This document shows, one piece after another, positions 1-39,464 of a stretch of 39,464 bases of DNA. The notes under the pieces were generated by a model, which made no database searches, was not told the origin of the DNA, and saw only the letters and a list, made by a program, of their open reading frames with translations. The stretch lies in contig CAYSNO010000001.1 of the NCBI GenBank assembly GCA_964432455.1, positions 4,883-44,346 on the forward strand, in the 5' to 3' direction. Both the position numbers and the translations under genes were made by a program. Position 1 is the stretch's first letter. Every line of letters begins with the position of its first letter. This DNA comes from an uncultured Candidatus Saccharibacteria bacterium. Lineage in GTDB: Bacteria; Patescibacteriota; Minisyncoccia; Phycocordibacterales; UBA918.

Positions 1-5
1 GGCTG

Positions 6-410
6 ATGGCTACTCAGTATCTCAACACCTATACTTTTCACAAACTGCCAGGCGGTGGTATTGATGGTGGTGAAAGTATCACCGAAGCCTTACGTCGTGA
101 AATTAAGGAAGAAGTGGGATGCGATAGTGTCGTCGGGGAACCAATTGGTGTCGTGATTGAGTACCGTAATAAGTACAATTTATTGCATGTTTCATACTGC
201 TACGTCGCTCAGGTGGTAGGACCAATTTTAGAGTCAGCCCTTGAACCGGGAGAAATTGAAGAAGGACAAGAAACTAAATGGGTCACCCCAACCGAACTTG
301 AAATGCTCATGGTCAATGATCAACCACAAAAGTATGAAGGTTACTTTATCCGAGAACGGGAATTGGCGTTTTTACGTGAATTTTTACAGAGAGAAATTAC
401 GACGAAGTAA
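6..410 (+). CDS. NUDIX hydrolase, probably 5'-truncated by the window edge
   Basis: Nudix box GGGIDGGESITEALRREIKEEVG lies only ~15 aa from the first Met, too close for a complete Nudix fold. Confidence 0.8.
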   Translation: MATQYLNTYTFHKLPGGGIDGGESITEALRREIKEEVGCDSVVGEPIGVVIEYRNKYNLLHVSYCYVAQVVGPILESALEPGEIEEGQETKWVTPTELEMLMVNDQPQKYEGYFIRERELAFLREFLQREITTK

Positions 411-551
411 CGGTTCTGGTTTTTTAAAATCTGTGTCCTGGTGGGTGGCTTTTCGTAACTGACACTTGAATTGTGAACAGAACGGTCATCTTTTTACGAA
501 GCTTGTAGCAGTCGTGAGCTACACTAAAAGTATTAGATATAAGTAAAAAAC

Positions 552-1367
552 ATGAATAAAACCTACAGTTTTATGGTGATGCTGTTGTTATTGGGATTTG
601 GTGCCAGCGCTGAAGCGGCTACCACCACTAGTTTGTATCCAACTGCGGATGGAACGTATACCGCCTGGACACCATCAACCGCTGGTACACACGCGGTACT
701 TGTTGATGAATCGGCTTGCAATGGCGTCACTGACTATGTGTCAGAAACTACTGTTGGTGATCGTGATTCATACTCAGTATCACTGGCGAGCGTGCCAACC
801 GGAGCCTTGATTACCAATATCGCGGTTACCCCGTGTGCATCACGTAATTCTTCAGGTAGTGGTAGTGCGACACTTGACCTCTTTTACCGGTTTGATGGGG
901 TTCAGAGTGCTGATGCTGGAGCTTATAGTCTCCCAACTGGTACCATACCAAGTGTACGTGCGACTACCAACTTTGGCTCACTTGCTCTGACAAAAACAGC
1001 TAGTAGTGCTTTGGAAGTAGGAGTAGTCTACAGTGCCGGAACCAAGGGAGTTCGAGTGAGTAATCTCGCTACGGTCATTACGTACACTACAGTACCAAAT
1101 GCACCAACCAATCTTTTTGCCGTCGCATCCAGTACTGGCACGAGTAGTTTTGCAGCCCTTTTCTGGACTGATAATTCCAGTAATGAGATCGGCTTCAATG
1201 TCGAACGAAGTCTTGACGGGGTGAACTTCAGTCTTTTGACCACTCGTACCGTGGCAAACTACAACGACTTTGCAGTCAGTGCTGGTAACACCTACTACTA
1301 CCGCATTAATGCGTACAACGCAGCTGGTAACTCTGCGTATACCACAGTGAAGTCGGTAACGTTCTAA
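552..1367 (+). CDS. Secreted protein with C-terminal fibronectin type III-like domain
   Basis: N-terminal signal peptide (MNKTYSFMVMLLLLGFGASAEA). The C-terminal segment PNAPTNL..WTDNSSNEIGFNVERS..YYYRINAYNAAGNS is FN3-like. TATAAG box at 538-543 lies 8 nt before the ATG. Confidence 0.6.
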   Translation: MNKTYSFMVMLLLLGFGASAEAATTTSLYPTADGTYTAWTPSTAGTHAVLVDESACNGVTDYVSETTVGDRDSYSVSLASVPTGALITNIAVTPCASRNSSGSGSATLDLFYRFDGVQSADAGAYSLPTGTIPSVRATTNFGSLALTKTASSALEVGVVYSAGTKGVRVSNLATVITYTTVPNAPTNLFAVASSTGTSSFAALFWTDNSSNEIGFNVERSLDGVNFSLLTTRTVANYNDFAVSAGNTYYYRINAYNAAGNSAYTTVKSVTF

Positions 1368-1387
1368 GGAATCACTCGTTACAATAC

Positions 1388-1410
1388 AAAAACCGCCTCG
1401 GGCGGTTTTT
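1388..1410. terminator. Bidirectional intrinsic terminator between convergent genes
   Basis: AAAAACCGCC-TCG-GGCGGTTTTT hairpin flanked by an A-run and a T-run. Confidence 0.75.
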
Positions 1411-1424
1411 GTATTATTCGGTAG

Positions 1425-2507
1425 CTATTTCAAATGCGCTTTGATACCAGCCACGTGTTCTTCATAGGTGGCATTGCAGTAGAAGGTGCCGTCGTCAGTG
1501 TGATAGTAGAAAAGACAATCGGTGTCGCGGGGATTGAGGGCGGCGATAATAGCGTCTATAGACGGGTTTGCAATCGGTGCTGGGGGCAGACCAACATTTT
1601 GGTAGGTGTTGTACGGCGACTTAATAAATTTATCTTGCGCCCTCGGGACCGGCCACCAGCGACCACCTGCGGCCGCACTTTGCTCGCCGCGGGCGTACTG
1701 GAGCGTGGCATCAATCTGCAGTTTCATGTCAATAAACAGTCGATTCCAAATGACGCCGGAGATATAGCGCATATCATCAAAGTCATACGCCTCACGCTCG
1801 ATCAAAGAAGCAATAATGAGGGCGTCTTTGAGGGGGAGTGTTTTGGCCACTTCGTCGGTGTAGCGTGTTCGCACCTCCGCATTAAAGCGCTCAGCGACTG
1901 CTATTGCTACTTCCTCCGGTCCGGCATCACTTGTCACGATATACCGTCCGGGATAGAGCTTGCCGTCTTTGATAGCGGGGACCTCGTCCATCAATCGCTC
2001 GGTAAAGAGAGTTTTTTCCTCGGGGGTCCAACGGAGAATCCGGGCAAAGTTTTTGGCGATTTCTTCATGGCGTTCACCGGACTGAATAATGAGAATACGG
2101 GTGGCTGGAGTAGCGAGGTTTTGGTACCAGTCATGCTCAGTGAGTTTCGCCAGCGCGCGATCAAACCAGCTGTCGCCAATCGCTGGTTTTGTGTGATTGC
2201 TCGCCACAAACGCGGACATATACGCGTCGACGTCGGGATTCTCTTCAATCACCTTGGCTACTGGATCAACTCCAATTGGGAGTGGGGGGAGGGGAGTATC
2301 AGTTGCGACTACCGTGGCGTCGGTGTTCGTGAGCGCTGCGGTCTTTTGAGTGAGGAGTGCGATTAAAGCCACTCCCGCCAGGGTGCAAAGAAAAGTGCTC
2401 GTCCAGATAACCAGACGAAGGTAATTTTTAGGACGTTTTCTGGTAGACGGTATAGATACAGGCATACAGCGTAACAACATACATATAATACCAGATGCAG
2501 TAATCAT
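1425..2507 (-). CDS. mltG: Endolytic murein transglycosylase MltG (YceG-like)
   Basis: N-terminal TM segment plus YceG motifs LIIASLIEREA, VIWNRL, LQIDATLQYA and SPYNTYQNVGLPPAPIANPS. Confidence 0.85.
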   Translation of the reverse strand: MITASGIICMLLRCMPVSIPSTRKRPKNYLRLVIWTSTFLCTLAGVALIALLTQKTAALTNTDATVVATDTPLPPLPIGVDPVAKVIEENPDVDAYMSAFVASNHTKPAIGDSWFDRALAKLTEHDWYQNLATPATRILIIQSGERHEEIAKNFARILRWTPEEKTLFTERLMDEVPAIKDGKLYPGRYIVTSDAGPEEVAIAVAERFNAEVRTRYTDEVAKTLPLKDALIIASLIEREAYDFDDMRYISGVIWNRLFIDMKLQIDATLQYARGEQSAAAGGRWWPVPRAQDKFIKSPYNTYQNVGLPPAPIANPSIDAIIAALNPRDTDCLFYYHTDDGTFYCNATYEEHVAGIKAHLK

Positions 2508-2512
2508 ATTTC

Positions 2513-2522
2513 TGCTATACTA
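2513..2522. promoter_or_regulatory. Overlapping divergent -10 boxes for mltG (-) and the 2531 ORF (+)
   Basis: TGcTATACT on + (hexamer 2516-2521, 9 nt before ATG 2531). The same palindromic CTATACTAG gives TAGTAT on - (2517-2522, 9 nt before ATG 2507). Confidence 0.5.
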
Positions 2523-2530
2523 GGGATTAT

Positions 2531-2983
2531 ATGCCGTCAGGAAAGCATTCATTACTCGCAGGGATTATTGTGTTCCTCGGGGTAGGAGCGGTTGCACTCG
2601 TTGTCTATAACGCCATTTTGGTATATATGGCGATGCCGTCGCGAGCAGATGTGATTAATTTTGCGGGTGAGGTAAAAGATTCGGCGACCGAGACCGGGAT
2701 TGATGTGGTCGGCTCGCTCGTACCTGATGCGGGTATGACGACCGCGACCAATGAACCGAGTGCAGCGACAGCTGCTGCCCCGATACAACACGATTGGCTG
2801 TCACCAGAACAACGCCGGACGCTCACCAAGCTTGGTATCGATGAGTCAAAATTACCATCAAAACTCACTCCCGAGCTCGAAGCTTGTTTTGTGAAGGTGC
2901 TTGGAGAAGTGCGAGTCGAGGCTATCAAACTGGGTGATTCGCCAACCGTGGTAGAGGGAATGAAAGCAGCGACTTGCCTATAG
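2531..2983 (+). CDS. Hypothetical membrane-anchored protein
   Basis: 150-aa ORF with one N-terminal TM helix. No recognisable domain. Promoter-proximal start. Confidence 0.55.
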   Translation: MPSGKHSLLAGIIVFLGVGAVALVVYNAILVYMAMPSRADVINFAGEVKDSATETGIDVVGSLVPDAGMTTATNEPSAATAAAPIQHDWLSPEQRRTLTKLGIDESKLPSKLTPELEACFVKVLGEVRVEAIKLGDSPTVVEGMKAATCL

Positions 2984-3010
2984 TCCCGACTGTGATAGGC
3001 TACCTTTCAT

Positions 3011-3769
3011 ATGCAAAAAGAACTCGTTTATATCTACGGAAAACACGCCATTGATGAGGCCTTGAGTTTTCGTCCTGACTTGGTTTCTGAACTCTACGTA
3101 GCGGCGGATTTTCGTGATGCTAAACTTCTTGCCAAATTCGAACGAGCTAAAGTAGCGCCAAAACTGCTTAATGAAAAGCGTCTACCAGGCGGCCTTCGTA
3201 ACGATGCAGTACACCAAGGAGTGATAGCCGGTGTGTATGTAGCCGGACTCATTACTGAGTACAAGCGCTTTATGGACACGCTGACCTTAACGCCTGACAC
3301 GGCCATTCTCGTCCTTGGTGAAGTACAAGACCCGCACAATGTGGGTGCTGTCATTCGTTCCGCTGCTGCTTGTGGCTTCGCTGCGGTCATGATTCCACCA
3401 CATAATCAAGCACCACTCACGGGGACGGTAGTGAAGGTGTCTGCTGGTATGGCCTTCCGTATCCCGATTGTTGAAATCCGCAACGTAAACGCTACCTTAA
3501 CTGACCTTAAGAAACGTGGTGCGTGGGTATATGGATTAGCTGGAGAGGCTGGCTCAGTGCCACTGCCAACCGAACGCTTCACGAAACCATCGGTATTTGT
3601 ACTTGGGAACGAGGGCCATGGGCTTCGCCAAAAGACTCGCGAGGCATGTGATACGTTGTTGTCGATTCCGATGCATCCACGCTGTGAATCCCTCAATGCA
3701 GCTGCGTCTGCAGCGATTGTCATGTACGCCTGGAGTACTGAACATGGGGGAGCACTCCAACCTTCCTAA
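3011..3769 (+). CDS. TrmH/SpoU-family RNA 2'-O-methyltransferase (RlmB-like)
   Basis: N-terminal substrate-binding segment IYGKHAIDEAL. SpoU motifs include DPHNVGAVIRSA, LGNEGHGL and SLNAAASAAI. Confidence 0.8.
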   Translation: MQKELVYIYGKHAIDEALSFRPDLVSELYVAADFRDAKLLAKFERAKVAPKLLNEKRLPGGLRNDAVHQGVIAGVYVAGLITEYKRFMDTLTLTPDTAILVLGEVQDPHNVGAVIRSAAACGFAAVMIPPHNQAPLTGTVVKVSAGMAFRIPIVEIRNVNATLTDLKKRGAWVYGLAGEAGSVPLPTERFTKPSVFVLGNEGHGLRQKTREACDTLLSIPMHPRCESLNAAASAAIVMYAWSTEHGGALQPS

Positions 3770-3851
3770 AAAACCTGTGGTATACTAACGGCGTTATTAC
3801 AAAGGCGAAGTGCCTTCCGTGATCACGCTTATTTGTTTGTTACATTAGACT

Positions 3852-4778
3852 ATGCAAGAACCTACGAACACGTCTACGCCACAGCCAACATCGGCTGATT
3901 CTACAGAGACTACTTCTACTACTGAAACCATCGTTGCTACAACCGAAACTGTTTCTTCACCTGAAGCTACGCCAGTAACTGTTTCGACTGATTCGCCAGC
4001 GGTTGCTGATACACCTACACCAGAAGTGATTACCACCACGCCGCCGGTTGTGGCAGTTACAAGTGCTCGTCGTCAGGCCTTGAAGCAATACGGTATTGCC
4101 TTTTTGATTGTGGCTATTATGGGCGGTGCATTGTGGTACCTCCTTGAAAAGCAGGGACGAGTGCAGACGGGTGTCTTTGATAAAATCACCGCGCTCGTGC
4201 GACCAGAGCCTGCTGTTGTGAAAGTAAATGGTGAAAAGATTCCAAAGTCACTGTACGACAAAAACTACGAACAGCTATCTCTGCAAGCTGCTTCACAAGG
4301 AGCTGATGCAACTGATCCAACCACCGCTGAACAAATTAAAAAGCAGGCTATTGATGTCCTCGTGAATAGTGCACTCTTGAAGCAGGCTGCCCGTAAAGCT
4401 GGCGTAGTTGTCACAGATGATCAAATCACTGAACGCTATCAGGGTATTGTTGATGCACAGGGGGGTGAAGAAGCACTCGCTGCACGGATGGCAGAACTGA
4501 AAATCACCAAAGAAGGGCTCATGAAGGATATTGAAGAGGAGATCCTCATCCAGACGCACCTCGATAGTGCGATTGATATCAAGAGTATTGAAGTAACTAA
4601 AGAAGAAGTAGATGCCTTTTATAAGAGTGTGACCAGTAACCCTGATGTAAAAGTACCACCTCTTGAGGAAGTTCGTGAGCAAGTTGAACAAGAGATTCGC
4701 TATGGTAAGCAGCAGGAACTCATTAGTGACTACATTGATACCCTTAAGAAGGATGCTCAAGTAGAAGTGCTTATCTAA
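3852..4778 (+). CDS. Membrane-anchored SurA-N/PrsA-like chaperone-type protein
   Basis: Thr/Ser/Pro-rich N-terminus, one TM helix, then a SurA N-terminal-like helical region (VNGEKIPKSLYDKNYEQL...). No clear PPIase core seen. Confidence 0.55.
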   Translation: MQEPTNTSTPQPTSADSTETTSTTETIVATTETVSSPEATPVTVSTDSPAVADTPTPEVITTTPPVVAVTSARRQALKQYGIAFLIVAIMGGALWYLLEKQGRVQTGVFDKITALVRPEPAVVKVNGEKIPKSLYDKNYEQLSLQAASQGADATDPTTAEQIKKQAIDVLVNSALLKQAARKAGVVVTDDQITERYQGIVDAQGGEEALAARMAELKITKEGLMKDIEEEILIQTHLDSAIDIKSIEVTKEEVDAFYKSVTSNPDVKVPPLEEVREQVEQEIRYGKQQELISDYIDTLKKDAQVEVLI

Positions 4779-4786
4779 TACCGTTC

Positions 4787-6040
4787 ATGAATGAGGTCGC
4801 GACATACGCCAAACAAGTTACCTACCGACCCGAAGAACGTGTAGCGCTTTTGCGGAGTCTGTCGAAAGGTGAGCAAAGTGTTATCTTGCAATCGGTTTCG
4901 GCGTATGTGCAGCAGCAGGTCCTCCGTGAACTGACCGATCATGAAGTGGTTGATGTCCTTGATCACATGGATTTGCAGGCCGCCCAGCGACTTGTGATGC
5001 GCATCAAAGATACCAAGCGACGTGAGAAGATTGTAGCGGCACTTAAGGCCGATATCAAAGACAAGGTGGAATTCTTTTTACGCTTTCATCCCAAAGCTTC
5101 GTTTTCGTTGGTCCACTTCAATTACGTCTTTGTTCCCGAAACGACCACCATTGCAGAGGCTGGTGACATCATCGAAACGCATTACGAAGAGACCGGTAAA
5201 TTCCCCGAGATACTCGTCCACGATGCTGGGGTGCTCAAAGGGGAAGTGCCACTTGGCGTCTTGGTGAAGGAACGAAGCAACTTGGCCCTCAGTAAATTTG
5301 TGTTACCAGTAACGACGATTTCATTTCAAGCCGAAGTGAATGAAATCATGGGTGCTATCACCGGCTCGGGTAAACGAAAGGTAGTGGTCCTTGATAATGA
5401 TGAGAGTGTACTCGGGATTATTTATGCCGACGATGCTCTTGATCTCTTTGGTCACATGCCAGCCGAATCACTCTACTCCTTTACCGGCGTGGTGAGTAGT
5501 GAGCGGCCATTTGACTCCGCAATACTGAAGTTCAAAAACCGCATTCCGTGGTTGATTGTGAATCTCGTGACAGCTTTTATGGCCGGTGGTGTTGTCCTCG
5601 CATTTAATGACACGATTGATAAGCTCGCGCTTCTTGCTGTGTATATGCCGATTGTGGCTGGTATGGGTGGCAATGCCTCGAGTCAAACCTTTGCGGTGAC
5701 CATGCGGGGTATAACCTTGGGTACTATCTCACTTGAAAATGCGCTACCAGCGATTAAGCGCGAATTACTTGGTAGCTTCTACAGTGGGGTGGTGATTGGA
5801 TTTATAGTATCTGTCGTTTCTGTTATTTGGAACGGATCGTGGTTACTTGGTCTGGTGGTCGGATTGTCGATGATAATATCGCATATGGTAGCTGGCCTCT
5901 TTGGAGCGCTGGTGCCCCTTGTAATTAAGCGTCTCGGGTATGACCCGGCGACCATCTCGATGGTGTTTATTTCAACCGCAACTGATGTATTGGGTTTTGC
6001 TTGTCTTCTGGGTCTTGGTACACTCATTCTTATGCAGTAA
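4787..6040 (+). CDS. mgtE: Magnesium transporter MgtE
   Basis: MgtE N-domain, CBS pair and TM domain with the GGNASSQTFAVTMRGITLG motif. Confidence 0.9.
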   Translation: MNEVATYAKQVTYRPEERVALLRSLSKGEQSVILQSVSAYVQQQVLRELTDHEVVDVLDHMDLQAAQRLVMRIKDTKRREKIVAALKADIKDKVEFFLRFHPKASFSLVHFNYVFVPETTTIAEAGDIIETHYEETGKFPEILVHDAGVLKGEVPLGVLVKERSNLALSKFVLPVTTISFQAEVNEIMGAITGSGKRKVVVLDNDESVLGIIYADDALDLFGHMPAESLYSFTGVVSSERPFDSAILKFKNRIPWLIVNLVTAFMAGGVVLAFNDTIDKLALLAVYMPIVAGMGGNASSQTFAVTMRGITLGTISLENALPAIKRELLGSFYSGVVIGFIVSVVSVIWNGSWLLGLVVGLSMIISHMVAGLFGALVPLVIKRLGYDPATISMVFISTATDVLGFACLLGLGTLILMQ

Positions 6041-6049
6041 TGATGAAAA

Positions 6050-6415
6050 TCATTTGTGCTCCACGTGATAGCGACAAAGGCCATGAACGGTGATTTCAAA
6101 GCTGCTTGGCATAAAATTTGTGAGGCCTAGTAACTGCTTGATTTTTTCATCGGGGGCGGTGAAGTGTATTACTTCGTGACATTCGTCACAGACAGCGTGG
6201 TGGTGCGGGTGCGGTTGGTACTCAAAGAGCGCTTCACCGCCGAGGGTAATTTTTTTGACGTCGCCTTCAGCGACAAATTGATCAAGGTTACGATACACAG
6301 TAGTGAGATCGATATGGGGGAGGGCGTTTTGAATAGCCGCTGCTGAAACCGCGCCGTGTGTGGCACTCAGATACTGGCGAATATCCTCGCGTTTTTGACT
6401 AAATCGTTTTTGCAT
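6050..6415 (-). CDS. Fur-family metalloregulator (Zur-like by context)
   Basis: Fur-like winged helix (LTTVYRNLDQFVAEG) and an HHHAVCDEC metal site. Start moved to MQKRF (6415): TATACT at 6423-6428 lies 7 nt upstream. Divergent from the ZIP zinc transporter. Confidence 0.8.
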   Translation of the reverse strand: MQKRFSQKREDIRQYLSATHGAVSAAAIQNALPHIDLTTVYRNLDQFVAEGDVKKITLGGEALFEYQPHPHHHAVCDECHEVIHFTAPDEKIKQLLGLTNFMPSSFEITVHGLCRYHVEHK

Positions 6416-6444
6416 TTCAGGTAGTATATCGCAAAGTGAGCTAT

Positions 6445-6465
6445 TAATGCAAATAACTTGCACTA
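6445..6465. promoter_or_regulatory. Candidate Fur/Zur operator (8-5-8 imperfect palindrome)
   Basis: TAATGCAAataacTTGCAcTA in the fur-ZIP divergent spacer. A third half-site TTGCATTA lies at 6503-6510. Confidence 0.4.
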
Positions 6466-6527
6466 ACGAAAAGTCTTTGCTACTATGACTAATACAAGTA
6501 TTTTGCATTAACAGTAGTTATAGAGAT

Positions 6528-7352
6528 ATGGAAATAAGTATGGTGTTACTGGCCGGTGCAGCCATCATGATGATGTCGCTTATCGGTATTCTCTTTGTGG
6601 GACGAAAGGCAGAGGCTTGGCTCGGTGAGCGTCTCTCGTACCTCGTGGCTTTTTCGGCAGGGGTCTTTTTGGTCACCGGTGGTGCGATGACACTTGAAGT
6701 ATTTCATCTGTTTGAAGACATGTTGTGGTTTGGTCTCGCTATGATTGCCCTGGGGTATCTCGGTGGATGGCTGATTGAGTATCTGCTACCGGAGTCTCAT
6801 CACCATCATGACCCACATGATCATGATCATCATCATGGACGCGGTAGTGCTCGCAAGATTATTATTGGTGACGCTATCCACAACATTGGTGACGGTATTA
6901 TGCTCGTTCCGGCTTTCGTGATTTCGCTAACCCTAGGACTGGCTGTGACGGTATCAATCATGGTACACGAGGCGCTTCAGGAAATGTCTGAGTTTTTTGT
7001 ATTGAAGCAAGCTGGCTACAGTACCAAAAAAGCTCTGACGGTAAATTTTATCGTATCAGGATCGGTGTTTGTAGGTATTGGTCTGGCATACCTCGCACTT
7101 GCCACCCATGAACTGGAGGGTATCCTCCTCGCGTTTGGGGCCGGGTTTTTCCTCCATGTTGTATTTCATGATTTGCTCCCGAAGCGCCATGAACACGAGT
7201 CGGTGCGTACATTTGTGCAACATCTCGTAGTGCTCGTAATTGGGCTCCTCTTAATGGCGTTCTTGGCCTACGTCCTCGCCGGCAGTCACGTACATGGTGA
7301 AGATACTCACGACGAAGCACTTCCACATGAAGCGGCTAGCCTCGCGGACTAA
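6528..7352 (+). CDS. ZIP-family zinc/metal transporter (ZupT-like)
   Basis: His-rich loop HHHHDPHDHDHHHG. ZIP motifs HNIGDG and HEALQEMSEF. About 8 TM helices. Confidence 0.85.
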   Translation: MEISMVLLAGAAIMMMSLIGILFVGRKAEAWLGERLSYLVAFSAGVFLVTGGAMTLEVFHLFEDMLWFGLAMIALGYLGGWLIEYLLPESHHHHDPHDHDHHHGRGSARKIIIGDAIHNIGDGIMLVPAFVISLTLGLAVTVSIMVHEALQEMSEFFVLKQAGYSTKKALTVNFIVSGSVFVGIGLAYLALATHELEGILLAFGAGFFLHVVFHDLLPKRHEHESVRTFVQHLVVLVIGLLLMAFLAYVLAGSHVHGEDTHDEALPHEAASLAD

Positions 7353-7419
7353 TCACCAATAATTGTATAGTTCTAGTCAGGTGGCTGGTTTTCCGCTATG
7401 CTGGTGGTATTAGTAGCTA

Positions 7420-8301
7420 TTGATACCTATGTTTTGGATTATTCTTATCGTCGCATTGTTACTCCTTCCGTCAATGCTGTATGTAGTACGGGGGAAGACG
7501 GCTGCGATTCTTGAAACCTTTGGTCGACCACACCCCCAGGCAGTATTCCCGGGACTTCACATCAAAGCGCCGTGGCCAATTACGAGTATTGTCGCGCGGG
7601 TTAATCTCCAGATTCAGGAGATTCACGCGGATGTATCGGTGAAGACGAGTGACAACGCCTTTATGACCTTACCAGTTAAGGTGCAGTACCGCGCGAGTGA
7701 TGATGGGGTAGGTGCTGTGAAGGCGCACTACGAGCTTGAAGCGCCAGAAAAGCAGATTGCGTCCTACGTCCTTAACAACGTCCGCCAGACAGCCTCGGGT
7801 ATGGAGATGACTGACCTTTATGCCAACCGTGATGCGGTTGAGCAAGAGGTCCAATCAGCCCTCTCAGCGCAGTTTGCTCGTTTTGGCTATATCATTGAAA
7901 ACGTACTCGTTGATGAACCACAACCAAGTGCTGAAGTTCGCGATGCTTTTAATCAGGTGATTGCGAGTAAGCGACTCATGGAGGCGGCACGTAACGAAGC
8001 TGAAGCGCAACGTATCAAGCTCGTCGGTGCCGCCCAGGCAGAAGCCGAGAGTAAGAAGCTTCAAGGTGAAGGTATGGCGCAGATGCGTGAGGCGATTGCG
8101 CGCGGACTCGAGGAAGCGATGCGTACCATGCAAAATGCCGGACTTACTACCGAACAGTCTATTCAGTTGCTCTCAGATACTAACCGCCTTGATACGATTA
8201 CGAGTGCAGCTGCTCATGGCAATACCATCATTCTTGATGCCGGCCAGAGCCGAGATTTGGCTGGTGTCGCAGCCGTGCTTGAGTCTATCAAGAAGCCGTA
8301 A
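7420..8301 (+). CDS. SPFH/Band 7 (prohibitin-like) membrane protein
   Basis: N-terminal TM helix, SPFH core, and an Ala/Glu-rich coiled coil (AEAQRIKLVGAAQAEAESKKLQGEG). The ATG at 7429 is an alternative to the TTG at 7420. Confidence 0.85.
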   Translation: MIPMFWIILIVALLLLPSMLYVVRGKTAAILETFGRPHPQAVFPGLHIKAPWPITSIVARVNLQIQEIHADVSVKTSDNAFMTLPVKVQYRASDDGVGAVKAHYELEAPEKQIASYVLNNVRQTASGMEMTDLYANRDAVEQEVQSALSAQFARFGYIIENVLVDEPQPSAEVRDAFNQVIASKRLMEAARNEAEAQRIKLVGAAQAEAESKKLQGEGMAQMREAIARGLEEAMRTMQNAGLTTEQSIQLLSDTNRLDTITSAAAHGNTIILDAGQSRDLAGVAAVLESIKKP

Positions 8302-8332
8302 AGCACTTACTGTGTTTTTTGCAAAAACCGTC

Positions 8333-8362
8333 CGAAGCAGTGGGCGGTTTTTGTGTGTGACG
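8333..8362 (+). terminator. Intrinsic terminator
   Basis: AACCGTCC...GGGCGGTT stem followed by TTTTT. Confidence 0.7.
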
Positions 8363-8382
8363 CCGTGATATACTTGGGGCAT

Positions 8383-8787
8383 ATGAATATCAGCCAATTT
8401 GTGACGTTGTACCTCATCTCAGTACCAATCTTTTTTGTCATTGATATGGTCTGGCTTGGGTTTGTAGCGAGTAATTTTTACAAAGAAAAACTCGGCTACA
8501 TCATGGGAGATATTAATTGGACGGCCGCCATCATCTTTTACTTAGTGTTTCTCGTTGGTCTCGTTATCTTTGCTATTTATCCAGCGGTAGTAAAAGGCGA
8601 ATGGCAATATGCGGTTATCTACGGAGCCCTCTTTGGTTTCTTTACCTACGCGACGTATGACCTCACGAACTTAGCTACCTTACGTGATTGGCCACTATCA
8701 ATCACGCTCGTTGATATGGCATGGGGTACGGTGCTTGGTATGTCAGTATCAGTGGTTACCTACCTGTTGTATGTCCGCTTCTTTTAA
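8383..8787 (+). CDS. DUF2177-like integral membrane protein
   Basis: Four TM helices with a D..WLGF motif. Start set at MNISQF: TGaTATACT (hexamer 8369-8374) lies 8 nt upstream. Confidence 0.6.
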   Translation: MNISQFVTLYLISVPIFFVIDMVWLGFVASNFYKEKLGYIMGDINWTAAIIFYLVFLVGLVIFAIYPAVVKGEWQYAVIYGALFGFFTYATYDLTNLATLRDWPLSITLVDMAWGTVLGMSVSVVTYLLYVRFF

Positions 8788-9289
8788 GGTACTTCTGGTG
8801 CTCTTGATTGGCGGAAGTCTCGCTGCTATGTTGTGGCAGTATCAGACACCTGCTCCTGTAGCTTCGCCCGAGCTCCAGCCGGTGACGACCACGCCTCGGA
8901 GTTACTATGAGCCACTTGTACCCTGGACACTGGGTGGACAGGCGGTCTTTGCGTCTTTGGCGACTACCGATGCTGAGCGTTCGCTTGGTCTCTCGTACAC
9001 CTCAGCGCTACCACCTGATGTGGTCAAAGTATTTGTTTTTGACACCGATGAACGTTGGTCATTTTGGATGAAGGGGATGGAGTATCCCATTGATATGGTG
9101 TGGGTTACCGCCACAGGTACCATTGCTCATATCGAAACAAATGTCTCACCATCTACGTACCCGCACTCATTTACACCACCGACTCCAAGCCGTTATGTGA
9201 TTGAGACGGTGCCAGGGTTATTTGCGAACTTAAACCTCAAGGTAGGGGGCAATGTGGACATGGCGGCTATTATTGAAAAAAATAATTAA
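8771..9289 (+). CDS. DUF192 domain protein
   Basis: Signal/TM segment plus the DUF192 core GLSYTS..FWMKGMEYPIDMVWV. Start moved to MSASFK. Overlaps the previous gene by 17 nt. Confidence 0.75.
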   Translation: MSASFKVLLVLLIGGSLAAMLWQYQTPAPVASPELQPVTTTPRSYYEPLVPWTLGGQAVFASLATTDAERSLGLSYTSALPPDVVKVFVFDTDERWSFWMKGMEYPIDMVWVTATGTIAHIETNVSPSTYPHSFTPPTPSRYVIETVPGLFANLNLKVGGNVDMAAIIEKNN

Positions 9290-9291
9290 TG

Positions 9292-9300
9292 TGTTATAAT
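9292..9300 (+). promoter_or_regulatory. Extended -10 promoter of rnpB
   Basis: TGtTATAAT immediately upstream of the RNase P RNA 5' end. Confidence 0.6.
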
Positions 9301-9305
9301 GTACA

Positions 9306-9640
9306 GGCACGATGGTCGCTGTCTTATTGAGACAGAGGAAAGTCCGAACACACCCAATCTTCACTGATTTGGAGACGCGTAGCGGGTAACACCCGTCCAT
9401 GGCAACATGAGAGGTGCGAGCAGAGACGCTCTGGTGCGAAAGTGTCAGAGATCCCCTCGGGGATAGCTCATAGTGAAAGCTATGAGGTGAAACGGCTAAA
9501 TCCTTATGTGTGTGCAAGGCCGTGTCCTCTAAGCGTTCGCGTTTAGAGGAAGAGCCGCAAGAGGTGACTGGTAACAGTTATCCCAGGTATATGACCATCC
9601 CGGGCCATTGGCTCGGACAGAATTCGGCTTATGTGCAAAA
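9306..9640 (+). ncRNA. rnpB: RNase P RNA, bacterial type A
   Basis: P4 strands GAGGAAAGTCCG (9335-9346) and ACAGAATTCGGCTTAT (9617-9632). P3 hairpin CTGTCT/AGACAG. GGTGAAACGGC and GGGTAACACCCG modules present. Ends are approximate. Confidence 0.9.
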
Positions 9641-9641
9641 A

Positions 9642-9676
9642 ATGCCCAGCTTGGAAACAAGTATGGGTATTTTTTG
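9642..9676 (+). terminator. Intrinsic terminator after rnpB
   Basis: ATGCCCA...TGGGTAT stem followed by TTTTT. Confidence 0.6.
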
Positions 9677-9725
9677 TGGTATCATAATCCCATTAATGTG
9701 AGGTAGTAAGCCGGAGTTTTGTGTT

Positions 9726-12194
9726 ATGAATATTGCTCAATTTGCCCCCCAAACCGTTGCGGTTGACCGCATGTATACGTTTTTTAGTCGCTTAACTCAA
9801 GGTCTCTTGATACTTGGCGTTGCCTTGTTGCCCCTCTTTTTTATACCGGGGTTTCCGATGTTGACGCAGTCAGTAAAAAGTCATCTCGCCATTGCGGTGG
9901 TGTTTGCGGCTCTCGTGACGTATAGTCTCGCGGTGTTGCGTCGTGGCTCGATTGCGCTGCGGGTGCCGACCCTTGTGCTCGCGTGGGGTGGGGTGACACT
10001 CACCGGTGTGATTGCTGGCCTCCTTGCTCCACAGGCTAATGTGGCCTTCATGGGTAGTCAAATTGAAATTCATACCGTCGGCTTTTTGCTCGGTAGCCTC
10101 TTGCTTATGGCGATGATGGGTGTCTTTAAGGATGCCAAGTCGAGCGTTATTCTCTTCTACGGCAGTCTCTGTGTGACTGCGATTGTGTTGGCGTTCATCC
10201 ACCTCATCCGCCTCATCTTTGGAGCTGATGTGCTCTCATTTGGTCTCGTTGATTCTCCGGTAGCAACCCTCCTTGGTAGCTTTAACGACCTTGCGTTATT
10301 CTTTACGGTAGTGATTCTGGTTGGGCTCATTGCACTTTTGCAGCTGGCCTTACCACGCAAGATCGAAGTCTTTGTACTCCTCGCCATTGTCTGTTCGTTG
10401 ATCATGCTTGGCGTCATCAATTTTTCGATGACCTGGTACGTGGTGGGCTTTTTTAGTCTCTTGCTCCTCATGTTTACCCTGACGAAGGGACGTATCGGCA
10501 CTACGACTGGCTCTAGTCAGCCAGCTTCACTCCTTGTCGTGTCAGCGCTGGGTATCACCTGTTTGACCGCTATTATCTTTGTGGTTGGCGGTACTGCGCT
10601 CGGTGGCTACGTCAACAGTAAGACCGGTGTGTCATATCTTGAAGTTCGTCCATCAGTTGGCGCAACGCTCGATATTATGAAGGGTGTGTACAGTGACCGT
10701 ATGCTCACGGGTGCTGGTCCAAATCATTTCCACGAAGCATGGTTACAATACAAGGATCAAAGTCTCAATTCGACCCTCTTTTGGAATACACCGTTTTATG
10801 CTGGTAGTGGCTACATTCCAACCTGGTTTGTCACGAGTGGCGTACTCGGTGGTATGGCGTGGATAGTATTTATTGGTCTGCTGTTTTGGCAGGGATTACG
10901 TGCGCTCCTTCGTCCGGTAGTGACGAATCATTTCTGGTACTTTATTGCGACGGTAAGCTTCACTGTGGCGGCCTTTGTCTGGACTACCGCACTTATCTAT
11001 GTACCAGGTGTGGTTATCTTGATTCTGGGCGTTACGGCGACCGGTCTCTTTGCGGTGGCGTATGAAGTACTACAAGATAAGTCGGCACCAGCGTTCAACT
11101 TGCTCCGTGACTCCCGGACTGGTTTTGTGCTTATTGCCGGTGTGATGGTGGTCATTGTGGTCTCAGTCGCGGTTGAATACTATGTTATGCGTCAGGTCAT
11201 CAGTATCAAAACCTTTGCCTCAGCGCTTGAGACACCAGCTGGTGATGGTCAGTTAGCTGCGGTGACGAGTACAGTTGTAGCAGCCTATAACCTGTATCCG
11301 AATGATGCCTATGTTCGCGACCTCTCCCAGTATCACCTCCAAGCACTGGCTGCGCTCGCGGCAAAAGGTACCCCATCACCAGCCGACGTCGAACAATTTA
11401 ATGCGCTCACTACTGCATCACTTGAAGCTGGAAGTACCGCTATCAACAATCGTGGCAGTGATGCTCGTAACTGGTCAGCCCGGGGCGACATTTATGCACT
11501 CCTTGCGCGACTCCAGGTAGAAGGGGCATACGATCGAGCTAAGGCAGACTACGCCGAAGCTGCAAAACGCGATCCACAAAATCCGTATTATGATTTCCAG
11601 AGTGCACTCCTTGAAGCAGGTAAAAGTAACACCGACGGTGCTCGTAGCGCGCTTGGTCAAGCTATTGCGAAAAAGCCAAACTACACCGAAGCTCTCAGTG
11701 CCTTGGCCGAGCTTGATGTGGCCGCTGGTAATCTTGATGAAGCTATCAAAACGACCGAGTCACTCCTCTCAATTGAGGCGACTAATCCTGGTCGTTACTA
11801 CCAGTTGGGTGTCTTACAGCGAGCCAAGGGCAACAAGCCAGCCGCCGCTGCAGCGTTTCAGGATGCTATCACGCTTGATCCACAGTTTGCCAATGCCCGC
11901 TACCTCTTCGCGCTCATGTTGCTCGAAGAGAACAATGTTGAAGCTGCACTCACGCAGCTCCGCACGGTACGCGACCTCAATAGTGCGAACACCTCCCTTA
12001 ATGATGTAATTCGTCGCCTTGAAGGTGGGGAATCAGCCGCATCAATTCTCGGACAGAATACGGCGACCGTAAATGAGCCAGCCCCTGATGCAGAGGGTAG
12101 CACCGTTGATAGTGCGGCAGAAGTGCCTAAGACTGACTTATTGGTACCAGTAAATACTGTACCTGATACTAATGACGCAGCCGCCGGTCAATAG
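9726..12194 (+). CDS. Large polytopic membrane protein with C-terminal TPR repeats (O-antigen-ligase-like topology, tentative)
   Basis: About 12 or more TM helices in the first ~480 aa. Several TPR-like repeats follow (AKADYAEAAKRDPQNPYY..., NYTEALSALAELDVAAGNLDEAI...). Sits immediately upstream of murJ. Confidence 0.6.
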   Translation: MNIAQFAPQTVAVDRMYTFFSRLTQGLLILGVALLPLFFIPGFPMLTQSVKSHLAIAVVFAALVTYSLAVLRRGSIALRVPTLVLAWGGVTLTGVIAGLLAPQANVAFMGSQIEIHTVGFLLGSLLLMAMMGVFKDAKSSVILFYGSLCVTAIVLAFIHLIRLIFGADVLSFGLVDSPVATLLGSFNDLALFFTVVILVGLIALLQLALPRKIEVFVLLAIVCSLIMLGVINFSMTWYVVGFFSLLLLMFTLTKGRIGTTTGSSQPASLLVVSALGITCLTAIIFVVGGTALGGYVNSKTGVSYLEVRPSVGATLDIMKGVYSDRMLTGAGPNHFHEAWLQYKDQSLNSTLFWNTPFYAGSGYIPTWFVTSGVLGGMAWIVFIGLLFWQGLRALLRPVVTNHFWYFIATVSFTVAAFVWTTALIYVPGVVILILGVTATGLFAVAYEVLQDKSAPAFNLLRDSRTGFVLIAGVMVVIVVSVAVEYYVMRQVISIKTFASALETPAGDGQLAAVTSTVVAAYNLYPNDAYVRDLSQYHLQALAALAAKGTPSPADVEQFNALTTASLEAGSTAINNRGSDARNWSARGDIYALLARLQVEGAYDRAKADYAEAAKRDPQNPYYDFQSALLEAGKSNTDGARSALGQAIAKKPNYTEALSALAELDVAAGNLDEAIKTTESLLSIEATNPGRYYQLGVLQRAKGNKPAAAAAFQDAITLDPQFANARYLFALMLLEENNVEAALTQLRTVRDLNSANTSLNDVIRRLEGGESAASILGQNTATVNEPAPDAEGSTVDSAAEVPKTDLLVPVNTVPDTNDAAAGQ

Positions 12195-12197
12195 TGT

Positions 12198-13877
12198 ATG
12201 GTGACGCGAGTCCTCAATCTCTTGTACCGTGAGGTGCGCGGCCTTCACCAGGCAGCGTATGTGCTCGCACTCTTTACCCTGGCATCACAGATCTTGGCCA
12301 TTGTTCGAGACCGAATTTTGGCGCATCAATTTGGGGCTGGTTACGAACTTGATTTGTACTACACTGCGTTTCGAATTCCTGACCTCCTGTTTGTGCTCTT
12401 CGCCTCAGTGTTATCGGTCTATGTCCTCTTACCATTTGTCACCAAAGCTGAAGCTGATGATGAGGGGAGAGGTGGACGAGTGGTCTTGGCGCAGATGTTC
12501 TCACTGTTTTTGCTCTGCTACACCGCGGTGTCTATGCTCGCCTTTGTGTTAGCGCCCTACCTGATGCCAAAATTGTTCCCCGGCTTTTCGCCTGAAGCAT
12601 ATACGGAGATTGTGACGATGATGCGTATCCTCCTCATCCAACCTTGTCTCCTTGGTATCTCGAGTCTCTTTGGTGTGGTGACGCAGATTCACCACCGTTT
12701 TGTGCTCTACGCACTTTCACCACTCTTGTATAACGTGGGAATTATTGTGGGTGCTCTCTTCCTCTATCCTGTTATTGGACTCACCGGTCTAGCTTGGGGA
12801 GTGGTATTGGGAGCGGTGGGACACCTCTTGGTCCAATGGCCACTGGTGATCAAAACCAAATTGGCCTTTGGGATAGTCTTTAAAATTGACTGGCGCCTCA
12901 TGTGGTCGGTGGCAAAAGTAGCCTTGCCACGGGCGCTCACGCTATCGTTTGGACAATTACAGATGATCGGTTTTGTGATGATTGCGAGCACGCTCGCGGT
13001 TGGTTCCGTGGCGGTGATGCAGTTTGCGTACAACCTCCAATCAGTGCCGCTTGCCATCGTGGGGATGAGTTACTCAGTGGCCGCCTTTCCTGTGCTTGCT
13101 GATCTTCTCGCCAAAAAAGAGGAAAAGAAATTTGTGGCCTATGTATCAACGGCGCTGCGACATATTATCTTTTGGTCGGTACCTATTTCGGCCCTGGTTA
13201 TTGTCCTTCGTGCTCAGATTGTCCGGGTGCTCTTGGGCAGTGGTTCATTTAACTGGGATGACACGCGATTGGTGGCAGCCGCGCTGGCACTCTTTGTACT
13301 TGCCTTATTGGCACAATCGGTACTTCTGCTTCTGGTACGGGCTTTTTATGCTGGTGGGCATACGCGTACACCGCTGGTTGTCACTGCCATTGGGACAATC
13401 CTTGGTACTGGCTGTGCGTTTTTGTTCTCCCAGCTCTTTATCAAAGCACCGACCTTTGCTGATACCGTTGTACACCTACTGCGTCTTGATGGGGTGGTTG
13501 GTGTGGCGGTTCTCATGATCCCGCTCGGCTTCTTGGTGGGTATTTTGTTTGAACTCTTCTGCATGTTGTGGTTCTTCGCCTGGCGTTTTTCACTACCAAC
13601 CGGTGTACTTCTCGTTTCATTTATGCGCGCACTCCTGGCTGGTATTATCGGTAGTCTGGTAGCGTACCTCGCGCTTGCGTTTGTCGTCGAGGGAGTCAAT
13701 CAAGAGAAATTCCTTGGTATCTTTATTCAAGGGGTGACCGGTGGACTCTTTGGGATAGCCGGGGTAGTGGCGACATATTACATCCTTCGTTCACCAGAAC
13801 TCACAGAAATCACGAAGTCGTTTAAGACGAGGATTTGGAAGGCAGACGTCGTCGCCCCCCAACCCGACATATTGTAG
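12198..13877 (+). CDS. murJ: Lipid II flippase MurJ (MviN)
   Basis: MurJ N-terminal signature ILAIVRDRILAHQFGAG..DLYYTAFRIPDLLF and ~14 TM helices. Confidence 0.9.
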   Translation: MVTRVLNLLYREVRGLHQAAYVLALFTLASQILAIVRDRILAHQFGAGYELDLYYTAFRIPDLLFVLFASVLSVYVLLPFVTKAEADDEGRGGRVVLAQMFSLFLLCYTAVSMLAFVLAPYLMPKLFPGFSPEAYTEIVTMMRILLIQPCLLGISSLFGVVTQIHHRFVLYALSPLLYNVGIIVGALFLYPVIGLTGLAWGVVLGAVGHLLVQWPLVIKTKLAFGIVFKIDWRLMWSVAKVALPRALTLSFGQLQMIGFVMIASTLAVGSVAVMQFAYNLQSVPLAIVGMSYSVAAFPVLADLLAKKEEKKFVAYVSTALRHIIFWSVPISALVIVLRAQIVRVLLGSGSFNWDDTRLVAAALALFVLALLAQSVLLLLVRAFYAGGHTRTPLVVTAIGTILGTGCAFLFSQLFIKAPTFADTVVHLLRLDGVVGVAVLMIPLGFLVGILFELFCMLWFFAWRFSLPTGVLLVSFMRALLAGIIGSLVAYLALAFVVEGVNQEKFLGIFIQGVTGGLFGIAGVVATYYILRSPELTEITKSFKTRIWKADVVAPQPDIL

Positions 13878-13939
13878 GAACGTGCCCAAAAGCCCCTCAT
13901 ACTTTGTTGCACTTCGCTCAAAAACATTCATCGTGAGAA

Positions 13940-14000
13940 AGTCTGGGAGACTTTCGCAAGAGGTTGTCAGCTAATTTGGAAAAATAGCGACAACCTGTAC
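13940..14000 (+). repeat. Copy of the hairpin module also found downstream of tRNA-Glu (39260-39348, opposite strand)
   Basis: AGTCT-GGG-AGACT hairpin plus the AGGTTGTC(A)GCTA...TAGCGACAACCT hairpin. A 21-nt exact match AAAAATAGCGACAACCTGTAC links it to the other locus. Confidence 0.7.
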
Positions 14001-14146
14001 AGCTTCTGTAAGAAGTGTCTATATACGCCTCATATTTTTTCGCTCGTGCGCCTCGTCTAAGGAACTTTTGACCACGCTCGCAAAGTTCGTAAAAAGCCAG
14101 TTCGACTGGTATTTATTGCGATTTTGCGGTACTGTAGGGCTGTTAT

Positions 14147-15940
14147 ATGACGTCTCATATTAGAAATTTCAGTATCATTGCGCACATCGACCACGGCAAG
14201 TCGACTCTGGCTGATCGTATGCTCGAGGTGACACGTACGGTAGAAACCCGCAAGATGAAAGAACAGGTCCTTGACTCGATGGAGCTGGAACGGGAGCGTG
14301 GCATCACTATCAAGATGCAGCCGGTGCGTATGAAGTATATGCATAACGGAGTAGAGCACCAGCTCAATCTCATCGATACACCGGGGCACATCGACTTCTC
14401 GTATGAGGTATCTCGTGCCCTTAAGGCCGTTGAAGGGGTACTCCTCCTCATCGATAGTACCCAGGGTATCCAGGCGCAGACGCTGACAACACTCTCGATG
14501 GCGCGCGAGCAAGGACTTACCATCATTCCGGTCCTCACGAAGACCGACATGGGACACTCACGACCGGATGAAATCGCTGAGTCAGTGATGGAGCTCCTTG
14601 GTTGTGAACGTTCGGAGATTCTCCTCGTATCTGGCAAGACGGGTGCTGGCGTACCTGAACTCCTCGCGGCCATTTGTGACCGCATTCCGGCGCCAAAGCC
14701 GAGTACCTTAGATGCCTACCGCGGACTTATCTTCGATTTTACCTACTCGAACCACCGCGGGGTGATTGTCTTCATGCGCGTCTTTGATGGGGAAGTAAAG
14801 AAAGGTGATCAGCTTTGTTTTGTGGCTGGTGGTAAAAGCTTTACTGCCCTTGAGGTGGGTATGGTGACCCCGAGCGAAGTACCGTGTGACAAGATCTCAG
14901 AGGGAGAAATCGGCTACATCGTCACTGGTATCAAAGAGCCAGGGGTAGCGACGGTAGGTGACACCCTCACCCTTGAAAAGAAACCAGCGCCACCACTCTC
15001 TGGCTACTCGCCGGCGCGTCCAGTGGTTTGGGCATCAATTTTCCCGGATAGTCAGGATGACTTCACCATGTTGCGTCAGGCCCTTGATCGCCTCAAGCTC
15101 TCAGACTCATCACTCTCTTACGAAGAAGAGTCCTCGGGTGTCCTTGGACGTGGGTTCCGCTGTGGTTTCCTCGGCATGCTCCATCTCGAGATCGTGACTG
15201 AGCGTTTGCGTCGCGAATTTGATATTGAGATTATTATTACTTCACCGTCAATTGCCTATGAAGTAACGTTTGACGATGGACATATTGAGTCTATCTACGC
15301 GGCCTCGCGGTTCCCTGATCATGGGGAAAAAGTCTCAGTGCGTGAGCCATGGCTCCTCGGTCAAATCATCACCCCTGTCGATCACCTCGGCAACATCATG
15401 ACGCTCTTGTTTGATCACGAAGGTGGGATTCTTGAAACCGAAGTCCTCAAGGATGGACGTAACCTTCTCACGATTGAAATGCCGCTCCGTGAACTGATGC
15501 GGAACTTCTTTGATAAACTCAAAAACGCTAGTAGCGGCTATGCATCGCTCTCATACGAAATCGCGGAGATGCGCCCGGCGACTGTGGTTCGTATGGATGT
15601 ACTGGTGGCTGAGGAACTCATTACCGCATTTTCGCGAGTAGTCGGGGAGCGGCGGGCGGAGTTTGATGCGCGGGCGGTCGTTGATAAGCTCTACGACAAC
15701 ATGCCGCGACAGCAGTTTGTGACGAAGCTCCAAGCCAAAGTCCGAGGCAAGATTATTGCTTCTCGCTCACTCTCAGCCTTCCGCAAAGACGTGACCGGTT
15801 ACCTCTACGGTGGCGATATCACCCGTAAGATGAAACTCCTTGAGAAGCAGAAGAAGGGGAAGAAGAAAGCGCTGGAGTTGGGGAAGAATCGGGTTAATAT
15901 ACCTCAAGACGTCTTCATGAAAATGGTAAAATCAGATTAA
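14147..15940 (+). CDS. lepA: Elongation factor 4 (LepA)
   Basis: IRNFSIIAHIDHGKSTL, DTPGH and the LepA C-terminal domain. Confidence 0.95.
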   Translation: MTSHIRNFSIIAHIDHGKSTLADRMLEVTRTVETRKMKEQVLDSMELERERGITIKMQPVRMKYMHNGVEHQLNLIDTPGHIDFSYEVSRALKAVEGVLLLIDSTQGIQAQTLTTLSMAREQGLTIIPVLTKTDMGHSRPDEIAESVMELLGCERSEILLVSGKTGAGVPELLAAICDRIPAPKPSTLDAYRGLIFDFTYSNHRGVIVFMRVFDGEVKKGDQLCFVAGGKSFTALEVGMVTPSEVPCDKISEGEIGYIVTGIKEPGVATVGDTLTLEKKPAPPLSGYSPARPVVWASIFPDSQDDFTMLRQALDRLKLSDSSLSYEEESSGVLGRGFRCGFLGMLHLEIVTERLRREFDIEIIITSPSIAYEVTFDDGHIESIYAASRFPDHGEKVSVREPWLLGQIITPVDHLGNIMTLLFDHEGGILETEVLKDGRNLLTIEMPLRELMRNFFDKLKNASSGYASLSYEIAEMRPATVVRMDVLVAEELITAFSRVVGERRAEFDARAVVDKLYDNMPRQQFVTKLQAKVRGKIIASRSLSAFRKDVTGYLYGGDITRKMKLLEKQKKGKKKALELGKNRVNIPQDVFMKMVKSD

Positions 15941-16078
15941 TTTCACTTCATCTACTGCGTTGAACTTCAGTAAAATATCGTTCATCGTATATCAAAATAC
16001 GCCTCACGACATTTTCTTCGTTCGCCTTGCATCTAAAGCAAAATAAATCAGATTTAAACTTCGTTTTGTAGCATTAAC

Positions 16079-16107
16079 AAAAAGACCGCCAGAGTGGCGG
16101 TCTTTTT
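16079..16107. terminator. Bidirectional intrinsic terminator
   Basis: AAAGACCGCC-AGAGT-GGCGGTCTTT with flanking A and T runs. Confidence 0.8.
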
Positions 16108-16108
16108 G

Positions 16109-16222
16109 TTACATGTAGCCGGCAAAGAGGCTCGCAACCATACTGGCCATAATGAGGATGGCAATCACAATCCAGACCCATTTGATAATTTTTTTAGTGT
16201 TTTTGTGGTAGAGGAAACTCAT
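16109..16222 (-). CDS. Possible 37-aa single-pass membrane peptide (below the ORF-track cutoff)
   Basis: MSFLYHKNTKKIIKWVWIVIAILIMASMVASLFAGYM: basic N-terminus followed by one TM helix. Its stop abuts the bidirectional terminator. Confidence 0.35.
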   Translation of the reverse strand: MSFLYHKNTKKIIKWVWIVIAILIMASMVASLFAGYM

Positions 16223-16257
16223 AGATGGCTGACAATTTAATGCTAGAATAGTACCAT

Positions 16258-16635
16258 ATGTTGCAGTTTTACGAAAAGCGCAGTTGGCGTGGCGTCCTCA
16301 AATCTTGGTGGGTCGTGGGTATTTTGGGCTTTGTCTGTCTCTTCTTGCTCTGGGTGGTCTTTGATCGCTACACGATTGAACGAGATATGGCGAAGCGCCG
16401 GGCTGAAGCTGAAACACACGTAGTCGAGCTTGAGGCTCGCAAGGAGCACATCAAAGATAAGGTCGAGTATCTCGGCAGTGAGCGGGGGATGGAGGCGGAA
16501 ATGAGGCGCAACTTCGACGTCGCACAACCCGGCGAGCAAGTGGTAATTATCGTCGATGAGGAAAAGAAAGACAGTGAGGTGACGCCACTGCAGCCAATTG
16601 CGGATACCCCTCCCTGGTATATTTTTTGGCGGTAG
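16258..16635 (+). CDS. FtsB/DivIC-like septum formation initiator
   Basis: N-terminal TM helix, coiled coil, and the conserved tail ..SERGMEAEMRRNFDVAQPGEQVVII. TGcTAGAAT (hexamer 16244-16249) lies 8 nt before the ATG. Confidence 0.6.
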   Translation: MLQFYEKRSWRGVLKSWWVVGILGFVCLFLLWVVFDRYTIERDMAKRRAEAETHVVELEARKEHIKDKVEYLGSERGMEAEMRRNFDVAQPGEQVVIIVDEEKKDSEVTPLQPIADTPPWYIFWR

Positions 16636-16665
16636 GGTATACTATTTGGCATAAACATAAAAAAA

Positions 16666-16908
16666 TTGTATATGAGTAAAACTGTCACCATTTATAGTAC
16701 TCCGGTTTGCCACTACTGCCATATGGCAAAAGATTTTTTCGCTGAGAATAACATCACCTTTACGGAACATGATGTAGCAAGTGATCTCGAGAAGCGTAAG
16801 GAGATGGTTGATATGACCGGCCAGATGGGGGTGCCAGTAATTCGTATCGAAGATGATGTGATTGTCGGCTTTGATGAAGCAAAGGTGAAGGAACTCCTTG
16901 GCGTATAA
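16666..16908 (+). CDS. Glutaredoxin-like protein (NrdH/YruB type)
   Basis: 80 aa with CHYC active site, GVPVI and GFD motifs. Confidence 0.8.
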   Translation: MYMSKTVTIYSTPVCHYCHMAKDFFAENNITFTEHDVASDLEKRKEMVDMTGQMGVPVIRIEDDVIVGFDEAKVKELLGV

Positions 16909-16927
16909 GCTAACCAGTTGCTTGTGT

Positions 16928-16966
16928 AACAAAACCAGTCGGCACCGACTGGTTTTGTTTTTTTGT
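16928..16966 (+). terminator. Intrinsic terminator
   Basis: AACAAAACCAGTCGG...CCGACTGGTTTTGTT followed by a T-run. Confidence 0.8.
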
Positions 16967-17051
16967 GGTGGTCAGACATTGATTCACTTCACCGGCATCT
17001 ATTAACCTCGATACAGCATCATGTAAGAGTTGGTACGGTATACTAGTTCAT

Positions 17052-19469
17052 ATGTACAAGGGTCTTACGTCAGATGAAGTGCGTAGCCTCGCCAAGCAGT
17101 ATGGTAAAAATGAACTCCCACAACCGAAGTTTCGCTTTTTTCGGTTGCTCACCAAACAACTAAAGAGTATTTTTATTATTCTTCTTTTACTCGCTGCCGC
17201 CGTCACCTTTATCCTTGGTGAGCCATTTGATGCCGGCTTCATGTTGCTATTTGTGGTTTTGGGGATTGGACTGAGTCTATTTCAAGAGTACAAATCAAAT
17301 GCTGCCGCAGACAAACTGCAATCGTATCTCGTAAAAACCATCACCGTCAGACGAAATGATCGTGACGAAGAAGTACCCGTCTCTGCCTTGGTGCCGGGGG
17401 ATATTTTGAAGCTTGAACCCGGGGAGATCGTGCCTGCAGATGCGGTGGTGCGGTATGCCCAGGGTCTTCAGGTAGATGAGACTGCCTTTACTGGAGAAAG
17501 TGTGCCTGTGGCAAAACAAAGTAGTGACACTACAGAAGCTGTTCCTGATACGGCCAAACTCCTTCAGGGGACGGTTATTATTCGTGGCCTAGCGTATGGA
17601 GAAGTGACACATACTGGTGAGCGAACCCGGTTGGCGAAGATTGTACATACCGCATCAACGATTGAAAGTGTCAGCGAACTTACCAAAGGGGTAGATCGAA
17701 TTAGTACTTTTATTTTACGTACCACACTCATCACGCTCCTCTTTGTGATTTTTGCCAATGTCATCATCGAAGGAGCTGACGCTGACATCCCACACTTGCT
17801 CATTTTTGCTATTGCACTCGCGGTATCGGTTATTCCTGAGGCGTTGCCACTGGTGATGACATTTTCGCTATCACGCGGGGCACTCAAATTGGCGAAGAAC
17901 CACGTAATTGTAAAGCGTCTCTCGGCTGTACAGGATCTTGGCTCAATTGAACTCCTCTGTACCGATAAGACAGGCACCATTACCGAAAACAAACTTGTCT
18001 ACCAAAATGACTACGTTATTCCTGAGTCCCCTTGGCACCCGCTCACGCTCTCGCGACTGACCGCTCACGATCTTAATGAGCGACACCCAGAGCCGTTTGA
18101 TTGTGCGACTGAAGAGGCACTTTCACCAGAACAGAAGGAGATTGTTGCTGCGTATGAGCTGCTTGAGGAAGAACCCTTTGATCCAGCCTTGCGCAGTAAT
18201 GGGGCACGGGTGCGGCATCGCGATGGCCAAGAGCTGCATATTCGACGTGGTAGCCCAGAGTATTTTATTGCGGAGGGACTCGTCAGTCGGGAACGGATTG
18301 GTCAGTGGCTACAAGATGAAGAAAAGAATGGACATCGCGTACTTGGATTAAGCTACGACATAGGCTCTGGACAGCAATTCGGAGGCTTTATCTCATTTGC
18401 TGATACCCTCAAGACTACGACTGCTAACACACTCAAAGAGGCGAAGGAGCTCAGTGTCGCAGTTACTATCATTACGGGCGATTCTCGTGCAGTGGCCGAA
18501 GCAATAGGACAGCAAGTGGCCTTGGTGTCTCGCGCTGATCAGGTTATCGAAGCGAGTGACTTCTTTGCCCTACCGGTTGAAGAACAACATACCCGTATTA
18601 AGGAGATTCGTGTGTTTGCTCGGACGACACCAGAACAAAAATTGTCTCTCATTGCACTTCTTAAGGAGCGGTACACGGTTGGCTTCTTGGGGGAGGGTAT
18701 TAATGATGTAGCTGCTCTCAAAGCCGCTGATGTCTCTCTGGTAGTACAATCGGCCTCAGATGTATCGCGCGAAACAGCAGATATTATTCTCTTGAAATCA
18801 GACCTGCATGTCATCGTGGACGGTATTCGTCTTGGCCGAGAGACCCATGCCAATACCCTCAAATATATCAGAGCGACCCTTGTATCAAATTTCGGTAATT
18901 TTTACGCCGTAGCGATTGGTTCGCTTTTTATCACTTTTTTACCAATGTTGCCGAAGCAACTTTTGCTCCTTAATCTCCTTTCAGATTTTCCAATGATGGC
19001 GATTGCTTTCGATCGGGTCAACAAGCGCGAGATAACCCAGCCACAGAAATACGATTTTCGCTCACTCTATATTGTGTTTATTACTTTGGGACTGGTCAGT
19101 ACCGTATTTGATTTTATGTGGTTTGCGCTCTTCTTCCAGTCTGGTCCAGCAGTGCTTCAAACGAATTGGTTTATCGCTAGTGTGATTACGGAAATTGCTC
19201 TCTTGTTCTCAATTCGGTCGATGATGCCAATTGAACAATCGGGTTGGCCCGCACCAGCAATTATGTGGCTCTCCGCGTTTGCGTTTATTACGACACTGAC
19301 GCTTCCAATGATTCCACTCACCGCTCACTACTTTGAATTTATTACCCCGAGCTGGAGTCACCTGGGCCTTATTGTCTCACTAACCGCTACGTACCTAATT
19401 GTTACCGAAATGGTAAAACGACCAGTCGCTAAGTTTCTCAAACTTAATGACGACGTCGTGGTCGCGTAA
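17052..19469 (+). CDS. Cation-transporting P-type ATPase (type II/III-like)
   Basis: Motifs TGES, CTDKTGTITEN and GEGINDVAALKAADV, with 10-TM topology. TATACT at 17039-17044 lies 7 nt before the ATG. Confidence 0.9.
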   Translation: MYKGLTSDEVRSLAKQYGKNELPQPKFRFFRLLTKQLKSIFIILLLLAAAVTFILGEPFDAGFMLLFVVLGIGLSLFQEYKSNAAADKLQSYLVKTITVRRNDRDEEVPVSALVPGDILKLEPGEIVPADAVVRYAQGLQVDETAFTGESVPVAKQSSDTTEAVPDTAKLLQGTVIIRGLAYGEVTHTGERTRLAKIVHTASTIESVSELTKGVDRISTFILRTTLITLLFVIFANVIIEGADADIPHLLIFAIALAVSVIPEALPLVMTFSLSRGALKLAKNHVIVKRLSAVQDLGSIELLCTDKTGTITENKLVYQNDYVIPESPWHPLTLSRLTAHDLNERHPEPFDCATEEALSPEQKEIVAAYELLEEEPFDPALRSNGARVRHRDGQELHIRRGSPEYFIAEGLVSRERIGQWLQDEEKNGHRVLGLSYDIGSGQQFGGFISFADTLKTTTANTLKEAKELSVAVTIITGDSRAVAEAIGQQVALVSRADQVIEASDFFALPVEEQHTRIKEIRVFARTTPEQKLSLIALLKERYTVGFLGEGINDVAALKAADVSLVVQSASDVSRETADIILLKSDLHVIVDGIRLGRETHANTLKYIRATLVSNFGNFYAVAIGSLFITFLPMLPKQLLLLNLLSDFPMMAIAFDRVNKREITQPQKYDFRSLYIVFITLGLVSTVFDFMWFALFFQSGPAVLQTNWFIASVITEIALLFSIRSMMPIEQSGWPAPAIMWLSAFAFITTLTLPMIPLTAHYFEFITPSWSHLGLIVSLTATYLIVTEMVKRPVAKFLKLNDDVVVA

Positions 19470-19480
19470 CTTATACCTTT

Positions 19481-19555
19481 TGGTGCCCCTGCCAGGAATC
19501 GAACCCAGATCGTTCCCTTAGGACGGGACTGCACTATCCGTTGTGCTACGGGGGC
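19481..19555 (-). tRNA. tRNA-Arg (anticodon CCT), CCA encoded
   Basis: Hand-folded cloverleaf with anticodon loop GTCCTAA and T-loop TTCGATT. One C6:A67 acceptor mismatch noted. Confidence 0.85.
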
Positions 19556-19614
19556 TTGTAGGGGGTATCGTAGCACAAAAATAGTCGGGAAGTGAGGGAT
19601 TGTGATACGATAGT

Positions 19615-20793
19615 TTGATGCAGCGACAAATCACACTTCTTCTCTTGGTTCGAGCGATTCGGGCTTTTTTATTGATGATACCAATCATCACACTGTACTG
19701 GTTGGATGTTGGGTTATCGATGCAAGATGTTTTTTTGCTGCAGGTACTCTTTTCGGTTGCAATCGTGGGTTTAGAAATACCATCCGGTTATTTTGCAGAC
19801 CGTTTTGGTCGCAAGTACTCTCTCGTGATTGGCATGGTGTTTGGAAGTCTCGGGTACCTCGCCTATGCACTTTCTGGTGATTTTTGGGGTTTTGCTACCG
19901 CCGAGTTATTACTGGCCGTCTCCATATCATTTATCTCTGGAGCAGACTCAGCTTTGTTGTATGACACCCTCAAGCAATACAACGCTACTGATAGACATAC
20001 CAAGATTGAAGGCCGAATGCTCAGTATTGCCAGACTCTCAGAAGCATCTGCAGCAATTTTGGGTGGTCTTCTCGCCAGTTGGTATTCAGTCACGGTGGTT
20101 TTATATATACAGTTTTTCGTGATGCTTTGTTCGGTACCGCTTACCTTTTTGCTTAAGGAACCAAAGATAGAGATTGGTCACCGCCAACGGAAAGATTTGT
20201 TGGGTGCCTTGCGATACGCATTTCGTGAGAACAAAACTATTCTTCATATGAATATCTTTACCGGTATTGTCTTTTCTTCAGGCTTACTGCTCGTTTGGAT
20301 GGCGCAACCGTATTGGCAAGAAATAGGTGTGCCTTTGGCGCTGTTTGGGGTACTGTGGGCGTCTTATAATGCGGTCACTGCATTTGGTTCATATATTGCA
20401 CATCGTTTGCAGCGACGTCTTGGTTTTTCCATATTATTTGGCCTTAGTGGTGCGGTAGTGGGAGTGGTATTTATTCTCCTGAGTTTTGGCATTGGTATGG
20501 CGGCAGTGGCAGTGATGTCTCTCGCGTGGTTACTTCGTGGAATTTTTCATCCCATTATGCTCGACTTCCTCCATAAACAAACACCCTCTGATATTCGGGC
20601 TACGGTCATATCGCTAAACTCACTTTATACCCGACTGTTTTTTGCGCTCGTGTCGCCGTTTATCGGTTGGGTAGCAGATGTCTGGTCGCTTGAAACAGCC
20701 TTTTTGGCTTCAGGTCTAGTCACTGGTACGCTCGCAATGTTGGCGTTTGTATTTCTTCGCCAGTCCATATTGCGTCAAACAACAGGTGTATAA
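19615..20793 (+). CDS. MFS transporter
   Basis: 12-TM MFS topology with a GYFADRFGRK loop motif. The likely start is the ATG at 19618 (TGaTACGAT hexamer at 19606-19611, 6 nt upstream). Confidence 0.85.
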   Translation: MMQRQITLLLLVRAIRAFLLMIPIITLYWLDVGLSMQDVFLLQVLFSVAIVGLEIPSGYFADRFGRKYSLVIGMVFGSLGYLAYALSGDFWGFATAELLLAVSISFISGADSALLYDTLKQYNATDRHTKIEGRMLSIARLSEASAAILGGLLASWYSVTVVLYIQFFVMLCSVPLTFLLKEPKIEIGHRQRKDLLGALRYAFRENKTILHMNIFTGIVFSSGLLLVWMAQPYWQEIGVPLALFGVLWASYNAVTAFGSYIAHRLQRRLGFSILFGLSGAVVGVVFILLSFGIGMAAVAVMSLAWLLRGIFHPIMLDFLHKQTPSDIRATVISLNSLYTRLFFALVSPFIGWVADVWSLETAFLASGLVTGTLAMLAFVFLRQSILRQTTGV

Positions 20794-20802
20794 TAGAAGC
20801 AT

Positions 20803-21102
20803 ATGGACCCCATGCCAACCGATCAACACGAACTTATTATTAAACTCCTACGAGAGAATCAGGAGCTCGTGCGGCAGAACAATGAGCTTTTGATTCGCCA
20901 AGAACGACGTGAACGTCGCCGTTTCATCTTTAAGGTGATTTGGTACACGATACTTCTCGGTATCCCACTTCTCGCCTACTTCTATCTCTACAGTATGTTT
21001 GCGGGCATCACTGGTGCGGAAACGACTGGTATGCAGATCAATGGCATCAATGTCCCGCCTGGGGTAATTGAAGGTCTCATAGAGACCTATACGGGGCGGT
21101 AG
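20803..21102 (+). CDS. Hypothetical small membrane protein
   Basis: 99 aa with a charged helical N-terminus and one TM helix. TATAAT at 20789-20794 lies 8 nt upstream. Confidence 0.5.
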   Translation: MDPMPTDQHELIIKLLRENQELVRQNNELLIRQERRERRRFIFKVIWYTILLGIPLLAYFYLYSMFAGITGAETTGMQINGINVPPGVIEGLIETYTGR

Positions 21103-21120
21103 GCTCTAACGCCGTGGTTA

Positions 21121-21612
21121 CTGCTCATTTCGACCCAGGGCTCGACCCAGAATTGCGGCTATTTACTTCACTTCGCTTACCAGGTCAAAGGACGGGCTCG
21201 GTCACGAGTTACTAAGTCTTTTATTCACTATGTTCATAAAAGTCTAAGTACTCTCGACCCCGACTCGACTGTTTTGCTCCTATCGTCGCAAAACATGTCT
21301 GCGCCTTTCGAGCCCGCACGTGACTGATACTAATTAGTCGGGCCCGGTCACGCTCATGGATATTTTATTTCGTACCTCATAAAATATCTCATTCGCCCGA
21401 CCCGGACTGTTCCGGCCCTAAAAGGGACCCGGAACAGTCTTTCGAGCCAAGGCTCGTCCTGACGGTCACCAAGCTAGATTATTTCACTGCGTTCATAATC
21501 TAGCAGGTGCCGCGGGACACGCCTCACTTGTTTTGGCATTAGGAATAGACAAAACATCGTTCCGGCGTTCGAGCCCGCACGCAACTGAAATTAGTCAGTT
21601 GCTCCCCAAGCA
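21121..21612 (+). repeat. Array of 4 divergent ~90-140-nt structured units containing tRNA T-loop/acceptor-like fragments
   Basis: Recurrent order: hairpin, TTCGAGCC, hairpin, GGTCAC or CCCCAAGCA, then an A/T-clamped hairpin. No credible ORF. See findings. Confidence 0.7.
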
Positions 21613-21665
21613 CAGCATACACAAAAAGCGCCCAATGGCGCTTTTTGTGTATGCTGTGCTTGGGG
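21604..21665. repeat. 29-bp perfect inverted repeat (4-nt loop) overlapping the 3' end of tRNA-Phe; probable terminator
   Basis: CCCCAAGCACAGCATACACAAAAAGCGCC-caat-GGCGCTTTTTGTGTATGCTGTGCTTGGGG. The right arm overlaps the tRNA at 21657-21665. Confidence 0.85.
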
Positions 21666-21729
21666 GCGGGCTCGAACCGCCGACCCCTTCCTCTTCAGGG
21701 AAATGCTCTACCAACTGAGCTACCCAAGC
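21657..21729 (-). tRNA. tRNA-Phe (anticodon GAA), CCA not encoded
   Basis: GCTTGGGTAGCTCAGTTGGTAGAGCA..CTGAAGA..GGCGGTTCGAGCCCGCCCCCAAGCA. Clean cloverleaf. Confidence 0.95.
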
Positions 21730-21739
21730 AGTGAGGCAC

Positions 21740-21767
21740 ATTGTACCTGTTTATAGATATTTTTCAA
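21740..21767 (-). promoter_or_regulatory. Promoter of tRNA-Phe
   Basis: TTGAAA, 16 nt, TACAAT, with the -10 box ending 10 nt before the tRNA 5' end. Confidence 0.5.
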
Positions 21768-21787
21768 CCTCGATACTTGTATGGTAC

Positions 21788-21960
21788 TAGACAAACATAT
21801 TTCACCGGCGTATCATATAACCACTATGAAGCTGACCCACCACATCGCCACCTGGAGTAGTTTCTCCTCATCCTGTTCAACTAGTATCCGCACTGGAAGG
21901 TAGTTTTTGAGCATCTATTGAATGACATCGAAATCCGCCTTCCGAGGCGGATTTTCGTTT
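21788..21960 (+). promoter_or_regulatory. Candidate promoter, ~135-nt leader with a 25-codon Ser-rich mini-ORF (21826-21903), and intrinsic terminator (21931-21960)
   Basis: TAGACA, 17 nt, TATCAT. Mini-ORF MKLTHHIATWSSFSSSCSTSIRTGR. Hairpin AAATCCGCC/GGCGGATTT plus a T-tract, 60 nt before the 22021 ORF. Confidence 0.35.
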
Positions 21961-22020
21961 GTGAAATGACGAGGCTCGGAATTGATCTTAATGCAACGGA
22001 TACCAAAAAGGGAGATCCAC

Positions 22021-22287
22021 ATGGACGGTGGTAACACAAATACGTGCTTTGTAGATGGTCTGCAGACGTTGGTGGGCGAACTTATCGCTGCCAATAGAGG
22101 CATCTACGAACTACGGCAACAAGTGCGCGATTATGTCACGAAAATGGGTGAACACTACCGGACGGTGGTGGAGGAGGATGGCGGCCTTGCCATCCGCTAC
22201 GGGGCGATTGGCGAGCCACTTAAGGTAGTTCGCGTAGAAGTCCCGGAGGAGTACCTCAAGCAGCTGCCAATGTCAGCACGCTCGTGA
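22021..22287 (+). CDS. Hypothetical 88-aa protein
   Basis: Start set at MDGGNT because of the strong SD GGAG (22011-22014), 6 nt upstream. No recognisable domain. Confidence 0.6.
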   Translation: MDGGNTNTCFVDGLQTLVGELIAANRGIYELRQQVRDYVTKMGEHYRTVVEEDGGLAIRYGAIGEPLKVVRVEVPEEYLKQLPMSARS

Positions 22288-22309
22288 TGTCAACGTCACT
22301 GAAAATGCC

Positions 22310-22339
22310 AAACGGCGGTTCCGCAAGGAACCGCCGTTT
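22310..22339. terminator. Bidirectional intrinsic terminator
   Basis: AAACGGCGGTTCC-GCAA-GGAACCGCCGTTT. Confidence 0.8.
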
Positions 22340-22359
22340 ATAAATTTTTGAATCCTAAT

Positions 22360-22875
22360 TTATGCCTTATGCACTTGAGACTTGACCCGCAACTGCGTAC
22401 TACGATTCTTATCAAGCTTCGGCAAACGGATTTCAAGGAGCCCATGCTTTTCTTGAGCGTCCGCTTCATCAATCACCACTTCTTCAGGGAGGAGAAGGGT
22501 ACGAGAGAATGAACCCCAAAAGAGTTCGCGGTGGAAGTAGTTGTCGTCTGAGGATTCTTGATATTCTTCACGGATGCCCTTGATCGTCACCATATCGCGA
22601 GTGATGGCGATATCGAGATCGTTTGGACTCACGCCTGCTACCAAAGCACGAATCACAATTGCATCAGCTGTCTGGTACATATCTACCGGGAGTTCACCTT
22701 CTTGGGGCGTATGATCGTGGGTGTTGCCGTCCTGCCAGGTTTCTTCCTCTTCACCGTATTCGTCTACTTCTTCGGCTTCATCATCACCAAAGTGGTGGTT
22801 ATCAGACAAGACACGATCGTAATCATCGTGTTGTACATTGCCGGTGAGTCGGTCGAGGAATGATGGTTTTTTCAT
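22360..22875 (-). CDS. Hsp20/alpha-crystallin small heat-shock protein
   Basis: ACD core VDMYQT..IVIRALVAGV..ITIKG..FSRTLLLPEEV..GLLEIRLPK, with an acidic N-terminal extension. Confidence 0.9.
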   Translation of the reverse strand: MKKPSFLDRLTGNVQHDDYDRVLSDNHHFGDDEAEEVDEYGEEEETWQDGNTHDHTPQEGELPVDMYQTADAIVIRALVAGVSPNDLDIAITRDMVTIKGIREEYQESSDDNYFHRELFWGSFSRTLLLPEEVVIDEADAQEKHGLLEIRLPKLDKNRSTQLRVKSQVHKA

Positions 22876-22885
22876 AAAGAGGGAA

Positions 22886-23584
22886 CTAAGGTACTAATTG
22901 CTTCCGTTCGGTAGCTTTGACTTTTTCGAATAAGAAGAACAGGATAATAATTCCTATCCAGACGAAGAGAAACACACCGAGGATGGTTTCTCCACTTGCT
23001 CCAATTATAAAAAAGTTAAAGAGAGCATGCAATACGATGGCGAGGCATAACCCCAGCATCCCAAAGCCGATTTGGGCCAGTTTGCTCTTGTAAAAGGCAA
23101 AGGCGAGGAAGACCCCCACGGTGCCCGAGGCGAGGATGTGGAGGAGGGAGGCGCCGAGGAAGCGAAATGAACCAGTGAGCGTGGAATTGAGGTAATCACC
23201 GCCAGACACCGGCGAGAGGAGAAACAGGGTGTTCTCTAAGGCGGCAAACCCAAGCGCGATGGTGATCATGTAGATAATCATATCGATTGGTTCATCCACG
23301 GCTTTGTTCCAAAGGATAATGAGGACGGCGAGCGCATACTTAAGAGTCTCTTCGATAATCACCCAGGCCACAACGAGATTGGTGCCAATATAGAGCTCGA
23401 TGGCGAGCTTCTGGAGTGGGAGGGCCAGTGGCACCACTGCCATACCACCAATAAAGGTGATAGCGATAAGAAGGAGCGGCTCGGGTTTTTTTCTGTCTTC
23501 ACGGAGCCAGAACCAGAGCCAAAAAAGGGCTGGCACGAGACCGGACACCGCAGCGATGGCGAAAGACTCTGGAGTGATGGGCAT
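22886..23584 (-). CDS. PrsW-family intramembrane metalloprotease
   Basis: Polytopic protein with EETLKYA, ALENTLF and HALFNF motifs. TGaTACAAT (hexamer 23594-23599) lies 9 nt upstream. Confidence 0.75.
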   Translation of the reverse strand: MPITPESFAIAAVSGLVPALFWLWFWLREDRKKPEPLLLIAITFIGGMAVVPLALPLQKLAIELYIGTNLVVAWVIIEETLKYALAVLIILWNKAVDEPIDMIIYMITIALGFAALENTLFLLSPVSGGDYLNSTLTGSFRFLGASLLHILASGTVGVFLAFAFYKSKLAQIGFGMLGLCLAIVLHALFNFFIIGASGETILGVFLFVWIGIIILFFLFEKVKATERKQLVP

Positions 23585-23644
23585 GATGGCTTTATTGTAT
23601 CAGGCTTACGGAGGCGGATATTGTGAATACTGACCCGTACGGGG

Positions 23645-23673
23645 AAAAGGAAAGGCCGCCCGTTGGGGCGGCC
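23645..23673 (-). terminator. Intrinsic terminator
   Basis: GGCCGCCC/GGGCGGCC stem followed by TTTCCTTTT on the - strand. Confidence 0.7.
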
Positions 23674-23680
23674 GTGATCT

Positions 23681-23917
23681 TCAGGTGGGCTCCGCAGTGC
23701 CACAGAGTCCGTGCGGGCCAATTGGCCCCAGCGTTGCGTCATAGGTCAGACCGGCCACCGTGATGACGGTGTTGATCCTGCCACCGAGATCCCTGTGTGT
23801 TTGTGAGGGGTCGTAGACTCCTTCAACAGCCATATCGTCGAATTTGCCGGTGAACAGACAGGGTGTGAACCCTTCTTCGGTCTGGACTGGACCTAAAGCA
23901 CCTTCTGTGACAATCAT
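23681..23917 (-). CDS. Hypothetical 78-aa protein
   Basis: Strong SD GGGAGA 6 nt upstream. No TM helix and no recognisable domain. Second gene of a two-gene cassette. Confidence 0.6.
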   Translation of the reverse strand: MIVTEGALGPVQTEEGFTPCLFTGKFDDMAVEGVYDPSQTHRDLGGRINTVITVAGLTYDATLGPIGPHGLCGTAEPT

Positions 23918-23935
23918 ATGTCTTCTCCCTGGTTG

Positions 23936-24187
23936 TTATTGTGTGACGAGGTGCGAAAAGTCTTGGTTGGCGATTGGCTTGATGTAGACTCGGTCATCTT
24001 CCCGACCATCACCAAACAGCATTATCGCTTCAGCGTCACCTCCGACCACCTGGTAGCAGTCACCGAGGATGTGCTGCAGGTAGAGATGTGACCAGATTTC
24101 TTCCTCTTTTCGCCTGATCATCACTTTCACGAATGTGTCGCCTGGTTCCCCCGAGGCGGCTTTGCGCATTTGTGACACGAGTGCCAT
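23936..24187 (-). CDS. Hypothetical 83-aa protein
   Basis: Strong SD GAGGG 6 nt upstream. No recognisable domain. Confidence 0.6.
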   Translation of the reverse strand: MALVSQMRKAASGEPGDTFVKVMIRRKEEEIWSHLYLQHILGDCYQVVGGDAEAIMLFGDGREDDRVYIKPIANQDFSHLVTQ

Positions 24188-24245
24188 TTTTGTCCCTCAC
24201 TTTCATGCTGTTCCGTGACATACGCTACCAAATTGCCGTACCAAA

Positions 24246-24283
24246 AACAAGCACCGCGTGCCTTTGGCTCGCGGTGCTTGTTT
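24246..24283 (-). terminator. Intrinsic terminator (ancestral valS terminator)
   Basis: AAACAAGCACCGCG...CGCGGTGCTTGTTT. Confidence 0.8.
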
Positions 24284-24289
24284 CTTTAG

Positions 24290-24614
24290 TGATCTAGTGT
24301 GTGGGCCACCCACACGACTAATCAATCGTTTGCTGGAGACTGAATTCGAGTCTACGTTTGAGTTGTGCCAGAGCACGGCCACGCAATTTCAATTGCTGTT
24401 CTCGCTTTCGAGCATCAGGCTCTGCTGCATATGCTTCATAGTACAGCAATACCAGTGGGCGCCGTGGTTTGGTGGATTGTACGTCTCCAGCGTTATGTTC
24501 TTTTAACCGTCGCTTCAAATCGTTGGTTGAACCTACATATAGTTCATTATCTTTGATACTTCTGAGTATGTAGAGATAGAACATAACGAACGATTGATCT
24601 AGTGTGTGGGCCAC
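24290..24614 (-). mobile_element. GIY-YIG gene cassette bounded by 20-bp direct repeats at the valS stop codon
   Basis: TGATCTAGTGTGTGGGCCAC occurs at 24290-24309 and 24595-24614. A 10-bp inverted repeat ATCAATCGTT/AACGATTGAT lies just inside each repeat. Confidence 0.6.
24318..24584 (-). CDS. GIY-YIG nuclease family protein (small, stand-alone)
   Basis: FYLYILRS..LYVGSTNDLKRRLKEHN..PLVLLYYE motifs. Start set at MFYLYIL. The longer ORF reads through the duplicated valS tail. Confidence 0.85.
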   Translation of the reverse strand: MFYLYILRSIKDNELYVGSTNDLKRRLKEHNAGDVQSTKPRRPLVLLYYEAYAAEPDARKREQQLKLRGRALAQLKRRLEFSLQQTID

Positions 24615-26767
24615 GCGGCGACCATGAGCATATCGGCGTCTTTCATGTGAGCCGGGAGCTCCTGCCAGATGGTCTCGGTCACAAACGGCATAAATGGATG
24701 GAGGAGCTTTAGCGACGTCACGAGGTAGTGGGTGAGCATCCGCTGGCGGGATGCGCGTTCAGCTGGTGTGCCAGCAAGAAGTACCTTACTCTCTTCAATC
24801 ACCTGGCTTGCAAAGTGATCCCACACGAAGTGATAGATCTTTTCGGCAGCAAGGTCAAAGCGGTCTTTGGCCATCTCGGCATTGATCTCGGCGACCATTG
24901 GGTGGAGGAATTCGTTTTCGAACTTGGTATCAGCCTCAGTGTGCTCCACAGGCGGCATGTAGTCTGCGGTGTTATCAAGCACAAAGCGGGTGATGTTCCA
25001 GAGCTTGTTGGCAAACTTCTTGTGCGCGTTGACCTTATCGGGGTCGAGGTTCATGTCTGTCCCGGGCACGTTGTTCATCATAAGTCCCATGCGTAAAGCG
25101 TCGGTGCCGTACTTTTCTTGAATCTCACTTGGGGCAATCACATTGCCTTTACTCTTACTCATCTTCTTCCCGTGCTTATCACGCACCATACCGTGGAGGT
25201 AGACTTTCTTGAATGGTACTTCACCGGTACGGTAGAGACCGAGCATCACCATCCGGGCTACCCAGAAGAAGAGGATGTCCTTACCAGTTTCCATCACTGC
25301 GGTTGGGTAGAAAGTTGTGAAGTCATTACTCGCGCCAGTATAGTCGGTGACACAGAGCGGCCATTGCCCAGAGGAGAACCACGTATCAAACGTATCTTGT
25401 TCTTGTTCAACCTGGCCACCACACTTGGTACAGGTGGTGATGGAGTCGTTGAGGTCAACCATACCGTGATGACAGTCGATACAAACTTTGGCTGGGATTG
25501 GTATACCCCAAGCGATTTGGCGCGCAATTGGCCAATCTTCGATATTCGTGAGCCAGTGGCGATACACCCGCTCATCGCGCTCGGTCACAAAGGTGTAGCG
25601 ACCAGCATCGAGCGCCTCAAGCGCCTTTGCTGCCAATGGCTTCATATTGACGAACCACTGTTCTTTGATCTGGGGTTCAATTTCACGACCACACTTGTAG
25701 CAGCAGGGGACAGCGTGGTGGTACTGCTCGTCGATTTTGACGAGGAGGCCTTTTTCTTTGAGCTTTTCAACGATAAGCTTGCGGGCATCACGAATATCTT
25801 GTCCGGCAAATTCACCAGCAATCGGGAGAAGCTTGCCACGCCAATCGATGATCTGTTCGTAGTCGAGGTTGTGTCGCTTTGCAATTTCAAAGTCGATACC
25901 CGAGTGCCATGGGGTGATGGTCATCACACCGGTACCCATTTCTGGGTCACCGGCTTCATCTTTAATCACAGTGGCGGTAATTGGGCCGTTGATCCACTCC
26001 AGTTCAATCTTCTGACCATGCTGGTACTCGGCATAGCGCGCATCGTCTGGGTGCATGACCACGTACTTGTCGCCAAACTTGGTCTCTGGTCGCGCGGTAC
26101 CAATCACAAATGGCCCATACTGAAAGTAGTAAAACGGTTCGGTGCGTTCCTCGTGTTCTACTTCGAGGTTTGAGAACGAAGTCTGGTGTTTTGGACACCA
26201 GTTAGAGGAACGGGCACCGCGGTAGAGGAGTCCATCGGTCTCAAGTTGCTTAAAGGTGTCATAGACGATTTTCTTCACGCGATCATCAAGCGTGAAGAGA
26301 GCGCGCGACCAGTCACACGAGGCACCCAAGGAACGGATTTGTCCCTCCATAAATGACTTATTCGAGAGCGTAAAGTCGAGGATTTCGGCGTAGAGTTCTT
26401 CGCGGGTCATCTGAAAGCGAGAGCGACCTTCTTTTTCGAGTTTCTTTTCGTACACCACCTGCGTCTCAAAACCAGCGTGGTCCGCACCCGGGAACCAAAC
26501 CGCTTTTTTGCCCTTCATACGTTCGTAGCGGAGCATGATGTCTTGGACGGTCACAAAGAGCGCGTGGCCGGCATGGAGTGAACCATTGGCATTTGGTGGC
26601 GGCATCACAATCGCAAACGGCTCGGTACGGTCGCCGGGGAGATTGTCCGGATTGAAGTAGCCTGAAGCCTCCCACATCTGGTAGATACGGTCTTCGTGAT
26701 CGCCTGGATTATACGGACTGGTAAAGAGGGTCGGGGTGGTACTTTGACCTTGATTTTGCTCGTTCAT
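24599..26767 (-). CDS. valS: Valine--tRNA ligase
   Basis: YNP..ED..Y..WE, PPPNANGSLHAGHA (HIGH) and KMSKSKGN motifs. Start moved to MNEQNQ: TGcTACGAT (hexamer 26777-26782) lies 9 nt upstream. Confidence 0.95.
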   Translation of the reverse strand: MNEQNQGQSTTPTLFTSPYNPGDHEDRIYQMWEASGYFNPDNLPGDRTEPFAIVMPPPNANGSLHAGHALFVTVQDIMLRYERMKGKKAVWFPGADHAGFETQVVYEKKLEKEGRSRFQMTREELYAEILDFTLSNKSFMEGQIRSLGASCDWSRALFTLDDRVKKIVYDTFKQLETDGLLYRGARSSNWCPKHQTSFSNLEVEHEERTEPFYYFQYGPFVIGTARPETKFGDKYVVMHPDDARYAEYQHGQKIELEWINGPITATVIKDEAGDPEMGTGVMTITPWHSGIDFEIAKRHNLDYEQIIDWRGKLLPIAGEFAGQDIRDARKLIVEKLKEKGLLVKIDEQYHHAVPCCYKCGREIEPQIKEQWFVNMKPLAAKALEALDAGRYTFVTERDERVYRHWLTNIEDWPIARQIAWGIPIPAKVCIDCHHGMVDLNDSITTCTKCGGQVEQEQDTFDTWFSSGQWPLCVTDYTGASNDFTTFYPTAVMETGKDILFFWVARMVMLGLYRTGEVPFKKVYLHGMVRDKHGKKMSKSKGNVIAPSEIQEKYGTDALRMGLMMNNVPGTDMNLDPDKVNAHKKFANKLWNITRFVLDNTADYMPPVEHTEADTKFENEFLHPMVAEINAEMAKDRFDLAAEKIYHFVWDHFASQVIEESKVLLAGTPAERASRQRMLTHYLVTSLKLLHPFMPFVTETIWQELPAHMKDADMLMVAAWPTH

Positions 26768-26800
26768 AGTAGTCGCATCGTAGCATGAAAAAGGCGTGAA

Positions 26801-26829
26801 ATAAAGAAAAGCCCGCGCAGACGCGCGGG
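26801..26829 (-). terminator. Intrinsic terminator ~110 nt after the tsaD stop
   Basis: GCCCGCGC-GTCT-GCGCGGGC followed by TTTTCTTT on the - strand. Confidence 0.75.
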
Positions 26830-26946
26830 CCAAAGTGGTCAGGCAGCCAGTCTACAGCTGATCAATCCGAGGCCACCCCCTGATGGGATCTTTGGGTTGA
26901 GACTGTACAGGTTCGGTGGCGTGCAGACCGCCGGTCCCGTCATGGG

Positions 26947-28116
26947 TTACAGAGACCGGTTACCGTCGGCGCGGATATAAGCAATCGCGCCAGCACTACG
27001 TGCAGTGGCGAGCTCGGCATGGCCAGCAAGCGCAATCATCACACTATTGTCAGTTGAGAGGTGGCGATGAGGGAGGTAGACCTCGATGTGTGGGTGAGTA
27101 GTGAGAAGTTTTTCGGTAAAGGTCTGACGGAGGAAACTGTTCGCTGAGACACCACCACCGATAATAAGCGTGGCAATACCAAAGTGATCAATCGCCTTTA
27201 CCGTCTTGGTGTACAGTGATTCGATGGCCGCATCTTCAAAATCACGCGCGAGGGCGTTCTTCTCGTCCTCGGTCATGGTCTTGTCGCCAATGGCGTAGCG
27301 GACAGCGGTCTTGAGTCCGGCGTAGGAGAAATCAAAATCATCACTGTGGGTCATTGGTCGCGGGAGGGGTTTCTCGCCATAGGGCGGGAGCTTGGCCTCG
27401 CGCGCAATGGCGGCACGCCGGCCAATCTCGGGTCCACCGGGGTACGGGAGTCCCATGAGACGTGCGACCTTATCAAATGCTTCACCGACGGCATCGTCAC
27501 GGGTCTGACCAATCTTTTCGTACTGACCCCAATTCTTCATGAGAATCAGTTCAGTGTGACCACCAGAGACGAGGAGGGCAAGGGCGGGGAACTGTACAGG
27601 CGCGAGCGCGTCATCGATCTCGACATCATAGAGGGAGGCGAGGATATGCCCCTCCATATGATTGACTGGTATGACCGGGCAGCCGAGTACCTGGGCAAGC
27701 GCCTTCGCGAAACTCACCCCCACCCACAGAGCGGGTTCAAGACCGGGTCCGCTCGTGACTGCAATCATCTGTATCTCAGGGAGACTGTGTGACTGCAAAA
27801 AAGCGATAAGGTCAGGGCCAAGATTGTCCTCGCGACTAAGAGTCTCGAGGAGGGTCGCTTCATCATCAATATCGGTCGTACCTTCTTCAAGGAGCTCGGC
27901 TTCACGCAGCGCTTTTTCGAGCATCGGGACGAGCGTCTTCGCGTGCTCACGCTTAGCGAGTTGTGGGAAGACACCCCCATATTCTTTGTGGAGGTCAACT
28001 TGGGAGAAGAGGGCATTGCCAAGAAGCGTATAGGTCGCGGTCGGGAATTCACCGTCGACCTCGACAAGGCTGACCGCCGTTTCGTCACAACTGGTTTCGA
28101 TTGAGAGTATGCGCAT
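26947..28116 (-). CDS. tsaD: tRNA N6-adenosine threonylcarbamoyltransferase TsaD
   Basis: MRILSIETSCDETAV, HMEGH, GGGVSAN. Carries an extra acidic ~40-50-aa insertion after the first lobe. Confidence 0.95.
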   Translation of the reverse strand: MRILSIETSCDETAVSLVEVDGEFPTATYTLLGNALFSQVDLHKEYGGVFPQLAKREHAKTLVPMLEKALREAELLEEGTTDIDDEATLLETLSREDNLGPDLIAFLQSHSLPEIQMIAVTSGPGLEPALWVGVSFAKALAQVLGCPVIPVNHMEGHILASLYDVEIDDALAPVQFPALALLVSGGHTELILMKNWGQYEKIGQTRDDAVGEAFDKVARLMGLPYPGGPEIGRRAAIAREAKLPPYGEKPLPRPMTHSDDFDFSYAGLKTAVRYAIGDKTMTEDEKNALARDFEDAAIESLYTKTVKAIDHFGIATLIIGGGVSANSFLRQTFTEKLLTTHPHIEVYLPHRHLSTDNSVMIALAGHAELATARSAGAIAYIRADGNRSL

Positions 28117-28285
28117 AAAAATGATGAGAAGGTAGGGATTTGCACCCTACAATAGCATATTACGAGCTGGGGCTGGTTACCCGGGTTTTTCGGGGTTACT
28201 CAATTATGCTCCTACTGTTAACCCTTATTCGGACGGCTACCTATTTCGTCACTTCTCGGCGCTAGTTATACCACGATTTTGACAT

Positions 28286-28480
28286 AAAAAAAGCCCCGCC
28301 GGAAAAGTGGCGGGGTGCTCAAGAGACAACAGGTCTGTGGCGTGGGAGGGTTAGCTCTGTAGCGTGACAGCTTGCTGCACCTTTCCCATCCGTCGACTCT
28401 CATACACTTTTGGTCCTCTGGGCTCCGCTGTTGGCTTGAACCGTAACGTCACTCCAGCCCTGCAAGTTTGCCTCTTGAGC
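28286..28480 (-). ncRNA. Candidate ~195-nt structured sRNA (rod-like; 6S-like by size and shape only)
   Basis: 13-bp closing stem (28468-28480 with 28317-28329) starts at the predicted TSS and ends directly at the terminator CCCCGCC/GGCGGGG plus U7 (28286-28316). Confidence 0.55.
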
Positions 28481-28486
28481 GGTAAT

Positions 28487-28514
28487 AATTTACTCTTTTA
28501 TCATCTCTTGTCAA
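28487..28514 (-). promoter_or_regulatory. Promoter of the candidate sRNA
   Basis: TTGACA (28509-28514), 16 nt, TAAATT (28487-28492), 6-7 nt before the closing stem. Lies just after the TAG stop of the upstream ORF. Confidence 0.5.
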
Positions 28515-28519
28515 TACAA

Positions 28520-29074
28520 CTAATAACGTGACGAGAGTTTGTAGGTTAGCAAAAGAGCTACGCTTACCAAAACTGTCATGGCCAAAAAGAGCGCATCAAA
28601 ACCAAACTGACTGACAATCAGTCCACCCATCGCGGTACCGGTGATGCCGGTGAAAGAAAGAATAATTTCCCAATCAGCGGCCTGAGGTAATTCTTTGTTA
28701 CTATCGAAATTTGTCGCCATAAGCGCACGGAAAGCGGGAGCGTGGAGACCCTCACTGAAGCCAAGTAGTAGCTGGATGATAAATAGTTGTGGTAGGGCAG
28801 TGGCAAAGAAAAAACCCAGGCAGCCCAATATTTTTAGACCATACCCAACTCGGAGGCTATTTTTGGACGTGAGAAAGTGTGCACCAACGAGTCGGGTAAA
28901 CACTGTTCCCACTCCCTTGGCAGCAAAGTAGATGGTGCCAAGTAAAGCAACGGTTTCGATAGTGGCATTAAAATCGGTTGCAAAGAGTGCAAATAGCGGC
29001 GCAAGCATCACACTTGCAAACATAAAAAGACCGTGAGCGAGATAGAGGAAGTACAGCGTCGGGTTGGTTTTCAT
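28520..29074 (-). CDS. Half-size (6-TM) MFS-like membrane protein, possibly truncated
   Basis: 184 aa resembling only the N-terminal six-helix bundle of an MFS transporter. No C-terminal half follows in any frame. Confidence 0.5.
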   Translation of the reverse strand: MKTNPTLYFLYLAHGLFMFASVMLAPLFALFATDFNATIETVALLGTIYFAAKGVGTVFTRLVGAHFLTSKNSLRVGYGLKILGCLGFFFATALPQLFIIQLLLGFSEGLHAPAFRALMATNFDSNKELPQAADWEIILSFTGITGTAMGGLIVSQFGFDALFLAMTVLVSVALLLTYKLSSRY

Positions 29075-29076
29075 TG

Positions 29077-29937
29077 TTATACAATAAACGTAAACGGCAT
29101 GTCCGCAAAGCTGGCGACGCGGATAGCGCTCGCATTTTTGTGACCACCACCACCATACTTTTGTGCCATGACTGAAACATCAACGTCCCCTCGACTGCGT
29201 AGTGATAGCGTCACTGCTCCATGCTTGTGATAGTAGACAATACCAAAGGCACTCCGGCCCTCGGCTTCGTTAATCGCTGCGAGCTGATTGCCGATATGAT
29301 CACGGAAATCTCTCGTCGCGTTTACGGCGTAGACCGTGTGGCCTTCAAAGGACACCAATTCACGTCCAGCGACCATCCCGGCGATGAGACGGTCTTCATA
29401 CTTCGCGAGGAGCGAACCTTTGGCAATAAAGTTGATGAAATTATCTTCATTTTGCAGGGAGGTCGATAGCTCGTCCCAGACCTCGAAGGTCATGGGGTAC
29501 TGATTAAAAGCCACCTTAAACTCACGATATTCAGGCAGAGCATTGTGCCATAAATCATAGTCTTCGACGTAGAGAAGGATAGTTGGTACTGGAGTTTCGG
29601 GGTGAAAGTACTGCCAAGCAAGTACCGCTCCCGAGTGATTGTTATCAAAAATATTCTGCGGGTAGGCACGGACATCGGCCTCGGCACTGACGTGGTGATC
29701 AATGACAACGACACTTTTGTTCGTGTCATTGAGTTGCGCAAGTAGTGGGGCAGAAAATGAAAAGTCGACAATGTAGACTTCTTTGCCTGAGAGTCTCTCT
29801 GGCACAACCCCGTGGTCTTTCCATGGAATATAGGTAGCACTGTCACCAAACTTCTTCCAGGCTGCATAAGCTGCCCCAAATCCATCCGGGCAATCGCCGT
29901 GGTAGACGATGACTGTATCTTTGAGTTCATTTTGCAT
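29077..29937 (-). CDS. DHH/DHHA1-family phosphoesterase (NrnB-like or phosphodiesterase-like)
   Basis: HGDCPDGFGAA, IDHH and GGGGH motifs. TATACT at 29945-29950 lies 7 nt upstream. Confidence 0.8.
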   Translation of the reverse strand: MQNELKDTVIVYHGDCPDGFGAAYAAWKKFGDSATYIPWKDHGVVPERLSGKEVYIVDFSFSAPLLAQLNDTNKSVVVIDHHVSAEADVRAYPQNIFDNNHSGAVLAWQYFHPETPVPTILLYVEDYDLWHNALPEYREFKVAFNQYPMTFEVWDELSTSLQNEDNFINFIAKGSLLAKYEDRLIAGMVAGRELVSFEGHTVYAVNATRDFRDHIGNQLAAINEAEGRSAFGIVYYHKHGAVTLSLRSRGDVDVSVMAQKYGGGGHKNASAIRVASFADMPFTFIV

Positions 29938-29961
29938 ATCGCCTAGTATAGCCGATAAAGC

Positions 29962-29980
29962 AAAAAGCCCGAAGGCTTTT
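29962..29980 (-). terminator. Short terminator after tRNA-Val
   Basis: AAGCC-TTCG-GGCTT followed by TTTG on the - strand. Confidence 0.6.
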
Positions 29981-29982
29981 GT

Positions 29983-30057
29983 TGGTGCGCGATATAAGAA
30001 TTGAACTTATGGCCTCTTCGATGTCAACGAAGCGCTCTACCACTGAGCTAATCGCGC
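29983..30057 (-). tRNA. tRNA-Val (anticodon GAC), CCA encoded
   Basis: GCGCGATTAGCTCAGTGGTAGAGCG CTTCG-TTGACAT-CGAAG ... ATAAGTTCAATTCTTAT ATCGCGCACCA. Confidence 0.95.
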
Positions 30058-30103
30058 AGTGGGACTAGTATACTGAAAATATTTGAAACTGCAAAAGATG
30101 AAG

Positions 30104-30132
30104 CCGCCCCGACTGTGACAGTGGGGGCGGCA
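30104..30132 (-). terminator. Intrinsic terminator
   Basis: GCCGCCCC...GGGGCGGC stem followed by a T-rich tract on the - strand. Confidence 0.65.
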
Positions 30133-30139
30133 ATGCGTT

Positions 30140-30328
30140 CTAGTAGTCGCCGAGGTAATTGCCGAGTGCGATTTGGCCAATCGCTACGGCATCGAGGGCG
30201 AGCTCGGCTTCAATCTCTTCAAGACGGATGACCACCGTCTTGTCTCCGGCGGCATGTCGAGCGGTGAGGCTCGCATGCTCAAGAACAAGTTGGAGTTTCT
30301 TCTGATCAAAAGATGCTTGGCAGCACAT
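30140..30328 (-). CDS. Hypothetical 62-aa protein
   Basis: Start set at MCCQAS: SD AGGAGA (30335-40) lies 6 nt upstream and overlaps the TAG stop of the upstream gene. GC-richer than its partner. Confidence 0.5.
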   Translation of the reverse strand: MCCQASFDQKKLQLVLEHASLTARHAAGDKTVVIRLEEIEAELALDAVAIGQIALGNYLGDY

Positions 30329-30338
30329 ATACCATCTC

Positions 30339-30782
30339 CTAGCGTCGTTCATTGACACTTAACCAATATGATAGCATAATTGCGAATTTTCCGCAAGTTG
30401 CACGATCTAAGGTACCGGTGGGTGCCAAAGCCTTTACCCAGTTATTATCTCGTTCGGCTCGCATAAGTGCTCTTGAGAGTATGCCGATACTCTCTATGTA
30501 TGTATTATGTAATTGTGTTCTATCATTATCGATTTTTGCTAACTTTTCTGCCCATTCACTGTCCGAAAAATCACCCCTGTTTCGGGTAAACAGTTTCATA
30601 TTCCAAACATCAAGTGCGTAACGGAGAGCATATTGCAACATGTCCTCTAAAGCTTGTTCACTGTGTGGGTCGCCCGCACAAAGTTTTTCAAGTTCATCGG
30701 GAGTAATTGGAAGACCTAGACCATTTTGCTCAACTTTCTTTGATGTACTTTCAATGAAATCACCAGGCATTTTTGGAGTCAT
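30339..30782 (-). CDS. Hypothetical 147-aa protein (AT-rich gene)
   Basis: No recognisable domain and no TM helix. TATAAT at 30790-30795 lies 7 nt upstream of the ATG. Confidence 0.6.
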   Translation of the reverse strand: MTPKMPGDFIESTSKKVEQNGLGLPITPDELEKLCAGDPHSEQALEDMLQYALRYALDVWNMKLFTRNRGDFSDSEWAEKLAKIDNDRTQLHNTYIESIGILSRALMRAERDNNWVKALAPTGTLDRATCGKFAIMLSYWLSVNERR

Positions 30783-30862
30783 ATTCGAGATTATACATTA
30801 TGTAACGAAAATTCATTACTTTAGGTTATATAGCATATACGCTATAAGTTATTTCATTTGGT

Positions 30863-32686
30863 ATGTGTGGCATCATTGGATATACAGGGACAAAAAGGGT
30901 AACGCCGATATTACTCGCAGGGTTAGAGGCGCTTGAGTACCGGGGCTATGACTCAGCCGGACTCTCAGTGGGTGGAGTAGGTGTGGTCAAAGCGGTGGGG
31001 AAAGTGGCAGTACTTCGTGAGAAAGTAGCCGCGACTTTATCCACCGATACCACCTCTGGCATCGCGCACACGCGCTGGGCCACCCATGGGGAGCCTAGTG
31101 AAGCAAACGCTCACCCACATACCGACAGCAGCGGACAGCTCCATCTCGTCCACAATGGCATCATCGAAAATTATCGCGAACTTAAAGAGGAATTGCTAGA
31201 AGCTGGACATACGTTTTATTCGGCCACTGATACCGAAGTCCTCGCAAAGCTTATTGGGACACTCTATGTCGGCAATCTTGAGGAGGCAGTAGGGAAGGGG
31301 CTCGCTCGGGTGCGCGGTGCGTATGGGCTCGTGGTTACCCACGAAGCCGAACCGGGGGTGATTGTAGTCGCAAGACTCGGGAGTCCAATTGTCATTGGAG
31401 TGGCCTCCGATGGTCACTATGTCGCGTCTGATGCCGTGGCACTCCTCCCATATACCAATCGGCTCGTGTACCTCGATGATGGTGATATGGCCATCCTGAC
31501 GCCCACGACCTACCGAGTGAAAAATGAGGGCGGAACCGAACGGCACATTGTGCCTGAAACAGCGGCGGCTGATATCGAAGCCGTCAAAAAAGATGGCTAC
31601 CGCCACTACATGGAAAAGGAAATCAACGAAGCGGCCGAAGTAATACGCAGTACGATTCGTGGACGGGTTCTGGTAGATGAGGGTCGAGTAAAGCTCGGTG
31701 GACTGGAATCCGTTTTACCAGAATTACGTGATATTAGTCGTCTCTCGATTGTGGCCTGTGGCTCGGCCTCTTTTGCTGGTAAAGTCGGGCAGTGGATGCT
31801 CGAGACCTATGCTGGTCTCCCAACCGAGGTTGAAATCGGCAGTGAATATCGGTACCGAGCGATGCTTGGTGGGGCGGGTACTGCAGTCCTTGCCGTCACG
31901 CAATCGGGTGAGACCGCTGATACGCTGGCATCGATCAAGCGTGCGAAGACCGAGGGTCTCCTCACTTTGGGAATTGTGAACGTGGTTGGATCGAGTATTG
32001 CCCGTGAGACTACAGCCGGCGTGTACAACCACGCGGGGCCTGAGGTCGCGGTCGCGTCGACCAAGGCCTTCCTCTCGCAACTGGCGGTCTTTGCGCTCCT
32101 CACGGTCCTTCTCGGGCGTGAGCGGGGAATCATGACCGAAGTTGAGGCGAAGGAGATACTGACCGCTCTTGAAGCGCTGCCAGCGGTACTTGAGGGGGTC
32201 TTGAAGCGACAGGCAGATATCGAAGTAATTGCAAGTCGCTACAAAGACGCGACGAGCATGATGTATATCGGTCGCGGCTCACATGCGCCACTGGCGTACG
32301 AAGGAGCACTCAAGATGAAAGAGGTGACCTATATCCATGCCGAGGGTTATCCGGCAGGGGAACTGAAGCATGGATCGATTGCACTCCTTGATGCACAGGT
32401 ACCGGTGGTGGCGCTCCTCCCATCTCAAGACGTCTATGAAAAAATGGTCTCAAATATCGAGGAAGTCAAAGCTCGTAAAGCACCTGTAATTATCATTGCA
32501 GAGGATGACGATAAACACGCGGCTGCTCTCGGGGACTCGGTCATCTATGTGCCGAAGACTCATCCAATACTCCAACCGATTGTGTCGACGATACCACTCC
32601 AGTTACTCTCATATTATGTCGGTATAGAAAAAGGACTTGATGTTGATAAGCCGCGGAATCTTGCCAAGTCGGTCACCGTGGAGTAA
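30863..32686 (+). CDS. glmS: Glutamine--fructose-6-phosphate aminotransferase
   Basis: MCGIIGY N-terminal nucleophile, two SIS domains, and C-terminal ..LAKSVTVE. Confidence 0.97.
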   Translation: MCGIIGYTGTKRVTPILLAGLEALEYRGYDSAGLSVGGVGVVKAVGKVAVLREKVAATLSTDTTSGIAHTRWATHGEPSEANAHPHTDSSGQLHLVHNGIIENYRELKEELLEAGHTFYSATDTEVLAKLIGTLYVGNLEEAVGKGLARVRGAYGLVVTHEAEPGVIVVARLGSPIVIGVASDGHYVASDAVALLPYTNRLVYLDDGDMAILTPTTYRVKNEGGTERHIVPETAAADIEAVKKDGYRHYMEKEINEAAEVIRSTIRGRVLVDEGRVKLGGLESVLPELRDISRLSIVACGSASFAGKVGQWMLETYAGLPTEVEIGSEYRYRAMLGGAGTAVLAVTQSGETADTLASIKRAKTEGLLTLGIVNVVGSSIARETTAGVYNHAGPEVAVASTKAFLSQLAVFALLTVLLGRERGIMTEVEAKEILTALEALPAVLEGVLKRQADIEVIASRYKDATSMMYIGRGSHAPLAYEGALKMKEVTYIHAEGYPAGELKHGSIALLDAQVPVVALLPSQDVYEKMVSNIEEVKARKAPVIIIAEDDDKHAAALGDSVIYVPKTHPILQPIVSTIPLQLLSYYVGIEKGLDVDKPRNLAKSVTVE

Positions 32687-32720
32687 AGTCATTTTATAAG
32701 CTCCTTGTAGTGAGGTGATG

Positions 32721-32918
32721 ATGCGTCACTTTTGGGATACCTCTGAGGATGTCCACTTGTGGGCAGTTGCTGTTGCAGATCGTGTTTCGACAGAGCGTTA
32801 CAGGCAACTCTATGTTCGTTGGAGTGAGCGCAACACGCAAGATGATCGAGTATGGGCAATGGTCAAAGTGCTCTCTGACCGGGTTGCAGAGAAATCAGAC
32901 ATCATTACTCCTGCCTAA
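32721..32918 (+). CDS. Hypothetical 65-aa protein
   Basis: SD GAGG (32712-15) lies 5 nt upstream of this ATG. Has its own terminator. Trp/Arg-rich with no recognisable domain. Confidence 0.5.
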   Translation: MRHFWDTSEDVHLWAVAVADRVSTERYRQLYVRWSERNTQDDRVWAMVKVLSDRVAEKSDIITPA

Positions 32919-32931
32919 GCTCACCAACCAC

Positions 32932-32966
32932 CGGCCCGTCGTTCAGTCACGGGCCGTCTGTGTTTT
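32932..32966 (+). terminator. Intrinsic terminator
   Basis: CGGCCCGT...ACGGGCCG followed by TCTGTGTTTT. Confidence 0.7.
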
Positions 32967-33013
32967 AGGTGCCGGTAGTGATTCACTTTTCATATTTGGT
33001 ATACTAGTACCAT

Positions 33014-33502
33014 ATGTTAAAAATTGGTAAAAAAGCCCCGACGTTTTCGCTCGTTGATCAAGACGGTGTTACTCATACGCACAAAGAGTTAGCTGGGCAA
33101 TGGACCCTTATCTATTTTTACCCAAAGGACGATACTCCGGGTTGTACCAAAGAAGCCTGCATGATTGCCGATGTTTACAAAGACTTTAAGCGGATGAAGG
33201 TGCAGGTGTTTGGCGTCAGTAAAGATACCGTAAAGTCTCATAAGAAGTTTGCCGAAAAGTACTCACTCCCTTTTACCCTCCTCTCTGACCCAACTATGGA
33301 GATGATGGACAAGTACGGTGCCTTTGTCGTGAAAAAGATGTATGGCAAAGAAGTGCGGGGTACCAACCGTATCTCGTACCTCATCGGACGAGATGGCAAA
33401 GTAGCGAAGGTCTATCCTGATGTCGACCCAGCGAGTCATGCACTTGAGTTGCTTACGGATCTCAAACAATTACTAAAAGCAGAGAAGATCGCTTCAATAT
33501 AA
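33014..33502 (+). CDS. bcp: Thioredoxin-dependent peroxiredoxin Bcp
   Basis: [15 protein letters not shown] active site. TGgTATACT (hexamer 33000-33005) lies 8 nt upstream. Confidence 0.9.
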
Positions 33503-33513
33503 ATATTTCTTTT

Positions 33514-33825
33514 ATGATACTAACCACCACTTCAATTTTAGAAGGGAAGACCATTACCGACTACAAAGGTCTCGTGACTGGTGAAACTATCTTTGGTGCC
33601 AATGTATTTAAAGACATTATGGCGAGTGTGCGCGATATTGTCGGCGGTCGTTCGGCTACGTACGAAAAGACGATTGCGGATGCGCGTGAGACCTCACTGC
33701 GTGAGATGATAGCGCGGGCGGAAGCACTTGGTGCCAACGCGATTGTTGGTATCGATTATGACTACGAAACCATTGGTAATATGCTCATGGTGAGTGTGAC
33801 CGGTACTGCGGTGGTGGTGAGCTAG
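33514..33825 (+). CDS. YbjQ/UPF0145 family protein
   Basis: 103 aa with IVGGRS..YE and [13 protein letters not shown] motifs. Confidence 0.85.
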
Positions 33826-33886
33826 ATGTAGATAAAGTCAAAGCGTATATAAACATAGGATATACTTATCATACAAGTATATATTT

Positions 33887-35503
33887 ATGTTACGCCTTTT
33901 AGTTTTGCTGGCTGGAAGTTTGACTGCTGCAGTGGGTTTTTCGTTAGGAAATTTTAATAGCTTTTTAAATCCAGTAGCCACCTCTACAGCTGGTACAACG
34001 CCAACCACCACAGCTCCGGTAGCTACCACCACACCTGCACCAGTACCGGTTGCGAGCACTTCACCGATAGTAGTGCAAAAAGTATCTACTACCCTCAACT
34101 ATGCAAGCCCTTACATTTCATTACATTCAGGCCCAGCCTTTGTTAAAAAGGAAGCTTTTGGTACGGTATACACCACTTTCAATTTGTTCGGTAATTACAA
34201 AACAGCGGTGGCGCAGGTACCCAACTATTCACTACGTTGGCCAGGCGGATCGCTGGCTGAACGTACCGGGGCTGATCGTGAGTATAATTTGACGTACTTG
34301 GATGTCTACAAAGAACCAGCCCCAGGTGATGCGGATTATCGAGCCAGTCTCCAACGTGGTCTTACTGAAATGCTGGCTTACGCAGTAGAGAAGAATATCC
34401 CGTTCACCATGGTCGTTCCTACCAAGCCTTACTTCAATAACGTCGCCCAGGGCCAAACGGATCTTCGCAACTTTTTGACGCGACTGTTAAAGGGTGATTT
34501 TGGTCCACTCCCAGCAAGTATTACTCTAGAAATTGGTAATGAAACCGCTTCTGCTGGCTGGACGAATAACAAATTTACCCCTGGCCCTGGTTCGTATGGA
34601 TTTGTTACCAATGCCTTTTTGACCACTATCAATAGTGTCGTTAGTGATGTCAAACTAAATCCCCAAAATCAGCGGATTGATGCAGCTATCTGGATTGGTT
34701 CAACCGAAAGTGGTATGCCGAATATCTACAATCAGATTTCGGCCGCCAATATGAAAACCGTTGATGGTTTTGTACACCATATTGGTCTGGTGAGTAATAT
34801 CAATGAATATGATTTTGCTACCACCACACGGAAGTTTGGTGTGGCAAAAAGTTGGTGGAGTAAGGCGTGGGGCACAAATGCACCGGAGATGAAGTTGATT
34901 GCCACCGAGTGGAATGTGGGCGGTTGTGATAAGCCATCAACCCCTGCCGGATATCTCAAGTATGACGTGGGAGCTCGTCAGGCACCAACCGTAGTGAATA
35001 CCTTTAGTCAGATGATTGGTGGTGGTCTTGATATGGGGATGTTGTGGGGTAACCAAAGCTGTCTATCACAGATGATTTGGCACGACGGTGAAAAGCTTAG
35101 TCACGGTGGGCATGCCTTCCGCCTTATGGCTGAGAGTCTCGTCGGGACACAGCTATTAGCTGGCAAGGTTAATGCCAATGGCTTCTGGACCCGTACCGGT
35201 ACTAACTATGATGTCATTGGGTATCGTGATAATACGAAGATGGTGGTATTTATTTCTGCTGGCGACATTCCAGCTACAGGACTCGATGTCACGGTCAATC
35301 TCACAAATATTGGTACCATCAAGTCAATTACCACTGAGACGGTCAAAACGACACTGACGCAGCCTGGTGATCCAAGTCCTGATGACGACCGAGCCTACGA
35401 AGCGCCAGTGATATCCACCGGCACACTCACGCCAACTGGCACGAGCTTCACCTATCGCCTTACCGAAGATTACGAACTGGCACGAGTGATTGTAAATCGC
35501 TAA
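33887..35503 (+). CDS. Secreted protein, possible clan GH-A-like glycoside hydrolase (tentative)
   Basis: Signal peptide and Thr/Pro linker. EIGNE and ATEWN motifs are spaced like the acid/base and nucleophile of TIM-barrel glycosidases. C-terminal beta-rich region. Confidence 0.45.
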   Translation: MLRLLVLLAGSLTAAVGFSLGNFNSFLNPVATSTAGTTPTTTAPVATTTPAPVPVASTSPIVVQKVSTTLNYASPYISLHSGPAFVKKEAFGTVYTTFNLFGNYKTAVAQVPNYSLRWPGGSLAERTGADREYNLTYLDVYKEPAPGDADYRASLQRGLTEMLAYAVEKNIPFTMVVPTKPYFNNVAQGQTDLRNFLTRLLKGDFGPLPASITLEIGNETASAGWTNNKFTPGPGSYGFVTNAFLTTINSVVSDVKLNPQNQRIDAAIWIGSTESGMPNIYNQISAANMKTVDGFVHHIGLVSNINEYDFATTTRKFGVAKSWWSKAWGTNAPEMKLIATEWNVGGCDKPSTPAGYLKYDVGARQAPTVVNTFSQMIGGGLDMGMLWGNQSCLSQMIWHDGEKLSHGGHAFRLMAESLVGTQLLAGKVNANGFWTRTGTNYDVIGYRDNTKMVVFISAGDIPATGLDVTVNLTNIGTIKSITTETVKTTLTQPGDPSPDDDRAYEAPVISTGTLTPTGTSFTYRLTEDYELARVIVNR

Positions 35504-35509
35504 CAATGA

Positions 35510-35546
35510 AAACAAAAACCGCTCGGATATCGAGCGGTTTTTGTTT
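35510..35546. terminator. Bidirectional intrinsic terminator
   Basis: AAACAAAAACCGCTCG-GATAT-CGAGCGGTTTTTGTTT. Confidence 0.8.
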
Positions 35547-35550
35547 GGGC

Positions 35551-35853
35551 TTAAGTCAGATTAGACTCGTCGATTTCTTTGACTTGGCCACGTTCGGTAT
35601 CGAGCACGACACGGAGTGAACGGTTTTGGTCATCAACAAAGATAACTTCAAACTCATCGTTACTCGTATCGGTGTCTTTGTCTTTCTCTCGGTCTGAGCT
35701 ACGTTCTGTGAGTGCGCTCTCTGGGCCATTCATATAAGCGAGAGTGGTGGTGTCTTCAGGGGTACCAAGCATCACCATCGCGGTGAACACAAGCGCGGTC
35801 AAGGTGACTTTGGTTACTTCGGTTACTCGTACTACGGTACTGGTTTTTGCCAT
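35551..35853 (-). CDS. Small membrane-anchored protein with PepSY-like C-terminus (tentative)
   Basis: Start set at MAKTST (CATACT box 6 nt upstream). One TM helix. The tail FEVIFVDDQNRSLRVVLDTERGQVKEIDE is PepSY-like. Confidence 0.45.
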   Translation of the reverse strand: MAKTSTVVRVTEVTKVTLTALVFTAMVMLGTPEDTTTLAYMNGPESALTERSSDREKDKDTDTSNDEFEVIFVDDQNRSLRVVLDTERGQVKEIDESNLT

Positions 35854-36001
35854 AATCTCAGTATGGCCACTTCGGTAGTTTTCGTCAACCAAAGCAATCA
35901 ACACGGGGCAATAGAGCTATAAAAATAAACAATCCCGTCCATGTAACAGGGACGGGTGGGTGGGGCGGCGGGGGACTAAAGGTCCCCCGCCTGTCTTGGC
36001 T

Positions 36002-36373
36002 TCAGCCGGTCTTCCGAACGATGAAGGGCGGCCTCGACTTGAGCGAGGTGATGAGCTTCCGGACGATCTCCTTCTGGTCCTCGTCGAGACCATCGTAGTC
36101 GCGCATCATTTCGACCGCACCTTGGCCATAGAGTTCGTCCATGGCCTTGGCGCCGTCTTTGAGGCCCTCGAAGAAATAGGCGATCGAGACGCCGAGCGCC
36201 TCGGACACGTCCCACAGGCGGGAGGCGCTGACCCGGTTCATGCCGGTCTCGTACTTCTGTATCTGTTGGAACTTGATGCCGACCTTCTCGGCCAGCTGCT
36301 GCTGGGTCATGCTCAGCGCCCAGCGGGCTTGGCGGATCTTCTTGCCCACGTGGGCGTCAACGGGATGCTTCAT
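36002..36373 (-). CDS. XRE-family HTH regulator of the alphaproteobacterial PraR/PhrR type
   Basis: VDAHVGKKIRQAR..LSMTQQQLAEKVGIKFQQIQKYETGMNRVSASRLWDVSEALGVSIAYFFEG. Strongly GC3-rich codons, unlike the neighbouring genes. Confidence 0.85.
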   Translation of the reverse strand: MKHPVDAHVGKKIRQARWALSMTQQQLAEKVGIKFQQIQKYETGMNRVSASRLWDVSEALGVSIAYFFEGLKDGAKAMDELYGQGAVEMMRDYDGLDEDQKEIVRKLITSLKSRPPFIVRKTG

Positions 36374-36463
36374 TGTACTTCTTTCTGTTTTGAGGGCTTT
36401 GCCCAGTTGCAACGGCCAATATTAAATCATACTTTTGCTAAAATTGCAAGTATATGGTCAAAC

Positions 36464-36495
36464 AAAAGACCACGGGCCTTGGCCCGTGGTCTTTT
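36464..36495. terminator. Bidirectional intrinsic terminator
   Basis: AAAAGACCACGGGCC..GGCCCGTGGTCTTTT. Confidence 0.75.
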
Positions 36496-36513
36496 GGTCG
36501 CTTTTAACCCGTT

Positions 36514-37185
36514 TTACTGCAGTTTGGTACGGAGCTGCCGCATCAACTGAATTTCCTTTGACTGAGATACGATAATATTCTGACTGAGAGTCTCGACCTC
36601 TTTGTGTTCGGTCACACCCTGTACACTATGCGCCATCATGATGGCACCCATATGATGCATGATCATATCTTCGAGGAATACCTTATCAAGTTCAACCCCA
36701 CTGAGCTTTGTAAGGTCGCGCATCATTGGCTCATATTTGCCTGATGGGGTATACGGTGTGCCGTACCAAGCCTGGTACCAACTCTTCATATCAGCAATTT
36801 CTTTTTCCTGGGCGATGATAATACCTTCGACGAGTGTTTTTATCTCAGGCGTCGTTGCTCCCCGGGCGAGTACTTCTTTTGCTGTGGTTACCGCTTCTTC
36901 GTGGTGGGGAATCATCTCGGTGAGGAATTCTTTTTCGGTAGATACCATCATCATCATGCCACCTCCCATGCCACCACCCATCATACCCATACCCGCAGTA
37001 TTAGTATTGTTGGCAGTTGTGTTGTTGCCCATCATTGAGCCGTCTGGCATCCGATGCATCCCCATGGGAATCACATCGTCACGGTCTTTGCGGTCATTGT
37101 CTCCTTGATATTCATGTGCGGCATAAAAGCCACTGGCGCCGCCGAGGATAAGTGCCAAGGCAGCAATCAAAATTGTATTGTTCAT
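36514..37185 (-). CDS. DUF305 protein with Met/Gly-rich metal-binding linker
   Basis: Two DUF305 repeats (MIPHHEEAV and DMIMHHMGAIMMA). Signal/TM segment. Linker GMGMMGGGMGGGMMMM. Confidence 0.85.
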   Translation of the reverse strand: MNNTILIAALALILGGASGFYAAHEYQGDNDRKDRDDVIPMGMHRMPDGSMMGNNTTANNTNTAGMGMMGGGMGGGMMMMVSTEKEFLTEMIPHHEEAVTTAKEVLARGATTPEIKTLVEGIIIAQEKEIADMKSWYQAWYGTPYTPSGKYEPMMRDLTKLSGVELDKVFLEDMIMHHMGAIMMAHSVQGVTEHKEVETLSQNIIVSQSKEIQLMRQLRTKLQ

Positions 37186-37218
37186 AGTGAATTGTTAGGT
37201 GAATAATAATTACTTCAC

Positions 37219-37644
37219 TCAACCATATACCTTTTGGTGCAAAATACCTTGGGCAAATAGTTCCTGGAATTGTCTGTACACAAACAGCATGAGTGCAAAT
37301 TTTCTTTGCCGGAGGAACGTATGGGCGTGCAGGAAGAGAAACGTTCGTAGTTGTGGTGAGACTAATTGCCAAAATACCGAAGCACCTGCAATAAGCACGA
37401 GCACTATGGCTGCAGGTAGTATGCTTTCAAAAAGGCTCCGGAAGGCTGCGAGGTGATCAAGTGCCGTCATAGGACAAAGTGTCTCACTGTGGTTCATAAA
37501 CGGACAGTCGGTCATGTGATGCATGGCGCCCATGTCGTGACTGTGGTTACTGGTCTGGTAACCCACCGCCATTACTACAAATATATGCATCGCTAGTAGG
37601 GCGAGGAGTACGGTAAGGGCGGTGAGGGTACGCAGCCAGGTCAT
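37219..37644 (-). CDS. His/Met/Cys-rich membrane protein (putative metal-binding)
   Basis: Two to three TM helices around NHSHDMGAMHHMTDCPFMNHSETLCPM. TACAAT at 37651-37656 lies 6 nt upstream. Upstream partner of the DUF305 gene. Confidence 0.55.
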   Translation of the reverse strand: MTWLRTLTALTVLLALLAMHIFVVMAVGYQTSNHSHDMGAMHHMTDCPFMNHSETLCPMTALDHLAAFRSLFESILPAAIVLVLIAGASVFWQLVSPQLRTFLFLHAHTFLRQRKFALMLFVYRQFQELFAQGILHQKVYG

Positions 37645-37701
37645 ACGCTTATTGTACTCCTGTTTGCGAGCACTGTCACAATAGTGTTTTTTAATTTCTA
37701 A

Positions 37702-38598
37702 TTACTGTTTTGGGAAGAGATTTACCAACTCATCTGATTGGAAAAACAGGGTACCAAGGTAGCCAAAGCTATACGATTGTCCACCGGTGGTGACTTTTGA
37801 ACCCGCTACCTGTGGATTGGCCTTTGGGGCAGAGGCAGCAAAGCCGAGGTTAAAAAGGGTAACGAGAATATCCGGTCGGTCTGCTACGTCGTAGCCAGCG
37901 GCCTGCCACTGCGCCGTGATTTGTTTGAGATAGATCGCCGTGTAGAGGTAGGAGTAGTAATGATCTTTTTCGTTGGTGAGGCGAGCAAATAAGGCCGCAT
38001 CAGTATCGGCTTGCTCGTCTACGGTATACGCGAGCAGAGCAGTGGTCGACTCACCGGTATAAAATGGCGAACTCGTACTGACTGCATTTTGTTCTATTTG
38101 CCGAGCCGTTTCTTGTTTGATGCCGGTCACCCCAAGTGAGAATTGCGACATGCTCCCGAGGAGCTTCAGTGGTTCAAAATAGCGCTTGAAGACATCGCGG
38201 TTGTCGGTAAAAAAGCGGGTTTGTTCTGGCACAACGGTGGCCGCAATCATGCGGGCGTCTACGCCAGTTTCTTTGGCGACACGGTTGATGACGTCCGCAT
38301 CTTTTTCGAGTCCACCTTTGACCACGTCCCAGTAGATAGTCTCGTTCCATTCGCAGGGTTCGGTTTGGGAGAGGGGAGGTCTGCAGCCGTTGGTGGTTTC
38401 TTCGATGGGGACTTCGGTACCATCGGTAGTGGTGACAAACGTCGGCACCCGGCCAAAAAAGGCATTACGTTCGATAATTGAGCCCGGCACATTAAGGAGA
38501 TCGTGCTGCATCCCAAAAAAGACACTGACGGTGGCGAGGCCAATCAAGGCCAAGACACCAACAAGTGCGATGCCAATATAGGAGAAGATACGCTTCAT
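37702..38598 (-). CDS. Membrane-anchored extracytoplasmic protein; faint lytic-transglycosylase-like E...S...G..Q pattern
   Basis: Start moved to MKRIFSY (TATACT at 38605-38610, 6 nt upstream). One TM helix. The pattern VVPEQTRFF..SQFSLGVTGIKQ is only suggestive. Confidence 0.55.
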   Translation of the reverse strand: MKRIFSYIGIALVGVLALIGLATVSVFFGMQHDLLNVPGSIIERNAFFGRVPTFVTTTDGTEVPIEETTNGCRPPLSQTEPCEWNETIYWDVVKGGLEKDADVINRVAKETGVDARMIAATVVPEQTRFFTDNRDVFKRYFEPLKLLGSMSQFSLGVTGIKQETARQIEQNAVSTSSPFYTGESTTALLAYTVDEQADTDAALFARLTNEKDHYYSYLYTAIYLKQITAQWQAAGYDVADRPDILVTLFNLGFAASAPKANPQVAGSKVTTGGQSYSFGYLGTLFFQSDELVNLFPKQ

Positions 38599-38665
38599 GG
38601 CAGTAGTATACCGTTTGTTGGTGGTTTTATATAGGATGGGGAAATGGGGGTTGGAAAAGATTTTA

Positions 38666-39199
38666 TTAACTAAAAAGAATTCCAACTACTATCAAGAGAA
38701 TGATTCCAACTACTGCGATACCAGATAGCCAAGAAATTACAGGAAATATTCTCTCTCCAATTTTCTGAAAGCGTGATGACGGTGGTACAGATTCGCCGTT
38801 GATAAAACGAACCGCATAGAGTGATTTAATAGCAAAAAATAAAACAATTGCTGCTAAAAATATATTACTGCCACCTTGTGCATCAGTGATCTTATTATAG
38901 AAAGTTACAATCAAGCTCATGCCTGACAAAGTAATCACAACCCATGCCGTCCATTCCTTCTTTATGTAGCCAAACAGAGAACCTGCAAAAATAGAAATTA
39001 CGCCATCAATCCATGACCCAGGCAAAATAGTAGTTAATAGTATTAAAATGATACCAAGAATAATGAATGTCCAAGCAATGGACATAATCACTTCATATCC
39101 CATTTCTTTTGAGATAATTTTCAATGACCATGCAGAGTTATTGGTATTTGATTTTGAAAATTGATACCAGCGAGGCTTGTGCTCTTGAACTTCATTCAT
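38666..39199 (-). CDS. Hypothetical polytopic membrane protein (AT-rich gene)
   Basis: About 5 TM helices. TGgTATAAT (hexamer 39206-39211) lies 6 nt upstream of ATG 39199. Confidence 0.6.
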   Translation of the reverse strand: MNEVQEHKPRWYQFSKSNTNNSAWSLKIISKEMGYEVIMSIAWTFIILGIILILLTTILPGSWIDGVISIFAGSLFGYIKKEWTAWVVITLSGMSLIVTFYNKITDAQGGSNIFLAAIVLFFAIKSLYAVRFINGESVPPSSRFQKIGERIFPVISWLSGIAVVGIILLIVVGILFS

Positions 39200-39225
39200 C
39201 AAAAAATTATACCATGATATTTTTG

Positions 39226-39246
39226 TGCACCTACGGGGAATCGAAC
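39226..39246 (-). repeat. Orphan direct copy of a tRNA T-loop/acceptor 3' end
   Basis: GTTCGATTCCCCGTAGGTGCA. 17 nt (39230-39246) are identical to tRNA-Glu 39415-39431. There is no matching 5' half. Confidence 0.7.
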
Positions 39247-39248
39247 AT

Positions 39249-39410
39249 TACATGTTCAGTACAGGTTGTCGCTATTTTTTATCGCTTCGCTCATAAAAGT
39301 AGCTGGCAACCTTTTCGATTCCCACGTAAACAGTCTCCCAGACTGTTTACTCGTAGGGTCACGCAACAAAAACGGCATCCACTAAAAGTGAATGCTCGTT
39401 TTTGTACACG
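39249..39410 (-). repeat. 160-bp structured mini-element between the tRNA-Glu 3' end and its direct partial copy
   Basis: Contains an inverted tRNA 3'-end copy split by a hairpin (39314-39363), the module shared with 13940-14000, and an A/T-clamped hairpin (39271-39303). Confidence 0.65.
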
Positions 39411-39464
39411 TGACCCTACGGGGAATCGAACCCCGGTTACAGGAATGAGAATCCTGTGTCCTAG
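39411..39464 (-). tRNA. tRNA-Glu (anticodon CTC), 5' part beyond the window; CCA not encoded
   Basis: ..CTAGGACA CAGGA-TTCTCAT-TCCTG TAAC CGGGGTTCGATTCCCCG TAGGGTCA. Resembles canonical tRNA-Glu (GGACAC, GTAAC). Confidence 0.85.

Follow-up and report, generated by a model that had tools for sequence, protein, structure and literature searches.

The gene-free tract of ~550 bp behind the tRNA-Phe gene of the window (the whole stretch of DNA that was analysed, 39,464 nucleotides in length) is a stack of small, hairpin-rich modules. With a probability of roughly 60%, we interpret this tract as an array of insertion modules that are small, non-coding, and unable to move on their own (non-autonomous), and that land at tRNA 3′ ends in a clade of Patescibacteria (Paceibacteria/Parcubacteria-like). 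The narrower claim, that the modules are site-specific insertions at tRNA ends, is quite likely to be correct. The modules share a defined anatomy, are restricted to tRNA 3′ flanks, and carry end copies specific to the tRNA they adjoin, and the corresponding sites in relatives are found either filled or empty. In addition, a native tRNA end and its terminator have been displaced at one of these sites, arrays differ between near-identical strains, and the helices covary in a manner that preserves pairing. To our knowledge, Patescibacteria have tiny, streamlined genomes from which few mobile elements are known.

As originally predicted, positions 21103-21656 contain no credible ORF, and an ORF scan returned only spurious ORFs overlapping tRNA-Phe. 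The minimum free energy (MFE) of this tract has a z score of -13.4 on the + strand and -12.2 on the - strand relative to dinucleotide shuffles, and the module pattern occurs once where 0.00 occurrences are expected. A repeat and hairpin search recovered every sequence feature that the original prediction had listed, at the same positions. These include hairpins at 21270-21277/21288-21295 (I20), 21405-21415/21429-21439 (I6), and 21581-21588/21595-21602 (I24), A/T-clamped hairpins (I3, I9, I10), and TTCGAGCC at 21307, 21441, and 21568, each copy of which is complementary to the T-loop region of tRNA-Phe (I7, I21, I2). The proposed division into four units did not hold up. When re-parsed on the tRNA strand, the tract consists of three complete modules of ~115-135 nt, each bounded by a GGGCTCG...CGAGCCC closing stem, and two decayed modules (~21103-21189). 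From the tRNA promoter outward, the features are:

21740..21767, - strand: tRNA-Phe promoter, TTGAAA-16-TACAAT
21656..21729, - strand: tRNA-Phe(GAA), intact, the landing site (ARAGORN; Rfam 67.6 bits)
21604..21665, unstranded: P0, a perfect 29+4+29-nt palindrome (inverted repeat I1, 21604-21632/21637-21665)
21568..21612, + strand: inverted copy of tRNA-Phe positions 54-73 (I2, I24, I1; core scan)
21448..21583, - strand: module C, complete, closest to tRNA-Phe (cmsearch 84.4 bits, E 2.5e-21; absent from the covariance-model seed)
21440..21459, unstranded: collapsed palindrome junction of modules B/C, TTTCGAGCC-AA-GGCTCGTCC (repeats D3, I5)
21337..21451, - strand: module B, complete, B subtype with a short P2 linker (nhmmer E 2.9e-18)
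21319..21338, unstranded: remnant of module A H3, GTGACTGATACTAATTAGTC, compared with the intact H3 GTGACTGATACTTATCAGTCAC of related loci L021 and L022
21187..21322, - strand: module A, complete (cmsearch 139.4 bits, E 7e-37)
21194-21200/21309-21315, 21200-21259, and ~21267-21298, - strand: helices P1, P3, and P2 of module A
21138..21189, - strand: decayed module, a truncated P3-like hairpin (sequence comparison)
21128..21147, unstranded: collapsed palindrome junction TTTCGACCC-A-GGGCTCGACC (repeats D3, I5)
21102..21117, - strand: degenerate tRNA-Phe T-arm-like fragment, GGCTCTAACGCCGTGG versus GGCTCGAACCGCCGACC (inverted-repeat pair I4)

The promoter of tRNA-Phe is kept in all relatives and forms one edge of a block that occurs in either orientation. 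The T-arm-like fragment lies at the distal limit of the array, where it abuts the stop codon of a 99-aa gene, and all 10 contigs with an identical 99-aa gene stop inside the tract. The modules explain assembly breaks behind tRNA genes in such genomes.

Three parts make up the P0 palindrome: the 3′ end of tRNA-Phe, the terminator of this tRNA, and a copy of the tRNA end in inverted orientation. A two-way terminator-like hairpin (GCGCC CAAT GGCGC, T runs) occupies the centre, between outer arms that consist of the tRNA-Phe acceptor end and its inverted counterpart. The stems are perfect and unbulged except for one branch, the small hairpin H3. The inverted copy reads TTCGAGCCCGC (21568-21578), AC, H3 (21581-21602), T, and CCCCAAGCA (21604-21612), with the last element belonging to the 29-nt inverted repeat I1 that extends into the tRNA-Phe 3′ end. 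H3 interrupts the copy between tRNA positions 64 and 65, where the T-stem gives way to the acceptor, which agrees with the hairpin insertion reported earlier for this copy. Only positions ~47-73 of tRNA-Phe are copied. An inverted tRNA-end copy lies 23-45 nt downstream of the tRNA at 15 of 17 module-bearing Phe sites and at none of three empty ones, and the palindromes equivalent to P0 in relatives are made from different sequences. Snap-back copying of a tRNA precursor would fit the perfect palindrome but is incompatible with the insertion of H3 at a fixed position. For A/C-type Phe modules, the P0 terminator is similar to the one native to empty sites (L023, L067), and therefore part of P0 could be native and not element-borne.

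The layout 'T copy-AC-H3-T-acceptor copy' is common to all four tRNAs concerned (Phe, Arg, Val, Glu), with ends that copy the local tRNA. The Phe end copies are TTCGAGCCCGC..CCCCAAGCA, with the direct repeat CGAGCCCGCCCCCAAG in L016, L017, and L027, and the Glu end copies are TTCGATTCCC..CGTAGGGTCAC with a 22-nt direct repeat (91%). Direct repeats of the tRNA 3′ part measure 13 and 22 nt for Val and 18-22 nt for Arg, and end copies matching the adjacent tRNA are also present at Arg in L022 and at Val in L063 and L065. In the Phe and Glu modules and in a subset of those at Arg and Val, the copied core begins in the T-loop and extends to the 3′ end, and it is confined to the last 5-6 nt plus trailer in L018-Arg and L067-Val. 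This difference in core extent between subfamilies is odd and counts against a single recombinase site.

Each module body is a three-way junction (Y shape) in which P1 is the closing stem and P2 and P3 are the arms. The GGTCAC words at 21200, 21346, and 21464 (repeat D7), which had been read as acceptor-like ends, are present but make up the basal pairs (GGTC/GACC) of the long P3 hairpin, and their match to the 3′ end of tRNA-Glu is coincidental. TATAAT-like words also occur inside P3, on both strands, with poor -35 spacing. The nearest relatives of module A are in L021, L022, L027, L016, and L018, and the palindrome expected after its H3 remnant is deleted. Module B and the only tRNA-Phe module of L011 share 96% identity over 110 nt, and module C is related to a module in L014 and to the tRNA-Arg module of L012. 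The truncated hairpin at 21138..21189 is homologous to P3 of the distal tRNA-Phe module in L012 (GGGCTCGACCCAGAATCGCGG...). Internal junctions are palindromes lacking their centres (CGAGCC-AA-GGCTCG and CGACCC-A-GGGCTCG), as expected if the newest module alone keeps P0. The outermost of these (21128..21147) joins an inverted T-loop copy to a direct copy and is what is left of the forked hairpin of an old module. Junctions of this type are also found in L011, L021, L022, and L026.

A search of 218 kb of sequence with covariance model R1 (E<1e-5) yielded 24 matches, all of which are located directly downstream of a tRNA gene and on the same strand (Phe, Arg(CCT), or Val(GAC)). The covariance-model module family spans 28 related loci of Patescibacteria (ultra-small CPR bacteria), where it occurs behind tRNA-Phe, tRNA-Arg, and tRNA-Val only. 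Thus the further copies that the original prediction called for exist in relatives and behind other tRNAs. Similarity between modules extends across tRNA identities: P3 of a Phe module (L021) and a Val module (L065) share 93.5% identity over 77 nt, and P2 of an Arg module (L012) matches that of window module C at 91% over 45 nt. Modules A, B, and C represent different subtypes, each closer to modules of other genomes than to one another. A second body type is found behind Val, Arg, and the tRNA-Glu of the window, where its features are:

39225..39405, - strand: second-type module behind tRNA-Glu (repeats D1 91%, I1, I3, I4, I5, I6)
39225-39246: direct copy of the tRNA-Glu 3′ end
39247-39313: body
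39314-39323: inverted T copy, then AC
39326-39350: H3, then T
39352-39363: inverted acceptor copy
39366-39405: terminator hairpin

Orthologous loci in relatives differ in whether they carry modules. The tRNA-Phe sites of L023, L030, and L067 are empty, having a plain terminator alone and lacking the inverted copy, and the tRNA-Arg and tRNA-Val sites that are filled in relatives are empty in the window. The empty tRNA-Val end of the window consists of CCA followed by the terminator AAAAGCCCGAAGGCTTTT. In L063, a tRNA-Val end of the window type and its terminator have been displaced to a position distal to two modules, and the working tRNA-Val of this locus has a different tail without CCA.

Covariation gives strong support to the earlier proposal that structure is under selection. 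In an alignment of 42 base pairs that was fitted to the covariance model and includes many related sequences, double changes are present in 38 pairs, and none of 500 shuffles reaches the observed values. Paired cells amount to 90.6%, compared with ~35% when the partners are slid. In a MAFFT alignment made without fitting to the model, 19 of 34 pairs have compensatory changes. Such conservation of a defined three-way junction would also be expected if the modules were structured ncRNA genes on the tRNA strand whose arrays arose by local duplication, which we consider unlikely, although this idea is compatible with mobility. Transcripts might begin at the strong tRNA promoter and read through into the modules, or they might have a start of their own, and the RNA might be excised by tRNA-processing enzymes, because the terminal helix repeats the acceptor and T-stem sequence of the neighbouring tRNA. 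A role as RNA is consistent with the constant orientation of the modules relative to the tRNA, with a conserved basal G.U pair of P3 (20 of 27 sequences), and with a lower MFE on the tRNA strand for 11 of 11 modules, mostly owing to the conserved G.U pair. Moreover, the P1-P2-P3 body remains intact in inner modules that have lost P0, which suggests a function beyond insertion, for example as RNA. However, a terminator hairpin with a T run separates the tRNA from every proximal module, no conserved module promoter was found, and the acceptor part of the distal copy is frequently decayed, so that the acceptor-like stem is unconserved. When the one conserved pair is removed, G.U pairs are no more numerous than A.C (27 versus 29). 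Furthermore, no Rfam family is matched, and the filled and empty sites among close relatives, together with the different subtypes within the window, are unlike the products of local duplication.

Two other sources of such a tract concern degraded genes and degraded islands. A decayed protein gene or decayed tRNA gene cluster would be in keeping with the recurrence of tRNA-Phe 3′-half fragments, but it is hardly credible given an ORF-free tract in which only the 3′ 20-30 nt of the tRNA are copied, in both orientations and at fixed places within a repeated module. Over its other 100 nt, each module has no relationship to tRNA, ARAGORN and the Rfam tRNA model (RF00005) detect no tRNA on either strand inside 21103-21655, the helices covary, and no relative among the 28 loci has intact extra tRNAs or an ORF there. 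Debris of ordinary tRNA-integrating islands, consisting of attL/attR cores and arms that outlasted the deletion of integrase and cargo, and of a terminator, with incidental hairpins, is an improbable source as well. Direct repeats of the tRNA 3′ part from the T-loop onward, present here at both insert ends, are the classic signature of integrase insertion. Variable cargo also lies beyond the modules of plus-orientation relatives (NUDIX, GrpB-like, CYTH-like, toxin-antitoxin pair, and NERD-like genes, named from reading translated ORFs by eye and not from a profile search). Nevertheless, debris would not retain 42 pairs by compensatory change across Phe, Arg, and Val sites or a common end layout behind four tRNAs, and modules free of cargo exist in the window, L011, L022, L026, and L063. 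A classical attP has no inverted core copy, the inserts are only 130-230 bp and ORF-free with no integrase inside them, and neither Pfam scans nor the annotated loci revealed an integrase or a remnant of one.

The first alternative in the original prediction, repeated insertion of a small element that is non-autonomous and aimed at tRNA 3′ ends, is favoured by the evidence, although the labels MITE, PATE, and REP-like do not apply. Classical miniature transposons, in which a transposase reads terminal inverted repeats or hairpins, would share with the modules a small size, inverted sequences at the ends that pair as a closing stem, an abundance of hairpins in the body, and differences in copy number, but they are a very improbable source. 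Unlike MITE ends, the terminal repeats copy the adjacent tRNA and vary with the site (Phe, Arg, Val, or Glu), so that they are unrecognisable to a transposase as constant ends. The direct repeats at the flanks comprise 13-22 nt from the tRNA 3′ part and not a short duplication of fixed length. No copies occur away from tRNA ends in 218 kb. A PATE derived from IS200/IS605 would have subterminal hairpins but neither direct nor inverted terminal repeats, whereas the modules carry both, and its partner TnpA (HUH) is absent from the window and loci. REP/REPIN elements, which are palindromes of 20-40 nt with a conserved GTAG-type head scattered over many intergenic regions, are a poor match to 115-135-nt three-way junctions found behind tRNAs only, and no RAYT gene is present in the sequence examined. 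More broadly, no recombinase, transposase, or HUH gene was found among window ORFs by Pfam scans, in module-adjacent cargo, or in the annotated 20-kb loci.

Searches for established RNA families gave no match, in agreement with the earlier statement that no described family is known to have this architecture. Rfam 15 at the gathering threshold returned only tRNAs for the window and eight related loci, and at E<=10 the tract gave only weak miRNA-like hairpin matches to the palindrome. For the tRNA-Glu module, gathering and permissive thresholds returned only tRNAs and hairpin noise, and the Rfam tRNA, tmRNA, and mascRNA models do not score on the modules. Full-text literature searches uncovered no description of such modules. 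Among viral contigs (IMG/VR), the module pattern has 31 matches, none of which was confirmed by the module profile, and these are chance matches. Inspection by eye for hammerhead and other ribozymes showed that the modules are no hammerhead: they contain CGAAA and GUC, but in place of the CUGANGA box they have CUGGUGA or CUCGUGA, and Rfam concurs. Retrons pair a structured RNA with a reverse transcriptase gene, and no such gene lies beside any module.

One complete insertion is arranged along the tRNA strand as follows. The tRNA 3′ end is followed by the trailer and terminator hairpin, and then by an inverted trailer/tRNA-end copy split by H3 at the T-stem/acceptor boundary. This inverted copy forms the long forked hairpin P0 with the tRNA 3′ end and trailer/terminator, and the Y-shaped body (P1, P2, P3) and a direct copy of the tRNA 3′ end complete the unit. 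Presumably, the newest module enters beside the tRNA and shifts older ones outward, after which their palindromes collapse and recombination between repeats removes units. Insertion might occur by site-specific recombination at the repeated core through a hypothetical recombinase encoded elsewhere in the genome and acting in trans. The inverted core could serve in a folded single-strand hairpin att site that mimics the tRNA-gene end (cf. CTX attP(+) and integron attC), or the modules might resemble Xer pdif-like modules bounded by inverted sites. A folded-hairpin attachment site is possible as the mechanism but less likely than not.

The CTX phage integrates via a forked hairpin formed by two opposed att sites ~90 nt apart (PMC3089051). 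For CTX and other IMEX elements, the recombinase is not encoded by the element, and a folded single-stranded attP is acted upon by host XerCD (PMC3089051). CTX insertion beside a fixed chromosomal site regenerates a usable site and hence leads to tandem arrays (PMC3089051). The modules likewise carry two opposed target-like copies close together that can fold into a forked hairpin with H3 as its branch, and they form tandem arrays at a fixed site without a recombinase of their own. In contrast, they target tRNA 3′ ends instead of dif, and they are non-coding units of 130-230 bp, whereas CTX elements are phage genomes.

Integron attC sites are defined by hairpin structure and not by sequence, with variable terminal structures, and new units join an integron array directly beside its single anchor; non-coding cassettes are among them. 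The modules resemble this arrangement in having a putative hairpin-defined site and an anchored array whose newest unit would be nearest the anchor. However, an integron cassette array was rejected because the array head is a tRNA gene and not intI, attI, and Pc; no R''/R' boxes were identified, and the copied core consists of 13-22 nt taken from the tRNA. Acinetobacter pdif sites are 28-bp XerC/XerD sites on plasmids, where modules carry genes and are bounded by inverted Xer sites. Core orientation alternates along the arrays in both cases, modules shuffle between locations, and inversions are expected, but the sites described here are chromosomal copies of tRNA ends, and none of the modules is coding.

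Tycheposon arrays carry partial tRNA repeats (bioRxiv 10.1101/2020.12.28.424599). Like tRNA islands and their non-autonomous derivatives (CIMEs, tycheposon arrays), the modules insert in the tRNA 3′ part, have direct tRNA-end repeats at their boundaries, build up in tandem at one tRNA, and have variable cargo nearby. However, these elements are kilobases long, encode a tyrosine integrase or derive from elements that do, and lack the inverted core copy, forked hairpin, and Y-shaped body. With MITEs, REPINs, and PATEs, the modules share a small, non-coding, hairpin-forming, and repeated nature and terminal inverted repeats that form a stem, but they differ by their target-derived ends, long direct repeats, and strict location behind tRNA genes, and by the lack of a partner transposase or RAYT in the window and loci. 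There is also a likeness to tRNA-like RNAs (tmRNA domain, viral TLS, mascRNA), since the ends of full-length modules can pair as a helix with the sequence of the acceptor stem of the neighbouring tRNA, extended by a stem in which the T-stem strand takes part. However, the modules have no T-arm or D-arm mimic, and their acceptor part is often decayed.

A bolder proposal, which is possible but doubtful, is that the modules constitute a new class of minimal mobile element, in which a single-stranded module (DNA or RNA) of ~200 nt carries a forked hairpin that mimics the tRNA-gene end and recruits a host enzyme for insertion. Since the target itself supplies the sequence of the mimic, the family could switch to new tRNAs (Phe, Arg, Val, Glu). 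A structured module combined with a tRNA-dependent target mimic would amount to natural, retargetable site-specific insertion. If real, the modules would be among the smallest known site-specific insertion elements. They point to a recombinase or other enzyme that acts in trans in this clade, and they mark tRNA 3′ ends as landing pads where small cargo genes gather too.

The T-loop core contains the palindrome TCGA, and therefore the same reaction could also flip DNA, which would explain why both orientations of the tRNA-Phe block are found among close relatives. A TCGAG core-like half site at the promoter edge of the invertible block was considered as well, but it is present in only ~7 of 23 loci, and when the flanks of the window and L065 are aligned, homology is confined to the sequence from TAGACAAA onward. 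Recent change is also apparent in the arrays themselves. L070 matches the window at 99.8%, L069 lacks modules B and C within flanks that are 99.9% identical, and L072 and L075 (99.9%) carry a different tRNA-proximal module. The modules are usable as a marker of strain-level variation.

The window comes from a member of the Patescibacteria (CPR), and the gene order around the ORF-free tract behind its tRNA-Phe gene is kept in at least 20 related loci. The source MAGs of the related loci are assigned to Paceibacteria, Parcubacteria, Kaiserbacteria, 'Saccharibacteria' or unclassified Patescibacteria. The conserved order is as follows.

tRNA-Arg(CCT)
MFS transporter gene, in some genomes
20803-21102, + strand, gene for a 99-aa membrane protein
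21103-21656, the tract, between the 99-aa gene and tRNA-Phe
21656-21729, − strand, tRNA-Phe(GAA)
21826-21959, conserved leader S
small gene, after S
Hsp20 gene (− strand) and PrsW gene (− strand)

Homologues of the 99-aa protein are annotated as proteins of Parcubacteria, Paceibacteria or Pacebacteria MAGs. All ten independent contigs carrying an identical gene for this protein (L001-L010) terminate within the tract (window 21121-21569; end points 21121, 21293, 21404, 21407, 21419, 21477, 21483 and 21569), which suggests that strains are heterogeneous or that repeats break assemblies at the locus. The final codons of the gene and the 16 nt behind them (ACGGGGCGGTAGGCTCTAACGCCG; window 21091-21117) resemble the reverse-complemented 3ˊ half of tRNA-Phe (GGGGGCGGGCTCGAACCGCCG). 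This likeness may be due to chance or to an old tRNA-end copy that the gene end overlaps.

The original prediction described the tract as lacking a credible ORF and as strongly structured. An ORF check agrees with the former, and both strands fold approximately 13 SD better than shuffled sequences. The hairpins, the TTCGAGCC and GGTCAC words and the CCCCAAGCA end that it listed are all in place. However, comparison with relatives places the unit borders elsewhere: the conserved unit, here called a module, spans 115-135 nt closed by GGGCTCG...CGAGCCC and forms, on the tRNA strand, a three-way junction with a closing stem, P1 (GCGGGCUCG/CGAGCCCGC in the Phe copies), and two arms, P2 and P3. The first hairpin proposed for each unit is real and corresponds to P2, but a lower stem extends it further. 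Likewise, the A/T-clamped hairpin is P3 but had been drawn too short, as this arm extends down to a GGUC/GACC base. The word GGTCAC, previously taken for an acceptor-like end, belongs to that base.

Applied to ten copies aligned with plain MAFFT, RNAalifold yielded 34 predicted pairs, 19 of which exhibit compensatory changes. A covariance model of these type-1 modules (R1), seeded with nine copies, was then searched against the window and 27 loci (218 kb) and returned 24 matches below E = 1e-5. The modules of the window, including one of a second body type, are as follows.

21187-21322, module A, 139 bits with R1
21337-21451, module B, a shorter subtype detected by nhmmer
21448-21583, module C, 84 bits with R1, absent from the seed
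39225-39405, type-2 module behind a partial tRNA-Glu (from 39410) at the right end of the window, undetected by R1

Module B is 96% identical to the sole module of locus L011. In the R1-based alignment, 90.6% of cells are paired versus approximately 35% with slid partners, both sides have changed in 38 of 42 pairs, and the observed covariation values are reached by none of 500 shuffles. Because this alignment is fitted to the model, the independent MAFFT/RNAalifold result matters too. The tRNA strand folds better in all 11 modules and carries one conserved G.U, with G.U and A.C otherwise balanced. The structured strand may act as DNA or as RNA.

Every R1 match directly follows a tRNA gene on the same strand, and no copies away from tRNA genes were found in the 218 kb searched. 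Type-1 modules reside behind tRNA-Phe in most loci, behind tRNA-Arg(CCT) in L012, L016, L017, L018, L022 and L028, and behind tRNA-Val(GAC) in L063, L065 and L067. Type-2 bodies, marked by ...CAGTACAGGTTGTC...GGCAACC..., are found behind tRNA-Val (L063, L065), tRNA-Arg (L022) and the partial tRNA-Glu of the window.

Every module adjoining a tRNA gene carries an inverted copy of the tRNA 3ˊ end on its tRNA-facing side. In the window tract, this copy consists of TTCGAGCCCGC (tRNA positions 54-64), AC, a 22-nt hairpin (H3), T and CCCCAAGCA (positions 65-73). Beyond this, its complementarity extends without mismatch through the trailer and terminator arm, which makes 21604-21632 and 21637-21665 the two arms of a perfect 29-nt inverted repeat around a 4-nt loop. 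The resulting palindromic hairpin (P0) is perfect although it is made from unrelated sequences in different loci. H3 occupies a fixed position at the boundary of T-stem and acceptor, with variable sequence and constant shape. The same layout recurs with the sequences of tRNA-Arg (L022), tRNA-Val (L063) and the tRNA-Glu of the window, where the type-2 module comprises a direct copy of the end of tRNA-Glu (22 nt, 91%), inverted copies of T-loop and acceptor separated by AC, H3 and T, and a terminator. In B-type modules, a 20-nt inverted copy is unbroken (e.g. TTCGAGCCCGCCTCCAAGCA in L011). At its far side, a module carries the tRNA end again in direct orientation, reading CGAGCCCGCCCCCAAG(CA) for Phe (L016, L017, L027) and measuring 13-22 nt for Val and Arg; among the Arg and Val modules, those of L018 and L067 copy the last 5-6 tRNA nucleotides and the trailer only. 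Inverted copies are present at 15 of the 17 module-bearing Phe sites, plus both truncated ones (L015, L031), and at none of the three empty Phe sites.

The inverted tRNA-end copy of L011 (4438-4457) reads CCTCCAAGCA, against CCCCCAAGCA in the tRNA-Phe of L011 itself. In the Kaiserbacteria locus L019 (4438-4457), the T variant is the genuine tRNA-Phe sequence, which hints that the L011 module was shaped on the tRNA of another lineage.

Comparison of the tRNA-Phe locus among relatives revealed both filled and empty sites, the latter (L023, L030, L067) carrying a plain terminator alone behind the tRNA. The tRNA-Arg and tRNA-Val sites of the window are also empty, and tRNA-Val provides the clearest case of insertion. 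In the window, this tRNA ends in CCA, and the hairpin AAAAGCCCGAAGGCTTTT lies between it and the DHH gene. In L063, that terminator hairpin and 13 nt of tRNA end including CCA adjoin the DHH gene, followed by a type-1 module, a 22-nt tRNA-end copy, a type-2 module and the working tRNA-Val, which has a changed tail without CCA. This arrangement is the expected outcome of insertion within the 3ˊ part of a tRNA gene, whereby the tail would be replaced and the old tail moved outward. CCA is encoded in the window tRNA-Val (29983-30057) and in the displaced copies of L063 (18340-18780); since the working L063 gene behind two modules lacks it, insertion alters whether CCA is genome-encoded.

Window modules A, B and C represent three subtypes, each nearer to modules of other genomes than to its neighbours, and arms are common to a Phe and a Val module (93.5% over 77 nt) and to an Arg module and window C (91% over 45 nt). 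Contig L070 reproduces the window arrangement at 99.8%. In the near-identical strain L069, the module A body lies straight behind the P0 and H3 of the window, with B and C missing, and two other near-identical strains (L072, L075) have a different proximal module. P0 is retained only by the module adjoining the tRNA. Inner junctions are short palindromes, CGAGCC-AA-GGCTCG (21443-21456) and CGACCC-A-GGGCTCG (21131-21145), which we read as probable P0 structures that belonged to older insertions and lost their centres by deletion.

In close relatives, the block of promoter, tRNA-Phe and modules (window 21103-21785) occurs in either orientation between the fixed flanks formed by the 99-aa gene and S, with modules downstream of tRNA-Phe in both. 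For example, a 347-bp block in L021 (1178-1524) is approximately 95% identical to, and inverted relative to, L022 (4324-4670); L021 has 1490 bp of additional cargo. The minus state appears at no fewer than three places on a tree of S and the 3ˊ part of Hsp20, which is small, built from short sequence and to be read with care. Upstream of the promoter, a TCGAG word is present in some loci only. In Thermococcales, integrases of tRNA-targeting elements are reported to cause inversions between inverted tRNA-related sites (PMC5495485). The T-loop core contains the palindrome TCGA, and we speculate that this could make site orientation ambiguous.

Plus-orientation relatives carry variable small cargo between the modules and S (L012 5232-5817; L014 4665-5114; L016 4714-5160; L017 2279-2980; L021 1570-2806; L024 817-1350; L027 2334-4335). 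Examined by eye, it encodes NUDIX hydrolases, GrpB-like, CYTH-like and NERD-like proteins and a MazF/PemK-like toxin with its antitoxin, all co-directional with the tRNA, and no integrase. The space behind tRNA-Phe is a small hot spot of gene gain.

Read on the tRNA strand, the parts succeed one another as core, terminator loop, inverted core, body and core. This order is expected if the chromosomal site recombines with a circular element whose attachment site is a hairpin of core and inverted copy. Such a site would be defined by structure and recognised together with the tRNA-gene end, which fits the fixed position of H3, its constant shape and variable sequence, and the perfect P0 made from unrelated sequences. 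Integron attC sites work comparably, and inverted sites bound the shuffling segments of Acinetobacter pdif modules. CTX phage recombines in this manner by means of host XerCD, its two oppositely oriented att sites, approximately 90 nt apart, folding into a forked hairpin (PMC3089051). Searches of the window, of the cargo and of the annotated loci found no enzyme candidate, and the modules would thus be non-autonomous.

It is possible that the modules are purely a family of ncRNA genes, a reading that is compatible with mobility and is favoured by the intact P1-P3 of inner modules. However, a terminator precedes every proximal module, no promoter for the modules was found, the acceptor portion is often decayed in the distal copy, and the presence/absence pattern also speaks against this reading. 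If the tract were plain att-site debris, both the covariation and the constant layout would be left unaccounted for. Classical MITE, REP and PATE models fail because the module ends are target-derived, and the possibility of a decayed gene or tRNA cluster is ruled out.

Non-autonomous, site-specific insertion at tRNA genes is a kind of event already known. Its form here appears new, in that the modules are non-coding and approximately 130-230 bp long, with a covarying Y-shaped body, a forked hairpin that mimics a tRNA gene end, and retargeting among at least four tRNAs. Rfam annotates only tRNAs in the window, with no family match for the tract or its modules, and literature searches found no published description of such modules.

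Other features of the window were noted. The S leader, upstream of a 101-aa gene, contains a small ORF (21826-21903; MKLTHHIATWSSFSSS...) and, after it, a terminator hairpin (AAATCCGCC...GGCGGATTT) with an alternative partner for the terminator arm, ATCCGCAC. The leader has no Rfam match and looks like a peptide-dependent attenuator. A bacterial class A RNase P RNA (9307-9640, + strand) scores 93.6 bits, slightly below the Rfam gathering score of 100, and is therefore overlooked by the default scan; its L063 orthologue reaches 101.8 bits. Finally, a free-standing gene for a 98-aa GIY-YIG nuclease (24318-24614, − strand) shares 16 nt with the beginning of the valyl-tRNA synthetase gene. A further match, to T5orf172, reaches the Pfam cutoff for that family, and the gene may be what is left of a homing-type nuclease.

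Follow-up and report, generated by a model that had tools for sequence, protein, structure and literature searches.

Stand-alone genes for small GIY-YIG proteins (UPF0213/COG2827), annotated as 'GIY-YIG nuclease family protein', are very common and pass for ordinary genes. UPF0213 genes are annotated as static genes like any other, and the UPF0213 structures 1ZG2 and 1YWL were deposited as hypothetical proteins. The Seg proteins of phage T4 are free-standing GIY-YIG homing endonucleases, and I-TevI is intron-borne; both have a DNA-binding domain apart from the catalytic one, and their spread relies on homologous repair, in which the flanks are co-converted. SLX1, which has a RING domain and works with the partner protein SLX4, cuts branched and flap DNA.

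The locus described here lies in a window of 39,464 nt, the whole stretch of DNA that was analysed, from a CPR/Patescibacteria metagenome-assembled genome of 640 kb in 61 contigs (G000). With homing endonuclease genes, the cassette at the valS 3' end shares the features of a selfish GIY-YIG gene that is present or absent at one locus among relatives and leaves decayed copies. It differs from them in being a bare catalytic domain with sharp boundaries, inverted-repeat ends and no intron. The flap- and branched-DNA cutting of SLX1 would suit an enzyme that acts at the foot of a stem. Insertion sequences, miniature elements and REP-RAYT systems resemble the cassette in their inverted ends with a conserved outer motif, the short direct repeats that flank many copies and their gene-less miniatures; moreover, several cassette copies per genome occur in some relatives, as with insertion sequences and REP-RAYT elements. 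Unlike insertion sequences, however, the cassette encodes a hydrolytic GIY-YIG enzyme as its only protein, not a DDE, HUH, serine or tyrosine enzyme, and the length of its flanking repeat varies from copy to copy. To our knowledge, its ~300 bp are also far below the size of any autonomous insertion sequence.

Two published arrangements are particularly relevant. The Ssn proteins (CDD family cd10448) are single-domain GIY-YIG nucleases that act site-specifically on single-stranded DNA, and their genes occur in an NTS-ssnA-NTS arrangement on whose insertion-sequence-like look the authors themselves remark, in a paper that also discusses REP elements and RAYT transposases (Chenal et al., 2025, Nat Commun 16:2388, PMC11893778). 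Like the Ssn genes, the cassette encodes a single GIY-YIG domain in the range of ~90-100 aa and is bracketed by sequences that can pair, and a GTC stands just 5' of its right-end palindrome, as in the NTS. In Ssn, there is a local hairpin on each side of the gene, whereas the cassette has one arm per side, and PMC11893778 describes no mobility, empty sites or gene-end replacement for Ssn. The Ssn-related pattern HGTCWYN(0-2)YYVSBRHN(0-5)WNVSBRGN(0-2)RNCYNB matched neither the window nor any flank of 192 family loci (0 hits). The second arrangement comprises non-intron GIY-YIG insertions in CPR 16S and 23S rRNA genes, which, in the accessible parts of the report, are judged to lie outside homing (Tsurumaki et al., 2024, J Bacteriol 206:e00074-24, PMC11270868). 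The protein family and the organisms are the same, and relatives of the cassette sit at 16S and 23S hairpin tips in this genus. In contrast, those parts of PMC11270868 make no mention of inverted repeats, flanking repeats or copies in protein genes, and the valS copy occupies the end of a protein gene. Literature searches found no published account of a GIY-YIG cassette that is bounded by an inverted repeat and has flanking repeats or replaces a gene end.

Layout of the valS 3' end and its nuclease gene

The 20-nt direct repeat TGATCTAGTGTGTGGGCCAC has two exact plus-strand copies in the whole window (Table 1), with 0 copies expected by chance (100 shuffles of the window), and no further copy was found in the rest of the window or in the 640-kb, 61-contig genome. 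The valS stop codon TAG (24599-24601) lies within the upstream copy, as an earlier note on this DNA had described, and the second, displaced copy, which that note put immediately before the terminator, stands 6 nt from the 18-bp terminator hairpin. The same note had named an 88-aa GIY-YIG protein as the only coding content between the repeats, and indeed the corresponding gene is the sole ORF there, leaving only about 35 nt of the cassette outside it. The 10-bp inverted repeat that it placed around the gene also exists, but forms only the inner portion of a repeat of 22 nt. On the minus strand, the valS 3' end reads GCG TGG CCC ACA CAC TAG. The ATG of the nuclease gene lies 14 nt 3' of the valS stop and its stop codon TAG falls within the right arm, followed by TCGTGTGGG, the repeat copy GTGGCCCACACACTAGATCA, the 6-nt spacer and the terminator hairpin. 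The displaced copy consists of TGG (24306-24308), 16 nt matching the left end of the cassette and a G that is shared with the right arm. Neighbours identified around the cassette are valS, prsW and tsaD; the true start of valS is probably an internal ATG (MNEQ...).

Table 1. Features of the valS 3' end in the window and related sequence landmarks.
Feature	Position	Strand	Sequence or remark
valS ORF (valyl-tRNA synthetase)	24599..26833	-	PF00133 tRNA-synt_1 E 2e-116; PF08264 Anticodon_1; valS-end comparison
Left inverted-repeat arm	24589..24610	-	CCCACACACTAGATCAATCGTT; contains valS stop; outer motif CCCRCACAC common to family
GIY-YIG nuclease ORF, 88 aa + stop	24318..24584	-	Pfam PF01541
Right inverted-repeat arm	24309..24330	-	AACGATTGATTAGTCGTGTGGG (cassette sense); 21 bp paired with left arm
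Direct repeat copy 1	24595..24614	-	Junction of valS and cassette left end
Direct repeat copy 2 (displaced copy)	24290..24309	-	TGG + 16 nt + one G
Intrinsic terminator	24245..24283	-	18-bp hairpin, then T-run; common to valS and cassette
Right junction			GTC-GTGTGGG-TGG-CCCACAC
Relic-type valS site			TGGCCCACACACTAGATCA

The 3' ends of valS from 30 related genomes revise the point of insertion, which the earlier note had put exactly at the stop codon. In most relatives, valS ends in W-P-K-(S/N/V)-stop. The cassette is inserted after the Trp codon TGG, two to three codons before the valS end, and it replaces the last codons: the current ending Pro-Thr-His-stop (CCC ACA CAC TAG) is encoded by the left arm, which is a substitute C-terminus and stop for valS. 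The old valS terminator now ends both valS and the nuclease gene. No promoter-like site was found 5' of the nuclease ORF, and a nuclease gene riding on valS transcription fits both this result and the common terminator. The search for further cassettes that the earlier note had proposed was run on G000 and found no other copy, with different flanks or otherwise; the remaining two GIY-YIG paralogues of this genome are 47% and 36% identical. Within the window, the motif CCCNCACAC has no match outside the valS cassette locus. A link to a gene-less tRNA-Glu module in the window was considered and rejected, as the two share their architecture (a rebuilt gene end plus an antisense copy) but differ in their end sequences.

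Over residues 1-71, the encoded protein scores 63.1 bits with Pfam PF01541, for which the curated cut-off is 22.6 (E 3e-17). Among 27-30 relatives, Y5, Y16, G18, R26, H30, E62 and K66 are invariant or nearly so, and the catalytic-type residues Y5, Y16, R26, H30 and E62 are all present in the G000 copy. The dN/dS values of the nuclease ORF (0.04-0.14) imply that intact copies encode a protein under purifying selection. An AlphaFold model of the 88-aa protein (pLDDT 89.5) has its best fold matches in UPF0213 BH0048 and the SLX1 nuclease domain (TM 0.62, rmsd 2.2 Å), with I-TevI ranked next alongside the N-terminal domain of UvrC. Searching with the single sequence, the nearest solved relatives are EF2693 (1YWL, E 8e-6) and BH0048 (1ZG2, E 1e-5), and the family profile reaches 1ZG2 with E 9e-14. 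Given this significant similarity to solved members and the single domain of 88 aa, the protein belongs to UPF0213/COG2827. A second domain is absent and, consequently, an I-TevI-like reading of a long double-stranded target is unlikely. It would be more plausible for the protein to read DNA structure, or a single strand that bears a hairpin, the latter as shown for the Ssn nucleases (PMC11893778).

Horizontal entry into the valS 3' end

In the closest relative, G007, whose valS product is 97% identical over the C-terminal 266 residues, the site is empty. The gene ends in ...AAC TGG CCA AAA AGT TAA (TGGCCAAAAAGTTAA) and continues directly into AAACAAGCATCGCGAGCC, a terminator homologous to the one that follows the displaced copy in the window. 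The comparison of valS 3' ends suggested by the earlier note thus recovered the ancestral order that it had postulated, a valS stop followed by the terminator, and most of the relatives are likewise empty. Including four further valS-site copies from public collections (L147, L148, L149 and L068), the homologous site is filled in G000, L147, L148, L149, L068, G004 and G005. The six cassettes besides that of G000 adjoin valS genes whose C-terminal part is as low as ~52% identical. The copies of L147 and L148 are 98%, that of L149 85% and that of L068 70% identical to the G000 copy in amino acid sequence. G004 and G005 carry a 75%-identical cassette homologue at the same valS position, although their valS is only ~52% identical, and the two cassettes have independent frameshifts, each near the TKPRRP codons. 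Here, valS ends in TGGCCCGCACACTAG, and the old valS ends lie 3' of the cassette as TGGCCAACAAAATAG and TGGCCAACAAAGAACTAA. The contig with the G113 copy stops 3 nt past the nuclease stop. In G136 (L241, G136:C14, ~1500-1530), valS ends in TGGCCCACACACTAA GTCTCGTT with no nuclease gene, and prsW follows 40 nt on. As GTCTCGTT equals the 8 nt preceding the ATG in the G004 and G005 cassettes, this valS end looks like the solo relic of a lost cassette. A solo allele of the exact relic seen in G000 had 0 matches among the contigs of the genome collection.

Synonymous divergence sets the cassette apart from its host gene. Estimated from ~60 synonymous sites, the dS of the cassette is 0.25 between G000 and either L147 or L148 and 0.07 between L147 and L148. 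For the 1380 nt of valS adjoining the cassette, the corresponding values are 1.02 (G000-L147), 0.94 (G000-L148) and 0.78 (L147-L148), compared to 0.35 between G000 and the empty G007; cassette dS is therefore 4-11 times below that of the adjoining valS. Expressed as the proportion of synonymous differences, the cassette differs at 0.21 (~60 sites) and valS at 0.56 (~330 sites), a gap of ~6 standard errors. Divergence is back within ~8 nt upstream of TGG and ~9 nt past the right arm. Such a sharp transition at the ends of the inverted repeat argues that the cassette moved as a discrete unit and not within a recombination tract. According to these data, the cassette entered the valS 3' end of the G000 lineage horizontally, as a unit bounded by the inverted repeat, and we are highly confident that the stretch ~24309-24610 is one copy of a mobile cassette that moved in this way. 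The core proposal of the earlier note was that a minimal GIY-YIG gene standing on its own acts as a mobile cassette, placed between valS and the terminator that follows it. This proposal is supported by the empty site in G007, by the occupation of the same site in distant lineages with decayed copies, and by a cassette dS far below that of valS.

These observations bear on two other explanations of the locus. The nuclease gene could long have been an immobile neighbour of valS, since lost from some lineages, with the direct repeat as an old fixed duplication. The single copy in the G000 genome and a repeat that is found nowhere else there are in line with this view, yet it is highly improbable, considering that the closest relative is empty and has a valS end of the common WPK(S/N/V) type, that the dS of the cassette is 4-11 times below that of valS, a contrast that already contradicts a static gene, that the distribution in the genus is patchy, and that the repeat is perfect across 20 nt. 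Alternatively, the cassette could be a classical free-standing homing endonuclease gene that cuts the empty valS and is copied in by homologous repair, with the displaced copy as its right-hand homology arm. Every copy of the G000 subfamily with a nuclease gene, intact or decayed, occupies the same valS position, the pattern of gain, decay and loss (frameshifted copies, empty site) is like a homing-endonuclease cycle, and the length of repeat identity, 5 to 22 nt, follows the resident sequence. What makes homing a quite unlikely explanation is the lack of co-conversion, as 5 of the 9 valS nt next to the junction differ between G000 and L147, whose cassettes are 95% identical. Furthermore, the flanks in G004 and G005 (~52% aa identity) are too diverged for homologous repair, the 88-aa protein has no DNA-binding domain for a long target, and members of the family reside at many unrelated sites with short flanking repeats.

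Downstream of the locus, the interval between the valS terminator and prsW (window 23681-24187) differs among close relatives, of which L007, L008, L009 and L148 were compared. In the window, it contains two small ORFs, and G007 has at least the 83-aa one. In L008 and L009, prsW comes directly after the valS terminator, and the L148 flank, as far as it was compared, reaches a different terminator and has no small ORF.

The direct repeat and the inverted repeat

The earlier note had interpreted the 20-nt repeat as a target duplication, a reading that is not supported in this form: 16 of its nt are those of the left-end motif seen across the family, and the match length ranges from 5 to 22 nt in other copies. 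The left-arm sequence CCCACACAC-TAG is an end motif found family-wide, with CCCRCACAC-TAA in many members, and accordingly the sequence is part of the element and did not come from valS. The two sides of the insert have in common TGGCC (5-6 nt) in G004 and G005, TGGCCC in L149, 11 nt in L068, 20 nt in G000 and 22 nt in both L147 (3 mismatches) and L148 (no mismatch), so that only TGG(CC) is common to all valS-site copies. On these grounds, a plain target-site duplication of 20 nt was rejected, and it is unlikely that the duplication was made at insertion. In L147, the displaced copy is like the G000-type left end (ATCAAT) and unlike that of its own element (ATTAAT). Between a duplication that arose on insertion and a relic or end-like target, we lean towards the latter for the displaced copy. 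It might represent the left end of an earlier occupant, which would have been retained because valS uses its stop codon, with the present copy having landed beside it. Alternatively, the displaced copy might reflect an element that targets sequences resembling its own end. The sequence CCCRCACACTAR is not enriched in G000 (11 matches compared to 8 in the control).

The inverted repeat overlaps the direct repeat and in full comprises 22 nt per arm, forming 21 pairs with one bulge in each arm. When the seven valS-site copies were aligned, 99.3% of the cells of these 21 pairs were paired, and 8 pairs were altered on both sides, for example ATCAATCGTT/AACGATTGAT, ATTAATCGTT/AACGATTAAT, ATCAATGTCT/AGACATTGAT and ATCCTCATCT/AGATGAGGAT, a count that comes from only 7 sequences, which are related to each other. 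The observed values were reached in 0 of 500 shuffles, and controls in which the arms were slid against each other were 29-54% paired. At the level of the aligned sequences, these data show that the inverted repeat is kept by compensatory change. In the minimum-free-energy fold of the RNA, the inverted-repeat stem closes the nuclease ORF (z -7.2). The inverted repeat could be maintained for a role at the RNA level; the host genome encodes an RNase III. Two further candidate structures were rejected. For a local hairpin between the right arm and the displaced copy, no covariation was seen and pairing equalled that of shuffled sequences, and a group I or II intron or other known RNA is not indicated by any Rfam match up to E = 1 in the region 23600-25200.

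Taken as a whole, the exact empty site, the shared site in distant lineages, the contrast in dS, the decayed copies, the solo relic and the covarying ends make the valS locus one of the cleanest cases for mobility in at least one branch of the stand-alone GIY-YIG genes.

The wider family and how the cassette may move

Homologues were present in 75 of the 128 genomes of the genus, with up to 6 per genome, often at contig ends. The bracketing inverted repeat scored above the 95th percentile of mismatched controls at 104 of 187 loci from genomes and metagenomes. The outer ends, (A)CCC[CG]CACAC...GTG[CG]GGG(T), are shared, whereas the inner parts differ yet stay complementary. Insertion sites in the family comprise the hairpin tips of 16S and 23S rRNA, the 5' ends of tRNAs, start codons (with TATGA flanks), gene ends and TTGAC sites that look like promoters. 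Once the elements were cut back to their C/G core, 24% of the loci had a perfect 4-nt repeat in their flanks compared to 2.6% of controls, and 7% had a 5-nt repeat compared to 0.3%; the 4-nt repeats include TAAA, TTTA, TTGA, TCAA, CCAA and TGGG. Across the family, the flanking repeats range from 0 to 54 nt in length, which is a poor fit to a fixed staggered cut. Gene-less miniatures of ~85-90 nt with inverted ends of the family type were found at L230 (G058:C30), L244 (G058:C50) and L245/L266 (G005:C44), and the miniature in G005 has the same 16-nt right end, TGATTAGTCGTGCGGG, as the decayed valS cassette of that genome. The G000 subfamily is represented by a single copy in its own genome. Its 14-nt right end marks only 4 element sites in the 128 genomes (3 valS cassettes and one gene-less copy), in addition to 2 matches that are consistent with chance. 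The cassettes also matter for the annotation of CPR genomes, in which they alter the ends of genes, interrupt rRNA and tRNA genes and cause breaks in assemblies.

Our overall reading, which we hold with moderate confidence, mobility scheme included, is that of a tiny mobile cassette in which one single-domain GIY-YIG gene is enclosed by a 21-bp inverted repeat. In this scheme, the nuclease gene would be transcribed through valS read-through, and ribosomes ending at the valS stop, which lies inside the left arm, would open the stem 4 nt before the ATG. In single-stranded DNA, the two arms might pair, such that both junctions meet at the foot of the resulting stem. A nuclease like those of the SLX1, UPF0213 and Ssn kind, specific for structure, could then cut the stem base and target sites, and host repair or ligation would join the ends, leaving repeats of 3-5 nt. 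That the cassette's own nuclease is the driver of movement is a tentative proposal, to which we give somewhat less than an even chance. If it is correct, the cassette would represent mobile DNA of a new and minimal kind, and very small nucleases specific for a structure or a sequence could be drawn from it. The stronger version, an autonomous transposon-like element of ~300 bp whose mobility enzyme is the bare GIY-YIG domain, cutting the stem base and left-end-like targets while the host does the joining, we consider doubtful. GIY-YIG enzymes are hydrolases for which we know of no strand-transfer activity, so joining would rely on the host. Were this version true, the cassette would be the smallest self-contained mobile element and stand for a new enzymatic class of DNA transposition, and gene ends such as the valS stop would be replaceable without harm to the host gene.

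The nuclease might also be cargo. The cassette would then be passive and moved by the host, either by recombination at the ~20-nt repeat (for example by a tyrosine recombinase like Xer, with a folded single strand as its substrate) or by natural transformation, with the nuclease serving a cellular role of the Ssn type, in which it would cut single-stranded DNA with hairpins while DNA is taken up. The 20-22-nt identical repeats of G000 and L148 are like attL/attR cores, the host genome encodes one tyrosine recombinase, and Ssn nucleases have a host-level role in Neisseria (PMC11893778). We nevertheless regard a passive cassette as unlikely, since the repeat shrinks to TGGCC in G004 and G005, the outer motif and the gene travel together at ~100 loci with the nuclease as the only family-specific protein, the published Ssn-related flank motif occurs at 0 of 192 loci, and the hairpin of right arm and displaced copy lacks covariation.

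Several individual loci illustrate the range of arrangements in these genomes. On contig C49 of G000 (L003, 1212-1496), a third GIY-YIG paralogue of 94 aa with an REKQLK...NP.W motif follows the genes for 23S rRNA, tRNA-Ser and 5S rRNA. Inverted copies of CGTC(A/T)TTGC...GCAATCCAGG stand on both sides of it; they are similar to the Neisseria NTS (CGTCATTCCC...GGGAATCYRG), but the degenerate pattern as published does not fit them. On contig C8 of the same genome, near 7000, two tandem 32-nt hairpins, CCCGCACACC...GGTTGTGCTGGG, lie at ~1495-1575 of L255. They have family-type arms in common, differ in their loops and are each flanked by TCTA; these hairpins may be minimal gene-less derivatives in G000. 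In the same genus, cassettes occupy rRNA hairpin tips at L039, L040, L041, L051 and L064 (16S) and at L061 (23S). At the 16S site, AATACTTGATGGT|...|TAAAGATT, the stem of the cassette stands in place of a small native hairpin, which reads CTCTTCGGAG in an uninterrupted copy. Finally, related cassettes interrupt gapA and a Rossmann-fold gene within their first codons (L058, G023:C19; L062, G142:C21; L043, G116:C4). There, the 5' end of the host gene is duplicated around the cassette, over 54 nt without mismatch in L058 and over ~35 diverged nt in L062 and L043, and these 5'-end insertions are the mirror image of the valS case.

Follow-up and report, generated by a model that had tools for sequence, protein, structure and literature searches.

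The RNAs and elements that most closely resemble the locus described here belong to several well-known classes. 6S RNA, an open-promoter mimic that sequesters RNA polymerase, is similar to the small RNA (sRNA) analyzed here in being encoded by a stand-alone gene, in its size (approximately 165-190 nt) and in the joining of its 5' and 3' ends in a long helix. The 4.5S RNA of Escherichia coli has the 3' end ...GCCCCC-ACCC; this and other small SRP RNAs, the tmRNA precursor and the species 1 RNA of phage T4 share with the present sRNA a terminal helix followed by a 3' ACC(C) tail and a layout resembling that of tRNA genes. Type I toxin mRNAs typically show pairing between the 5' and 3' ends and occupy variable, tandem intergenic loci. 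Similarly to the locus in question, horizontally acquired, island-encoded sRNAs and variable type I toxin-antitoxin loci are lineage-restricted, possess their own promoter and terminator, reside in recombination-prone spots, occur in tandem and are frequently lost. The closed terminal helix combined with a modular interior recalls bacterial Y RNAs (YrlA) and tRNA-like sRNAs, as does the tRNA-like RNA that adjoins the sRNA. At the DNA level, 13-bp terminal inverted repeats, a length of approximately 165 bp and presence/absence polymorphism are features in common with MITEs and REP-like elements. Literature searches identified no published work on regulatory or accessory RNAs of CPR bacteria (Patescibacteria).

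The sRNA gene is located on the minus strand of the analyzed stretch of DNA (39,464 nt, hereinafter the window), between a gene for a half-size MFS protein and tsaD. The type of RNA found in the window is denoted W-type. The features of the locus, in the direction of transcription, are as follows.

28520-29074, minus strand: ORF of the half-size MFS gene (184 aa)
28522-28520, minus strand: stop codon TAG of the MFS gene, read from the sequence
28509..28514, minus strand: -35 hexamer TTGACA of the sRNA promoter, 5 nt past the MFS stop codon (consensus scan)
28487..28492, minus strand: -10 hexamer TAAATT of the sRNA promoter, with a 16-nt spacer to the -35 hexamer (consensus scan)
28480, minus strand: predicted transcription start, a G six nt downstream of the -10 hexamer and the first G of the terminal helix
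28468..28480, minus strand: 5' strand of the terminal (closing) helix, GCUCAAGAGGCAA, predicted by folding
28330..28467, minus strand: interior of the W-type sRNA, 138 nt, with a predicted multibranch fold and an invariant C-rich stretch, AACCCUCCCACGCC
28317..28329, minus strand: 3' strand of the terminal helix, UUGUCUCUUGAGC, the complement of 28468-28480
28314..28316, minus strand: ACC directly 3' of the terminal helix, likened to a tRNA discriminator plus CC or to the end of 4.5S RNA
28286..28315, minus strand: intrinsic terminator, consisting of CCCCGCC (28315-28309), an 8-nt loop, GGCGGGG (28300-28294), a C and T7/U7 (28292-28286)
28265..28273, minus strand: extended -10 of the tsaD promoter, TGGTATAAC, conserved in all relatives and forming the downstream border of the variable position
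28125..28257, minus strand: tRNA-like tsaD leader, 133 nt, between the tsaD promoter and the ATG, a separate element

The promoter, TTGACA-16-TAAATT, matches the consensus in 10 of 12 positions according to the promoter scan, and the predicted RNA is approximately 165 nt long, or approximately 195 nt if the terminator hairpin is included. The two strands of the terminal helix form 13 bp, one of them G-U, with a mean pair probability of 0.94. Stems of at least 13 bp that bring together distant segments arise about once per shuffled 39-kb window, both strands counted, so that the occurrence of one exactly between a promoter and a terminator is not due to chance. An earlier note on this DNA had proposed the promoter, the start, the closing stem and the terminator, and all four are found at the minus-strand coordinates given there; its statement that no ORF of 60 aa or more overlaps the sRNA is borne out by the ORF listing of the region, in which the longest minus-strand frames comprise 45 and 33 aa and the longest plus-strand frame 55 aa. 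The predicted transcript thus has the attributes of a generic sRNA gene, namely its own promoter, an intrinsic terminator, lack of an ORF and a helix that is kept in homologs. In the W-type RNA, the ACC that follows the helix may not represent a separate signal, since its two C residues are also the first bases of the terminator stem.

A TsaD-based scan of species-representative genomes identifies 80 loci, all of which come from MAGs of Paceibacteria, Parcubacteria, Kaiserbacteria or similar CPR; the closest relative by TsaD is JBKBPM010000001 (95% identical). The window itself comes from a Paceibacteria/Parcubacteria MAG. The genes for the DHH-family phosphoesterase, tsaD and valS follow each other in a widely conserved order. 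The half-size MFS family (nine 90%-identity clusters, 71-95% identity) is encoded directly in front of tsaD wherever the length of the contig permits a judgment; on contigs that extend further, its gene is preceded by the DHH gene, except in L083/L084, where a MYG1-family gene is found instead. Only 2 of the 31 genes in the window have a Shine-Dalgarno sequence and most carry a -10 box 8-10 nt before the ATG, which suggests that the mRNAs are mainly leaderless. The tRNA genes in the window also have their own -10 box, with the 5' end of the tRNA 9-10 nt after it; two of the three (Val, Arg) end with ACCA, and those for Val and Phe have a clear terminator hairpin downstream.

The predicted fold of the 195-nt transcript has an energy of -74.4 kcal/mol (z = -2.72), and none of 200 shuffled sequences folds equally well. 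Both the minimum-energy and the centroid folds of the sRNA are multibranch. The multibranch minimum is -56.6 kcal/mol compared to -46.0 kcal/mol for a forced rod, a penalty of 10.6 kcal/mol, and the two strands fold about alike (-56.6 kcal/mol for the minus strand vs -54.9 kcal/mol for the plus strand). Of the inner rod of successive helices drawn in the earlier note, CAGG/CCUG is retained with a probability of 0.80, whereas the pair probability of UGGAGUG/CACGCCA, GGUU/AACC and AGCG/CGCU is approximately 0.

Searches with nhmmer and with profiles over all loci identify four W-type copies, those in the window, L109 (97.6% identical), L001 (92.7%) and L098 (93.3%), all located between the MFS gene and the tsaD promoter, and detect no homology between RNAs of different types. 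The -35 hexamer of the sRNA is kept in L001 and L109 and reads TTGACG in L098; TTGACT is found in L089, L099 and L101, which carry other RNA types. The terminator stem is preserved, with an altered sequence, in L001 and L098. Of the 51 pairs predicted, 3 show compatible (G-U) changes and 2-3 are broken among the four copies, and not one has changed on both sides; 10 of the 16 variable columns are unpaired. With no two-sided changes and several broken pairs among four near-identical copies, the predicted fold of the W-type interior is plausible but unproven. With regard to covariation, for which the earlier note proposed a comparison with relatives, the closing stem is kept with compensatory changes (see below) but the interior receives no such support. 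At the fourfold-degenerate sites of the MFS gene and the 5' end of tsaD, L098 and the window are only 57% identical; the sRNA bodies are 93% identical and the promoter spacers approximately 60%. The high identity of the L098 sRNA may reflect selection or a recent transfer of the segment, given that the L001 sRNA is no better conserved than the fourfold sites of the adjacent MFS gene (92.7% and 95%, respectively). The locus is a mosaic in any case: the DHH gene of L001 is 72% identical to that of the window but the MFS gene is 96% identical (nucleotide).

In other genomes, the same position is occupied by other RNAs. An X-type RNA of 146-148 nt is present in L089 and L099 and a Y-type RNA of 221 nt in L101, both with the same promoter and terminator as the W-type. 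L089 and L099 are as far from the window as L098 is (the MFS genes are approximately 82-83% identical at the nucleotide level), and the W-type interior is not alignable with those of L089, L099 and L101. The outer helix consists of GCUCAAGAG and CUCUUGAGC in the W-type, GCUCGAGGG and CCCUCGAGU in the X-type, and GCUC-AGGG and CCCU-GAGC in the Y-type, in each case followed by ACCCC; the consensus is GCUC..AG.G / C.CU..GAGC-ACC, and the outer 8-9 bp are homologous. Two pairs, A5-U and A8-U, show compensatory changes to G-C, and, compared to the Y-type, the X-type helix has gained one base pair through matched insertions on both strands. L099 and L101 are 88-95% identical through the MFS gene, the -35 region, the terminator and tsaD, whereas their interiors (146 vs 221 nt) align at the random level, with sharp borders inside the helix. 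Judging from these alignments, the conserved flanks, the sharp borders and the random-level interiors indicate that the difference is a replacement rather than drift.

The turnover at this position extends to loss. L094 has retained nothing but TTGACA, the terminator and the 3' half of the helix, which makes this locus a deletion remnant, and no RNA is found at the position in the MFS-bearing loci L083-L088 and L095. Among the genomes in which TsaD is 94-95% identical to that of the window, L115, L116 and L119 have the terminator only, and L117 and L118 encode a different, 75-nt RNA. Thus, any function of the RNA is dispensable. A type 2 RNA resides at the same spot in L003, L096, L100, L097 and L092, and a type 3 RNA in L097 and L092; other closed-helix RNAs at the position, likewise unrelated, are those of L005 (187 nt) and L098a/L091 (128 nt), and sometimes two such RNAs are arranged in tandem. 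In type 2, 6 of the 21 pairs show changes on both sides, which identifies the elements at this position as RNA structures. Across the types, the interiors range from 50 to 200 nt and have unrelated folds, and a k-mer search of the interiors of seven types reveals no shared motif beyond chance. The comparisons demonstrate the gene architecture, the conservation of the terminal helix, the exchange of cassettes and their dispensability. The strain-variable cassette site extends from the DHH/half-MFS genes to the tsaD promoter.

Presence/absence and replacement of the entire interior amid 88-95% identical flanks, with borders inside the inverted repeat, the remnant in L094, the empty position in relatives with 94-95% identical TsaD and the mosaic structure illustrated by the DHH and MFS genes of L001 could also be accounted for by a DNA-level cassette or a mobile element. 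Under this interpretation, the inverted repeat of 13 bp would mark the end of a MITE-like or hairpin-bounded element at which recombination or transposition takes place, and the RNA as such would be functionless. However, the 39-kb window and 109 loci contain no second copy of any cassette type, inspection by eye shows no target-site duplication at the cassette borders, and a Pfam scan detects no transposase or integrase among the eight neighboring genes. Moreover, in contrast to MITEs and REP-like elements, the repeat tolerates G-U pairs and yet stays paired on the transcribed strand, that is, the pairing is at the RNA level, and every cassette comes with a terminator and a well-spaced -10 box. 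For the exchange, homologous recombination between the conserved flanks is a sufficient explanation. A purely DNA-level cassette is an unlikely interpretation.

The location of the sRNA gene, 5 nt past the stop codon of the MFS gene and 170 nt ahead of tsaD, and the joining of the terminator U-tract and the tsaD promoter in one conserved block are compatible with a role in cis, either for the MFS mRNA, as its structured 3' UTR or terminator-insulator, or for tsaD, as an upstream regulator. In contrast, tsaD has its own conserved promoter past the terminator, which is kept in relatives that lack the RNA; MFS genes that are 77-81% identical manage without the RNA; DHH-tsaD loci without an MFS gene carry analogous RNAs; and in L115 and L119 a simple hairpin suffices as a terminator. 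A role in cis thus appears improbable. A riboswitch or cis leader of tsaD was considered separately and rejected: the terminator looks constitutive and is followed by the separate conserved tsaD promoter, and no pairing that would compete with the terminator is apparent by eye.

Comparison with the known RNA families does not assign the sRNA to any of them. A search of the whole window against Rfam 15 at the gathering threshold identifies tRNAs only. At E<=10, the search of the region 28050-28600 (551 nt) yields nothing other than terminator-driven noise, with no 6S, SRP, tmRNA, RNase P, Y RNA or riboswitch, and searches of four relatives, two phage loci and L114 (E<=10 or E<=1) return only tRNAs, one RNase P RNA and terminator noise. 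The Rfam comparison suggested in the earlier note therefore leaves the sRNA outside the described families. For 6S RNA in particular, the lead given in that note, the size, the independent gene and the long terminal helix are as expected. However, there is no match to the 6S covariance models (ssrS, RF00013 and its clan) at either threshold, and there is neither a rod, which is penalized as described above, nor a large central bubble. Unrelated interiors are found in the same helix. Furthermore, the RNA is absent in L115, L116 and L119 and replaced in L117 and L118 as well as in L089, L099 and L101. The lack of conservation even among genomes with 94-95% identical TsaD is unlike a housekeeping 6S RNA and speaks against this assignment. 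The resemblance to 6S RNA and to a closed rod thus does not hold: the 6S idea fails for every feature that is testable here, and a divergent 6S RNA is a highly improbable solution.

The remaining families were dismissed as follows. There is no match to SRP RNA (RF00169, RF01854) at E<=10; the stretch GGGAAAGGUGCAGCAAG lacks a closed tetraloop, and the domain IV motif is missing. Within the window, ARAGORN reports three tRNAs only and Rfam contains no match for tmRNA. These results agree with the absence of an SRP motif and of a tmRNA end that had been noticed by inspection. For RNase P RNA, there is no Rfam match and no significant similarity to the clade's own RNase P RNA, which is of the normal class A (L005:321-732, 412 nt, 121 bits); for an origin from RNase P RNA, only short, insignificant matches are found, and an 11-nt antisense match seen in two type-2 copies lacks conservation. 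The sRNA differs from bacterial Y RNAs in that no Rsr/Ro gene is present among the eight neighbors scanned, there is no Y-RNA motif or Rfam match, and the W-type interior has neither a T-arm nor a D-arm. BLAST searches of 50,697 phage genomes, of plasmids and of E. coli genomes detect no match for the sRNA. In IMG/VR, three exact patterns of the W-type are not found, and a type-2 pattern gives 10 matches, all of them chance occurrences in coding sequence.

The end pairing and the variable, tandem intergenic setting would fit a small-peptide mRNA of the type I toxin kind, silenced by pairing of its 5' and 3' ends, and the L005 element contains a 56-codon UUG ORF with a hydrophobic tail, as read by eye. 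Yet no frame is conserved in the W-type: a 1-nt indel puts the 21-codon UUG frame out of register in L109, L001 and L098, and a 45-codon AUG frame is interrupted by UAG after 5 codons in L001 and elsewhere runs through the terminator. By eye, no ORF longer than 19 codons is seen in the X, Y, type-2 and type-3 elements, and Shine-Dalgarno sequences are nearly absent from the genome, which is largely leaderless. A toxin-like mRNA is barely credible as an explanation. The locus also departs from island-encoded sRNAs and type I loci in that different RNAs are swapped inside one conserved helix and that no peptide ORF or antisense partner is found. Taken together, the promoter geometry, the terminator, the compensated terminal helix, the lack of a conserved ORF and the negative Rfam result support the principal claim of the earlier note, an independent structured sRNA gene of open class.

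The ends of the elements at this position follow a common pattern. Seven elements, including three W-type copies, have the same layout, in which a -10 box is followed, after 6-7 nt, by a G, the first base of a helix of 10 bp or more, and the helix by ACC. Six element types have 6 nt between the -10 box and the G, and one has 7 nt. When 764 kb (the window and the loci) are scanned strictly for helices of 10 bp or more that begin with a G, precede ACC and have a -10-like hexamer 4-9 nt upstream, 12 matches are obtained, of which 10 are at this position; the other two are at 38599-38872 in the window and at 2495-2714 in L012. The terminal helices comprise 9-14 bp, ACC comes after nearly all closed-helix elements at the position, and G-U pairs in these helices are on the transcribed strand. 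The tRNA genes of this genome are similarly arranged, with their own -10 box, an ACCA end and a terminator. Given the resemblance to the tRNA gene layout and to the end of E. coli 4.5S RNA, the helix and ACC are read here as a handle. In contrast to 4.5S and other RNAs that are processed by RNase P, the predicted start of the sRNA is already G1, so that RNase P is not needed, and the sRNA is dispensable and has no SRP match.

The same features allow for a conflict scenario, in which the G1 helix and ACC would mimic an acceptor/T-stem minihelix, the RNA would be a decoy that engages RNase P, RNase Z, the CCA-adding enzyme or a tRNA-targeting toxin, and the diverse interiors would be products of an arms race with phages. 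Helices of 9-14 bp, close to the 12-bp acceptor/T stack and followed by ACC, the tRNA-like gene layout, the fast turnover of cassettes, which is typical of conflict loci, and a neighboring cassette that is overtly tRNA-like and has a core found in phage tRNA clusters are consistent with such a role. Conversely, the RNase P step is superfluous with the start at G1, A rarely follows ACC, the phage genomes and IMG/VR contain no W-type sequence in the searches described above, and the Pfam scan of the eight neighboring genes reveals no defence genes. Thus, a decoy of the tRNA machinery is a doubtful reading of the sRNA.

The neighboring cassette is the leader of tsaD. Its parts are an acceptor-like helix, GAGAAG/CUUCUC, a D-like arm with GG in the loop, a T-like arm with the loop UGCAAAU, a long helix P4 and a pseudoknot, GGGUUA:UAACCC. 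When five CPR copies are compared, one of which comes from a genome where TsaD is only 62% identical, 95.6% of the cells are paired and six pairs are changed on both sides. ARAGORN run on 28100-28300 with the intron and relaxed options detects no tRNA in the leader. The core of the leader (28183-28239, 57 nt) is 77-86% identical to an unannotated element of approximately 85 nt that BLAST identifies in approximately 50 phage genome records, including T5-like Demerecviridae, T4-like Straboviridae, Vequintavirinae, Stephanstirmvirinae and RaK2-like jumbo phages. In the nine phages inspected, the element is located between or beside tRNA genes or in the tRNA region. It adopts a four-helix, pseudoknotted fold in which 99% of the cells pair and 15 of the 23 pairs are changed on both sides; the observed value is reached in none of 500 shuffles. 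The CPR topology recurs in a version carried by a Mu-like viral contig, where the DUF3164 and GemA-like genes flank it. No version of the tRNA-like or phage element matches an Rfam family, the element is absent from E. coli genomes and plasmids, and a literature search found no publication on the phage element. The tRNA-like RNA of the tsaD leader is better supported as a structured RNA than the sRNA itself. The earlier note mentions neither this leader RNA nor the strain-variable position and the lack of covariation in the interior. It is tempting to speculate that the cassette exchange locus and its phage-shared, tRNA-like neighbor together represent an undescribed class of accessory RNAs directed at the tRNA machinery (decoys, inhibitors or ribozymes) and traded between CPR and mobile elements in the course of host-phage conflict, but this broader proposal is also a doubtful one.

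The interpretation that we prefer, with a probability of roughly 0.55, is that the sRNA is an independently transcribed, accessory, horizontally exchanged structured RNA of an undescribed family, which would act in trans; it belongs to a set of several small-RNA cassettes that replace one another within one clade of Paceibacteria. The predicted transcription start coincides exactly with the first G of the 13-bp helix. The helix and ACC would then be a stability or processing handle that guards the 5' triphosphate end and the 3' end and is perhaps read by tRNA-end enzymes, and the lineage-specific interior might be the working part, acting on a protein or on another RNA. The RNA is an accessory and not a housekeeping one, gained, lost and swapped through recombination between the conserved flanks. 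As for possible targets, a crude duplexfold scan of 33 translation start regions yields no candidate distinguishable from chance, with 30% of the shuffles scoring equally well. The sequence CCCUCCC was considered as an anti-Shine-Dalgarno seed and dropped, with only 2 of 31 genes having a Shine-Dalgarno sequence.

CPR bacteria have tiny genomes and depend on hosts and, in this window, make almost no use of Shine-Dalgarno sequences. The tRNA-gene-like ends, the cassette exchange and the phage-shared tRNA-like neighbor offer a testable entry point for metatranscriptomics and biochemistry. If the cassettes are inert, the locus would still illustrate cleanly how a recombination hot spot can mimic RNA genes. 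If they are functional, even minimal genomes would keep a fast-evolving RNA "accessory genome".

The position upstream of the tsaD promoter, which in the window is held by the predicted small RNA gene, varies among the candidate phyla radiation (CPR) relatives. The gene adjoining tsaD on the upstream side in all contigs of sufficient length is the following:

Window 28520-29074, - strand: half-size (6-TM) MFS protein, 184 aa

This protein represents a small conserved family (nine clusters, identity 71-95%) and is no recent pseudogene fragment. As judged from nucleotide identity between the window and a relative, L001, the locus around the small RNA position is a mosaic: the identity is 72% for the DHH phosphoesterase gene (29077-29937), 96% for the MFS gene (28520-29074), 89% for tsaD and 94% for valS. 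These values indicate frequent recombination around the position.

Other closed-helix RNAs that occupy this position in relatives include:

L003:1518-1595, L097:967-1044 and L092:1546-1622, also L096, L100, L117 and L118: type-2 RNA, 75 nt, closed-helix, at the same position as the small RNA of the window
L005:3761-3947: closed-helix RNA, 187 nt, located at the DHH-tsaD position in a distantly related genome (TsaD identity 63%)

In the type-2 RNA the core AAGGAC-hairpin-GUCGGU is conserved, and both bases change in 6 of the RNA's 21 pairs; an Rfam search, run with the L003 copy only, gave no match. Two type-2 copies match RNase P RNA in antisense over 11 nt; this match is not conserved and is probably due to chance. 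The 187-nt candidate RNA, a single sequence, has a 14-bp helix followed by ACCA and includes a 56-codon UUG ORF with a hydrophobic C-terminus.

Whichever of the small RNA types is present, it does not determine the presence or absence of a second RNA, the tsaD leader:

Window 28125-28257, - strand: tsaD leader, tRNA-like RNA, 133 nt
L006:2655-2805, also L001, L096, L098, L100, L117 and L118: further copies

The leader has arms resembling the acceptor, D and T arms of a tRNA, together with a long P4 helix; a pseudoknot is formed by GGGUUA:UAACCC. In a set of five CPR copies, paired cells make up 95.6%, and six pairs show changes on both sides. The loop CCGG(G)UAA is CPR-specific, and its sequence might, speculatively, be likened to the Thr anticodon GGU followed by A37 and A38.

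Only 2 of the 31 gene starts in the window have a Shine-Dalgarno-like sequence, and in most genes a -10 box (TATACT, TATAAT or TACAAT) is located 8-10 nt 5' of the ATG, so the mRNAs are for the most part leaderless. The tsaD leader is an exception in this genome. The window also contains long hairpins:

Window 21603-21666: near-perfect 30-bp hairpin with flanking A and T runs, directly downstream of tRNA-Phe; probably a bidirectional terminator
Window 24243-24285 and 39350-39422: further long hairpins

A 57-nt core of the leader (window 28183-28239) is shared, with 77-86% identity, with a phage RNA, and a version of it recurs in a Mu-like viral contig:

L081:1475-1565 and L082:1477-1577, also L102-L108: unannotated phage RNA, ~85 nt
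L114:870-990, - strand: core version in a Mu-like viral contig (IMG/VR UViG 2724679707)

The viral version has the CPR topology, with P4 closing downstream, and an additional hairpin; it lies between genes encoding a DUF3164 protein and a GemA-like protein, with no tRNAs nearby. The ~85-nt RNA lies between or next to tRNA genes in the phages inspected, and BLAST matched about 50 enterobacterial phage records, from T5-like, T4-like and RaK2-like phages, Vequintavirinae and Stephanstirmvirinae. Its fold comprises P1, P2, P3 and a pseudoknot, with 99% of cells paired and changes on both sides in 15 of 23 pairs (equally good shuffles, 0 of 500). A search of Rfam 15 matched no family; the phage RNA may be a new motif of the riboswitch, ribozyme or protein-binding type.

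Follow-up and report, generated by a model that had tools for sequence, protein, structure and literature searches.

Why should the 3' end of a tRNA-Glu gene be followed at close range by an inverted, split copy of itself and then by a direct copy, with hairpins and no gene in between? The question is raised by an earlier note on the stretch of DNA analysed here (hereafter the window, 39,464 nucleotides in total), which took this locus for an att-like mini-element and weighed two origins for it: excision or decay of an integrative element that left a remnant, or a miniature non-autonomous element that is mobilised in trans. The att-like reading is supported by our analyses, and data from related genomes favour the second of those two accounts over the first. 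We consider it likely, with a probability of roughly 0.7, that the segment at 39230-39410 belongs, as one copy, to a family of hairpin-rich insertion elements, non-autonomous and without genes, that are approximately 150-300 bp in length and occur in Saccharibacteria-like Patescibacteria.

The window is chromosomal, with genes including those for GlmS, TsaD, a class I aminoacyl-tRNA synthetase, LepA and MurJ, and its closest GlmS relatives in the genome collection are metagenome-assembled genomes of Candidatus Saccharibacteria (58-62% identity). A 98-aa ORF with a GIY-YIG domain (24321-24614, minus strand) adjoins the synthetase gene. Comparison loci and contigs set beside the window bear L-numbers: a look-up of the 177-aa protein adjacent to the element yielded eight contigs, and a metagenome scan with the 3' half of tRNA-Glu(CTC) as query yielded 17 loci. 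The 177-aa protein, an ORFan falling into two clusters, was dropped as an anchor for distant relatives. Three contigs (L001-L003) reach past the end of the window at 39464 and complete the gene as tRNA-Glu(CTC) (L001, 9718-9790).

Anatomy of the copy at tRNA-Glu

The window holds the 3' 54 nt of the tRNA-Glu(CTC) gene on the minus strand (39411-39464), recognised as a 5'-truncated tRNA match in Rfam and lacking an encoded CCA; all features below are given in the sense of this gene. The segment running from the T-loop to the 3' strand of the acceptor (X, GTTCGATTCCCCGTAGG, 39415-39431) lies within the functional tRNA and forms the first copy of a direct repeat. It is followed by S, a terminator-like palindrome with an A-tract and a T-tract (39366-39405), recovered both by inverted-repeat search and by the terminator scan, in which it appears as a hairpin followed by a T run. 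The arms of S (ACAAAAACG/CGTTTTTGT, 39366-39374 and 39397-39405) lie in the 45-nt spacer whose self-pairing had been noticed previously, and homologues of S occur in L093, L096 and L010. Beyond the spacer, the last 10 nt of the tRNA and 2 trailer nt (CGTAGGGTCACG, 39409-39420) recur in perfect inversion as the first part of the antisense copy (CGTGACCCTACG, 39352-39363), just as the earlier note described. The second part (GGGAATCGAA, 39314-39323; TTCGATTCCC on the plus strand), found by repeat search, is antisense to the T-loop and the 3' strand of the T-stem. Between the two parts, at the acceptor/T-stem boundary, stands hairpin I (GTAAACAGTCT-GGG-AGACTGTTTAC, 39326-39350). The presence of this splitting hairpin is thus borne out, and its stem is longer than the 9 bp first given, with perfectly complementary arms of 11 nt (39326-39336 and 39340-39350).

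The antisense copy gives way to module M, here of the beta type (39247-39313), which contains a helix (AGGTTG/CAACCT) showing compensatory changes across homologues, an AT-rich hairpin capped by GAGCGAAGCGA (39282-39292) and a right end in ..GTACTGAACATGTAATG. Homologues of this module occur in L093, L096, L010, L009, L099 and L102, and at 13.9 kb in the window itself. The att-like right boundary is X', the second copy of the T-loop/acceptor segment (39230-39246). The 17-nt direct repeat is exact, as had been claimed, and extends to 22 nt at 91% identity; the claim that it exceeds chance also stands, with 0.05 matches per window expected when up to 3 mismatches are allowed. The repeats enclose no gene: their spacing is 185 bp, not 160 bp as first estimated, and contains no ORF. 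By analogy with the occupied site described below (L094), the unit of approximately 185 bp would include a regenerated tRNA end together with its terminator.

When the 210-nt region is folded as DNA and compared with shuffled sequences, z-scores of -13.0 (minus strand) and -12.6 (plus strand) are obtained. With X included in the fold the antisense arm pairs with X, and when the trailer is folded alone the arm pairs with X' and M is enclosed. The window X' stops 5 nt short of the tRNA 3' end. The window copy is old, with a truncated X', and is shared with the diverged relatives L093 and L096; with its right repeat decayed, it is probably immobile. Its close homologues are found in L093 (97% identity), L096, L097, L099/L014 and L010, among which hairpin I and the M helix covary. 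In L010 and L099, X' extends through ..GTCAC and a terminator comes next. The second element of L099/L014 carries, in its displaced T-loop fragment, a 13-nt insertion (AAGGCGCAGCCGG) with a GGC-GCA-GCC mini-hairpin, and mini-hairpins capped by GNA recur throughout the elements.

A family at tRNA genes and at the ftsZ 3' end

The layout of the tRNA-Glu copy is not peculiar to it. A shared plan, which in gene sense runs X, S, an antisense X split by hairpin I, M and a partial direct copy X', is found at the tRNA-Phe and tRNA-Glu genes of the window, at tRNA-Glu(TTC) in L009 and L010, at tRNA-Arg and tRNA-Phe in L011, at tRNA-Ser in L012 and at tRNA-Val in L014. More finely, the order is X, the apex palindrome S, the acceptor-strand antisense, hairpin I, (C)GT(G), the T-loop antisense ending in ..TCGAA, M, the right end and X', with right ends reading either ..GTGAC or ..CTGTAAG/ATGTAATG. 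The targets are tRNA-Glu, -Phe, -Ser, -Val and -Arg, among which we count six tRNA species, and the 3' end of ftsZ. Copies at tRNAs, ftsZ and other gene ends amount to more than 15 loci, none with coding capacity, and the layout recurs across genomes whose GlmS proteins are only about 60% identical. In a scan of the last 28 nt of each tRNA against the 250 nt downstream, an inverted match of at least 10 exact nt was found in 10 of 41 distinct Saccharibacteria-type tRNA contexts (the window together with the loci). The 39 contexts taken from other phyla gave no such match, and 1600 shuffles gave 3.

Three types of M can be told apart: alpha (..GCGATGCCGnAGGCAAGCGAGnCGGGGTCGAG..CTTAGTnAyTyGTGAC), beta, as in the window tRNA-Glu copy, and gamma, as in the window tRNA-Phe copy. 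These types occur at different targets in different genomes, alpha modules being present at Ser, Val, Glu and ftsZ, and each time the antisense arm matches the gene at which the element lies. The inverted split copy is an integral and conserved part of the element, neither a by-product nor debris. Elements also stand in tandem or within one another: an alpha unit is followed by a beta unit in L099/L014 and by a second alpha unit in L091/L100, a short beta element is nested in the loop of hairpin I in L010, and L102 likewise shows arrays and nesting.

The parallel at tRNA-Phe to which the earlier note had drawn attention holds, as the tRNA-Phe element carries an antisense copy of the 3' end of its own gene, split at the same acceptor/T-stem boundary. 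It belongs to a sister array of at least four units on the minus strand (21100-21656). The first unit comprises S (21613-21656), the two parts of the antisense copy (21604-21612 and 21563-21578) on either side of hairpin I (21581-21602), and a gamma M that reaches GGTGAC at about 21457; the antisense copy accordingly reads TGCTTGGGG, A, hairpin and GT (21579-21603), and GCGGGCTCGAACGCCG. Further units include an alpha-type remnant (21200-21267), and each unit of the array ends in ..GTGAC, after which a decayed copy of CGAGCCCG follows. A short beta-type copy on the plus strand (13933-14022), downstream of a 559-aa ORF and before lepA, contains the hairpin GAAAGTCT-GGG-AGACTTTC, GGTTGTC..GACAACC and ..CTTCTGTAAGAAG. 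The flanks of this copy resemble a decayed direct repeat (AGCCCCTCATACTTTGTTGC / ACGCCTCATATTTTTTCGC).

Alpha-type units also follow ftsZ in the lineage of the window (L001, 4780-5080), in L102 (10750-11500), in L091 (about 3100-3300) and in L014 (about 14700-15000). Here the order is the last 13 to approximately 40 coding nt, the stop codon, the apex, the antisense copy, M, ..GTGAC, and decayed copies of the segment coding for AVPAFL, with up to three displaced copies of the C-terminal coding segment. WGAVPAFLR is encoded by different synonymous codons from one of the four lineages to the next, and in each the antisense arm matches the version of that lineage. Pairing has therefore been maintained over time, whether by selection or by conversion of one arm by the other. 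Searches of Rfam 15, permissive thresholds included, returned no family matching the element: only the tRNA passes, and the weak matches are hairpin artefacts. In the literature searched we likewise found no description of such elements in Saccharibacteria or Patescibacteria. The family, undescribed as far as these searches show, is not limited to tRNAs. A viral origin was considered and dropped, as viral contigs scanned with the element motifs gave only chance matches inside coding regions.

The maintained pairing bears on the possibility that the structure evolved in place as an RNA or DNA element of benefit to the host, for example as an extended bidirectional terminator, a processing stem paired with the 3' end of the gene or a small RNA from the trailer. 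Under this hypothesis one would point to the antisense arm, which tracks synonymous changes at ftsZ and still complements the gene end where X' has decayed (window, L093 and L009), to the terminator-like S, to the trailer RNA, which folds alone with a z-score of -8.4 and with the arm pairing X', and to the recurrence of gene-sense apexes of the form GA-NN-GNA-N'N'-GA. However, the elements are patchily distributed among orthologous tRNAs with a clean insertion polymorphism, they form arrays and nests, a terminator stands between the gene and the antisense arm, Rfam provides no match, and the helices are nearly devoid of G-U pairs, an unusual trait in an RNA selected for its structure. We consequently regard a host-beneficial element as quite unlikely.

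The same pairing statistics inform the level at which the structures act. Pairs were counted on arms extracted by hand, because a MAFFT alignment of the beta elements misaligns hairpin I. Hairpin I takes 17 different sequences at the same position, with one G-T among 150 pairs and the remainder Watson-Crick, and S together with X forms perfect palindromes of 29 bp at the window tRNA-Phe (in the first unit of the array, the tRNA end included) and 30 bp at the L014 tRNA-Val. Since the hairpins are almost purely Watson-Crick and these palindromes perfect, the evidence favours DNA-level hairpins or homogenisation of palindromes over RNA under structural selection. Apexes in gene sense recur both as GA-NN-GNA-N'N'-GA, in which NN and N'N' covary, and as GAGCTTGCGAA, and the gene-sense strand is therefore the structured one.

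Perfect palindromes that join the gene end to S are also what might be expected of a replication error, in which template switching at hairpins (tandem inversion duplication, or ODIRA) generates an inverted triplication with no recombinase involved. The order of X, antisense X and X', with hairpins at both junctions, corresponds to the inverted-triplication signature (for the concept, PMC4689423), and the window X' is followed by sequence resembling the start of S (TGCACAAAAA versus TGTACAAAAA), as a duplication model would also give. Yet such an error accounts neither for the conserved M modules at unrelated loci and genomes, nor for the constant presence of hairpin I within the antisense arm, nor for a clean insertion of 223 nt with a tRNA-Phe-type module at tRNA-Glu in L094; moreover, ftsZ already suggests differences between X and X' that only an imported copy could explain. 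An origin by replication error is accordingly very improbable in our judgement, and we return to the reading of a family of insertion elements.

Several other candidates were tried and rejected. A tRNA-like gene on the opposite strand would have poor acceptor pairing (5/7), and the handful of G-T versus A-C cases give no consistent direction. A primer-binding site for mature tRNA does not fit, as the arms match the gene and its trailer and not CCA. A hammerhead or an H/ACA-like three-way guide was set aside, with linkers of only 1-3 nt and no Rfam match.

An empty and an occupied site at tRNA-Glu

The earlier note had proposed that related genomes be compared for empty and occupied sites, and such a pair exists at the same tRNA-Glu, where the insertion is a sister element. 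The upstream context is common to L101 and L094. In the empty L101, the tRNA runs into a terminator of its own (CATGTCAAGATAGCGG...), while L094 has 223 extra nt between two copies of the 17-nt tRNA-end repeat TTCCCCGTAGGGTCACA. After the tRNA, L094 reads S palindrome, TGACCCTACG, hairpin, GTG-GGAATCGAA, gamma module, ..GGTGACCGTCAGGATCA, the second TTCCCCGTAGGGTCACA and then the trailer of L101, so that in this recent insertion X' is complete and the original trailer comes next. The gamma module is almost identical to that at the window tRNA-Phe, with arms that match Glu. This sole clean pair involves a gamma-type element, and none was found for the beta type of the window; nor was an excised or circular form of the element observed. 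Occupancy is otherwise patchy, element-free orthologous tRNAs including those of L090, L092, L095, L098 and L104, the tRNA-Phe of L010, the tRNA-Ser of L013 and several tRNA-Val genes.

L094 is also a chimera: it is Glu-specific as far as the T-loop antisense TCGAA, of Phe type from CCGCCGGAACGATG through GTCAGGATCA, and Glu-specific again from TTCCCC, and both switches therefore lie at the T-loop. Recombination between elements at this shared T-loop motif explains the exchange of modules, not the origin of the elements.

The tRNA-Glu end receives other DNA as well, directly after ..GGGTCAC. A gene for a 576-aa serine integrase (Pfam Resolvase and Recombinase, PHROG integrase) converges on tRNA-Glu in L102 (4312-6042, plus strand) and in L090, and one-gene inserts of 0.6-1 kb lie at the same end in L093, L092 and L010, those of L093 (0.9 kb, one ORF) and L092 (1 kb) each ending in ..GGGTCAC. 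Insertions thus concentrate at this gene end, a hotspot that takes in one-gene cassettes as well as a serine-integrase island. A 414-aa ORF in L104 (7490-8731, plus strand), with no Pfam or PHROG match and adjoined by a DNA methylase, converges on tRNA-Glu too, and the 3' ends of the converging genes in L102, L090 and L104 overlap the tRNA-Glu gene. In L005 (1-323), from which the tRNA is absent, an FtsK-like C-terminus and a 58-aa ORF precede a beta element with the junction ..GGCTCAC|GTGTAC, and the sequence before this junction (GGTTCCATCACGATTCGGCTCAC) resembles a decayed tRNA-Glu 3' end. This left junction was considered as an alternative att junction and rejected; a larger insertion between tRNA and element, as in L093 and L092, is the better account.

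Next to the window copy lies what appears to be a neighbouring unit of the same array (38636-39229, minus strand), consisting of an extended -10 motif (TGGTATAAT, 39206-39214), the 177-aa ORFan (38666-39199) and a decayed T-loop fragment (ATTTCCCCAT, 38636-38645). The ORFan is membrane-like and represented by only 2 protein clusters in 5.8 billion; because the extended -10 lies only 6 nt before its ATG, its mRNA is probably leaderless. In the close relative L093, which lacks the ORFan, X' abuts the same CCTATATAAAACC sequence, upstream of a 298-aa gene, that follows ATTTCCCCAT in the window. We infer from this comparison of sequences that the ORFan is a cassette of approximately 640 bp inserted into X'.

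A hotspot of this kind invites the view that the window locus is what decay has left of a larger element, whether integrative island or prophage, or else of a second tRNA-Glu gene, in which case the 160 bp reported at first would be an immobile att-proximal leftover. The integrase converging in L102 and L090, the one-gene inserts in L093, L092 and L010, the truncation of X' in the window and a partial 5' copy of tRNA-Glu upstream of the gene are all in keeping with it. However, the same small, gene-less unit with conserved modules is present at many genes and in many genomes, the comparison of L094 with L101 shows the small unit inserted alone, and the larger inserts lack its ends. Decay of a tandem tRNA, which the earlier note had named as grounds for abandoning the att reading, fails on another count, because the partial 5' copy, found at the empty L101 but missing from the occupied L096, is independent of the 3' repeat. 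For the same reason a split or nested old tRNA-Glu, composed of the upstream 5' pseudo-half and X', was rejected, its parts occurring independently in L101 and L096. That the locus is a mere remnant is thus improbable, and insertion of the small element as such remains the account that we prefer. A reading as att half-sites of a large serine recombinase was also rejected, the integrase island of L102 being without the ends of the element.

The partial 5' copy upstream of tRNA-Glu, outside the window end, belongs to a unit of its own, conserved in L001 (9569-9717, just past the end of the window), L013, L092-L094, L101, L102 and L106. The unit contains the first 13-21 nt of the tRNA, hairpins with GA-N6-CGA apexes and a copy of the anticodon arm; its apex stem covaries (ATCGTC/GACGAT, ATCACC/GGTGAT, ATCGCC/GGCGAT), and it is flanked by a direct repeat of approximately 38 nt made up of the leader and the tRNA 5' end. 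It looks like a mirror image, 5' of the gene, of the elements at the 3' end.

Known systems and a possible mode of insertion

Islands and prophages integrated at tRNA genes leave a regenerated tRNA and a displaced 3' fragment (Islander database, PMC4383910). The elements resemble them in that the gene is intact (complete in L001), the displaced 3' fragment forms a direct repeat at the end of the element (39230-39246 and 39415-39431 in the window), the repeat starts in the T-loop, arrays stand in tandem at a single tRNA, and empty and occupied alleles can be compared, in this case for the sister element at the same tRNA (L101 and L094). Unlike such islands, they measure only 150-300 bp with no integrase and no gene (the window copy being 185 bp with no ORF), contain within them the att segment again in antisense, interrupted by a hairpin, and occur at the 3' end of ftsZ as well.

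The absence of an enzyme gene of their own, the many dispersed non-coding copies (tRNAs, ftsZ and other gene ends, as above), the insertion polymorphism, the arrays and a presumed mobilisation in trans are shared with cis-mobilisable elements (CIMEs), integrative mobilisable remnants and MITEs, though no partner element for mobilisation was identified. In contrast to MITEs and CIMEs, the elements lack fixed terminal inverted repeats, their repeats are copied from each target, and they are much smaller than described CIMEs. Where MITEs have family-wide terminal inverted repeats and target-site duplications of fixed length, the ends here differ with the target and the repeat varies, from 3-7 nt at ..GGGTCAC to 15-19 nt at T-loops.

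Elements of the IS200/IS605 type carry a Y1 HUH transposase and subterminal hairpins, and insert 3' of a short target without duplicating it. The hairpins and strand-specific motifs of the elements described here fit this scheme, as does the idea of an internal sequence that, lying next to a hairpin, pairs with the target, with an arm of approximately 20 nt as against 4 nt; the duplication of the gene end does not. No Y1 HUH gene came up among the loci examined. With these and with REP, BIME and REPIN sequences they share short, near-perfect Watson-Crick hairpins after gene ends, nested mosaics and strand-specific apex motifs. REP palindromes have been surveyed elsewhere (PMC3733652). Unlike REP sequences, the elements are site-specific and duplicate the gene end, and no GTAG or CGTC tag was seen in them. 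Hairpin I often begins with GTAA and ends with TTAC, where the REP tag is GTAG, and no RAYT was seen among the loci examined.

The elements also recall recombination sites that act as folded single strands, namely integron attC and the attP of CTX phage: by pairing of core copies in opposite orientations a branched stem can form that imitates a duplex target, extra-helical features lie within that stem, and cassette-like arrays gather at one platform. An integron attC site is an imperfect palindrome (R''-L''...L'-R') with a 7-nt core repeat, and goes with an IntI integrase and attI. In the elements, by contrast, the repeat block measures 15-19 nt and spans the whole stem, and insertion is at the end of a tRNA gene or of ftsZ. 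Neither a GTTRRRY core nor IntI was found, and nothing pointed to Xer. None of the known systems compared fits on all of its defining features.

Under the reading that we prefer, integration would be site-specific, with either the T-loop or the very 3' end (..GGGTCAC) as its site, the gene end would be regenerated from a copy supplied by the element, and catalysis would be provided in trans by an enzyme encoded elsewhere. X or X' may pair with the antisense copy and fold into branched DNA, single-stranded or cruciform, and this structure might serve as the recombination site of the element or as a device for recognising the target. No recombinase or transposase was found linked to the elements, nor among the ORFs of the window in the best 25 families listed. 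To our knowledge, the standard att sites of tyrosine and serine recombinases need no distant antisense copy, and for this reason the antisense copy is not explained by any mechanism tested.

A bolder proposal, which we hold to be doubtful, is that the antisense arm acts as a guide carried by the element, which would find its insertion site, as such or as a folded single strand, through approximately 20 nt of pairing with the gene end, with hairpin I as a protein handle and M as a scaffold. This would amount to programmable, nucleic-acid-guided insertion in the CPR, and the tRNA-Glu end would be an integron-like platform for empty units and one-gene cassettes. If the target image does serve in recognition or folding, it would represent a new and possibly reprogrammable way of specifying an insertion site.

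The genomes of Saccharibacteria are tiny, and few descriptions exist of how mobile DNA moves within them. The ends of their tRNA and ftsZ genes appear to be colonised by very small, structured elements that carry an antisense image of their target. Even on a conservative reading, these elements account for the recurring 'pseudo-tRNA' fragments and long palindromes in these genomes, flag likely break points of metagenome assembly, and provide markers of strain-level variation.
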